Source: Candidatus Adlerbacteria bacterium
GTDB taxonomy: Bacteria > Patescibacteriota > Minisyncoccia > Phycocordibacterales > SBAW01
Assembly: GCA_003135635.1 (NCBI GenBank)
Contig: PLCJ01000003.1
Coordinates: 119,087 to 165,337, forward strand
Reading direction: 5' to 3'
Length of the DNA stretch: 46,251 bases
Below, piece by piece: positions 1-46,251 of this stretch; the first letter of the stretch is position 1; each line of letters opens with the position of its first letter. The notes beneath the pieces were generated by a model. That model did no database searches, was not told the origin of the DNA, and worked only from the letters and a program-made list of their open reading frames with translations. The translations under genes were made by a program, and so were the position numbers.

Positions 1-3000
1 CATCGGAAGTAGCATGGCGTCCACCATCAAGCGCAACCATAGGACGCAAACCCGGGGGAATGATAGGAATACGAGTGAGAAACATCCACTCGGGTCTCAC
101 ATTTGCACGGATCATGCCACGCAATACTGAAAGCCGCTTGTTGGACTTTTCTCGCTCTGCCGCACCTACCTTTGGAAGAGCATCGGCTACAGTGTTTGCA
201 AGTTTCACAAGATCAAGTCCGCGGCATAGGTTATATACCGCTTCCGCGCCAATACCCGCCTCAAACATCGCACCATACTTTAACCAAAAGCGATGATATT
301 TTGGCTCATCAAGCACCGTACCCACGGCAATGGAATCAATATCGCGCTTTGCTTCCAGAAAAAGCTCTTTTATTTTATCTTTGGATTTTTCATCTTGAAG
401 ATTTTTGAGCTTGGCTTTGTATTCAGTCTCAAGCTCAGAAATAATGCGCTCTTTCTCCGCCTTATGAACAACCGTAATAATGTACCCTGCAAAATATACA
501 ACTTTTTCAAGATCACTCGCTGAAATACCGAGAATTAAGGAAAGATGCGATGGGATGGAGCGCAAAAACCATACATGCGCCACGGGTACTGCGAGATCGA
601 CATGACCCATCCGTTCCCGACGCACAATAGCCCGAGTGATTTCAACACCACATTTCTCGCATACGATACCTTTGTAACGAATGCCGCGGTATTTGCCGCA
701 ATAACATTCATAATCCCGTTCTGGACCAAAAATCTTTTCATCAAATAGAGAATTTTTTTCTGGTCTCTGGGTTCGATAGTTGATAGTCTCCGGTTTGGTA
801 ACTTCACCATGCGACCATTGAAAAATTTTATCTGGGCTTGCTGGTCTAATACGAATGGAGTCAAAATCTGCCGTTTCCGCTCCTAATGTTTTACCTATAC
901 TTCGCACCGGCTCTGCATTTCGCATAAGCTCGACATCAAGAGCCAGCCCCCGTAAGGTATGGAGCAAAACATTAAATGATGCAGGCGCGTAATGGTGGCT
1001 AATACGCTCACCACGAACGATAGCGTCAAAGGCTGCTGAGCGACCCATGATGTCGTCCGACTTTATGGTAAGCATTTCACGCAACGTATAAGCCGCACCA
1101 TAGCCCAATAGCGCCCATACTTCCATTTCACCAAATCTTTGACCGCCTCCTTGTGCTTTACCGCCAAGTGGCTGCTGAGTAATGAGCGAATAGGGACCAA
1201 TGGAACGCATGTGGATTTTATCCTCCACCATGTGATGAAGCTTAAGGATGTACATATATCCCACCGCAATATCCTGCTCAAATTGTTCGCCTGTGCGGCC
1301 GTCATAGAGTTTCATTTTCCCTGTTTCGCTGAAGCCTGCTTTCTTTAGCTCTTCCCGAATTTCTCCTTCTGTAGCACCAGCAAAGGGCGGACAGATTGCT
1401 TGATAGTTAAGAGTATTAGCGGCTAGCCCAAGATGAAGCTCGAGGATTTGACCGAGATTCATACGAGAAGGCACTCCTAGTGGAGTTAGAATAAGATCAA
1501 TTGGATGACCGTCGGCGGTATAGGGCATATCCTCTTCAGGAAGGATACGAGAAATAACACCCTTATTGCCGTGGCGACCAGCAAGTTTGTCCCCAACGGA
1601 AACTGCACGTAGTTGTGCGATTTCAATATGAATGCGCTTGATGATGCCGCTCTCCAGTTGGTGCCCTGCCTCACGAGAAAAAATCTTAATACCGATGATA
1701 CGACCGCGTTTGTCATTTTCCATCCGCAAGCTGGAATCTTTCACATCCCGCGCCTTATCTCCAAAGATAGAACGGAGTAATCGTTCTTCGGGCGTTAATT
1801 GGGTTTCTCCTTTTGGAGTAATTTTGCCTACAAGAATATCGCCCGGACGTACTTCTGAGCCAACACGGATAATCCCATCTTCGTCGAGGTTGCGGAGTTT
1901 TGCTTCAGATACATTCGGAATATCATGGGTAGTAACTTCGGGACCAAGTTTGGTATCACGCACATTGCAAACAAATTCTTCGATATGAATGGAAGAGAAT
2001 TTGCTGTCTTTAACTAGACGCTCAGAAATAACGATGGCGTCTTCATAATTAGCCCCTGACCAGCACATAAAAGCAGTGAGCACATTTTGGCCAAGTGCAA
2101 GCTGTCCCCCCTCAGTCGAGGATACATCTGCCAGGAGGCTGCCTTTTTTTACCTTATCCCCCAAAGATACAATCGGTCGCTGATGAAAACTTGTAAAACC
2201 ATTAGTACGAACAAAATTAACAAGAGAATATTCCAGTTCTTTTCCTTTTTCATTTTTAACCTTGATGTGTTTCCCATCGACTGCCGTGATGATCCCTGCC
2301 TCTTTTGCAACAACAAGCCGACCGGTATCCTTTGCCGCACGCGATTCCATACCGGTAGCAACAAGTGGCACCTCGGGCATAATGCAAGGTGTTGCCTGTT
2401 TTTGCATGTTTGAACCCATAAGCGAGCGGTTTGCATCGTCATGTTCCAAAAATGGGATCATGCATGTTGCCACTGAAAACGGCTGCTCAGCCGCGATATC
2501 GATGTAGCTCACCTCATTTCTTGGTACACGCATGGGAGAACCATCCAGCCGTACCTCTATCATCTCTTCCGCTAAAGTACCGTTCTCAATACGAGTGGCG
2601 CCGTGAGCGATTTTTTCTTTTTCTTCTTCTGCAGCATTAAGATATACGATGTCATTGGTCACTGTACTGTTCACTACTTTTGCATATGGAGTCTCGATCA
2701 TCCCAAATTCATTGAGTCGAGCAAATGTAGTGAGGCGAAGAATAAGGCCGATATTTGGGCCTTCTGGCGTATGGATGGGGCATAACCGCCCGTAGTGGGA
2801 AGGATGCACATCGCGCACTTCAAACCCTGCACGCTCACGAGTAAGACCCCCGGGGCCAAGTGCGGACATGGTACGCAAATGTTCAAGTTCCTCCAGTGCA
2901 TTCGTTTGTTGCATGAATTGAGAAAGTTGATTCGTGGTGAAAAACTCCTTGATACGTGCTTGAAACGGACGCGGGTTTACGAACTGGACAGGCAGTGTTG

Positions 3001-4060
3001 CCTCCGCATCAATCGTTGACATACGATCTTGAATATTCCGCTTCATGTGAGTAAGACCAACACGCAATCGTTGCTGAAGTGTCTCGCCAACACAACGCAC
3101 TCGACGAGAACCAAGGTGGTCAATATTATCCCCAAGTCCCTCAGGATCATTTTCAAGCTTGAGCATGTGCTCAATAACTGTCACGAGGTCATCAAGCGAG
3201 AGAGTTTTGCGCTTTAGCTCTTTTTCATCCAAAGACTTGCCAAAACGTTGATTAAAGCGGAATCGGCCAACGCGAGAAAGGTCGTATCGTTCCTCACTAA
3301 ATAATGAATTAATGTATTCTTTAGCATTTTGGGCAGTTGCGAGATCTCCATCTCGAAGATGTTTGTGGATTTCTATATACGCTTCCTCTACGGTCTTGGC
3401 AGGATCCTTCTCAAGTACCCTTTCTGCCCATTTTTTACCTACATCGGTGCGAGCGAAGAGCGATTTTATATCGCTGTCATATTGGGCACCCATCACTCGT
3501 AGGAGCGACACTGCAGGGAACTTTCGTTTACGATCGATACGAATTGAAATATCTCCGGTTCCTTCTGCTTCAAGCTCAATCCATGCGCCGCGTACCGGAA
3601 TAATTTTTGCTCCAAAATGTTGCTTACCCTTGACTTCTTCTGCAGTAAAGAAAACCCCATAGGAACGCGCAAGCTGCGGTACGATAACGCGCTCAACTCC
3701 GTTAATAATAAAAGTGCCGTGCTCAGTCATGATCGGTAAATCAGCAAGAAAGATTTCTTGCTCTTTTTCTTCATTCCGAGTTTTGTTCTTCAAACGAACT
3801 ACCGCGCGCACGGGTGCATCAAGTGTCAGCTTCTGCGCCTTGGCATAATGCTCATCATATTTCGGCTCGCCTATTTCTATCTTCAGAAATTCAAGTTCAA
3901 ATTTTTTTCCTGAATAATCCTTGATGGGAGTAAACTCTTTAAACGTCTCTCTGAATCCTTCCTTAAGGAGCCACGCAAATGAATCAACCTGGGCAGCAAC
4001 CAGGTTTGGAACCTCAACTCGAGAGGCGCGAAAACGACTAAAGAACTTTTGTTCACGCAT
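1..4060 (-). CDS. rpoBC: Fused DNA-directed RNA polymerase beta/beta' subunit (RpoB part ~4060-926, RpoC part ~925 to beyond the window edge; 3'-truncated)
   Basis: Manual translation of segments: ATG at 4060 (MREQKFFSRF...GTFIINGVERV); SQFMQQTN..HLRTMSALGPGGL; GQRFGEMEVWAL..EMLTIKSDD..LRGLALDVEL continues with no stop into MRNAEPVRSIGKTLGAETADFDSIRIRPASPDKIFQWSHGEVTKPETINYRT and PPGLRPMVALDGGRHATSD at the window edge, all in one frame. The ORF track has no closed ORF in this frame, consistent with no stop before position 1. Confidence 0.95.
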   Translation of the reverse strand, partial: MREQKFFSRFRASRVEVPNLVAAQVDSFAWLLKEGFRETFKEFTPIKDYSGKKFELEFLKIEIGEPKYDEHYAKAQKLTLDAPVRAVVRLKNKTRNEEKEQEIFLADLPIMTEHGTFIINGVERVIVPQLARSYGVFFTAEEVKGKQHFGAKIIPVRGAWIELEAEGTGDISIRIDRKRKFPAVSLLRVMGAQYDSDIKSLFARTDVGKKWAERVLEKDPAKTVEEAYIEIHKHLRDGDLATAQNAKEYINSLFSEERYDLSRVGRFRFNQRFGKSLDEKELKRKTLSLDDLVTVIEHMLKLENDPEGLGDNIDHLGSRRVRCVGETLQQRLRVGLTHMKRNIQDRMSTIDAEATLPVQFVNPRPFQARIKEFFTTNQLSQFMQQTNALEELEHLRTMSALGPGGLTRERAGFEVRDVHPSHYGRLCPIHTPEGPNIGLILRLTTFARLNEFGMIETPYAKVVNSTVTNDIVYLNAAEEEKEKIAHGATRIENGTLAEEMIEVRLDGSPMRVPRNEVSYIDIAAEQPFSVATCMIPFLEHDDANRSLMGSNMQKQATPCIMPEVPLVATGMESRAAKDTGRLVVAKEAGIITAVDGKHIKVKNEKGKELEYSLVNFVRTNGFTSFHQRPIVSLGDKVKKGSLLADVSSTEGGQLALGQNVLTAFMCWSGANYEDAIVISERLVKDSKFSSIHIEEFVCNVRDTKLGPEVTTHDIPNVSEAKLRNLDEDGIIRVGSEVRPGDILVGKITPKGETQLTPEERLLRSIFGDKARDVKDSSLRMENDKRGRIIGIKIFSREAGHQLESGIIKRIHIEIAQLRAVSVGDKLAGRHGNKGVISRILPEEDMPYTADGHPIDLILTPLGVPSRMNLGQILELHLGLAANTLNYQAICPPFAGATEGEIREELKKAGFSETGKMKLYDGRTGEQFEQDIAVGYMYILKLHHMVEDKIHMRSIGPYSLITQQPLGGKAQGGGQRFGEMEVWALLGYGAAYTLREMLTIKSDDIMGRSAAFDAIVRGERISHHYAPASFNVLLHTLRGLALDVELMRNAEPVRSIGKTLGAETADFDSIRIRPASPDKIFQWSHGEVTKPETINYRTQRPEKNSLFDEKIFGPERDYECYCGKYRGIRYKGIVCEKCGVEITRAIVRRERMGHVDLAVPVAHVWFLRSIPSHLSLILGISASDLEKVVYFAGYIITVVHKAEKERIISELETEYKAKLKNLQDEKSKDKIKELFLEAKRDIDSIAVGTVLDEPKYHRFWLKYGAMFEAGIGAEAVYNLCRGLDLVKLANTVADALPKVGAAEREKSNKRLSVLRGMIRANVRPEWMFLTRIPIIPPGLRPMVALDGGRHATSD

Positions 4061-4316
4061 ACGGTTATAAATTGTAGTAAGCGATTAAAAAACGCATAGA
4101 ACACCATTAACCGTTAAAGGCTCAAATACTTTCGCCATTGCCACAGCAGGGGGTGTATATATAAACAAAAAATAGCCAGCGCAGAAAACGCCTCCCCGCT
4201 TAGTCTTTTCCCTAAGCTCAGATGGCCCTTTTGTTTTATTTCTTTTCTACAGTTTTGAAACCCCGCTCTCAAAACTCACTCTGTCTGCTTTTGGCAGATA
4301 TCTTGCACTGGTTTCA
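4061..4316 (-). promoter_or_regulatory. Long structured 5' leader of rpoBC (candidate cis-regulatory RNA/attenuator)
   Basis: About 255 nt between the promoter and the ATG, with inverted repeats at 4284-4298, 4251-4276 and 4198-4217, and a U6 tract after a GCCA/UGGC closing helix (4167-4228). Confidence 0.45.
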
Positions 4317-4322
4317 AGTATG

Positions 4323-4352
4323 AATATAGCACCCTTGAACTCTTGAAGTCAA
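4323..4352 (-). promoter_or_regulatory. Sigma70-type promoter of rpoBC
   Basis: Minus strand TTGACT-N18-TATATT with an extended -10 (TGC). Confidence 0.6.
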
Positions 4353-4355
4353 GCC

Positions 4356-4364
4356 TTATCCACA
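4356..4364 (+). promoter_or_regulatory. Consensus DnaA box (TTATCCACA)
   Basis: Exact 9-mer, 3 bp upstream of the rpoBC -35 element. Single copy, so function is uncertain. Confidence 0.35.
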
Positions 4365-5072
4365 TTAACGTAATGGGTGTCTCCTTTTGAGCTTCCATGC
4401 CTCTATTTTTCCTCGATCGCCGGAAAGGAGGATTTTTGGTACACGGTAGATATAGCCCTCACAGGCAATAACCTCGGGTCGAGTATATGTTTCCCTTGAA
4501 GATACACGATTCTCTTCTACGGATTCAAACTTCCCCAAAACGCCGGGTAGCTGCCGTGCTGTGGCGTCCATAATGGCAAGTGCAGGTATTTCGCCTCCAG
4601 TTAAAATGTAGGGTCCAATAGAGATCTCTTCCGCCTTGAGAATTTTCTTCACCCGAGCATCTATACCTTCATATCGACCACAAATAATAATTATATTTTT
4701 GTGCCTGGAGAGCTTCTTGGCATATAGGTTAGTAAGAGATTTTCCACCCGCTGCAGTAACAATAATCTTTACTCTACCGAACTTTTTTTTAGCATTTTGA
4801 TATGAGGATGTTTTCTGTTTTCGTAAATGGGCATTGATTTTTTTTTGTATCTTTTTAACCGCATGAATAATCGGCTCAGCTTGTAACACCATTCCGGGGC
4901 CGCCGCCATAGGGTCGTTCATCTACTTTGCCCCACTTATTGTTGCGTACAAAATCACGAAGCTGATAGGTTTTAACCGAAATCTTTTTTTCTTTTTGAGC
5001 TCGGCCAAGCACAGAAGCATGAGTATATTCATCTATAACTTCAGGAAAGAGTGTAATGATGTGGAAATTCAT
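4365..5072 (-). CDS. trmD: tRNA (guanine37-N1)-methyltransferase
   Basis: FHIITLFPE, VDERPYGGGPGMVL, CGRYEGIDARV and SIGPYILTGGE motifs. Confidence 0.97.
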   Translation of the reverse strand: MNFHIITLFPEVIDEYTHASVLGRAQKEKKISVKTYQLRDFVRNNKWGKVDERPYGGGPGMVLQAEPIIHAVKKIQKKINAHLRKQKTSSYQNAKKKFGRVKIIVTAAGGKSLTNLYAKKLSRHKNIIIICGRYEGIDARVKKILKAEEISIGPYILTGGEIPALAIMDATARQLPGVLGKFESVEENRVSSRETYTRPEVIACEGYIYRVPKILLSGDRGKIEAWKLKRRHPLR

Positions 5073-5192
5073 AGTATGAAAAGACTCCTATCATCTAGAG
5101 GATTATTTCTGTGCGGTTATTCTATCTTGACTCCTCATAAGTCCACGCTTTGTGAGAAATGCTTGCGAGAAGATTTTTTTATTTTTATTCCT

Positions 5193-5546
5193 TTATAGTC
5201 GGAGATCTTCCATCGCCTCATCGACGGATTTCATCGCATGAGGAGGAGGTGTTTCGTGAGAGCCATCCCAACCTGTATCCGCACTGCCGCGACTGCTGCC
5301 CACGGGCTCCTTGATTTTAAGGTTTACGCGCGCATTGTGCTTCATACCTACTACTCGCAAAAGCGTACGAATCGCTTTAGCAGTATTGCCAGAACGGCCA
5401 ATGACTTTGCCCATATCTTCCGGATTAAGATCAAGAGTAAGCAGTACCCCCATCTCATCTACCACGCGGTTTATCTTTACATCCTCTGGATGTTCAACCA
5501 ATCCCTTCACTACAAACTCTAGAAACTCCTCATCTCTCTCTGCCAT
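5193..5546 (-). CDS. khpA: KH-domain RNA-binding protein (KhpA/YlqC family)
   Basis: LVEHPEDV..DMGKVIGRSGNTAKAIRTLL (KH GxxG); located between rpsP and trmD. Confidence 0.9.
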   Translation of the reverse strand: MAERDEEFLEFVVKGLVEHPEDVKINRVVDEMGVLLTLDLNPEDMGKVIGRSGNTAKAIRTLLRVVGMKHNARVNLKIKEPVGSSRGSADTGWDGSHETPPPHAMKSVDEAMEDLRL

Positions 5547-5590
5547 TGCAGTATATTTAATTGATTAAAACTAAACGCACTTACTGTATT

Positions 5591-6016
5591 TTATCCTACC
5601 ACCTCTTCTGGAGCAACTTCACTTTTTTCTTGAAGCTCTTTCTCATTTGAAGCCTTTGGTGAATGAGTTGAATCTTCTTGAGATACTTTTGTATCTCCTG
5701 TAAGGACTTCTTGAGTGTTTTGGCTTTCCGTTACCCTCGTTTGAGGAGTCTTCTTTGGAAGAACGTTTATTTTCTTTGCATCAATGATCTTCTTAGAAAC
5801 TAAAAGATTGTGCACGGTGTCAGAAACGGTCGCACCATGCAACATCCAATGCTTGATGCGCTCGCCCTTAAGTTCAGTACGATCAACACGAGCATCGTAG
5901 AAACCGACCATCTCAAGATAGTTTCCGGTCTTCGGTTTCTTTTTGGAATCAACGACAATTACTCGAAATGAGGGATCGTTTTTCCGGCCATGTCGCTGCA
6001 GTCGTATAGTAATCAT
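5591..6016 (-). CDS. rpsP: 30S ribosomal protein S16 with acidic C-terminal extension
   Basis: MITIRLQRHGRKNDPSFRVIVVDS..YLEMVGFYD..GATVSDTV. Real start is ATG 6016, not the ORF-track start at 6172. Confidence 0.95.
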   Translation of the reverse strand: MITIRLQRHGRKNDPSFRVIVVDSKKKPKTGNYLEMVGFYDARVDRTELKGERIKHWMLHGATVSDTVHNLLVSKKIIDAKKINVLPKKTPQTRVTESQNTQEVLTGDTKVSQEDSTHSPKASNEKELQEKSEVAPEEVVG

Positions 6017-6047
6017 ATTTTGAAAAATGTCCCCAAGGGCAACGCAG

Positions 6048-6076
6048 ACTGTAGCAGGCAACTGGCAATACGTCAA
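6048..6076 (-). promoter_or_regulatory. Sigma70-type promoter of rpsP-khpA-trmD
   Basis: TTGACG-N17-TACAGT with TGC extension. Confidence 0.6.
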
Positions 6077-6101
6077 TCTCCGCGGTATAGTACACGCGTT
6101 T

Positions 6102-8054
6102 ATGTCTCCACATAAAAATAGATCTACGAGACAGAAAAAAATAATAACTGGAATCATACAAATCGCTCGCAACGGAAAAGGATATATTGCTTGGCCAGAG
6201 GAGGCCAGTAAAGAAGATGCGAGAATAGAAAATCAGGACCTTTTAGGAGCGCTCAACGGTGACCTCGTTGAAGTAGCGCTGACGAAGTTTTCTTCCCCGC
6301 CGCAAGGAAAAGTTTTAAAAGTGATCAGCCGTGCTAAGAATGAGTTTGTTACAACCCTCAAAGAGATCGAGGGACAGTGGTTCGCTGTTCCCGTTGACCC
6401 AAGATTTTATCGTACAATTCATTTAATTGGGGTGCCAGAAAATACCACTGCCAACAGCAAAGCTCTCATACGCCTTATATCATTTAGCGGCAGCGCAGAC
6501 CCAGAGGGTGAAATAATCACCCTTATCGGACCAGTCGGCGAGCACTATGCAGAAATGAACGCTATTGTGCTTGAACATGGATTTGCAATTGAGTTTCCAG
6601 AAGAAGTCAAAAAGGAAGCACGTCTAATAGAAGAGCACCATGCGAGGACTATTGCAGAGGAAACGATACACCGGAGGGATTATCGACAATTATCCACCCT
6701 TACTATTGATCCAGCTGATGCTAAAGATTTTGATGATGCGCTTAGTGTGCATGAGCTTAGTCATGATGAATATGAAATCGGCATACATATTGCGGATGTG
6801 ACCTTTTTTGTGAGACCAAAAACAGCGCTTGATACAGAAGCGAGAAAACGTAGTACGAGCGTGTATCTTGTCGATGCGACTATACCGATGCTTCCGGAAG
6901 AACTCTCTGGAAATGTATGCAGTCTGCGAGAAAATGAAGATCGTCTTACCTTTTCTGCCGTATTTCGTATGAATAGACAAGCCAAAGTGCTCGAGCGACG
7001 ATTTGAAAAAAGTATCATTCGATCAAAAAAACGTTTTACTTATGAAGAAGCGCAGATAACACTTGATACACAACAGGGTCTGTATTTTCACGAACTTACC
7101 GTACTGCGAGATCTCGCACGCATTCTCAAAAAAGAGCGAGAGCAAATGGGCGCGATAGATTTTGGCGATGCTAATGAGGTGCATTTTACGCTTGATGAAA
7201 AAGGAACTCCGGTGAGTGTAAAGCGTGTGGATCGGCTTGAAACTAATACGCTTATTGAGGAATTTATGCTTCTTGCTAATCGCGAAGTTGCTCAGTATGT
7301 TTCAAAACTTACACAGAACATTCCAGAAAAAAGTCCCCTATTTCTCTACCGTATTCATGATACGCCAAAAGAAGATAGGATCGAGGAGCTTGCTACTTTT
7401 GTACGCGCCATCGGATATGATTTTGGCAATAAAAAAAGAAATCATTCTCCACGCGATATAATCAAATTGTTAAAAGATATTGAAGGTACAGCCGAGGAGA
7501 ACCTTATTCGCACAGCGACTGTGCGCTCAATGGCCAAGGCAATCTATTCTACAAAAAATATTGGACACTTTGGACTGATGCTTCGACACTACACACATTT
7601 TACTTCTCCGATACGGCGCTATCCAGATATACTCGTACATCGTATACTCCTATCACATCTCAACCACAAACTGCTGACGCAGGAGGAATTTAGCAACCTT
7701 GAGCAACTATGTATTGCCGCAAGCGAACAAGAAGCAAGGGCAGTAGCCGCTGAGCGGGAAAGTATACGCTATAAGCAAGTGCAATATATGACTAGTAAAA
7801 TTGGACAGGAATTTGATGCTCTTATCTCAGGCGTAACAGATTGGGGTTTGTATGTAGAAGAAAAAGAGACCTCTGCCGAAGGGTTGGTGCGAATACGTAC
7901 TCTGGGAAATGAATATTTTAATTATGTTGCAAAAGAATATGCACTTGTGGGAGAACAGAGCAAAAAAAAATACACGCTGGGTGACCAGGTGCGAGTTAAA
8001 TTAGTCGCGACTGATCCAGCAGCACGAACATTGGATTTTGCCTTGATTATCTAA
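6102..8054 (+). CDS. rnr: Ribonuclease R (RNB family)
   Basis: TIDPADAKDFDDALS, IHIADVT, YTHFTSPIRRYPD and a C-terminal S1 domain. Start placed at ATG 6102. Confidence 0.93.
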   Translation: MSPHKNRSTRQKKIITGIIQIARNGKGYIAWPEEASKEDARIENQDLLGALNGDLVEVALTKFSSPPQGKVLKVISRAKNEFVTTLKEIEGQWFAVPVDPRFYRTIHLIGVPENTTANSKALIRLISFSGSADPEGEIITLIGPVGEHYAEMNAIVLEHGFAIEFPEEVKKEARLIEEHHARTIAEETIHRRDYRQLSTLTIDPADAKDFDDALSVHELSHDEYEIGIHIADVTFFVRPKTALDTEARKRSTSVYLVDATIPMLPEELSGNVCSLRENEDRLTFSAVFRMNRQAKVLERRFEKSIIRSKKRFTYEEAQITLDTQQGLYFHELTVLRDLARILKKEREQMGAIDFGDANEVHFTLDEKGTPVSVKRVDRLETNTLIEEFMLLANREVAQYVSKLTQNIPEKSPLFLYRIHDTPKEDRIEELATFVRAIGYDFGNKKRNHSPRDIIKLLKDIEGTAEENLIRTATVRSMAKAIYSTKNIGHFGLMLRHYTHFTSPIRRYPDILVHRILLSHLNHKLLTQEEFSNLEQLCIAASEQEARAVAAERESIRYKQVQYMTSKIGQEFDALISGVTDWGLYVEEKETSAEGLVRIRTLGNEYFNYVAKEYALVGEQSKKKYTLGDQVRVKLVATDPAARTLDFALII

Positions 8055-8055
8055 G

Positions 8056-10281
8056 TTATTTTGCTACCACAAGAGCTTCTTCAAAATGGACTGACAATAG
8101 TTTAGAAATGCCGTCGCTGTTCATGGTAATACCGTAAAGCACTCCTGCCCGGGACATTGTTTCGCGATTATGAGTAATCAAAATCAGTTGCGATTTCTGG
8201 GCAAGGTTTTCAATCATATCGCCGTAACGACGTGAGTTTGCCTCATCAAGCGCTGCATCAGTTTCGTCGAGGATAAGAAAGGGAGGTGGGTTAACCTGCG
8301 ACATCGCAAAGATAAGTGCGATAGACGTGAGCGCTCGTTCACCTCCGGAGAGCATATGAAGCCCTTTGATACGTTTATGGGGGAGCGTAATAGCAATATC
8401 TATACCCTCTTCGACTTCATCAGTAGTTTCATTTTTTTCTGAGACACTTTCTAATGCGATAGAACGTCGTGATTTCTCTTCATGCACAATAGAAAGTGTG
8501 GCACTCCCTCCTCCAAACATAAGCTTGAAAAAAATATTAAATTCTATATTTATAGTTTCTATTCCAGCGACAAAACGAGTTTGGAGAGTCGCCGTAAGCT
8601 CCTCAACTAGCTGATAGAGCTTTCGCGCAGAGACCTCAAGGTCCTTAATTTCACGTGCTAAAAATTCCTCTCGGGTACTCGTCTCTTTATATTCTTGAAG
8701 AATCTCCTTTGTATTTCCCATCCCAATCTCCTCGAGTCGGATCTTGAGTCGCTCGAGTTTGCGGCGACGCTCCTGCTGCAGAGCGCGATCCTCAGTAAAG
8801 ATCTCTGTGACAGTGAGCTTCTCGCCATGGGTATTTGTGAGTGGGTAGGAATCAAATCCCGCTGCATCACTGCCGATGAGTGCTCCCGCTTCTGCAAATT
8901 CCAAGCGAAAGGTTTCTCGCTCCTTAGCAAGAATCTGTTCTTGAGCTGAAAGTTGAACAAGTATGCTCTCAAGTTCGCTCCGACGTGCCATCCCAGAGAA
9001 AAGCTCGCGTTCGATTTCTCGGCTTGTTTCTCTTTCGCTCTCCATGCCTGTGCGCAGCTTGACAATGGCTGCAGTAATATCCTTTTCTTTTCCTTGTAAA
9101 TCGTGTAGTTCCTGTTCAATTTCAGCCTTGCGCGCGTGGTCCTGTTCTATATGTTGTTCGGATGTTGTATGCATAAGACGCCCGAGGAACTCTTTTGTCC
9201 GAGTGAGAAGAGCTGTAATACGCGCGTGCAACAAAGAGACATCGAGAGTGAGAGATTCCTTCAGTTCTTGTTCAACGTGGCGCACAAACTCTTCTACCTG
9301 TGCGTGGGGTATTATGACTCCTACTTCTTTAACCATACGCTCACGCAGAGCCTCTTCACCTTCGATTCGGCCCAGACGACGCGTAACTTGTTCACGCTTT
9401 TGCGTCATCGTGCGACTCTCTTCCTCAAGAACAACAAGTTTACTTGCGACATTGTCATTTTTACTTTTGTTTCCGATTTCCGTGCGTAACTGTGTAATGC
9501 GTACTTCAAGTACCTTGCGCTCCCCTTGAGGAGCAGCGCGTTTTTCCTCCAGCTGTTCCTGTGCCACGCGCAGATATATGCTTTCACGTCCGAGGTATTC
9601 CAGATATTTTTGGGAAATTTCAGTTTGTAAACGACTGACCTCTTCTATCTTTTTGACTTGTCCGTGCAAAAAACGAAGATGTGGGGCAAGCTCACGGCGC
9701 AACATCTCAACCTCGCGCATGTTTTCTGCTGTCTTCTCAAGTTTTCGTTCAGCGTCCTCCCGCTTATACAGATACGCAGTAAGTCCCAGCGCATCCTCCA
9801 GCATCTCGCGCCGTTCACGGGAGGAAGCCGACAGTATTCTGTCCGCTTCACCTTGAGAAATAATGTGGTGTCCCGATGCACCAATATTTGCTTGTGACAG
9901 CAACTCAACAATATCGCGCAAACGAACAACTGAGCTGTTGAGTAGATATTCGCTAATACCGTCCCGATGTACAACCCGTTCGATCGATACTTCATCGAAG
10001 TCGAGATTAAACGCTCGATCATAATTGTCAAAAATAAGTTTTACAGATGCACGCCCACTGCGCGGCACTCCTCCAGAACCATTCCAAATCATATCTTCAC
10101 CACGCCGGCCGCGCATTGACTTCATTGATTGCTCACCAAGCACAAAACGAAATGCCTCCGCTATATTGCTCTTACCTGAGCCATTGGGTCCAACAATCGC
10201 GGTAATTGTCACTCCAAAATCAAGCGACGTTTTGCGTGCAAATGATTTAAAACCAACAAGCTCAATGCTCTTAAGGCGCAT
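8056..10281 (-). CDS. smc: Short (741 aa) SMC-family chromosome segregation ATPase
   Basis: GFKSFA, Walker A GPNGSGKSN, Q-loop IISQGE, signature LSGGE, Walker B ILDETDAALD, ITHN; coiled-coil middle; follows rnc. Confidence 0.9.
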   Translation of the reverse strand: MRLKSIELVGFKSFARKTSLDFGVTITAIVGPNGSGKSNIAEAFRFVLGEQSMKSMRGRRGEDMIWNGSGGVPRSGRASVKLIFDNYDRAFNLDFDEVSIERVVHRDGISEYLLNSSVVRLRDIVELLSQANIGASGHHIISQGEADRILSASSRERREMLEDALGLTAYLYKREDAERKLEKTAENMREVEMLRRELAPHLRFLHGQVKKIEEVSRLQTEISQKYLEYLGRESIYLRVAQEQLEEKRAAPQGERKVLEVRITQLRTEIGNKSKNDNVASKLVVLEEESRTMTQKREQVTRRLGRIEGEEALRERMVKEVGVIIPHAQVEEFVRHVEQELKESLTLDVSLLHARITALLTRTKEFLGRLMHTTSEQHIEQDHARKAEIEQELHDLQGKEKDITAAIVKLRTGMESERETSREIERELFSGMARRSELESILVQLSAQEQILAKERETFRLEFAEAGALIGSDAAGFDSYPLTNTHGEKLTVTEIFTEDRALQQERRRKLERLKIRLEEIGMGNTKEILQEYKETSTREEFLAREIKDLEVSARKLYQLVEELTATLQTRFVAGIETINIEFNIFFKLMFGGGSATLSIVHEEKSRRSIALESVSEKNETTDEVEEGIDIAITLPHKRIKGLHMLSGGERALTSIALIFAMSQVNPPPFLILDETDAALDEANSRRYGDMIENLAQKSQLILITHNRETMSRAGVLYGITMNSDGISKLLSVHFEEALVVAK

Positions 10282-10293
10282 TTTACCCTTATG

Positions 10294-10986
10294 TTACCAC
10301 CTCTTTTTCTCAAGTGCTGCACGAGCAGCCTCCTGTTCTGCTTCTTGTTTACTTTTCCCATCGCCTTGAGCAAGTAGGGTATCTTTCACATATACACCGA
10401 CTATAAAATGCTTATCGTGGTCGGGACCCATCTCATGAATAACAGAGTAATAAGGGGTTGCACCTTCTGTTTCTTGTACTTTCTCTTGCAAGGTTGATTT
10501 AGAATCTTGCCACAAGCGTTTGCGTATAATGTCCTCAATCTTCGGGAAAAGATAGGTTGCGATAAAGGTCTTCGTGACATCATATCCTTGGTCAAGGAAC
10601 AGCGCGCCTACAATCGCCTCAAACGCATTTGCAAGCAAGACGCTGCGAGCACGGCCAGTATCCTTTGCTTCCCCCCGTGAGAGAAGAAGGTAATCATTCA
10701 TCCCAATTTCTGTTGCGACCTCGGCACAGGTAACCGCGTTAACCAGAGCTGCACGAAATGCGGTTAGCTCCCCTTCTGTTTGATCAGGAAACTTTTCATA
10801 TAAAAAATGTGTAGAGATAAGCTCCAATACTGCATCTCCTAGAAATTCTAATCGCTCATTATGACCAATCGTTTCGCCGCGATGCTCATTAATATATGAT
10901 CGGTGAGTAAATGCTTGACGCAAGAGAGCGACATCATTAAATGAAACCCCTATTTTCTCTTCAAATGTTTTGAAATCTTTCTGCAT
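10294..10986 (-). CDS. rnc: Ribonuclease III
   Basis: HNERLEFLGDAVL signature and a C-terminal dsRBD. Confidence 0.97.
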   Translation of the reverse strand: MQKDFKTFEEKIGVSFNDVALLRQAFTHRSYINEHRGETIGHNERLEFLGDAVLELISTHFLYEKFPDQTEGELTAFRAALVNAVTCAEVATEIGMNDYLLLSRGEAKDTGRARSVLLANAFEAIVGALFLDQGYDVTKTFIATYLFPKIEDIIRKRLWQDSKSTLQEKVQETEGATPYYSVIHEMGPDHDKHFIVGVYVKDTLLAQGDGKSKQEAEQEAARAALEKKRW

Positions 10987-10988
10987 TA

Positions 10989-11888
10989 TTATTTTGTTGA
11001 ATGTGATGCAAGCTGTTTAACTGCTTTAATAACAATCGGGAGCATGTCATCATAAAAATTAAGTTCTGTGGCATCTTGCATACGAAACCAGCGAGCATCA
11101 TCCAGGCCGCCCTTTTTAGCCAGTTCAATGTCATCCCACGGCGACTCAGCAAGAAAATATACTACGTGTTTGCGCTTTTTGCCTGCCTCAGGATCTGAGG
11201 CAACGTATTCATTTTCGCCCAAACATTCCTTAGGTGTAATAGTAAGTCCAATTTCTTCTTTTATCTTACGGATTACTCCGTCCTCGGGCTTTTCTTCCAA
11301 TGCAAGTTTTCCTTTGGAAAGAGTCCAGTGGCCAAACACGTCGTGTACAAGAGCAAGATATAACTCCCCATCGTGCCTGGCATAGACCACAGCACCAACG
11401 AGACGCTCCAGGGGCATTTTTTCATAGGGAACATCTTTTTTCTTTTTGCCGATTTCGTTTTTACCCGGCTCTCCCAGTTCTTTGTAAACAGCTCCCAAGA
11501 CACCGTTCACGAATCGACCGCTATTATCACCACCGAAGCTCTTGGCAAGTTCGATTGCTTCATTTATAGCGACTTTTGCTGGGACCACAGCACGATCAGC
11601 AAATAAAAGTTCGTATAAGCCAAGTCGCAGTACATTACGGTCCACAAGCGCTATACGTTCAAGAGGCCATTCGGGAGCAGCCTTCCCCATTACTAAATCA
11701 AGGTCATCTTTGTGCCCAATCGTGCCACTCAAAACTTCCTGCATAAACGATATATCGCTGATGCCTGGGGCAGATTCTTGTGCATTGCGTATGAGCGATT
11801 CGCGAGCTTCATGTAAAGAGTAGCTTCGAAAATCCCACTCAAAAAGTGTTTGAAGTACCACTGCCCGTGAAAGGTGCCGATTTGCCAT
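10989..11888 (-). CDS. nusB: Transcription antitermination factor NusB fused to a C-terminal NUDIX domain
   Basis: RHLSRAVVLQTLFE..VDRNVLRLG..VAINEAIELAKSFG..FVNGVLG, then GAVVYA..WTLSKGKLALEEKPEDGVIRKIKEEIGL (NUDIX-like box). Confidence 0.9.
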   Translation of the reverse strand: MANRHLSRAVVLQTLFEWDFRSYSLHEARESLIRNAQESAPGISDISFMQEVLSGTIGHKDDLDLVMGKAAPEWPLERIALVDRNVLRLGLYELLFADRAVVPAKVAINEAIELAKSFGGDNSGRFVNGVLGAVYKELGEPGKNEIGKKKKDVPYEKMPLERLVGAVVYARHDGELYLALVHDVFGHWTLSKGKLALEEKPEDGVIRKIKEEIGLTITPKECLGENEYVASDPEAGKKRKHVVYFLAESPWDDIELAKKGGLDDARWFRMQDATELNFYDDMLPIVIKAVKQLASHSTK

Positions 11889-11959
11889 TGTCAAAAAAAC
11901 GTCTTAACCCCCTATACGCCCCCTGATAAAGAAAAAAGAGATTGCTCTTTATGCTGTGT

Positions 11960-12184
11960 CTAGCGTCTCTCTCCTTCTTTTTTTGTTCGTTTCGCGACCC
12001 TCGCCTGGGCCTGCTGGGCGAGATCTATAACTACACGTCCGCGGTAACGTCCACAAGAAGGGCATGCGCGATGTGATACGCGCAATGCGCCACACTCACA
12101 GGCCGACAGCGCCTGAACCGCGAGCGCGTGATGCGACCGTCGGTTGCGTGTTTGCGCCCGAGTATGTCTCATGCGGACTACCAT
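11960..12184 (-). CDS. rpmF: 50S ribosomal protein L32
   Basis: RHTRAQTRNRRSHH..CECG..HRACPSCGRYRGR. Confidence 0.93.
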   Translation of the reverse strand: MVVRMRHTRAQTRNRRSHHALAVQALSACECGALRVSHRACPSCGRYRGRVVIDLAQQAQARVAKRTKKEGERR

Positions 12185-12229
12185 AGAAATACCCTAACAT
12201 TCCAGGGGAAAACACACAAGCATCGCAGC

Positions 12230-12814
12230 CTAAAAGTTATGACAAAAACTCTTTCGATGGATAGCGCATAGTCCAAATTGTTTGATTGCTCCGCGATGGA
12301 GATCAGTACCATATCCTTTATGTAGCTCAAAACTATATACAGGGAATTTTTTTCCTAAACGCCGCATGAGTCGATCCCGTCGCACTTTCGCTGCAATCGA
12401 AGCAAGTGAAATAATAGGCTCTATCCTATCTCCCCCAATGATGGTTCTTTGCTTATAACGCGATGGCGCATGAAGTAAGCCATCAAGAAGTATATACGTA
12501 CTCCTCGGCTCTGGTGCCAGACGATGGATACCTCGCCGGAGTGCACGCGTCACGGCCTTTGTGATACCAACTTGGTCTATGGTGCTCGCTAAAGAAAACG
12601 CAACCGTATACCGGAGTGCTCCCTTGTGGTGAAGGAGTGCTAAGCGCTCAAACAACTCCTCCCGCTTTTTCTCTGAAAGCGCTTTTGAGTCAGCGATACC
12701 GGGGAACTCTTTCGTAACGTCAAAAGTATACGGAACCATGACAATACCGACGGCAACTGGTCCAGCAAGCGGACCACGTCCAGCCTCATCGATGCCAATA
12801 TACATATCCGTCAT
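12230..12814 (-). CDS. rnhB: Ribonuclease HII
   Basis: GIDEAGRGPLAGPV, DSKALS, ASIAAKVRRD, HKGYGT. Confidence 0.96.
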   Translation of the reverse strand: MTDMYIGIDEAGRGPLAGPVAVGIVMVPYTFDVTKEFPGIADSKALSEKKREELFERLALLHHKGALRYTVAFSLASTIDQVGITKAVTRALRRGIHRLAPEPRSTYILLDGLLHAPSRYKQRTIIGGDRIEPIISLASIAAKVRRDRLMRRLGKKFPVYSFELHKGYGTDLHRGAIKQFGLCAIHRKSFCHNF

Positions 12815-12869
12815 TATCTCTTATGGTAGCAGGAGTGGCTTAAATCATGCACGTCTGTATACTCGAGAT

Positions 12870-15800
12870 ATGTCGAGATTTGTTCATCTGCACGCCCACT
12901 CACATTACTCACTTCTGCGAGCTCTTCCGAAAATCCCTGACCTGGTTGCAGCAGCAAAAAAAGAGGGGTGTAGTGCGCTTGCGCTTACTGATCTTGATAA
13001 TCTATACGGAGCTATTGAATTTTATAAAGAATGTAAGGCACAAAATATCAAGCCTATCTTGGGACTTGACGCTCATGTAGGTAACGAACAACGTCTCGTG
13101 CTGCTTGCTCAAAACAACATCGGCTATAAACATCTGCTCGCGCTCGTTAGTGAAGCCAATCTCGCTGAGCATACTCATACGCCAATTTTTACCCGCCAGA
13201 TGCTGCGCGCACATGCTGAAGGGTTGATTGTCATAGCACCTATGATTCAGGGCGAGATAACATCCGCCCTGCGAGCTCAAGATACGGCACGCGCAGTGCG
13301 TCTCCTTCTTGAGTATCAAGAAATTTTTGGTCATGAGCGAATATATCTTGAGGTGGGACAATACGAAGATGACGCCCTTATACAGACCATCCGTGAGTTT
13401 GGGCAAACATATAACACTCCTATAGTAGCGGGACAAGAGATACGCTATCTCCACCGTGACGATCGTCGAGCGTGGAGAACTATGCAAGCAATAGAGCACA
13501 AAGATCGCGGTGAGGAGGATGAGAGCCAGGATGCCGACTTATCGTTTCGATCTGACTGGGATATGCAGAAACTTTTTGGCGATATTCCGGAAACACTTAC
13601 CAATACACTCGTTATTGCTCAACAATGCAATGTAGAACTTCCGTTTGATGTTTGGATGTTTCCCAATTTTCCCCTCCCTCCCCACGCTACATTTGATACT
13701 GAACTACGCAGGCTTATTGAGGAAGGGCTTGCACATCGAGGACTTGCCGAGGAGCCACAGGTACGCGAGCGCATTGAGTATGAATATCATATTATCTGCA
13801 AAAAAGGGTTCTCACCGTACTTTTTGGTGGTAGCAGATCTGCTTTCCTTTGCGCGTCACAGTGGCATCCTCACCACTACCCGCGGATCGGCGGCAGGTTC
13901 ACTCATCTCCTATCTCATTGGCATTACAAACGTTGATCCGCTCCACTACAAACTCCCCTTTGAGCGGTTTTTGAATCCTGAACGACCCTCTGCGCCTGAT
14001 ATAGATATGGATTTTGCTGATAACCGTCGAGATGAAGTCATTGAATATACGCGTCAAAAATATGGAGCGGAACACGTAGCCCAAATCGGCACCTTCGGCA
14101 CTATGCTTGCGCGTGGGGTGGTACGCGATGTGGCACGAGCACTTGGGTACCCCTATGGACTCGGTGATCGCATCGCCAAAGAAATTCCTATGGGCTCACA
14201 GGGTTTTCCTATGACACTGAGCCGAGCGCTCAGTGAAAATGCGGAACTTGCTGCTATGTATAAAAACGAGGACGAGGTACAAGAAATTATTGATTTAGGG
14301 AAAAAAATCGAGGGCTGCGCACGCCACATTTCCGTACATGCAGCTGGCGTAGTGATTTCCCCACAACCACTGACTGAATTTACTCCGATCCAGCGCGATC
14401 CCAAGGGGGGCAAAATCATTACACAATATGACATGTATTCGATAGAGAATGCGGGACTTTTAAAATTCGATTTTCTTGGTATCCGTAACTTGGCGATACT
14501 CGCACATTCCGTTGAGCTTGTAGAAAAATTACGTGGTGAAAAAATTGATATTGAAAACGTTCCGCTTGATGATACTAAGACCTTTACCATGCTTGCACGT
14601 GGTGAGACTGAAGGAATATTTCAGCTAAACGGCTCTGGTATGACTAGGTATCTCAAAGAACTTAAACCCACAAGTATTTATGACATTAATGTTATGGTTG
14701 CGCTCTTTCGCCCAGGCCCCATGGAATCTATACCGGCCTATATTGAGCGCAAACATAATCCGACACTAGTGCGTTACCTTGATCCACGGATGCGTGAATA
14801 TCTTGATACCTCCTATGGCCTCTTGGTATATCAAGATGATGTGCTTCTTACCGCTATCAAGCTTGGTGGATATTCTTGGCTTGGTGCTGACAAGCTGCGC
14901 AAGGCAATAGGCAAAAAAATCCCCGAGGTCATGAAGGCAGAAAAGGAAAAATTAATTAAGGGGTTTATCGAATATGGCAAACTTTCCAAAGAACTGGCAG
15001 AACAACTGTGGAAGCTTATCGAACCATTTGCAGCATACGGCTTTGGTAAAGCGCATGCCGCTAGCTATGGCAAAGTCGCCTATCAAACCGCATATATGAA
15101 GGCAAATTATCCTGTTGAATATATGGCAGCTATTCTCACTGCAGAGGCGGGTAATATTGAGACGGTTTCCGTTATGATTGCCGAGTGCAAGCGCATGAGT
15201 ATAGCTGTGCATCCGCCAGATATAAATGAAAGCTATGGCGATTTTACGGTAATTGTAGATGATACAAAAACAGCAGTTGCTATTCGTTTTGGTCTTTACT
15301 CAATAAAAAATCTCGGTCGGGGTGTTGCAGACAGCATTATCGATGAGCGGAAAAAATCTGGACCATTTTCTTCTCTTTCTAATTTTCTTTCTCGAGTCAA
15401 AGATCAAAACCTCAATAAAAAAGGATTAGAATCGCTTATTGCCTGCGGTGCTCTGGGTAGTCTGGGAGAGCGTAGAGCAATGCTCTCTTCAGTGGAAGCG
15501 TTGCTTACATATCATCGCGATGCATCAAAAGAACAAGCGCAAGATTCACTTTTTTCTGGAGAGATAGGCATGAGCGATGTGCGCCTAGCCGCAGCACCCC
15601 CGGCTACCCTTGAAGAGCGACTAAGGTGGGAAAAGGAGCTTCTGGGCCTCTATATCTCTGGCCATCCGCTTGACCGTTTCAAAGAAAAACTTTCTAAGCG
15701 ATCGATGACCCTTCGAGAGCTTAAAGAAAAAATTCCCCCAGGCGGGATCGCTATTGCTGCGGGCATGGTAGAGGGGGTACGCATGGTATTGACACGCTCG

Positions 15801-15986
15801 GGTGATCAGATGGCATTTATAAAATTGACCGATTTTGAAGATTCTCTGGAGGCAGTCATCTTCCCAAAAAACTTTAGTGAACATCGCAGTATCTTGAAAC
15901 CGGAAAGCTGCATCGCGCTGCAAGGTCGTTTATCTGAGCGCAATGGAGAACTCTCTATGGTGGCTGAGAAACTTACAGTCTTATAG
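12870..15986 (+). CDS. dnaE: DNA polymerase III alpha subunit
   Basis: N-terminal PHP (FVHLHAHSHYSLL), RGSAAGSL, FERFLNPER..PDIDMDF, KFDFLG, C-terminal OB fold. Start placed at ATG 12870. Confidence 0.96.
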   Translation: MSRFVHLHAHSHYSLLRALPKIPDLVAAAKKEGCSALALTDLDNLYGAIEFYKECKAQNIKPILGLDAHVGNEQRLVLLAQNNIGYKHLLALVSEANLAEHTHTPIFTRQMLRAHAEGLIVIAPMIQGEITSALRAQDTARAVRLLLEYQEIFGHERIYLEVGQYEDDALIQTIREFGQTYNTPIVAGQEIRYLHRDDRRAWRTMQAIEHKDRGEEDESQDADLSFRSDWDMQKLFGDIPETLTNTLVIAQQCNVELPFDVWMFPNFPLPPHATFDTELRRLIEEGLAHRGLAEEPQVRERIEYEYHIICKKGFSPYFLVVADLLSFARHSGILTTTRGSAAGSLISYLIGITNVDPLHYKLPFERFLNPERPSAPDIDMDFADNRRDEVIEYTRQKYGAEHVAQIGTFGTMLARGVVRDVARALGYPYGLGDRIAKEIPMGSQGFPMTLSRALSENAELAAMYKNEDEVQEIIDLGKKIEGCARHISVHAAGVVISPQPLTEFTPIQRDPKGGKIITQYDMYSIENAGLLKFDFLGIRNLAILAHSVELVEKLRGEKIDIENVPLDDTKTFTMLARGETEGIFQLNGSGMTRYLKELKPTSIYDINVMVALFRPGPMESIPAYIERKHNPTLVRYLDPRMREYLDTSYGLLVYQDDVLLTAIKLGGYSWLGADKLRKAIGKKIPEVMKAEKEKLIKGFIEYGKLSKELAEQLWKLIEPFAAYGFGKAHAASYGKVAYQTAYMKANYPVEYMAAILTAEAGNIETVSVMIAECKRMSIAVHPPDINESYGDFTVIVDDTKTAVAIRFGLYSIKNLGRGVADSIIDERKKSGPFSSLSNFLSRVKDQNLNKKGLESLIACGALGSLGERRAMLSSVEALLTYHRDASKEQAQDSLFSGEIGMSDVRLAAAPPATLEERLRWEKELLGLYISGHPLDRFKEKLSKRSMTLRELKEKIPPGGIAIAAGMVEGVRMVLTRSGDQMAFIKLTDFEDSLEAVIFPKNFSEHRSILKPESCIALQGRLSERNGELSMVAEKLTVL

Positions 15987-16016
15987 CATTTTTGAAAAAA
16001 GAAAAAATGTGTCAGT

Positions 16017-17765
16017 ATGAACTGTATGTCATCTCTGGAATATCGCCGGCACACACTTGCCCACTTACTTGCCGCGGCAGTAACTACTCTGTATCCAAAT
16101 GCACTACCAACGATCGGTCCTGCTATCGACACGGGTTTTTATTATGATTTTGATTTCCTTGAAAACACTCTTAAGGAAGAAGATTTAGAAAAACTAGAAA
16201 GGAAAATGCGTGAGCTCTTGGTGGGGTGGAGCGTATTTACTCACCAAGTTACTTCACCCGAAGTGGCGCGCGATTATTTTAAAACCAACCCATACAAGCT
16301 TGAGCTTATCGATGAAATAGAGAAGTCTGGAGAAGTAATTACCCTGTATACCTGTGGCGGCTTTACTGATTTATGTCGTGGCGGACATGCTGAGCATCCG
16401 GCGGAAGAAATCACTGCAGATTCTTTCACGCTGGAGCGTATAGCGGGCGCCTACTGGCGTGGCAATGAAAAAAATACCATGCTCACGCGTGTGTATGGTG
16501 TAGCCTTTGATAGTAATAAAGAACTTGAGAGATATAAAGGACAAAAAGAAGAAGCAGAAAAACGCGACCATAGAAAGTTGGGAAAGGAACTTGATTTATT
16601 TACATTTTCTGAACTCGTCGGTGGTGGTCTTCCCCTATTCACCCCAAAAGGTACTATTTTGCGCGATGAAATAGATGCGTACTCGCAGACACTTCGTACC
16701 GCCCGTGGATTCAGCAAAGTATGGATTCCGCATATCACAAAAACCAATTTATATAAAACCTCAGGCCATTGGGAAAAATTTGGGCATGAACTATTTCTTG
16801 TCAAAAGCCAAGAGACACAGGATGATTTTGTGCTCAAACCAATGAACTGTCCGCATCATGCGCAAATATATGTTTCTCGGCCACGAAGCTATCGAGATTT
16901 ACCTATTCGCTATCTCGAAACTACTGCGGTGTATCGCGATGAAAAAACGGGAGAGCTTTCTGGCCTCTCTCGTGTCCGGGCTATAACACAAGATGACAGC
17001 CATATTTTCTGTCGATTTGATCAAATTGAACAAGAATATGCATCGATTATGGAAATGGTGACTGAGTTTTACGCAACCATGGGGATGCAGTTTCGTGCAC
17101 GACTCTCTTTCCATGATTCTGCTAATCTAGGAAAATATCTGGGCGAAGAGTCGCAATGGAAAGAAGCGGAGGAAAAACTTGAATCAATTTCTAAACGTGG
17201 AAATTTCGACTACTTTATTGCGCGCGGAGAAGCAGCATTTTACGGCCCCAAGATCGATTTTATGGCTACCGATGCACTGGGACGTGAACACCAGCTTGCT
17301 ACAGCACAACTGGATTTTGTACAACCGGCCCGTTTTGAACTTGAATACACTGATTCTGATGGAATTAAAAAGACACCCATTATGATTCATCTTGCTATTG
17401 CTGGATCGCTTGAGCGGTTCCTTTCGATCTATATTGAACACACCGCCGGAGTATTTCCTCTATGGCTTTCCCCGGTGCAGGCGCGCATCTTGCCTATTGC
17501 CGAAACCCATCATGTCTTCGCGCAAAGAGCATTTGAGGAGCTTAAGACCGCAGGAATTCGTATAGAGCTCGATGATTCCAATGAAACCTTGGGCAAAAAG
17601 ATTCGTGCTGCGAAACAAGAAAAAATTCCTTATCTTCTCGTTATGGGAGACAGCGAAGTGCATGCTCAAACCGCAACGCTGGAAGGTCGAACAAATAAAA
17701 TTGGAACATTTCCTATAGCGCAAATAATCCTACAGCTTAAAGAAGAAATTGCTGCAAGAAAATAA
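16017..17765 (+). CDS. thrS: Threonine--tRNA ligase (no N-terminal TGS domain; start could be 16026)
   Basis: RHTLAHLLA, DLCRGGH, RDHRKLGKELDLF, KPMNCPHH, AAFYGPKID, GSLERF. Confidence 0.97.
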   Translation: MNCMSSLEYRRHTLAHLLAAAVTTLYPNALPTIGPAIDTGFYYDFDFLENTLKEEDLEKLERKMRELLVGWSVFTHQVTSPEVARDYFKTNPYKLELIDEIEKSGEVITLYTCGGFTDLCRGGHAEHPAEEITADSFTLERIAGAYWRGNEKNTMLTRVYGVAFDSNKELERYKGQKEEAEKRDHRKLGKELDLFTFSELVGGGLPLFTPKGTILRDEIDAYSQTLRTARGFSKVWIPHITKTNLYKTSGHWEKFGHELFLVKSQETQDDFVLKPMNCPHHAQIYVSRPRSYRDLPIRYLETTAVYRDEKTGELSGLSRVRAITQDDSHIFCRFDQIEQEYASIMEMVTEFYATMGMQFRARLSFHDSANLGKYLGEESQWKEAEEKLESISKRGNFDYFIARGEAAFYGPKIDFMATDALGREHQLATAQLDFVQPARFELEYTDSDGIKKTPIMIHLAIAGSLERFLSIYIEHTAGVFPLWLSPVQARILPIAETHHVFAQRAFEELKTAGIRIELDDSNETLGKKIRAAKQEKIPYLLVMGDSEVHAQTATLEGRTNKIGTFPIAQIILQLKEEIAARK

Positions 17766-17787
17766 CTTTTGAATGTACAGGAGATAC

Positions 17788-17822
17788 GTAAATCGCCGCC
17801 CAGAAGGCGGCGATTACTTTCT
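17788..17822. terminator. Intrinsic terminator hairpin between convergent genes
   Basis: AATCGCCGCC-cagaa-GGCGGCGATT (10-bp stem) followed by ACTTTCT. Confidence 0.75.
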
Positions 17823-17844
17823 CAATTTGAGAGCTTATTGTATC

Positions 17845-19059
17845 TTAAGCACGAGCGCGATTAATTTGGGAAGTGATGAAATCATCTACTCTTGAAGAAG
17901 AATCCGTTACTGGGTGAGCTAGTCTAGGTGTAATTACTTGTATAGGTTTCTCATCGGTCACAGCAACCACAGTTGCCGGGGTGCCGAAAAGAAAAGTTCT
18001 AAGCCAAGCGACGACACGATTCTGGACGCGCTTTACCACAATAAGGTACGCACCAACCAAGCACCAGAGAATGAGAAACGACCAATAGACAACGGTGCCC
18101 ACAGGCCCAAGATCAAGACCAGTGTAGGGTACTTGAGAAAGTGCCACATAAGGAGTCGTTGGATTGTTATAGACTATCGGTGCAATATAATTGTTGACAG
18201 ATACTGCCGCAGAGCAAGTCACTTGTTGACCGTTCTGACCATAGAAGGTGCCCGTATAAGTGGTGCTTTGTGTTGGATACACTAGCGTTGAGCCACTTTG
18301 ACCAACCGAACCGACATAGCTTATGGAACCAGAGTTAACATACTGTGTATTCCAACTGAGTGTCACTGGCTGGTTATACTGCACAGCGGTCGGTGATGCC
18401 GTTAGAGTACAACTTGGATAGTTATAGGTTGGAGTGGGATAGTTATACGCGACTGGATAAGAGGGAGCGGGAGGCGGATAGTTATACACGATTGGAGCAG
18501 GAGCAGGAGGCGGCTGTGAAATCGTGATTACATTGTTATTTGTATTGTTATTGTTGTTTACATTAGTATTGGTCACTACGGTTGGTGAAGATGCTTGTAT
18601 AGGCTGTTGGAAATAATTTGGCATCTGGTAAGACGGGTAAGAGTAACCATAGTTTGTATAGTACGGGTTTGAGTAAGAAGGAGTTGAGTAAGAAGAAGAA
18701 TAGCCGCATCCGCCACCACAGTTTCCGTAGTCGACATATCCATTACTAATCCCGCTTGGATCATATATGGTGTTATAAGGATCACCGGGAAGACTTGTTT
18801 GGCCATTTGGATTACCCCAAGTATTATTCGGAATCAGTCCAGAAGCATAAGGATCAGTGCCATAGCTAGGCTGGCTGGTGTAGTCAGGTGAGGTATTAGC
18901 AAATGGATCAGTGCTCGGGTCACAGGAGTAATCGCCACAGTCTTGTGCATGGGCGGTTTGCACGTGCAAAATAGGAAACATAATAAGAAATGCCACGGCA
19001 ATTACCATGTAAAACGACCAAGACAAGCTCTGTTGCAACGATAAAGTAAAAGTTTTCAT
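17845..19059 (-). CDS. Secreted Tyr/Pro/Asn/Ser-rich surface protein with Ig-like segment and putative sortase sorting signal (VPYTG-TM-KR)
   Basis: Signal peptide ending AHA-Q, low-complexity Y/N/P/S region, beta-rich SCTLTASP..VTLSW..TTYT..VTCSAAV domain, then LSQVPYTG (VPYTG at 18118-18132), a hydrophobic helix and KR. Confidence 0.75.
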   Translation of the reverse strand: MKTFTLSLQQSLSWSFYMVIAVAFLIMFPILHVQTAHAQDCGDYSCDPSTDPFANTSPDYTSQPSYGTDPYASGLIPNNTWGNPNGQTSLPGDPYNTIYDPSGISNGYVDYGNCGGGCGYSSSYSTPSYSNPYYTNYGYSYPSYQMPNYFQQPIQASSPTVVTNTNVNNNNNTNNNVITISQPPPAPAPIVYNYPPPAPSYPVAYNYPTPTYNYPSCTLTASPTAVQYNQPVTLSWNTQYVNSGSISYVGSVGQSGSTLVYPTQSTTYTGTFYGQNGQQVTCSAAVSVNNYIAPIVYNNPTTPYVALSQVPYTGLDLGPVGTVVYWSFLILWCLVGAYLIVVKRVQNRVVAWLRTFLFGTPATVVAVTDEKPIQVITPRLAHPVTDSSSRVDDFITSQINRARA

Positions 19060-19192
19060 AAGACTATTTTGATAATTAACCTACTTGTAATACCACCTAC
19101 TAATAATTTTGTCAAGAACCGAACGATATTCTAACTATTTGGAAACTTCCCTTGAGAATCTTCCAAATTTTAAAATTCGTTTGTTGATAAAG

Positions 19193-19236
19193 ATCGGGGG
19201 GAGCACGCAGTGTTGTTACCACGTGCTCCGACCGAT
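19193..19236 (-). terminator. Stem-loop downstream of the 388-aa gene
   Basis: ATCGG/GGAGCACG...CGTGCTCC/CCGAT inverted repeat; weak U tract. Confidence 0.45.
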
Positions 19237-19282
19237 ACTAGGGATTATCTAAGCTCCGAAATGCCATCCTGTCTCCTAAGAG

Positions 19283-20449
19283 TTAATGACGGCCGCGTTC
19301 GAAAGCTTCGCCGACTGCCCCTAACAGCTCGGCGAAGACGTAGTTTCCTTGGTATTGACTTGAGGGTGCGAAGTGCAACCCCGTCTGCCAGTTACCGTAC
19401 GGAGACGCGTCTTTGGTCAAGATCGCGATCTTCCGGTTGAAGACCACGTTGACTTTTCCAGGATGGAACTCTCCTGCCCGGTAGCGACGTTGCGCTTCAT
19501 TAATCGCTCGCCGCGCTTCGGCGAGGTCGATCTCGTATCCCTGGCCCGTGGGGCTACCTTCGAGGCACAAGTGCACTCGAAGCGCATTCACGATATCGCA
19601 AGGAAATCCATAAAACCGACGTTGGTCGTTATATCCGATAATGAAGTGTCCCGAAGGTCTGCCGTTGATATCAATACGGAGTGTTTGGGGTCTATTGAAT
19701 CCGCGCACTTCCGCACCTAACCAACAGTCCATTTCCATCTTCGGCAACAACACAACTGGCGCAGGAGCCTGAATTGGTGCTTGCGTAGGTGCGACTGGCG
19801 GAGCTGTGCATATCACAGATACGTCAGCAACGGCCGAAGCTGTTGCATTCGCTATCATGGATCGGCCAACGTTTTCGTCCTTTCTGGCGACCTCCGTCGC
19901 TGAGACATGAGGTACACCATCCTGACCTATGCAAGTCGCCTTCGCTTTCGCATCGGCGTAAGCTAGAGCGATCGGTTTTAATGGTTGCGGTGTTACTACG
20001 ACCGCAACTTGCTTTACTGCCTTGTTGGCAACATTGCCGCTGCGCAGGTCGATGACGGGAACGTTCCCGTCGTATAGGGCAAAGCCCGGACCGAGCTTGG
20101 AATCGTCGAACGTCCGTGTAATGACCCTGCAGCTGTTCCAACCCAGCGCGCTTGTTAAAAGCGGCCCGGAAGGAACTGGCTTTGATGTCAACCCTTGTAC
20201 GTAACTGACAAGATGATCCAGAGGTACGTCTAGCTCCTCGGCATACTGCCGAGGAGTGGCGGCACATGGATATCCTTTCAGCCGCACCGTGCCGTTCGAG
20301 CGCTGCTCGAAGGACTGTTCTAGCTGGTTCAGAAGCTCGACCTTCCCGCTGGGGCTATTCGAGATATTGGACATCTTGATGAGGCTCTCCGCCTCAGATA
20401 CGCTCCCCAACAGGAGGAAGAGCACGAAGCCGCTGAGAAGACTCTTCAC
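19283..20449 (-). CDS. Hypothetical secreted protein (GC-richer than flanks, GTG start)
   Basis: 388-aa ORF with signal peptide MKSLLSGFVLFLLLGSVSEA, a Pro/Ala linker, and a purine-rich AGGAGAAAGGA 6 nt before GTG. No family recognised. Confidence 0.7.
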   Translation of the reverse strand: MKSLLSGFVLFLLLGSVSEAESLIKMSNISNSPSGKVELLNQLEQSFEQRSNGTVRLKGYPCAATPRQYAEELDVPLDHLVSYVQGLTSKPVPSGPLLTSALGWNSCRVITRTFDDSKLGPGFALYDGNVPVIDLRSGNVANKAVKQVAVVVTPQPLKPIALAYADAKAKATCIGQDGVPHVSATEVARKDENVGRSMIANATASAVADVSVICTAPPVAPTQAPIQAPAPVVLLPKMEMDCWLGAEVRGFNRPQTLRIDINGRPSGHFIIGYNDQRRFYGFPCDIVNALRVHLCLEGSPTGQGYEIDLAEARRAINEAQRRYRAGEFHPGKVNVVFNRKIAILTKDASPYGNWQTGLHFAPSSQYQGNYVFAELLGAVGEAFERGRH

Positions 20450-20541
20450 GACTTATCCTTTCTCCTCTCCTTTCAGGGGAGGAAACATGTGTAGTGTTAA
20501 TGTACTATCCTCGCGCTTTACGAGGACGTATCCAATCACGC

Positions 20542-21201
20542 TTACTGCGTGAACGGATACGTTCCCACAAAATCTGCTGTTACTACAAACCGATCTGTCT
20601 TTTCGCCAAATGAATCACAAGTTACAAGAGTAAGATGCTGACCAGCTTGCGTGAGATCTACAACATCTTGTGTAGCGCTTGCAAGTTTAACGGAGACTAC
20701 GGTGTAGCGATATTCCGCTGTAGCTGAATAGACACTGACGATATTCCCTTCCTTCAGATTCTGAATGCCATCAAACGTTTTGTACATTTGATCGTTCAAA
20801 ATGGGCAGATAGCTTGAATGACCGAATATGAGCACGGTGCCACTTTCTCCCAAATCTGCCGAGGTCGGATAACGTACGGCACCTATGAGGAGTGCCTTAT
20901 CCAGCGTAGCTGTATCAGTTGAAGTTGGATTTGATACTTTGACATCAAGTTTGATGTCTTGAGCAACAATCCGTACTGGATATTCACCTTGACCTTGCGG
21001 AATACTCTTTGGTGACGCTGCTTGGATAGACTGCGCAGTGTTGGCGCTTTGAGTATCTGCAGAAGTAATCGTAGGATCAGGATTTGCACCTACAAGGACA
21101 AGAAAGAGAAATGTCGCAGAAAACAAGCCTACAAATGTAAGCGAGAACTGGCCGCGACGAGCGGTGACCTCTTTTATTGCTCCAGGGTACTCTTTTTGCA
21201 T
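20542..21201 (-). CDS. Sortase (class D/E-like) with N-terminal membrane anchor
   Basis: N-terminal TM, VLIFGHSS (His), LTLVTC (Cys) and DRFVV (Arg) give a complete sortase triad. Confidence 0.92.
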   Translation of the reverse strand: MQKEYPGAIKEVTARRGQFSLTFVGLFSATFLFLVLVGANPDPTITSADTQSANTAQSIQAASPKSIPQGQGEYPVRIVAQDIKLDVKVSNPTSTDTATLDKALLIGAVRYPTSADLGESGTVLIFGHSSYLPILNDQMYKTFDGIQNLKEGNIVSVYSATAEYRYTVVSVKLASATQDVVDLTQAGQHLTLVTCDSFGEKTDRFVVTADFVGTYPFTQ

Positions 21202-21242
21202 ATGACTGCCTCTTTCATAGGGCTCTATTGGGAAGCGTCTAT

Positions 21243-21393
21243 ATGCTACACTATATAACTATATTTGTCAAGTACCATCTGTAAGGACCTGCGCGAAGTA
21301 CTTTTTGAGATTAATTCTAGAGTAGAGTCTACATTATATATTATATTTGTCAAGCTTTGCATGCTTGACAATAAAGATACGGCGTGATACGGT
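21243..21393. promoter_or_regulatory. Divergent promoter region: two tandem minus-strand promoters for the sortase and one plus-strand promoter
   Basis: Minus: TTGACA-N17-TAGCAT (21271-21243) and TTGACA-N16-TAGACT (21353-21326). Plus: TTGACA(21365)-N17-TACGGT. Palindrome TGTCAAGC-N7-GCTTGACA at 21348-21370. Confidence 0.6.
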
Positions 21394-21402
21394 AGCGCCC
21401 TT

Positions 21403-22476
21403 ATGCAAAAGGATATTGATGCTCCTGCCACCCCATACAAGGACACATTTTTACGTGTTGTTGCGATTATTGGCCTTATTGCTCTTATCATTCTTGGGGC
21501 TTGGGGCATTATTCAAATTGTTTTTAACCTGCCCTCTCTCTTCGGGAGTGTCGGCGACAAAACTCAAACTCTATTCGCACCCGCATCAAAAACCGAATCA
21601 GTAGTGGTTACCCTACCCGCGACCGCATCTTCTGGAGAACCGTTCACCATATCTTGGATACACCAAAACTCTCCTTCGGGTGATTTCGCCTACACTATTT
21701 CATACTCTTGCAGCACTGGACTCTCGCTCAAGGCTCCAACACCAACGGGAATATTTCAGTCAGTCCCCTGCGCAACACCGTTTGATTACACAAATGCAAC
21801 TCAAAACATGCAGGTAGTGCCAACCGTGACTACATCTAACTCGCTCTCTGCGGTAATTTCTGTGTCCGCAATTTCTCTTGCAAACGGCGCTGTCACTACA
21901 ACTGGCAGCAGCACTATCACCATATCTCCTTCTCAAAATAGCCCAGCAGTGGCGACACCCATACCCACTACTCCATTGCCGGCACAAAAACCCGCTGTAA
22001 TTAAAAAAGTTACTACAGTTGCTCGGTCTTATTCCAATCCAAACGGTACACCCGATCTAGCAGTACAAATTATTTCCGTCATACCAGAAGGTAATGGTCT
22101 TACTTCGGTTGAATTTGCTATTGAAAACCTGGGCAATAAAGCAACACCGTACGGCTGGACATTTGCTGCCAACTTGCCAGTTGGGTATGCCTATACCTAC
22201 TACTCCCAACCCCAGCGGGCACTCTATCCTGGGGGCAGGATTATATACACGCTTACTTTTAGTGGGGCAAACAACAACCAAATGCCGTATACCAGCGGGT
22301 GCTACACTCAAGGGCAAATTACTTATCCTTCGTACCAGAATTGTTATGGCTACAGCAATCCAATATATGCCACCAACGGTACGGTCACAATCACGGTTGA
22401 TCCTGGTAATCTCATCTACGAGACAAATAAAGCAAACAACACCGCTAGTGTCAGCGTCCCTGTTACTACCTACTAA
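21403..22476 (+). CDS. Membrane-anchored extracellular protein with C-terminal CARDB-like Ig domain
   Basis: N-terminal TM, beta-rich domain with a Cys pair, Pro/Thr linker, PDLAVQII..ENLG..TVDPGNLIYETNKANNTAS (CARDB pattern). Confidence 0.75.
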   Translation: MQKDIDAPATPYKDTFLRVVAIIGLIALIILGAWGIIQIVFNLPSLFGSVGDKTQTLFAPASKTESVVVTLPATASSGEPFTISWIHQNSPSGDFAYTISYSCSTGLSLKAPTPTGIFQSVPCATPFDYTNATQNMQVVPTVTTSNSLSAVISVSAISLANGAVTTTGSSTITISPSQNSPAVATPIPTTPLPAQKPAVIKKVTTVARSYSNPNGTPDLAVQIISVIPEGNGLTSVEFAIENLGNKATPYGWTFAANLPVGYAYTYYSQPQRALYPGGRIIYTLTFSGANNNQMPYTSGCYTQGQITYPSYQNCYGYSNPIYATNGTVTITVDPGNLIYETNKANNTASVSVPVTTY

Positions 22477-22490
22477 AAATTCTTTTTCTT

Positions 22491-24524
22491 CTAGATATCG
22501 AGGTTTGCCAACTTGGCATTGCTTTGGATGAATGACTTGCGAGAAGAGACATCTTCGCCCATAAGAATATCAAATATTCTGTCTGCATCCGCTGCATCCT
22601 CAATGGTTACCTGTTTAAGAACTCTTCGCGCGGGATCCATGGTGGTTTCCCAGAGCTCTTCTGGATTCATCTCGCCGAGACCTTTGTACCGTTGAATATG
22701 TACTTTGACCTTTTTTGATTTCACTTCTTCTACTTCTTCAGGGACTTCCTGCCCTGATGGCTCTTCTTCAATCTCAGCTTCAGTGCCTACAATGCGAATT
22801 TTCTCCTCATCGGAGTAGGTATACATTACTTCCTTCCCTCGTTTGATTTTATACAGCGGAGGCTGAGCGATGTAGAGAAACCCGCCTTCGATCACTGGCC
22901 TGAAATGTCGAAAGAAAAGGGTGAGCAATAACGTTCGGATATGCGCACCGTCAACATCGGCGTCAGTCGCAATAATTACTTTATGATAGCGAAGTTTGCT
23001 TATGTCGAATATATCCCCTATTGCCGTGCCGAGAGCCAGGATAAGGTGCTTGATTTCTTGCGAGGCCAACATTTTATCGAGCCGTGCACGTTCAACATTA
23101 AGAATCTTCCCCCGTAAAGGGAGTATCGCCTGCGTGCGGCGATCGCGACCCTGTTTTGAAGAACCCCCAGCTGAATCTCCTTCAACTATGAAAAGCTCCG
23201 ATTCTGATGCCTCTTTAGTTTGACAATCCGCAAGCTTCCCGGGCAAACCAAACCCTTCAAGCGCTCCTTTGCGCAGCACCGATTCCTTCGCCGCTTTTGC
23301 CGCCTTGCGGGCCTTAAGTGCCAATACTACTTTGCCCATAATCCCCCTCGCATCCTCTGGATTTTCTTCAAGAAATGTTGAAAATGCGCTGCTCATGACT
23401 GCATCGACGGCACCTCGGGCTTCTACAGAGCCGAGTTTTCCTTTTGTTTGACCCTCAAACTGAATTTCGGCCAGCTTTACCGAAATAACCGCAGTCAATC
23501 CCTCAAGCACATCTTCTCCATTGAAGTTTTCCTCATTTTCCTTAAGAGCATTACTTTGGCGTGCATAGGCATTGAGCGTACGCGTGAGCGCCGTGCGAAA
23601 GCCCGTAATATGCGTACCTCCTTCACTATTGAAGATATTGTTTGCAAAAGGAAAAACGCGGGAAGAAATGTCATCCACGTATTGGAGTGCTATTTCAACG
23701 GCAACTCCATCCTGTTCTTTTTCTATATAGAAAATATTTTTATGAACCGGCTTTTGGTGGCGACTGTAAAAAGCAACCAGTGAGCGCAATCCTCCCTCAA
23801 AGTAGAATGTTTGTGATGGACACTCGAGCAGATTCTCTCGCATGTAGAGCGTCTTGCCCGCTTCTGGCAACTTTACCGTAGTTCCTCTTGCATCAACAAT
23901 ACTGATCCGCAATCCCTTCACCAGATAGGCCTGTTCACGTAAGTGGGCAACAATCTTTTCAAAATCAAAATTGATTACATTAAAAATCTCACTGTCAGGG
24001 GAAAATGAGATTACGGTACCATGGAGCTTTGAGCTGCCAATCTTTTTAACCGCAGACTTCTTTTTGCCCCGCGAGTATTCCTGGACATACGCACCGTCTT
24101 CTCGATACACTTCCGCGCGCAGATACGTTGAGAGTGCATTGACCACCGACACGCCCACTCCATGAAGACCGCCAGCGACCTTATATCCTTCTCCGCCAAA
24201 TTTGGCTCCGGCATGCAGAAGGGTCATGACCGTTTCAAGCGCAGACACTTTGGTTTGAGCATGGACATCAATGGGGATACCACGTCCATTATCAGAAACG
24301 CGAACAATATTGTCCGGTAGAAGCACCACTTCAATGTCATCGGAAAAACCACCCATAGCCTCATCCCGGGAATTATCAAAAACTTCCCAGACGAGATGGT
24401 GGAGGCCATCTGGCCCCGTAGTACCAATGTACATACCAGGGCGCCTTCGTACTGCCTCTAGACCTTCAAGCACGGTTATATCCGCCGCGCTGTAGGAGCC
24501 TTTTTTTAGCTTTTCTTGAGCCAC
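22491..24524 (-). CDS. gyrB: DNA gyrase subunit B
   Basis: LEGLEAVRRRPGMYIG, DNGRGIP, GGLHGVG, VEGDSAGG, PLRGK, DADVDG, QRYKGLGEMN; GTG start. Confidence 0.96.
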   Translation of the reverse strand: MAQEKLKKGSYSAADITVLEGLEAVRRRPGMYIGTTGPDGLHHLVWEVFDNSRDEAMGGFSDDIEVVLLPDNIVRVSDNGRGIPIDVHAQTKVSALETVMTLLHAGAKFGGEGYKVAGGLHGVGVSVVNALSTYLRAEVYREDGAYVQEYSRGKKKSAVKKIGSSKLHGTVISFSPDSEIFNVINFDFEKIVAHLREQAYLVKGLRISIVDARGTTVKLPEAGKTLYMRENLLECPSQTFYFEGGLRSLVAFYSRHQKPVHKNIFYIEKEQDGVAVEIALQYVDDISSRVFPFANNIFNSEGGTHITGFRTALTRTLNAYARQSNALKENEENFNGEDVLEGLTAVISVKLAEIQFEGQTKGKLGSVEARGAVDAVMSSAFSTFLEENPEDARGIMGKVVLALKARKAAKAAKESVLRKGALEGFGLPGKLADCQTKEASESELFIVEGDSAGGSSKQGRDRRTQAILPLRGKILNVERARLDKMLASQEIKHLILALGTAIGDIFDISKLRYHKVIIATDADVDGAHIRTLLLTLFFRHFRPVIEGGFLYIAQPPLYKIKRGKEVMYTYSDEEKIRIVGTEAEIEEEPSGQEVPEEVEEVKSKKVKVHIQRYKGLGEMNPEELWETTMDPARRVLKQVTIEDAADADRIFDILMGEDVSSRKSFIQSNAKLANLDI

Positions 24525-24623
24525 AAAATATATAAGCCTCGAAAGGCTTTGTTTTATTCTAGCAGAAAAGGACTCATATTGAAAGGGGCAAAATGGGGAA
24601 AATAGGCCTTAAAATATGATCAA

Positions 24624-26519
24624 TTATCGAACCACCAACCCTCTTTTGTACAGTGCCGCAGCAATTTTTTCCATTACCGTGTGTACCTCTACTTCTGTAA
24701 GTGTGCGCTCGAAAGATTGAAAGATTAGACGAAAAGCGAGTGACACTTTTCCCTCTTTTTCAAAGCGGTCAAATACATCCAACCGCACTAATAGACTGCC
24801 TGCCTCAGCAGAAATTAGGGTACGCACTTCCTCTTCTTCGCTCTCTTGAGACACCCAAAGTGCAATATCTCGCACAATGTAGGGATATTTTGAAAATGGA
24901 TGGTATTGCTTGTCAGAAGAGAGCGGAAAATGCTCGTAGAGGGTAGGAGTTGGGCTGGAGATAATGAGATTCTCTAGATCAATTTCTACACTTTCCTCCC
25001 CTCCTGTAGCCTCTGGAAGCGGAAGACTCAGCGTTATAGATAATTCTTTCAGTATGTCTGGGGCAGTTTTTTTAAAAGATTTTCCTGGGAGTGCTCCAAT
25101 AGCAAGAAAGATTTTTTCTTCATTCTGGGGAAACACTGCCCCTATTTCAAATAACAGCACCCCATCAAGTCCCAGCAGCTCCTTATTTCGCTCATTTTTA
25201 CGGAGCGCTTCTTGCATTGCGGGAAGTAAGCTTTGCCGTAGGTAGGGAGTACTGCTCTCTACTTTATTGAGAACCGCTCGAACTCCTTGGGCAGTAAATA
25301 GAGAGGTATATATTTCAGAAAATCCACGAGAGATAAGAAATTCGCGTATCCGTTCACTCCAGTAGAAATTTTTGTTTATCTCTGGAGTTTTGCCGGAGGG
25401 AGGTAAATTGACCGTGGGAATTTTTTCATATCCAACGATACGAGCGATCTCTTCCGTCAAATCCTCCGGGAGAGAAATATCAAGTCGCTCAAATGGCACG
25501 GTAACCGCAAATGTTTGATGATTTTCTGTAAACAGAAACCCAAGCCGGGTGAACACCCCCGCGACCGCATCTTGGCTCAACTCTCCTCCTAATATTTTAT
25601 TTGTTTCTGCGAGCGAAATAGTTACGGGCGCGTATTTTTTGGGATGGGGGTACACATCAACAAACCCGACTATCTCCCCTCCCGCCAGCTGCACAATCAT
25701 ATCAACCGCTGCTTGTATGCCGTATGCGGCGAGTTCGGGAGAAATAACCTGCTCAAAACGTGTACTCGCATCCGTGCGTAATTTAAGCGCCGCGGCGGTC
25801 CTGCGGACCGATGCACCGTCAAAGTTGGCAGACTCAATAATGATATTTTTCGTCGCTTCAGTTATTGCCGCAGGCATGCCGCCTTTTATTCCTGCAACGC
25901 CAATGGGTTCATCATCATTTTGATCAGCAATGATAAGCATTGAGCTGGTCAATTCATACTTCATTCCATCGAGTGCTTGCATCTGTTCACCCGAACGAGC
26001 ACTGCGTACCGCAATAGCATACTTCCCATTTTTTTGAATGAGCTTGCCCGCATCAAATGCGTGTAAGGGTTGCCCCGTGTTAAACATGACAAAGTTCATC
26101 GCATCAACGACATTGTTTATTGAGCGCTGGCCGATTGCTTCCAACCTTTCTTTGAGCCATTGTGACGAAGGGCCGACTTTTACTCCTTTTATATATCCGG
26201 CGATATAGCGACTACAGGTATCTGTGTGTATAGAGACTGAAATAACATCCGTTACGGGCTCAAGGCGTGGTTCATGCGCAAAGGGGTCATGGATTAAGGG
26301 AATGTTTAAAATTGCCGAGATCTCCTTGGCAATTCCGCGATGAGAAAGACAGTCATGTCCACGATTGGGAGTGATTTTGACCTCAAGCACATGGTCTCCT
26401 AGCACTTTTTGAAGACTCTCAACCTCAAATACATGAAAGGTCAACGCTTCTTGAAGCTTCTCGGCGGAAGGTAGTTCAATATCAAAAAACTTTTGCAACC
26501 AATAATGAGAAATTTTCAT
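24624..26519 (-). CDS. pheT: Phenylalanine--tRNA ligase beta subunit (short, lacks B2 OB-fold)
   Basis: MKISHYWL..ITPNRGHDCLS, INNVVD, GQPLHAFD, ESANF, RTDASTRFE, C-terminal FDX-ACB (SKYPYIVRDIAL..SLAFRL). Confidence 0.95.
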   Translation of the reverse strand: MKISHYWLQKFFDIELPSAEKLQEALTFHVFEVESLQKVLGDHVLEVKITPNRGHDCLSHRGIAKEISAILNIPLIHDPFAHEPRLEPVTDVISVSIHTDTCSRYIAGYIKGVKVGPSSQWLKERLEAIGQRSINNVVDAMNFVMFNTGQPLHAFDAGKLIQKNGKYAIAVRSARSGEQMQALDGMKYELTSSMLIIADQNDDEPIGVAGIKGGMPAAITEATKNIIIESANFDGASVRRTAAALKLRTDASTRFEQVISPELAAYGIQAAVDMIVQLAGGEIVGFVDVYPHPKKYAPVTISLAETNKILGGELSQDAVAGVFTRLGFLFTENHQTFAVTVPFERLDISLPEDLTEEIARIVGYEKIPTVNLPPSGKTPEINKNFYWSERIREFLISRGFSEIYTSLFTAQGVRAVLNKVESSTPYLRQSLLPAMQEALRKNERNKELLGLDGVLLFEIGAVFPQNEEKIFLAIGALPGKSFKKTAPDILKELSITLSLPLPEATGGEESVEIDLENLIISSPTPTLYEHFPLSSDKQYHPFSKYPYIVRDIALWVSQESEEEEVRTLISAEAGSLLVRLDVFDRFEKEGKVSLAFRLIFQSFERTLTEVEVHTVMEKIAAALYKRGLVVR

Positions 26520-26526
26520 GTGCAAA

Positions 26527-27261
26527 TTAAAATTGATTCACGAATCGTAAATCGGCGGAGTGCATAAAGCGGACATCATCAATACCCCATTTGAGCATGG
26601 CGAGACGGTCAAGTCCCATACCAAATGCAAAACCACTATATGCTTTGGGATCAAGTCCACTATTTTTTAGGACCTGTGGATGTACCATACCGGCTCCCAT
26701 CATTTCTATCCAACGGCCTCGAAGTTTTTCTGGCGCGTGTTCTCCGGTAATACGCATATCCACCTCGACTGAAGGTTCGGTAAAAGGAAAGAAGCTCGGG
26801 CGAAAACGAATTTCTACTTGTCCTTGTAAAATGGTGCTCAAGAAGTATTTGAGGGTACCTTTGAGAGTGGCAAGTGTCACATCCTTGCCAACGGCGAGTC
26901 CTTCTATTTGAAAGAACTCCGCTTCGTGCGTCATATCGGTTGCTTCATTTCGAAATGCAGCCCCGGGCACGATGACACGATACGGCGGCATAATTCCTTT
27001 TTTCACTTGGCTCTCCATATACCTAACTTGTACGGGCGACGTATGCGTGCGCAAAACCATATCGGGTTCATCTTTAATAAAAAATGTGTCCTGCATGTCG
27101 CGCGCTGGATGGTCCTTCGGAACATTGAGTGCATCGAAGTTATACCACTCACTCTCCACAAGCGGCCCTTCGGCAAGGGTAAAACCTAAAGAGTAAAAAA
27201 TCTCGTTTGCCTGCCGAATAAGAGAGGAGATAGGATGCAAGTGTCCCCGCATGTGTTGCAT
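26527..27261 (-). CDS. pheS: Phenylalanine--tRNA ligase alpha subunit (lacks N-terminal coiled coil)
   Basis: GHLHPI, NFDALNVPKDHPARDMQDTFF, RTHTS, FPFTEPS, FAFGMGLDRLAM. Confidence 0.96.
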   Translation of the reverse strand: MQHMRGHLHPISSLIRQANEIFYSLGFTLAEGPLVESEWYNFDALNVPKDHPARDMQDTFFIKDEPDMVLRTHTSPVQVRYMESQVKKGIMPPYRVIVPGAAFRNEATDMTHEAEFFQIEGLAVGKDVTLATLKGTLKYFLSTILQGQVEIRFRPSFFPFTEPSVEVDMRITGEHAPEKLRGRWIEMMGAGMVHPQVLKNSGLDPKAYSGFAFGMGLDRLAMLKWGIDDVRFMHSADLRFVNQF

Positions 27262-27347
27262 ATAAACAGTATACGGTACCGTGGTGGAGAAAGTAATTCC
27301 GCTCTAGAAATATGGATCTTTTTGGATAACAAGGTATACTTGCCACG

Positions 27348-28580
27348 ATGGAGGTGAGCGGTTCTCTTGGCGTCTATATATCTCTATTCCTCGCACTCTA
27401 CTTCGAGGTATTTTTGCTTATTGCTTTTTTGGAAAAACGACCGGAGAAACGCTCTATGACTCTTCCCAAACACTATCCAGCAGTGTGTATCATCGTTCCT
27501 TGTTTTAATGAAGTCCAAACCATTGGTAAGACCTTGGAATCCCTCCTCGGACTGCAGTACCCGAAAGGACAGCTTTCCATCATGGTGGTTGATGACGGCT
27601 CTCAAGATGGGACGGGAGCAATAGCAAAAAGTTTTGCCGCGCAATATGAAGAGATACGCTATTTCTATAAAGAAAATGGAGGTAAGTACACTGCTCTTAA
27701 TTTTGGAATTGAGCGGACTTCCGCCGAGTTCGTGGGCTGCCTTGATGCAGATTCTTTTGTCGCACCTGAAGGCCTCAATGAAATGATCAAGAAATTTGAA
27801 AGCGATCCGACCATTTATGCCCTTACGCCCGCAATGAAAGTATCTGCTCCGCGCAACATACTGGAGTTAATGCAAACCGCTGAATATACATTTGGAATCT
27901 TTTGCAAAAAAATGTTTGATAATCTTTCCGCTATTCAGGTGCTTCCGGGTCCTTTTTCAATATATCGCCGGGTGGTATTTGAAAAAATTGGTCTCTTCCG
28001 TCGCGCACATAACACTGAGGATATGGAGATCGCGTTTCGTATGCACTCCCACAAACTCAAAATCGCTAATGCCCATACCGTATATGTATATACTACGGTG
28101 CCCGCAAGCCTCGGTCCCCTCATCAGGCAGCGCACCCGCTGGGTCCAAGGATTTCTTCAAAACTCCCTTGACTATCGGTATATGTACTTTAATCCCCGCT
28201 TCGGCAACTTTGGTAATTTTGTACTCCCGCTTGGCCTCACGGCTTCTCTCCTCGGAATCTACACCGCTTCGTATTCTTTATATCGTCTCTTTTCTTTTAT
28301 CTCTTCTCACCTTTTTAATCTTCAAGCGGGCATCCCCTTGCATCTCTCCCAACCCACCCTTAGCTGGTTTTACCTCAACACCAGCATGATGACCTTTCTT
28401 GTGGTAATCACGCTTGGCATGACTTTCACCGCGCTACTTTTGGGGCAGCGCATAGCACAAAATAAACTCCCAATTCAATCGATTCTATATTACTTTACTC
28501 TGTTTGGACTCATCGCCCCCATCTGGTTGGCGCGCGCCGTGTGGGGCACGGTGTGGGCGCGTGAGAGTACGTGGCGATAG
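27348..28580 (+). CDS. Processive GT2 glycosyltransferase (PgaC/IcaA/cellulose-synthase-like)
   Basis: IVPCFNE, VDDGSQD, GK..ALN, DADS, TED and QRTRW motifs plus flanking TM helices. Confidence 0.9.
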   Translation: MEVSGSLGVYISLFLALYFEVFLLIAFLEKRPEKRSMTLPKHYPAVCIIVPCFNEVQTIGKTLESLLGLQYPKGQLSIMVVDDGSQDGTGAIAKSFAAQYEEIRYFYKENGGKYTALNFGIERTSAEFVGCLDADSFVAPEGLNEMIKKFESDPTIYALTPAMKVSAPRNILELMQTAEYTFGIFCKKMFDNLSAIQVLPGPFSIYRRVVFEKIGLFRRAHNTEDMEIAFRMHSHKLKIANAHTVYVYTTVPASLGPLIRQRTRWVQGFLQNSLDYRYMYFNPRFGNFGNFVLPLGLTASLLGIYTASYSLYRLFSFISSHLFNLQAGIPLHLSQPTLSWFYLNTSMMTFLVVITLGMTFTALLLGQRIAQNKLPIQSILYYFTLFGLIAPIWLARAVWGTVWARESTWR

Positions 28581-28585
28581 AAACC

Positions 28586-29272
28586 ATGCGGATTACGCGC
28601 TATATTCTAGCGTTTGTGATTACCGCAGCGATTTTTGGTACTGCTTTTTATATCACCTCTCACATTGATGCGCAGCGGGTTGCAGATATTCAAGCCACTG
28701 AAAATAACCTCTCAATTGATCTTCTTTCCTCAGAAACACAATTCGAGCTCCTCGGTCAGCTCGACTGCGCCACGCTTGCACAAGGATCAATTCTTTCAGA
28801 CGAGCTCAATTCGCTCGACGGACGACTCTCGGTGGCTGAGCAAAATTTGGGCAGCAATAATACACAAGTCATTGAGCTCAAAAAACAATACTCGCTTCTT
28901 GAAATCCGCGATTATCTTCTCCTGCAGCAGGTCGCACAAAAGTGCAAAAACGTAAAGCCGCCGATATATGTGCTCTACTTCTACTCAAACACCGGCGATT
29001 GCCCTGACTGCTCTCAGGCGGGCGACGTACTTACCTATTTGCGGCAAACGTACCCCAAGTTTCGAGTATATTCATTTGACTATCACCTTGATCTTTCCGC
29101 TCTTCAGACACTCATTAATATAAAAAAGGTGCAAGACGTGCTCCCCGCTTTTATTATTAATGGCCAGACACCCGTGTATGGGGCTAAGACGTTAAGTGAT
29201 ATGGAAAAACTCATTCCTGGACTTAAAAGCCTCGCCACTTCCACCGCAGCCACGAGTAGCAGTAGTTTATAA
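28586..29272 (+). CDS. Membrane-anchored protein with helical region and thioredoxin-like CxxC domain
   Basis: N-terminal TM; VLYFYSNTGDCPDC..VYSFD..LPAFIING thioredoxin-like pattern; starts 5 bp after the GT2 stop. Confidence 0.7.
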   Translation: MRITRYILAFVITAAIFGTAFYITSHIDAQRVADIQATENNLSIDLLSSETQFELLGQLDCATLAQGSILSDELNSLDGRLSVAEQNLGSNNTQVIELKKQYSLLEIRDYLLLQQVAQKCKNVKPPIYVLYFYSNTGDCPDCSQAGDVLTYLRQTYPKFRVYSFDYHLDLSALQTLINIKKVQDVLPAFIINGQTPVYGAKTLSDMEKLIPGLKSLATSTAATSSSSL

Positions 29273-29277
29273 GGAGG

Positions 29278-29350
29278 AGCCGAGGGTGGGACTTGAACCC
29301 ACGACCGACGGTTTACAAAACCGTTGCTCTACCAACTGAGCTACCTCGGC
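29278..29350 (-). tRNA. tRNA-Thr (anticodon TGT), CCA not encoded
   Basis: GCCGAGG acceptor stem, D-arm GCTCAGTTGGTAGAGC, ACGGT-TTTGTAA-ACCGT anticodon arm, GTGGGTTCAAGTCCCAC T-arm; followed by CCT. Confidence 0.97.
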
Positions 29351-29361
29351 ACATACAATCA

Positions 29362-29781
29362 TTATTCTTCCGCAGGAGGAGTATATCGGCGGGAACGTCG
29401 CGCGAGCATTTTTTTATGTTCCGTAACTTCGCGCAAAAATTCCGATGCCGCTCCTTCATGGTGTGGCGGGGGTGCTGTGTTCTGGCGAATAGCATGAAGC
29501 GTACGCTCAAGAGTGTGCTCCACCCAGAGAATACCGTTTGCAAGAGCGTGGCGGGAAATATCGCGTACTACTATTGTTATAGTGTGCCAGAAACGCTCTC
29601 GCACAAATACGGGGAAGGTTTCTTTACTCCAATACACGAAAGAGTGAAGCACGTGCGTGATGGCCGGCCGGATCCGTGCACCCACTATGTTGCCAGTTTG
29701 AAGCTCCCAGCGTTTTACTGCCACCAGCGCCACCATACACACCAGAGAGACGTATAGCAGTATTGCCAAAAAAAGTACCAT
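29362..29781 (-). CDS. Hypothetical membrane protein
   Basis: 139-aa ORF with an N-terminal TM, filling the gap between tsf and the tRNA. Confidence 0.65.
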   Translation of the reverse strand: MVLFLAILLYVSLVCMVALVAVKRWELQTGNIVGARIRPAITHVLHSFVYWSKETFPVFVRERFWHTITIVVRDISRHALANGILWVEHTLERTLHAIRQNTAPPPHHEGAASEFLREVTEHKKMLARRSRRYTPPAEE

Positions 29782-29795
29782 ACCGCTCTAGTATC

Positions 29796-30254
29796 TTACT
29801 GGAGGGAGAAAACCGCAAGGTCGGTGATCTCAATACGCTCTCCAAATTTCTGTGTCGCGTCAGCGATAAGCTCTGCGATTGTTTTCCCTTCGTCTTTGAT
29901 AAATGATTGTGCCCCGAGCATCTGTGTGTTTTCTGGCCGCATCGCCGCAGCGTGCATGGCAATCAGGCGGGCGAGTTCTTTGAATTCCTCATTTTTTGAT
30001 ACAAAATCTGTCTCGCAAGAAAGCACCACCATGGCTCCTACTTGACCGGTAATATGAATATAGGATGCAACCGTGCCGGCCCCCAGTGTGCGACTGGCTT
30101 TGCTGCGCGCGGTTGCCCCCGCTCGCACGCCAAGAAGCTTCAGTGCTTTTTCTTTATCACCACCCGCATCCTCAAGCGCCTTTTTACACTCCATCACGGA
30201 AACTCCAGTCTGGCGACGCAGTTCTTTTACCGCTTCTGCAGAAATGACTACCAT
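29796..30254 (-). CDS. tsf: Elongation factor Ts (short form)
   Basis: VKELRRQTGVSVMECKKAL, CETDFV; follows rpsB. Confidence 0.95.
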   Translation of the reverse strand: MVVISAEAVKELRRQTGVSVMECKKALEDAGGDKEKALKLLGVRAGATARSKASRTLGAGTVASYIHITGQVGAMVVLSCETDFVSKNEEFKELARLIAMHAAAMRPENTQMLGAQSFIKDEGKTIAELIADATQKFGERIEITDLAVFSLQ

Positions 30255-30263
30255 AATGACTGA

Positions 30264-30983
30264 TTATTGCAGGACAGCTTCTGCCGCTTGGGGAGGGGCG
30301 CCTTGGTGTGCCGCGTAGGTGCTTGTGACTTCACTTAGTATGTGGCTGAGGCTTTGTACCGTCGCGTCGTTTGCGGGAATGGGATAGGTGACGCGGGTGG
30401 CATCGCAATCGGTATTCATGAGCGCAATGACGGGAATATGCATTTTTACTGCCTCTTCAACAGCGATGTGTTCGTGCCTTGGATCAATAACAAAGAGTGC
30501 ATCGGGAAGCTTTTGCATACCACGTAATCCCCCAAACATGGCATCGAGATCGGCAATTTCTCGATCAATAAGAACCCGCTCGCGCTTGGTGAAGCGTGCT
30601 GCCAATTCTCCCTTTTCACGCATATCAGAAAGCTCCAAGAGACGTGAGAGACGTTTGCGGATTTCAGAAAAGTTAGTGAGCGTTCCGCCGATCCACCGAG
30701 ATGCGACGTACGGTGCTCCCAGTTTTTCCGCTTCGCGCCGAATGGCCTCGCGGGCTTCAGCCTTACCGCTTACAAAAAGAATTACTTTGCGTTCCGCCGC
30801 AAGCCCTTTTACGAATGCAAGCGCTATACTCAAGCACTGGACGGTCTGCTCCAAGTCAAAAATCTCAACCCCGCCCTTGCTGCCAAAGATATATCTTGAG
30901 GTGGAAGGATGGCGGCGGGAAGGGGCGTAGCCGAAATGCGCGCCGACAGAAAATAATTTTTGCACGAGAGTATCACTATCCAT
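30264..30983 (-). CDS. rpsB: 30S ribosomal protein S2
   Basis: GAHFGY, RWIGGTLTNF, PDALFVIDP, NTDCD..PIPAND. Start placed at ATG 30983. Confidence 0.96.
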   Translation of the reverse strand: MDSDTLVQKLFSVGAHFGYAPSRRHPSTSRYIFGSKGGVEIFDLEQTVQCLSIALAFVKGLAAERKVILFVSGKAEAREAIRREAEKLGAPYVASRWIGGTLTNFSEIRKRLSRLLELSDMREKGELAARFTKRERVLIDREIADLDAMFGGLRGMQKLPDALFVIDPRHEHIAVEEAVKMHIPVIALMNTDCDATRVTYPIPANDATVQSLSHILSEVTSTYAAHQGAPPQAAEAVLQ

Positions 30984-30999
30984 AACGCGCTTCACACTA

Positions 31000-31974
31000 T
31001 CACAGCAGCTTCTCTTCGGCAACTTCCTCCTCAAGGGGCTGCAGCGCATCAAGAATAGGAGCGATGTTGCCTGAGAAAATAGAAGGAAGATTATGCCACG
31101 ATTCTTTGAGGCGGTGATCGGTTACCCGATCTTGCAGCGTATTATAGGTGCGGATTTTTTCCGAGCGATCAGCGGTTCCAATTTGTTCTTTGCGGGTAGC
31201 TGCATGTTTTCTCGCTTCCTCTTCTTCTTGGAGTGCTTCGATCTTTGCCAGAAGGACACTCATTGCGCGCTCACGATTGGCCAGTTGACTGCGTTCGCTT
31301 TGCGCGCGCGCATCAAGGCCGGTCGGTATATGCACGAGCCGCACCGCAGTTTCTACTTTATTAACATTTTGTCCGCCAGCCCCACCAGAGCGCGAGAACT
31401 CCATACGGATATCTGCAGGATTTATGGTCACTGTGTGCTTTTTGCGAATGGGCAAAATAGCGACCGAGGCGGTTGAGGTATGAATGCGACCATTTTTTTC
31501 TGTTGCGGGTACCCGCTGGATGCGATGAACGCCCGTTTCAAAGCGCAGGCGCCGGTAGACACCGCGGCCTTTTATTTCAAATACTGCTTCTTTATACCCG
31601 CCGAGATCACTCTTGGACTCCGCGAGTGTGTGCACACTCCAGCCTTGCGCTCCCGCGTACGCGCGGTACATAGCGGAGAGTTCCCCGGCAAATAGTGCTG
31701 CCTCTTCTCCCCCAACACCGGCGCGCACTTCAAGCACTACCTCGTTGGGAAACTCTTCTTGCTCCTCTGTATGCGCAAGAATTTTTTCTCCTTCACTAAT
31801 GAGCGCCCGCTTTTGTTCCCTCAGGCGGTTGAGATCCTCCCGGGCTAACTCTCCGAGCTCGCCGCCTGCAAGTTGGAGCACATCGCGCTCTTCCAGAGCA
31901 ATACGTTCAATCTCCTGCGCAAGGTAGGCAGTTTTTGGGTTTCCCTTATAGCGGTGAATGTCCGCTTCGTCCAT
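31000..31974 (-). CDS. prfA: Peptide chain release factor 1
   Basis: [29 protein letters not shown] (PxT motif), [20 protein letters not shown]. Confidence 0.95.
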
Positions 31975-32193
31975 CTATTTTGATTGCTTCTTTGCGGCGG
32001 CTCGACGCGTCTTAAACTTCTCTACCCGACCTGCGGTATCAAGAATTTTTTCGTTGCCAGTGTAAAACGGATGACAGGCACTGCAAATTTCAACTGCGAT
32101 TTCTTTGGCGGTTGAGCCTACACTAAAGGAGTTCCCGCAGCGGCACTTCACGGTAACCTTGGGGAAATACGTGGGATGAATATCTGCTTTCAT
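31975..32193 (-). CDS. rpmE: 50S ribosomal protein L31 (Zn-binding type)
   Basis: [31 protein letters not shown]. Confidence 0.97.
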
Positions 32194-32234
32194 TGCTGCA
32201 GGGTATCACTCTTTTTATATTTTTGCAAAAACAT

Positions 32235-33596
32235 TTATGAGCCATTTATGACATTGATTTCCTGTTGGTACTTACTGGCAAGCTGTGCAACCGAATTGCC
32301 ATAAAATGCGAGGCTCCGGTTGCCCGCATTACCACAGCCGGCAAGATAACACATCGCCGCTTCAAATTCCGCTGAGGGAGTTTGTGCTGAAGCTCCGTCG
32401 TCGGTGAGATACAGTGCCGCAGCGATAAAGGCGTCTTTGGGGTTCCAGGGGCTTGAGGGTATATCGCCACTCACCCCCCCCACGCGATCTTGGGAGGAAT
32501 TGTACTGCCACGTAGGACTTACGTAACCGCCATAAAGCGCCCAGGTCGAAGGAATAAATTGTGCGGGACCCATGGCACCCCCCCATCCATACCATTGTCT
32601 TTTGGAAACCGGCAGCGTTTGGGGACTCAGCCCCAGGTTTGCGGTAATGGCAAGAAATATTGGCACGTTTGCAGGACTCATGTCTACGGTGTAGGTACCC
32701 GTTCCAACGTTTGCTCCCAAACCGCTTTCCTCAGCAATGATTCCCAAAAGAAAGGCAGGACGAATGCCGGTTTTTTGAGCGGCGAGAGTAGCGTACTGGA
32801 GCGCCTGACCGAAGGGTATTGCTGCCGAGCCGGTAAGCTCAAAGAGTGCGCTGCGGATTTGTGCAGCGCTTTGCTGATTTTTAGCAATAAGCGCTTCGTA
32901 TGCTTTCTCTTGTCCTTTCGTTTCAGTTAAGATCTGATTCTTTTGATTTTGCTCCTGCTGAATTTGGGCTTCTTGGAGCTGCTGAACCCTAAGCAGCTGT
33001 GTTTCTGTATCTTTTTGCTGCTGTAGCACCGTTTCTTGCTGTTGCGTTGTTTGTTTTGTCCCTTGAATTTGATTAAACGATTGTTGGAGTGCTGCGTTTA
33101 TGGAATCAAAGGTTTCAAGGTCGGAGTAAAATGTTGAAAGATTCTGTGAGGAGAGCACCGTAATCATGAAAGAGGTGGTATCGAGCTGATCCTTCTCGCG
33201 CATGATCGCGCCAAGGGAGGCAAGTTCGCTTTGTAGCTGTACATTGAGGTTGCCGATGGTTTGATTTTTGCTCTGAATACCTCCCGTTAACTCCTCGATC
33301 GCAATGTTGCGGGCTTTGATTGAAAGTTGTGCCTGGGTTATCTGCGCATTTAAAATCGCAATATCGCGCTGCAGGGATACTCCTTGAATTTGCGTTTGGT
33401 TGAGAATTTGCTGCTGCGCTTGTATTTGCGCTTCAAGCTGATTGAGCTGTGCTTGGAGCTGTGCTTGATAGGAACTCACGGAGCTTGAGCCCGAGCCCGA
33501 GGAAGTGGTGGTTTGCGCGCGGGCGAGTCCTGGGACGATACTAAAGCTCTCTATAAGGACTACGCATATAACTGCGCGCATGATAGCGCTACCCAT
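32235..33596 (-). CDS. Secreted coiled-coil protein with C-terminal lytic transglycosylase-like domain
   Basis: Signal peptide, long Gln-rich coiled coil, GIIAEESG (candidate catalytic Glu), GAMGPAQFIPSTW, PWNPKDAFIAAALYL. Confidence 0.85.
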   Translation of the reverse strand: MGSAIMRAVICVVLIESFSIVPGLARAQTTTSSGSGSSSVSSYQAQLQAQLNQLEAQIQAQQQILNQTQIQGVSLQRDIAILNAQITQAQLSIKARNIAIEELTGGIQSKNQTIGNLNVQLQSELASLGAIMREKDQLDTTSFMITVLSSQNLSTFYSDLETFDSINAALQQSFNQIQGTKQTTQQQETVLQQQKDTETQLLRVQQLQEAQIQQEQNQKNQILTETKGQEKAYEALIAKNQQSAAQIRSALFELTGSAAIPFGQALQYATLAAQKTGIRPAFLLGIIAEESGLGANVGTGTYTVDMSPANVPIFLAITANLGLSPQTLPVSKRQWYGWGGAMGPAQFIPSTWALYGGYVSPTWQYNSSQDRVGGVSGDIPSSPWNPKDAFIAAALYLTDDGASAQTPSAEFEAAMCYLAGCGNAGNRSLAFYGNSVAQLASKYQQEINVINGS

Positions 33597-33640
33597 ATAC
33601 TACTAGTATAGCACTGCGGAAAGCCTTCAGAGAGAAAAGT

Positions 33641-34279
33641 TTATTCTGGTGCTACTGCGCTTTCCGTATCTTCCTTCTTGCCGCGCTCATGCACCTCAAT
33701 TGCTGAGAGATCAATTGGAGGGGCGGGCTCAACTTCTTCTTCTTGGGCAGCCGCAATCATGACTACCACCTCATCTCCATCAATGGCAATCTTAGCGCTT
33801 TGGGGCAACGTGAGATCTTTTATATGAATTTGATCTCCTATATTTTTAAGTATGCTCACGTCAACGGCTATCTCGTGGGGCAGTTCTTTGGGAAGCACTT
33901 CCATTTCAAGTTCACGTATCACTTTTACTAAGACACCTCCCAAATCTTTCACTGCCGGGGAGATACCTTCAAACTGCAGGGGTACCGATACCGTAACGGT
34001 TTGTCCTTTTTCTATAGCATAAAAATCCGCGTGTATGGGCTTACTTGAAACGGGATCTACGGCAACTGCATGAATGAGCACCTCTTTATCCGCGCCGAGT
34101 CCGTGGAGTGTAATCACTTGGGACTCTCCTGCTTCGTGAAAAACTTTTTCAAATTCCTTGTAGGAGAGAGTGATCGGGGTAGCTACTTCTTTGCGTCCAT
34201 ACACCACCGCGGGCAAAACGCCTGCCTTCCTTAGGACACGAGCTTTTGTATGATCGCGTTTTTGTGCGGTTAATTGCAT
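33641..34279 (-). CDS. rplY: 50S ribosomal protein L25/Ctc
   Basis: LRKAGVLPAVVYG..IHADFY plus the Ctc C-terminal domain; promoter TTGCAC-N17-TACAGT upstream. Confidence 0.95.
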   Translation of the reverse strand: MQLTAQKRDHTKARVLRKAGVLPAVVYGRKEVATPITLSYKEFEKVFHEAGESQVITLHGLGADKEVLIHAVAVDPVSSKPIHADFYAIEKGQTVTVSVPLQFEGISPAVKDLGGVLVKVIRELEMEVLPKELPHEIAVDVSILKNIGDQIHIKDLTLPQSAKIAIDGDEVVVMIAAAQEEEVEPAPPIDLSAIEVHERGKKEDTESAVAPE

Positions 34280-34325
34280 AGCGCAGATACTGTAGCGGAT
34301 TTACCCCAAATGTGCAATCCGGATG

Positions 34326-35189
34326 CTACTGTTTTCCCACAAACAGGCGCATTTTTTGAGCGATATACGATTGCATGGAGTCCTCAACGGGGCCCAAAAT
34401 TTTATAGGGAGCAACCACATCTGGATGTTTAGTTATAGAGTGCTGAAGATCGTCTCGGTACAATATCCGCAAATCGGTATTGATATGAATAATAGTAATC
34501 CCTGCCTGTACCGCAGCAGAGAACTCTTCGTCACTTGACCCCGAGCCACCATGAAGAACCAACGGAATATTTACTGCCTCAGCGAGTACACGAATCCGAT
34601 TTATAGAGAGTTTGGGCTGTCCGCTGGTTATAATGCCGTGGATATTCCCCACTGCCGGCGCCACAAGATCAATACCCGTCTCTTCCACCAAGGCCTTGAG
34701 CTCCTCGGGCCGGGTCATCATCTCTTCGGTAACGGCAGCTCCCTGAGGAATTTTGTCCATGACACTCGATGAACTTCCAATATATCCCAATTCTCCTTCT
34801 ACAAGGATATCTTTTGTTTGCCCGCGGGCACGCGCTACGGATTCTTTGAGGAGCACAACATTTTCTGTAAAGGGCAGTTGTGCGCCGTCTACTACTATCG
34901 AATCAATCCCGCTTGCAATTGCTGATGCTACTTTGGGGAGACTATAGGTATGATCTGCGTTGAGATAGAGAGAAATTCCTTCCTTTATGTAGAGATCGAT
35001 GAGCGCACGGGCATGCGTCAGGGGGAAAAATTCTCGCTCCCCTTCTGAAAGACCCACAATAACCGGGAGATTTGTCTCTTTGGCAGCGCGAGCGAGTGCC
35101 TCAAGCTGGTTTGAATCGGAAATATTAAAATGGCCGAGCGCCTGACCTTCCTTTCGGTATTCCCCAATCACTTGCCGCAATGGACGCAT
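34326..35189 (-). CDS. fba: Class II fructose-bisphosphate aldolase
   Basis: GHFNI, ADH, VEGELGYIG, AVGNIHG, LVLHGGSG, INTD. Confidence 0.92.
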   Translation of the reverse strand: MRPLRQVIGEYRKEGQALGHFNISDSNQLEALARAAKETNLPVIVGLSEGEREFFPLTHARALIDLYIKEGISLYLNADHTYSLPKVASAIASGIDSIVVDGAQLPFTENVVLLKESVARARGQTKDILVEGELGYIGSSSSVMDKIPQGAAVTEEMMTRPEELKALVEETGIDLVAPAVGNIHGIITSGQPKLSINRIRVLAEAVNIPLVLHGGSGSSDEEFSAAVQAGITIIHINTDLRILYRDDLQHSITKHPDVVAPYKILGPVEDSMQSYIAQKMRLFVGKQ

Positions 35190-35211
35190 GCTTTAAGTAT
35201 ATACTACAGCT
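35190..35211. promoter_or_regulatory. 22-bp bidirectional promoter with overlapping -10 boxes
   Basis: Palindrome AGTATATACT (35196-35205) gives TATACT on each strand, each exactly 6 nt from an ATG. Confidence 0.7.
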
Positions 35212-36213
35212 ATGGAACCATCGGTTGATGTCATGGCGGTCGGCGATATGGTGGTAGATAATTTTATCCGCCTCAAAGAAGCTTCAGTACATTGTAGAAT
35301 CGATACTGAGGCGTGTGAGATATGCATGCGCTGGGGCGATAAGATACCCTTTGAATTTTCCATGGATGTTCCCGGTGTGGGCAACTCTGCCAATTTTGCA
35401 GTTTCAGTTGCGCGCCTGGGTCTTACGGCGGCGCTTCGCGCCTACGTGGGAGAAGATACACTCGGAGAGGCGTGTATCGATTCTCTTAAAAAAGAAGGGG
35501 TAGGAGTAGCGTTCGTTGAAAAAGTTCTGGACAAACATACCAATCATCACTATGTATTGTGGTTTGGCAGCGAACGCACCATTCTTATTAAGCACGAGGT
35601 ATTCGATTACCAAATACCCACGACTCTCCCCACACCTCGCTGGCTCTACCTTTCCTCCTTGGGAGAAAACTCTCTCCCGTACCATGAATTGCTCGCCAAG
35701 CTCCTCGCGGGGTGGCCCGGTACCAAGCTTGCCTTTCAGCCTGGCACTTTTCAAATACAAGCCGGGGTAGAGAAACTTCAGGAGATATATAAGCGTAGTG
35801 ATATCTTTTTTTGCAACAAAGAGGAAGCAGAACACATTACCCGCGCGGGGCCGACTGAGGATATAAAAAAATTGCTGGTGAGTATCAAACAACTGGGACC
35901 AAAGATTGTGGTCATTACCAACGATCGCAAGGGTGCCTATGCGCTTGATGATGAGAATCATTTTTACTACATCCCGATGTATCCTGACCCCCGGCCCCCC
36001 TATGAGCGCACGGGTGCGGGTGATGCATTTGCGTCAAGTGTGGTTGCTGCGTTGGCGCTTGGAAAACCTCTCCCGGAAGCGCTGTTGTGGGGACCCATTA
36101 ATGCGATGGCGGTGGTGCAAGATATTGGTGCACAAAAAGGACTCCTCACCCGCGAGCAACTTCAGGCATATATGGATAAGGCGCCCAAAGAATATGCCCT
36201 GCAAGATCTCTAG
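35212..36213 (+). CDS. PfkB/ribokinase-family carbohydrate kinase
   Basis: GNSANFAVSVARLGL, CNKEEA, ERTGAGDAF. Confidence 0.92.
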   Translation: MEPSVDVMAVGDMVVDNFIRLKEASVHCRIDTEACEICMRWGDKIPFEFSMDVPGVGNSANFAVSVARLGLTAALRAYVGEDTLGEACIDSLKKEGVGVAFVEKVLDKHTNHHYVLWFGSERTILIKHEVFDYQIPTTLPTPRWLYLSSLGENSLPYHELLAKLLAGWPGTKLAFQPGTFQIQAGVEKLQEIYKRSDIFFCNKEEAEHITRAGPTEDIKKLLVSIKQLGPKIVVITNDRKGAYALDDENHFYYIPMYPDPRPPYERTGAGDAFASSVVAALALGKPLPEALLWGPINAMAVVQDIGAQKGLLTREQLQAYMDKAPKEYALQDL

Positions 36214-36227
36214 TAATTATCTGTATC

Positions 36228-36788
36228 ATGATACTGAGCCTTACCGGACCGTCGGGCGTTGGGAAGACAACTCTTTTGCATAATCTTTTGCGCACTCTTC
36301 CTAATGCACATCCTCTTGAAAGTATTACAACCAGAGCGCCGAGGTCCTCAGATGAGCCCGGTGAATATCGCTATGTAGAAAGGGGGCAGTTTGAAGCAAT
36401 GGAGTCTGAAGGAGTGTTTCTGTGGACTGCACACTCAGACACGAATCGTTACGGTACGCGGAAAGTGATTGTTGATAGTGCGCTTGGTAGTGGAATGTAT
36501 ATTCCTATTCTCGTTATGCAAGTGATTTCAATACTGTATTCCTATGCAGACAGGGTACATAAGAAAAATGAGCTGCGTCTTATATATATCCATATGAATG
36601 ATGAGGAGGAGTTGCGCAAGAGACTTCAGGAGCGTGGTGACTCCGCGCAGAGTATTGAGCGGCGTATTAAGGAATGCCGTTCTTGGCACACAGATGCGAA
36701 GGCTTCTGGCGTCCCCTTTCTTTTTCTTGAGGGCAGTTTGAGTCGTGAGAAACTTCTGGAGCAGAGTGTGGCGTATATGCAAAATTAA
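36228..36788 (+). CDS. gmk: Guanylate kinase (divergent)
   Basis: GPSGVGKTT, SITTRAPR, YRYV, RYGT, RLQERGDS..IERR. Confidence 0.85.
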   Translation: MILSLTGPSGVGKTTLLHNLLRTLPNAHPLESITTRAPRSSDEPGEYRYVERGQFEAMESEGVFLWTAHSDTNRYGTRKVIVDSALGSGMYIPILVMQVISILYSYADRVHKKNELRLIYIHMNDEEELRKRLQERGDSAQSIERRIKECRSWHTDAKASGVPFLFLEGSLSREKLLEQSVAYMQN

Positions 36789-36793
36789 AACGC

Positions 36794-36970
36794 TCACTTT
36801 TGGGCTTGGACCTCAGCTGCAATGGCATTTGCCAGAGGATTCTCTCCGTATGCAACATGCCATACAAGAAATAGTGCACCCAGCGCACAAGAGCCGACAA
36901 ATAGGAGCGCAATAACAGAATTAACCCGCGACTGCCATATGCTTATATCAATTGCATCAGGAGATTGCAT
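36794..36970 (-). CDS. Small single-TM membrane protein (58 aa)
   Basis: ATG 36970 preceded by TATAAT-N9; hydrophobic VIALLFVGSCALGALFLVW; fills the gap after tkt. Confidence 0.6.
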   Translation of the reverse strand: MQSPDAIDISIWQSRVNSVIALLFVGSCALGALFLVWHVAYGENPLANAIAAEVQAQK

Positions 36971-36980
36971 ACCTACTATA

Positions 36981-37967
36981 TTATATACGACGCTTTTTGA
37001 CTGCCCGGATGGCAGAGACAATGTGCGAGATCCCCATCCCATAGTGCTCAAGCAATTCCTTGGGGGTGCCTGACTGGCCAAACTGATCATGCACGCCGAT
37101 ATATTCTATCGGTAAAGGAGCCGCTCCTCCAAGAAGCTCTGCAATGGCGCTTCCAAGGCCCCCGGCGATCTGATGCTCTTCAACGGTTACGACTGCCCCT
37201 GCCATTTTTGCGTAGTTAATGATGGTACCCTGATCCAGCGGCTTTATCGTATGCACATTTATCACTACCACGGGAATTTCTCCTTCCAATTGTTTTGCGG
37301 CACACAGTGCATTGTACAGAAGCGGCCCCGTAGCGAAAATTGCAACCATGGGTGCGTTAGATTCCCAAAAAACTATCGCCTTACCAATCGTAAAGGGAGT
37401 CCCTGGGCTGGTCATGAGGGGCATTTTCTCCCGTCCAAAACGTAAGTACACGGGGCCAGGGGTCTGCGCAGAGGCAATCGTTGCTTTTCGTGCTTCCTCT
37501 GCATCGCACGGCGAGATGACTATCATGCGTGGCAGTATTCGCATGAGTGCTATATCTTCAAGCGCTTGATGGGTGGCGCCGTCTGGTCCTACTGAGACCC
37601 CCGCATGCATGCCGGCGATCTTGACTGGTACATTATTGATGGCAATAGTGGTTCGAATCTGCTCATTATTTCTGCCGGGGGAGAATGTTGCGTAGGAAGC
37701 GATAAAAGGAATTTTTCCATAGTTGGCAAGACCACTTGCGACCGTTGCTAAATTTTGTTCGGCAACCCCTGCCTCGATATATCGCTCGGGAAACTTCTCC
37801 TTAAACGGAAGTGTGCGTGTTGATTCAGCTAAATCTGCGCACACGACAACCACCCGAGGGTCATCATGACCGAGTTGAAGAAGCGCGTTGCCAAATCCGT
37901 CGCGTGTCGCAACTTCTTCGTGTAGATTAAAAAGATCCTCTCGCAGATGCGCACTGACTTCAAGCAT
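36981..37967 (-). CDS. Transketolase C-terminal subunit
   Basis: ATRDGFG, ADLAEST, GVAEQN, GPDGATHQALED, GPVYLRFGR, VTVEEH. Confidence 0.95.
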   Translation of the reverse strand: MLEVSAHLREDLFNLHEEVATRDGFGNALLQLGHDDPRVVVVCADLAESTRTLPFKEKFPERYIEAGVAEQNLATVASGLANYGKIPFIASYATFSPGRNNEQIRTTIAINNVPVKIAGMHAGVSVGPDGATHQALEDIALMRILPRMIVISPCDAEEARKATIASAQTPGPVYLRFGREKMPLMTSPGTPFTIGKAIVFWESNAPMVAIFATGPLLYNALCAAKQLEGEIPVVVINVHTIKPLDQGTIINYAKMAGAVVTVEEHQIAGGLGSAIAELLGGAAPLPIEYIGVHDQFGQSGTPKELLEHYGMGISHIVSAIRAVKKRRI

Positions 37968-38048
37968 ATAGTCGATAGTACCACGTGAACTATTTTTATT
38001 GGCAGCTCGATGAGGGTAAGGTCTCTACGTTGTATAGGTATGGAAAAA

Positions 38049-38903
38049 TTATTCATGTTCGCTTGAAATGCGACCCTTGAGTGTCCGCAGCTCATGCAAA
38101 AAGCGCTGTGCTTGCTCTTTAGTAGGAGGTTTTCCATGCCAAGTGTAATCAAACTCAATTTCCTTGATACCTTTACCGGGAATCGTATGCGCAATAATCA
38201 CCGTTGGTTTTTCATAAATCGCTTTTGCTTCTTCAATACTATCGATAAAAGCGCGGATGTTATGACCATCCACCTCAAGTACATGCCAGTTAAATGCTTC
38301 ATATTTAGCTGCAATATTCTCAAGCGGCATGACGTCCTCGGTCATACCGTTTATTTGTATATTGTTGCGGTCAATAATCGCGATGAGGTTGGAGAGTTTG
38401 TTGTTGCCCGCAAACATCGCCGATTCCCAGGTATTGCCCGCATCTTGCTCGCCATCGCTCATCACGCAGTACACGCGAAATTTTTTATTATCGAGCCGTG
38501 CGCCGAGCGCATACCCTGCTGCCTGGCCAAGCCCACTGCCGAGTGGCCCCGAGGTCGCCTCAAGGCCGGGAAGCCGCATACGCTCTGGATGACCTTGCAA
38601 ACGGGAGCCAAACTTCCGCAGCGTGAGACATTCCTCAAGTGGAAAATATCCCGCGTGGGCCATCGCGGCGTAGCGCACCGGAACAATGTGGCCATTTGAA
38701 AGAAAAAGACGATCACGCTCAGCCCACTCGGGGTGCTCGGGATCATGACTCAGGACATGAAAATAAAATGCGGCGAAAATATCCGCCATGCCCATGGGCC
38801 CTGCCGTGTGCCCAGACCCAGCTGCCACAAGCATGGTAATGATGGTCTCGCGAATCGCTTCTGCCTTGAGTTCGATGCGGCGTATGTCGGCGCCCAGCAA
38901 CAT
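38049..38903 (-). CDS. Transketolase N-terminal subunit
   Basis: GSGH, RDRLFLSNGH, RLQGHP, TSGPLGSG, SDGEQDAG..DRNNIQ (TPP motif), HTIPGKG. Confidence 0.95.
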   Translation of the reverse strand: MLLGADIRRIELKAEAIRETIITMLVAAGSGHTAGPMGMADIFAAFYFHVLSHDPEHPEWAERDRLFLSNGHIVPVRYAAMAHAGYFPLEECLTLRKFGSRLQGHPERMRLPGLEATSGPLGSGLGQAAGYALGARLDNKKFRVYCVMSDGEQDAGNTWESAMFAGNNKLSNLIAIIDRNNIQINGMTEDVMPLENIAAKYEAFNWHVLEVDGHNIRAFIDSIEEAKAIYEKPTVIIAHTIPGKGIKEIEFDYTWHGKPPTKEQAQRFLHELRTLKGRISSEHE

Positions 38904-38975
38904 GTCTCCATGCTAGCACAAGACTACCAATTAGATTGTTGAACTATATAACTTCCTAAGAGTTATACTGAAAGT

Positions 38976-39452
38976 ATGAAAAAGCGCGGCTTTACCCTTA
39001 TAGAACTTTTAGTAGTAATCGCTATCATTGGAATCTTGGCCTCAATTATACTGGTATCCTTAAATGGAGCTCGTGCCAAAGCTCGTGATGCTGCGCGACT
39101 GGAATCGCTACATCAAATGGCACTCCTCATTGATGAGGCAGACAGTGGAGTGGAGACCCCTCTTCAGGGATGCACCGGTGGATATGTTGATGCAAGCAGC
39201 TGTACCGGGCCTGCTCCAGTCAACTTTGCATCCTATAAAGATCCAAGCAATTCAGTCACCCCTTGTACAAGCGCCTCAACCGGCGTGTGCCAGTATTCAA
39301 TATCCAACAGATTGGTGGTAGGTGGAGCGGGAGCTACTACGGAGCACTATCAGATTTGTTCATGGCTTGAGGTTGGCACTCCCTCGCTACCCGCTGGATT
39401 AGTGCGCGTTACCACGGCCAGTAGTGAAGCGGTTCAACCGACTTGTCCTTAA
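38976..39452 (+). CDS. Type IV pilin (six Cys in head domain)
   Basis: MKKRG|FTLIELLVVIAIIGILASI class III signal peptide. Confidence 0.92.
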   Translation: MKKRGFTLIELLVVIAIIGILASIILVSLNGARAKARDAARLESLHQMALLIDEADSGVETPLQGCTGGYVDASSCTGPAPVNFASYKDPSNSVTPCTSASTGVCQYSISNRLVVGGAGATTEHYQICSWLEVGTPSLPAGLVRVTTASSEAVQPTCP

Positions 39453-39460
39453 AAAGGTTT

Positions 39461-40147
39461 CTATATTTTTTCTTTGAGCGCGCGCAAATGAACACGAGGA
39501 TCACCGTGTGCAAAAATCGCTGACCCTACCACCAGTCGTGTTGCTCCAGCGCCAAGAAGCTCTTTGATAATATCTTCCCTTACGCCGCCATCAATTTGTA
39601 TGGGAAGGGTGGGATACGTGGCTTTAAGTTCTCTAATAAGTGTAAGCGCGTGCTTATCAAACGGCTCACCCTGGCGTCCGATTTCTGCAATACCCATTAC
39701 TTGAACATAATCAAAAAGACCTTCAAAGGGAGTGAGCGCTCTGGGCGAAGCGGTAGAAGTAAGTGCCACTCCAACTACTATTGGATAGGCACTTTGCCGA
39801 CTGGCCTTAAGAGCGTTTAGTGCTATGGATGCATCGGGGCTCTCTGCATGAATAACGATTCGAGAAGCTCCTGCACTCACCCACTCCCCAGCATCGCGTG
39901 CACTTTTTACCACCATGAGATCTATTTCAAAATTAAATTCTTCCCGCAAGGGAAGTGCCTCGCTGCCCGAGCATATTGCGGAAAATTCTTCAGAGCCTTG
40001 GGGTGTGTAGGGCCAAGAATACTCGGGAGTAAATATTCCATCAACGACATCAAGCTGTACCGTGGGCGCGATACCCACGACCTGCTTAAGCTGCAGTGTT
40101 ATTTCGGTAAGCGATTTTTGCAAAATCGCTGGAATAAGATCAGCCAT
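39461..40147 (-). CDS. rpe: Ribulose-phosphate 3-epimerase (divergent)
   Basis: IPAIL, DVVDGIF, DLMV, IHAES, QVMG..GRQGEPF, IQIDGGV, VVGSAIF. Start placed at ATG 40147. Confidence 0.85.
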   Translation of the reverse strand: MADLIPAILQKSLTEITLQLKQVVGIAPTVQLDVVDGIFTPEYSWPYTPQGSEEFSAICSGSEALPLREEFNFEIDLMVVKSARDAGEWVSAGASRIVIHAESPDASIALNALKASRQSAYPIVVGVALTSTASPRALTPFEGLFDYVQVMGIAEIGRQGEPFDKHALTLIRELKATYPTLPIQIDGGVREDIIKELLGAGATRLVVGSAIFAHGDPRVHLRALKEKI

Positions 40148-40586
40148 GATCAAGCTTTGCGATGCGGCGAAGATGCCGCTCAGCGCCAGAAAAAGCTGTC
40201 TCAAGCCAGATGCGCGTGGCGGCCAGCGCCTCCTCAGGCGAAAGAAAACGCGCAGCCAGCGAGAGAATATTGCAGTCATTGTGCTCGCGGGAAAGCCGAA
40301 GAATATCGAGAGATCCTCCGTAATACACTGCTGCCCGCGCGCCGGGGACTCGGTTTGCCGCTACCGCTTCCCCTTCTCCCGAAGCACCAATCACGATACC
40401 TATACGATCTTTTTCTTGTGCTACTTTTTTTGCAAGCGGGATGATGTAGTCGGGATAATCATCCAGAGGGTCAAGCGTGTGGGGTCCCAGGTCCTCAATG
40501 TCATGGCCGTCTTGCTGCAGATGTTTTAGGAGAAACTCTTTCAGAGCAAATCCCGCATGATCAGAAGCAACGTAGATTTTTTTCAT
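40140..40586 (-). CDS. rpiB: Ribose-5-phosphate isomerase B
   Basis: ASDHAGFALK, DDYPD, GASGEGE, AANRVPGARAA, REHNDCNIL, RHLRRI. Start placed at ATG 40586. Confidence 0.93.
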   Translation of the reverse strand: MKKIYVASDHAGFALKEFLLKHLQQDGHDIEDLGPHTLDPLDDYPDYIIPLAKKVAQEKDRIGIVIGASGEGEAVAANRVPGARAAVYYGGSLDILRLSREHNDCNILSLAARFLSPEEALAATRIWLETAFSGAERHLRRIAKLDHG

Positions 40587-40594
40587 AGTACACT

Positions 40595-41116
40595 TCAGCA
40601 ACCACCACTCCACGGTCCGGTGCCCAGATAAATTGAAGGGGTTCCTCCACCTCCACTGGTCCAACCTCGGACAGTATCGATCAAATTAGAAGAGAAATCA
40701 CTAAAGTTTTCAGGGGTGCGCCATATAAGGATGCAGTAATTGCTGCCCGTGGCATCTGAAAGATATAAATACCCAGCATCTCCCGTAGCGCCACTTGGAT
40801 CTTTAGGAGGAGTAGGGAGATACGCTTGCAGTGCCGCCGTAAGGTTCGCTGCATTTGGATTTGTGATTGCAGTGCCGCTATATGCAGGAGAATCAAATGA
40901 TGCCCACGTAGCGACGATAGGATAGTGACCGTTATCATTGTTATACATTTCGACCGCTGATTGTATGGTGCTGAGGTCAGAGGTTCGCCGTACGTCCCGA
41001 GCTTTTATGCGCGCACTATTAAGTGATACCAATACAATGGAAGCCAAAATGCCGATGATGGCGATAACGACAAGCAGTTCGATAAGGGTGAAACCTTTTG
41101 ACAATTTATAGCTCAT
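40595..41116 (-). CDS. Type IV pilin / GspG-like pseudopilin
   Basis: KG|FTLIELLVVIAIIGILASI..ARDVRR..AVEMYNNDNGHYP..PKDP; Cys pair including the terminal Cys. Confidence 0.92.
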   Translation of the reverse strand: MSYKLSKGFTLIELLVVIAIIGILASIVLVSLNSARIKARDVRRTSDLSTIQSAVEMYNNDNGHYPIVATWASFDSPAYSGTAITNPNAANLTAALQAYLPTPPKDPSGATGDAGYLYLSDATGSNYCILIWRTPENFSDFSSNLIDTVRGWTSGGGGTPSIYLGTGPWSGGC

Positions 41117-41131
41117 ACAATCTTGGTGTCA

Positions 41132-42148
41132 CTACAAAACATACTTCCCCATCTCAATAATATGTCGCAGAAGTGTATGCGCATACCCCATTTCATTATC
41201 ATACCAGGCAAGGACTTTCACTAATGTGCCTCCCACAACCCGGGTGAGCGCGAGGTCGGCAATGCTCGCGTGTGGATTGCCGATGACATCGGAGGATACC
41301 CAAGGTTCGCGCGTGGTAGTAAAAATCCCTTGCCAACGTTTCTCCCCGGCAGCTTTTTCCAATATGTTATTTATCTCTTCGGCTGTGGTAGTGCGCTTGA
41401 TGACACAGGTAATGTCAGCAAGAGAACCCGCAATGACGGGTACGCGCACGGCAATACCATCAAATTTTCCCGCAAGAGCGGGGTATGCTTTTGTCACCGC
41501 GATCGCTGCACCCGTTGAAGAGGGGGCCATGTTGTGTGCTGCGGCTCTACCGCGGCGCAGGTCATCCCCCTTAACAGGCGAGTCAACAAGGGATTGGGTA
41601 GCGGTATAGGCATGCGTCGTATTGAGTATCGCCTTTTCTATTCCGAAAGCTTCATCAAGAATCGCAATGACGGGGCTTGCAGCGTTAGTGGTGCAGGAGG
41701 CGTTTGAGGTTATGGTGGAGGTCGCGAAATTCTCTTCGTTTACTCCGATCAGTACCGTGGCGGCACCCGGCATCTCGTCTTTGGCAGGGGCTGAGATGAC
41801 TACTCGCTTTGCGCCAGCGCTGAGATGCATGCTTGCTTTTTCAAAGCTATCAAAGGCGCCTGTTGATTCCAAGGCGACATCAATCTGGAGATTTCTCCAG
41901 GGTAATGTCTTTGGGTCTTTTTCTTGCGTAAAGGAAATTTTTTTGCCCTCAATGATAAGGGCTTCTGGTTGTGTGCTCACGGAAAAGGGTGCAGTACCAT
42001 ACACGCTGTCGTATTTAAGGAGATAGGCAAGAGTAGTGAGATCCCCGAGATCGTTAATGGCGACAATGTCTATGTCGCTCTCAGCAATCGCTGCGCGCAA
42101 GAAGCACCGTCCGATGCGTCCGAATCCATTTATCGCAACTCGTGTCAT
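41132..42148 (-). CDS. gap: Glyceraldehyde-3-phosphate dehydrogenase (type I)
   Basis: INGFGRIGR, ESTG, SNASCTTN, PSSTGAA, WYDNEMGY. Confidence 0.97.
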   Translation of the reverse strand: MTRVAINGFGRIGRCFLRAAIAESDIDIVAINDLGDLTTLAYLLKYDSVYGTAPFSVSTQPEALIIEGKKISFTQEKDPKTLPWRNLQIDVALESTGAFDSFEKASMHLSAGAKRVVISAPAKDEMPGAATVLIGVNEENFATSTITSNASCTTNAASPVIAILDEAFGIEKAILNTTHAYTATQSLVDSPVKGDDLRRGRAAAHNMAPSSTGAAIAVTKAYPALAGKFDGIAVRVPVIAGSLADITCVIKRTTTAEEINNILEKAAGEKRWQGIFTTTREPWVSSDVIGNPHASIADLALTRVVGGTLVKVLAWYDNEMGYAHTLLRHIIEMGKYVL

Positions 42149-42171
42149 ATGTGATTCATTATATAGCTCTT

Positions 42172-45100
42172 TTAATTTCCGCTTGGGGTGGTTGTTCCTG
42201 TGCCACTAATCGTTGTAGTTGCACTGCTCGTGTTATTTGCATTGGGATCAATGATGTTCACGGTGCGTGTTGCTGTAGCGATGTTTCCTGCTTGGTCGGT
42301 AGCGCTGTAGAGAATACTGTGGGTACCTGCTGCGGAGGTGTCTATATGTATTTGATCTGGAGTCGTCGTTGCTCCCCCATCCAGCGAAACACTGTAGCCG
42401 AGGTTTGGATCTGTGGAATCCACGACGGTGGCACCAAGATCGATGTAGCTTTCTCCAATGTTAAGTGTCGCAGGGTTATTCCCCTTTATGGTGATGGTGG
42501 GCGGGGTGGTGCCGGTTGAAGTTCCTGCGCTACTGCTGCTTGGAGTACTTTGCGTGTTGGATGCCATTGCAAGGAGTGTTTGGAGTTGCGTTTCAGTGAC
42601 ACACGTAGCACCGAGGCAGAGTTTTTGTGCATATACGGTGTCGGCGGTAATGGTTTGCGCAAAAACAGTATTGAATACTCCAACACTTGCATGTACCGCA
42701 AGACCGAGCTCTCGCACGCCATTTTGTGTAATACCGCTGAGCGCCCCAAGCGCTCCGGAGAGTGCACTTTGAAGGCTTGCACTTGCTGAGGCAAATGGAC
42801 CAGCGATAAGAGCTTGGGGAGTTGTTGTTGCGCTAGAGGAGGCAATTATTTGTGCAAGTGCAAGAGTATTGAGACCTGGCTGTGGATTTATAAATACATC
42901 GATGGTACTGCTGGTTGCAATCGTGGGATATGGTTGCAGCGCCACGCCTACTGACTGATCAAGCAGCTCCCCCTTCATACCAATGCCGGGCTGAGATGAG
43001 AGTGTAATACGATCACCTACATTGATGGGTCCGTTTTCCAGATTCACCTTAACCGGTACACGACCGGAAAGTGCAACGGGGCGCGTTGAAGTAGATACTG
43101 TGCCAAGCAGTACTCCTGGATTTGTTGATACTACTCCAAGAAATGTAGTAGTTGCTGCACTTGCTCTCATAATAAACTCTGGGTTATTTGGATCAAAGGT
43201 GACAATATCACCCGAAGCAAGAGAGAGATCGACCGTCGAGTACACTTCTGCAATGTCAACGCCAGCAGTGAAGTTAGATGAGTCACCTTCAACTAATCCT
43301 GCGGTACTGGCACATTGGCCAGTTTGTCCTCCACCAGGACCCTTAGCAGCACAGATAGAACCAACCACCGTAAGTGTTGCCAGAGGTGTTGAGGTGCCGA
43401 TGCCGACGTTGCCTCGCGCTGTGCCCCCGCTAGTGTCGCCTAAAATAACATTACCCGCTGTGCCGCCGCCATTGGGAGCACCACCAGTGATATAGATATT
43501 CCCTCCGTTGCCTGCGGCGCCATTCCCGCCTACCCCACCCAATAACTCAACAATACCCGCAGCTCCTGCAGACGTTAGTCCAAAACCACCACCACCAGCC
43601 GTCAAGGTAAGGTTGCCGCCTTGTCCGCCAAAAGAAGAGGTGCCTCCGCCTGATCCGCCTTGTCCACCAGTTAGAGCGAAAGTGCCGCCTGTTCCGCCAA
43701 AACCGTTGGTTGGTGTTCCAGTGATATTACCGCCCAATCCGGTTGTCAGAGTTATACCACCACCTTGGCCACCAATAGCATTAGATCCGCTAAAGGAAGT
43801 GTCACCGCCACCAGCGAGGCCGCTAATTAACTGTGTTGTTCCTGTGCTTCCAGTTGATATACTATTCGCCGCACGATTCGGAGGTGTTAGGTTGAGTGTT
43901 CCCAAGAGTGTTGTTTGTCCGGTTACGGCCAAGGTGCCTGTTGCGGTAATATTTGCTGCAGTTAAGTTTCCAGAGAAGAAGCTATTACCTTGCACAGAGA
44001 GTGTTGCGAAGGGAGTCGTGGTACCAATGCCGACGTTGCCTGCAAAATAGTTATTATCAGAAGATCCAGCTTGATAAATTCCAAAAGGATTTGTTATTCC
44101 TGATCCTGCCTGGGCATCTATATACACTCCATAGTCATTGGTGATCGCTCCCGGAACACCTCCACCTCGCACCCACAATCCTCGATAATTAGTGATAAGA
44201 TTCCCCGAACCCACCGCCGGAGTTTCGGCTTGAAATGTCGATGCATCCGTCGAAGATGCAAGTGTGCCGTCAACAGCAATATTTGCAGTAACTGCGCTCA
44301 TCTGCGTTGCGAGATATCCAACACTGGCATTTTCTGCAACATAGCGGTTAGTGATTGACCCACCACGCACAGTCAGAGTCAGATTGCCTGTTGCCGTTGG
44401 GCCCATTACGCTAAAGGAGTTCAATCCCTGTGAAGTCGCGCCCGCGCTTGCGCCTCCGTTATATACCGCAGTAAGGGCGCCAGCACGGATTGGATTTGTG
44501 GCAGCACTCGTCGTTCCAACAACGAATGTATCCCTATTATTCACTGCTGGCGAACTACCGCTTCCGACAATAGGAATGCCAATTGTTGAATATGAGAGTG
44601 GAGATCCTAGGTTCGTAATCCAGACATTTCCGTTTACTGAGAGCGTTTGGCTCGGAGTTGAAGAACCAATACCGACGTTGCCAGAGGTGTCTATGCGCAT
44701 GCGCTCTGTATTGTTAGTGCCAAAAACCATCGGAGAGTTGGTAAATGTTCCGACGCCAAAAATCGCGCCGTTTTGCGGTTGAGCAAGAATCAACGCTGCA
44801 TTGGTCATTGAGTTGCTAAGGAGAGTTTCGCTGTATGACGGACCGTGGACACGAAAATCAAGAGTCGCACCAGCTCCTGTACCACTCATGACACCAACAT
44901 TACTGATGATTCTCCCCGCATTGTTGCCATTTGAAAATTGCGTGCTGAACATAAGCGTTGTCGATGCAACAATATTTAACATACTTACCGGGTTTGTCGT
45001 CCCGATGCCGACATTGCCGTTATTAGCAACTATAAAGTTCGTAGCAGTAGATGATCCCACTACGAATTGTGGGGTACCAGCCGCAAGACCATTTGCGTTT

Positions 45101-46251
45101 ACTGAAAGAAGTCCCCAGGGAGTTGTGGTTCCGATACCGACAAAACCTAATCCTGAGTTATTGTTGTTATAAATATTATTTCCATTGAGCGTCCAGTAGT
45201 TTGTGCCTCCACAGCTGGAACCCGTACCACTTACCAGACCCGATGAATCTGCCTGTAAACATTGCGTCGAGCCGGTGACGTTGAGCGTCGTGTTGCCGGA
45301 GACTGAGAGCGTACCGGTGGCGACGACGTTTGCTGCGGTCAAGTTCCCGGAGAAGAATCCATTACCTTGGACTGCCAAGGTGGTGAAGGGAGAGGTGGTG
45401 CCAATCCCGACGTAGCCGGAGGAATTGATGGTCATTCTTGTAGTCGCCGTGGTATTGCCGTTCGTCGCAAAATTGAGCGCGCCACCTCCATCGGTTCCGA
45501 GGACCGCGCCGCCGATCGCCGTACGGATATACAAGCTCGAGTTCACATTGTCAGAAAGCGCGAGTGCGATGCCGCCCGATGCGCCCACCGCCGCAATCTC
45601 TCCCGCGACCGGCGGATTGCCGCCAACAGTGAGTGGGCTACTTGGGCTCGCCGTACCAATGCCCACATTCCCTTCCACAATCAAACCATTTGTTGGTGCT
45701 GCAGTGTTGTAGTCAGCACCGATTGATTGACCGCCTGAGACCGTGAGTTTTGAGAGGGGTGTGGTGGTGCCGATGCCGACATTGCTACTACCTTCATCGG
45801 CGAGAGCTATATTACGATAAGCAACACCTCCGCTTAAAGCATCTATGTGTAAAACATTACCCCCATAGAACATACCGGCATAAGTTGTAGGACTTGCTGA
45901 TGAGTTGGGATCAACACCAAGAGTGACATATGTATTACTACTGCCCTGATAGATACCTCCTACTACTTGCAACGCACCAATGGGTGTCGTCGTGCCTATG
46001 CCGACGTTGCCACCGCCAGATTGCAGGATCAAATTGTTCCACTGAGAGAATCCTGCGCTATATGCCGATAGTCGTGTGAATGTATTACCTGTAGTCGCTC
46101 CTGTATCAATTAATAGTCCCGACCCAGAAGCACCATTGGCATAATCGCTTGTGGTAAATCGAGCGATACCAAAATCACCAGCCCCTTGAACCTGTAATTT
46201 TGTGTTTGGCAACGTCGTCCCAATCCCCACATTGCCTCCCAGAGTTGCCAG
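42172..46251 (-). CDS. Giant fibre/adhesin-like surface protein (5'-truncated) with GNVGIGT repeats, Gly-rich segment, intramolecular-chaperone-like domain and DUF5011-like Ig domain
   Basis: Frame open to the window edge (LATLGGNVGIG); ten (G/S)xVGIG(T/S)xxP boxes; DIAEVY..GDIV..GVVSTNPG..VALSGRVPVKV; PTITIKGNNP..YIDLGAT..YSATDQAGN..TRTVNI. Confidence 0.85.
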   Translation of the reverse strand: MATLGGNVGIGTTLPNTKLQVQGAGDFGIARFTTSDYANGASGSGLLIDTGATTGNTFTRLSAYSAGFSQWNNLILQSGGGNVGIGTTTPIGALQVVGGIYQGSSNTYVTLGVDPNSSASPTTYAGMFYGGNVLHIDALSGGVAYRNIALADEGSSNVGIGTTTPLSKLTVSGGQSIGADYNTAAPTNGLIVEGNVGIGTASPSSPLTVGGNPPVAGEIAAVGASGGIALALSDNVNSSLYIRTAIGGAVLGTDGGGALNFATNGNTTATTRMTINSSGYVGIGTTSPFTTLAVQGNGFFSGNLTAANVVATGTLSVSGNTTLNVTGSTQCLQADSSGLVSGTGSSCGGTNYWTLNGNNIYNNNNSGLGFVGIGTTTPWGLLSVNANGLAAGTPQFVVGSSTATNFIVANNGNVGIGTTNPVSMLNIVASTTLMFSTQFSNGNNAGRIISNVGVMSGTGAGATLDFRVHGPSYSETLLSNSMTNAALILAQPQNGAIFGVGTFTNSPMVFGTNNTERMRIDTSGNVGIGSSTPSQTLSVNGNVWITNLGSPLSYSTIGIPIVGSGSSPAVNNRDTFVVGTTSAATNPIRAGALTAVYNGGASAGATSQGLNSFSVMGPTATGNLTLTVRGGSITNRYVAENASVGYLATQMSAVTANIAVDGTLASSTDASTFQAETPAVGSGNLITNYRGLWVRGGGVPGAITNDYGVYIDAQAGSGITNPFGIYQAGSSDNNYFAGNVGIGTTTPFATLSVQGNSFFSGNLTAANITATGTLAVTGQTTLLGTLNLTPPNRAANSISTGSTGTTQLISGLAGGGDTSFSGSNAIGGQGGGITLTTGLGGNITGTPTNGFGGTGGTFALTGGQGGSGGGTSSFGGQGGNLTLTAGGGGFGLTSAGAAGIVELLGGVGGNGAAGNGGNIYITGGAPNGGGTAGNVILGDTSGGTARGNVGIGTSTPLATLTVVGSICAAKGPGGGQTGQCASTAGLVEGDSSNFTAGVDIAEVYSTVDLSLASGDIVTFDPNNPEFIMRASAATTTFLGVVSTNPGVLLGTVSTSTRPVALSGRVPVKVNLENGPINVGDRITLSSQPGIGMKGELLDQSVGVALQPYPTIATSSTIDVFINPQPGLNTLALAQIIASSSATTTPQALIAGPFASASASLQSALSGALGALSGITQNGVRELGLAVHASVGVFNTVFAQTITADTVYAQKLCLGATCVTETQLQTLLAMASNTQSTPSSSSAGTSTGTTPPTITIKGNNPATLNIGESYIDLGATVVDSTDPNLGYSVSLDGGATTTPDQIHIDTSAAGTHSILYSATDQAGNIATATRTVNIIDPNANNTSSATTTISGTGTTTPSGN
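43920..45420 (-). repeat. Diverged duplicated module within the giant gene (copies at ~43920-44045 and ~45295-45420)
   Basis: VGIGTTSPFTTLAVQGNGFFSGNLTAANVVATGTLSVSG versus VGIGTTTPFATLSVQGNSFFSGNLTAANITATGTLAVTG; the DNA is alignable. Confidence 0.8.

Follow-up and report, generated by a model that had tools for sequence, protein, structure and literature searches.

Are the genes for RNA polymerase subunits beta and beta′ truly joined at this locus of a Candidatus Adlerbacteria genome, and if so, is the join inherited, how did it arise, and how does it compare with fusions already known? We analyzed a stretch of 46,251 nucleotides (the window; G000:C1:119087-165337) from a source genome (602,608 bases, 3 contigs) that is 95% complete. 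A single minus-strand open reading frame (ORF) occupies window 2..4060 (1353 aa) and remains open at its 3′ end past the window start; when the frame is extended in the source genome, it comprises 2281 codons and ends in a stop at C1:116301. Translation proceeds from rpoB through a linker into rpoC without a stop, the frame being unchanged across window 869-925, and the ORF list holds no separate closed rpoB ORF in the window. These results agree with a sequence-only reading of the same DNA, which described an in-frame fusion lacking a stop or spacer, noted the missing closed rpoB ORF, and expected one ORF of more than 2000 aa. The upstream ORF, TrmD, lies at 4365-5072, and no Shine-Dalgarno-like motif is visible by eye just upstream of the fused-gene ATG. 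Feature coordinates are collected in Table 1.

Table 1. Features of the fused rpoB-rpoC locus, in window coordinates
Feature	Position	Strand	Remarks
Fused rpoB-rpoC ORF, in-window part	2..4060	-	Codons 1-1353 of 2281; remainder at C1:116301-119086
Beta (RpoB) module	926..4060	-	Residues 1-1045; start ATG 4060-4058; Pfam Rpb2 domains 1, 2, 3, 45, 6, 7
Linker, 19 residues	869..925	-	Residues 1046-1064; between beta and beta′; in frame
Met1046 codon ATG	923..925	-	Directly after conserved beta end; candidate former rpoC start
Beta′ (RpoC) N-terminal part	2..868	-	Residues 1065-1353; Rpb1_1; zinc-binding CxC...CxxC stretch
Intergenic stretch, trmD / fused gene	4061..4364	-	Presumed site of promoter and leader

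Every Pfam beta and beta′ domain is carried by the one 2281-aa ORF, with Rpb2_1 to Rpb2_7 at residues 19-1046 and Rpb1_1 from residue 1065 in the window part. The catalytic NADFDGD motif is intact in the full-length protein, and the N-terminal zinc-binding cysteines of beta′ are present. The protein scores above the cut-offs of two RpoB family models (NF001616, 1419.3 bits versus 896, residues 5-1046; TIGR02013, 1402.3 bits versus 801) and of RpoC model TIGR02386 (1436.4 bits versus 963.5, residues 1069-2254), and it falls below those of the Helicobacter-type equivalog NF007172 (PRK09603; 2071.5 bits versus 5372) and the Wolbachia-type equivalog NF011417 (PRK14844; 1966.6 bits versus 4632). 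Three marks of a natural rpoB-rpoC fusion are found together here: one stop-free frame, inheritance among relatives, and a sole copy with intact motifs. The fused gene is real, functional-looking, and ordinary in kind.

Within the Adlerbacteria family, linkers are 17-24 residues long and change in length by whole codons only. Most follow the pattern M-[RK]-x-G-...-[RK]-K-T-P-G-A-E-x-S, in which the conserved part is [RK]K-x-P-G-A-E. We estimated pN/pS from 12 family loci with 19-codon linkers (genera g1 and g20), having dropped 2 of 14 for another linker length; with synonymous sites near saturation, the resulting rough ratios were 0.095 for the last 60 codons of beta and 0.061 for the first 60 codons of beta′, values (0.06-0.10) that point to strong purifying selection on both sides of the junction. 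The whole 19-codon linker had a similarly rough ratio of 0.42, divided between 0.60 in its first half and 0.26 in its second. Across the K-T-P-G-A-E columns the amino acids are kept while synonymous codons vary (2-6 codons per column), indicating that the junction is read as protein. We considered an AGGAG within the linker's P-G-A-E stretch as a relic ribosome-binding site and rejected it: the Gly codon may be GGA, GGT, GGC, or GGG, and the codon before it is mostly CCT, CCG, or CCC, with TTA, CTT, or ACC in three loci. This codon variation places the conservation of P-G-A-E at the amino acid level.

Relatives that keep the two genes apart illustrate how such a join could form. Among 41 split relatives, the first rpoC ATG follows the rpoB stop at a median distance of 18 nt (range, -38 to 208), and in 18 of them the gap is no more than 15 nt. 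The conserved end of beta and the conserved start of beta′ are separated by 54-66 nt in the family, toward the lower limit of the 57-277 nt found in split relatives. In one split genome, G194 (L105), exactly 57 nt lie between them in frame, interrupted by a single TAG; together with the short spacers, this case implies that one substitution or a small deletion suffices for fusion. Split and fused forms also occur together in the 90%-identity cluster of protein P0091, where the split RpoB ends in ...LDVELKKGAESKEKKTASDKNI, the split RpoC starts with MNSNYKNPGAETDQFE, and the fused form reads ...LDVELKKKK-MNSNYKNPGAETDQFE, indicating a small deletion that brought beta into direct contact with the start Met of rpoC. 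N-terminal tails of RpoC in split relatives are 4-31 residues long, and by analogy the 19-residue linker could be an old RpoC tail. The sequence-only reading had offered the Met at window position 925 as the ancestral rpoC start; the P0091 case makes this plausible, but the equivalent position is Q, Y, V, A, or T in the earliest-branching members of the family.

Our preferred reading, which we consider very probable, is that the fusion is inherited, yields a single beta-beta′ polypeptide, and had one origin in the Adlerbacteria ancestor. Before the event, the start of rpoC would have followed the rpoB stop by only a few bases up to a few tens; loss of that stop by a point change, or a small deletion, would have joined the genes once in this ancestor. 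A short surface tether of 17-24 residues (19 here) would then run from the C terminus of beta to the N terminus of beta′, and the fused chain would adopt, together with alpha2 and sigma, the usual two-lobed fold of an RNA polymerase core; the tether would force a 1:1 stoichiometry and pre-assemble both large subunits. We infer that the mature enzyme keeps the chain in one piece and that the tether aids assembly. In alignments to solved polymerases, the aligned beta part of the query stops no more than about 15 residues short of the beta C terminus, and the beta′ part starts at residues 4-14 of the beta′ chains; little thus appears to have been lost or added at the join. A solved natural fusion is absent from the best 60 of 129 matching PDB sequences, each chain of which matches one half only. 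The predicted structure of a 350-residue junction piece (18-row alignment) has a mean pLDDT of 45.6, too low to be of use. No RNA run was found to contain the stretch; the one compared with it, X6, yielded only 30-odd-base pieces, at a conserved spot.

A fused ORF could still give rise to separate subunits, with free beta′ produced from an internal start at Met1046 or by a protease that cuts the linker. The Met1046 codon is ATG in all 12 g1/g20 loci compared, whereas adjacent linker codons vary, and in the fused form of the P0091 lineage beta is joined directly to the start Met of rpoC. Nor does the lack of a Shine-Dalgarno motif at Met1046 say much, since none is visible before rpoC in the 41 split relatives either. 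However, the Met1046 position is occupied by Q, Y, V, A, T, or L in other family members, so a start there is not required, and the coding sequence before Met1046 is G+C rich whereas the 20 nt upstream of rpoC in the split relatives are A/T rich. The linker after the Met is constrained in frame with beta, as expected for a tether and equally for an N-terminal tail of beta′. We regard production of separate subunits as unlikely and retain the single inherited polypeptide as the preferred reading.

The inheritance of the fusion is seen in the state of the locus across the Adlerbacteria family. We searched 88 family genomes with a query of 350 residues centred on the junction and obtained matches in 74 and none in 14. 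Full-length, stop-free matches were found in 67 genomes, and partial matches in three more (G071, G066, and G089) are still stop-free across the junction; four others (G087, G078, G042, and G070) were left uncounted where contig ends cut the match before the junction. The genes are therefore fused in all 70 assessable genomes (all 69 if the unpublished G102 is left out), which cover four of the five genera (g1, g18, g20, and g21), the lone g19 genome not being assessable. With every one of these genomes uninterrupted, the junction is not a product of chance. Four members from outside g1 were excised and checked and have ORFs of 2287, 2294, 2296, and 2282 aa. When 5.8 billion proteins were searched within a length range of 1254-3992 aa, the matches listed included about 90 clusters, drawn from many sources, with 76-91% identity and the same uninterrupted junction. 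Individual genomes showed peculiarities: G066 has a frameshift within its rpoB portion, G074 carries the fused gene twice, on two contigs, and G043 (5% contamination) has an additional split pair of lower identity on another contig.

The rpoB-rpoC fusion is genuine and not an assembly error. The sequence-only reading had named split genes in all close relatives, with this junction unsupported, as grounds for abandoning the fusion; the relatives bear the fusion out, as does, with less weight, a contig from a second study. That contig (run X2, 844 nt) matches the window over 647-1300 without a single difference or gap; the same holds over 500-1300 for a contig of 9423 nt from run X1, possibly the source sample. 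The general error rate of metagenome assembly, and a comparison made on contigs rather than raw reads, are all that speaks for an artefact in which assembly, binning, or sequencing lost a stop or introduced an indel at the junction, a reading that is hardly credible against the identical second-study contig and the 70 genomes and roughly 90 listed clusters that are uninterrupted and differ in length by whole codons only. That the fused gene is decaying or redundant, with a functional split pair elsewhere in a genome that is 95% complete but not closed, is equally far-fetched, given that a six-frame tblastn search of this genome returned a single match over residues 1-2281 and no second rpoB or rpoC copy, that pN/pS in the flanks is low with catalytic and zinc motifs intact, and that the sole-copy pattern is family-wide, with the contaminated G043 as the exception.

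We next consider how widespread such fusions are, scoring as fused any genome in which one stop-free match to the same query spanned the junction. In a sample of 401 genomes of the order (391 matched), fused genes were found, as a lower bound, in 6 family members and, among the matches listed, only in G189 (L095), which was excised and confirmed at 2342 aa. In at least 69 genomes of this sample (68 when the unpublished G334 is set aside), rpoB and rpoC share a reading frame and are separated by 1-4 stops. The class sample (401 genomes, 375 matched), whose count is likewise a lower bound, contained beside the window only G778 among the matches listed; on excision it was confirmed as a 2292-aa ORF with a 10-residue linker. 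At the level of the phylum (401 genomes; threshold, 1e-100), 14 matches spanned the junction and only that of the window was stop-free. A long or divergent linker would give two matches, and such fusions would be missed, which makes all three counts lower bounds. Long open frames (>2000 aa) in G040, G403, G320, G448, G375, G159, and G150 were examined as further candidates and rejected, as stops lie between the genes in all seven; for in-frame pairs the frame length given in the search tables reads through stops.

The sequence-only reading had proposed an independent fusion in a lineage of the Candidate Phyla Radiation (CPR) and a survey of rpoB/rpoC junctions mapped on a tree. We built a FastTree phylogeny from 90 concatenated RpoB and RpoC rows (MAFFT FFT-NS-2; 2245 columns, with linker residues 1041-1069 removed), comprising the query, 50 loci with both genes complete, and 39 of 119 other proteins, which were hand-picked, full length only, with every linker type covered; the 4-kb loci L002-L013 and the partial L109 were omitted. 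In this sampling the Adlerbacteria family forms one all-fused clade (18 rows; support, 100), nested among split relatives and far from Helicobacter, in line with the proposed independent fusion. The fused state changes seven times on the tree, of which at least six changes are forced by well-supported branches: in the Adlerbacteria family, P0091 (which groups with split L125/L127), G189, P0092, a 24-row all-fused clade placed outside the order, P0093, and Helicobacter. An IQ-TREE analysis of 65 rows and every second column gave five changes, all forced. Approximately unbiased (AU) tests, which used constrained trees from iqtree2 -fast, a fast search that can make constrained trees look worse, rejected a clade of the family with P0091 (p = 6e-60), but rejected the family with G189 (p = 0.033) or with P0092 (p = 0.020) only marginally. 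The trees indicate at least four further fusions in Paceibacteria beside that of the Adlerbacteria family. Fusion is rare in evenly drawn samples yet recurrent across Paceibacteria.

Recurrence of this kind raises the question of an advantage. The E. coli omega subunit helps beta′ to fold and join the core. We found omega (PF01192) in 0 of 41 genomes of the order, fused and split alike; its absence was considered as a correlate of fusion and rejected, as it does not separate the two states. We think it distinctly improbable that the fusion is adaptive in the sense that the tether takes over the assembly role of omega, with Met1046 perhaps keeping a pool of free beta′. If omega were truly missing and the tether did replace it, this would account for at least five origins in Paceibacteria and for fixation in all Adlerbacteria. 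The presence of split and fused forms in the one P0091 cluster suggests that the state can be nearly neutral rather than adaptive.

The Adlerbacteria fusion leaves the known mechanism of RNA polymerase unchanged, and its interest lies elsewhere. As a rare genomic change it is a clean marker of the family, and the repeated origins and the lineage of mixed state offer natural material on how tethering relates to RNA polymerase assembly in genomes where no omega was found. There is also a practical side. Fused proteins of about 2280 residues carry the NCBI name "subunit beta′," and a related fused protein from Jorgensenbacteria is named "Multifunctional fusion protein" in UniRef; with such names in use, fused genomes may be mis-scored by marker-gene pipelines built around separate rpoB and rpoC.

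A beta-beta′ fusion in Adlerbacteria is already in print, and sequences are public. One sentence of the "BEAN and HABAS" paper (Protein Sci 2024;33:e5194; PMC11515920) states, citing its Table S1, that Candidatus Adlerbacteria have beta fused to beta′; the passage that contains it is without an account of distribution, origin, or linker. This settles a point on which the sequence-only reading was unsure, namely, whether the fusion had been reported for the clade. Over 2242 residues, the window protein shares 81% identity with OGC83334.1 (P0155; NCBI label, Candidatus Adlerbacteria bacterium), which has the same type of linker and shares a 90% cluster with the family-type protein P0055. By this similarity the lineage of the window is the one labelled Candidatus Adlerbacteria at NCBI, and, as far as the published sentence goes, the fusion it mentions is the same feature in the same lineage as the window gene. 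Labels are not uniform, one partial member of the OGC83334.1 cluster being labelled Kaiserbacteria. In the literature, we found a CPR rpoB-rpoC fusion only in this paper and its preprint. What the present analysis adds to the printed record is fixation across the family, rarity and recurrence in Paceibacteria, a lineage of mixed state, and constraint on the linker.

Among known systems, the relevant passage of PMC7483510 names only Helicobacteraceae and Wolbachia as fused. Helicobacter, Wolinella, and Wolbachia were also the classic cases given by the sequence-only reading; they stand as fusions but not as the sole ones, in view of the several independent fusions in Paceibacteria. The fused rpoBC of Helicobacter and Wolinella (NF007172; profile of 2890 positions) has the same architecture, a short in-frame linker in one gene. 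In contrast to the Helicobacter fusion, the window protein is about 600 residues shorter and its linker is unrelated, and Helicobacter muridarum (L080) falls among the non-CPR outgroups in the tree; the two fusions are of separate origin. The fused rpoBC of Wolbachia likewise has the same architecture, and the window protein lies outside its equivalog NF011417; a separate origin from Wolbachia, a genus absent from the tree, rests on its distance from CPR. Nearer to the window, other Paceibacteria fusions are stop-free beta-beta′ ORFs of 2236-2342 aa that differ from it in tree position and have unrelated linkers: a clade with a 10-residue linker (L020, G778/L135, P0096, and others), P0116 with P0099, G189 (L095), P0091, and P0092. 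Cluster labels of P0116 and P0099 are Jorgensenbacteria/Niyogibacteria. The 10-residue linkers form a second type, [IVL]-Y-[DE]-S-..., and several further types occur among the listed fused proteins, all mutually unrelated. The original engineered fusion of E. coli beta and beta′ is reportedly that of Severinov et al. in 1997. An engineered E. coli beta-beta′ fusion is described as functional in a passage of a preprint (bioRxiv 10.1101/2021.11.05.467461). Though artificial and from another organism, the engineered fusion shows that an enzyme with a tether between the beta C terminus and the beta′ N terminus can be active.

Fused and split forms of the rpoB-rpoC junction co-occur among close relatives in a Paceibacteria lineage related to Candidatus Adlerbacteria, whose own fusion is separate. 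At 90% identity, the cluster of its fused beta-beta′ protein P0091 contains five fusions, each 2282 or 2296 aa long, along with separate RpoB (1077 or 1083 aa) and separate RpoC (1234 aa). Compared at the protein level, the fused form appears to lack the RpoB tail, the stop, and the spacer and to have retained the start Met of rpoC.

The fused proteins, at ∼2280 residues, are entered at NCBI and JGI under the name “DNA-directed RNA polymerase subunit beta′” (partial ones under “beta”), a naming that conceals the rpoB-rpoC fusion; UniRef labels one fused protein from Jorgensenbacteria “Multifunctional fusion protein.” In the ESM Atlas, clusters whose proteins each carry both Rpb2 and Rpb1 domains are also listed for Campylobacterota, phages (Uroviricota), and Aenigmatarchaeota (scores, 0.81 to 0.84), and we treat these as leads only. 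Calling fusions from a computed open-frame length of >2000 aa was rejected: such lengths also arise for same-frame rpoB/rpoC pairs with stops between them, and all seven genomes of this kind that were excised proved to be split (7/7). Three other genomes are irregular in ways that are probably binning or assembly issues. G074 has two fused rpoBC copies on separate contigs, G043 (5% contamination) has an extra split rpoB/rpoC pair of lower identity, and in G066 a frameshift interrupts the rpoB portion, with the junction downstream of it intact.

We searched whole genomes for the omega subunit gene (Pfam PF01192, RNA_pol_Rpb6), covering 25 genomes of the Adlerbacteria family and 16 from the order's other families (G000 to G040). 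None of the 41 matched, and the same search gave a match in 14 of 14 control genomes; because omega is small and divergent, we read this result as “not found” rather than “absent.”

Features around the fused rpoBC gene
Feature	Position	Strand	Source
Listed rpsP (S16) ORF of 193 aa, beginning at TTG	window 5591-6172	-	ORF listing
RNase R-like ORF	window 6027-8054	+	ORF listing
Genes around fused rpoBC	window 4365-6172 and genome C1:113157-116197 (locus L136)	-	gene order

Upstream of the fused gene, the listed S16 ORF overlaps the start of the RNase R-like ORF by ∼146 bases, and its S16 domain is confined to residues 60 to 117; the real rpsP start probably lies downstream of the listed TTG. The gene order in the window's own genome is rpsP, a KH-domain protein, trmD, fused rpoBC, dnaG, and the primary sigma factor. 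Among 48 loci of relatives, dnaG follows rpoC in 41 and trmD precedes rpoB in 19, a count to be read knowing that flanks there often end short of the trmD position. This dnaG/trmD neighborhood is common to fused and split genomes, and the neighbors of the window's fused gene differ from those in the textbook rplKAJL-rpoBC context.
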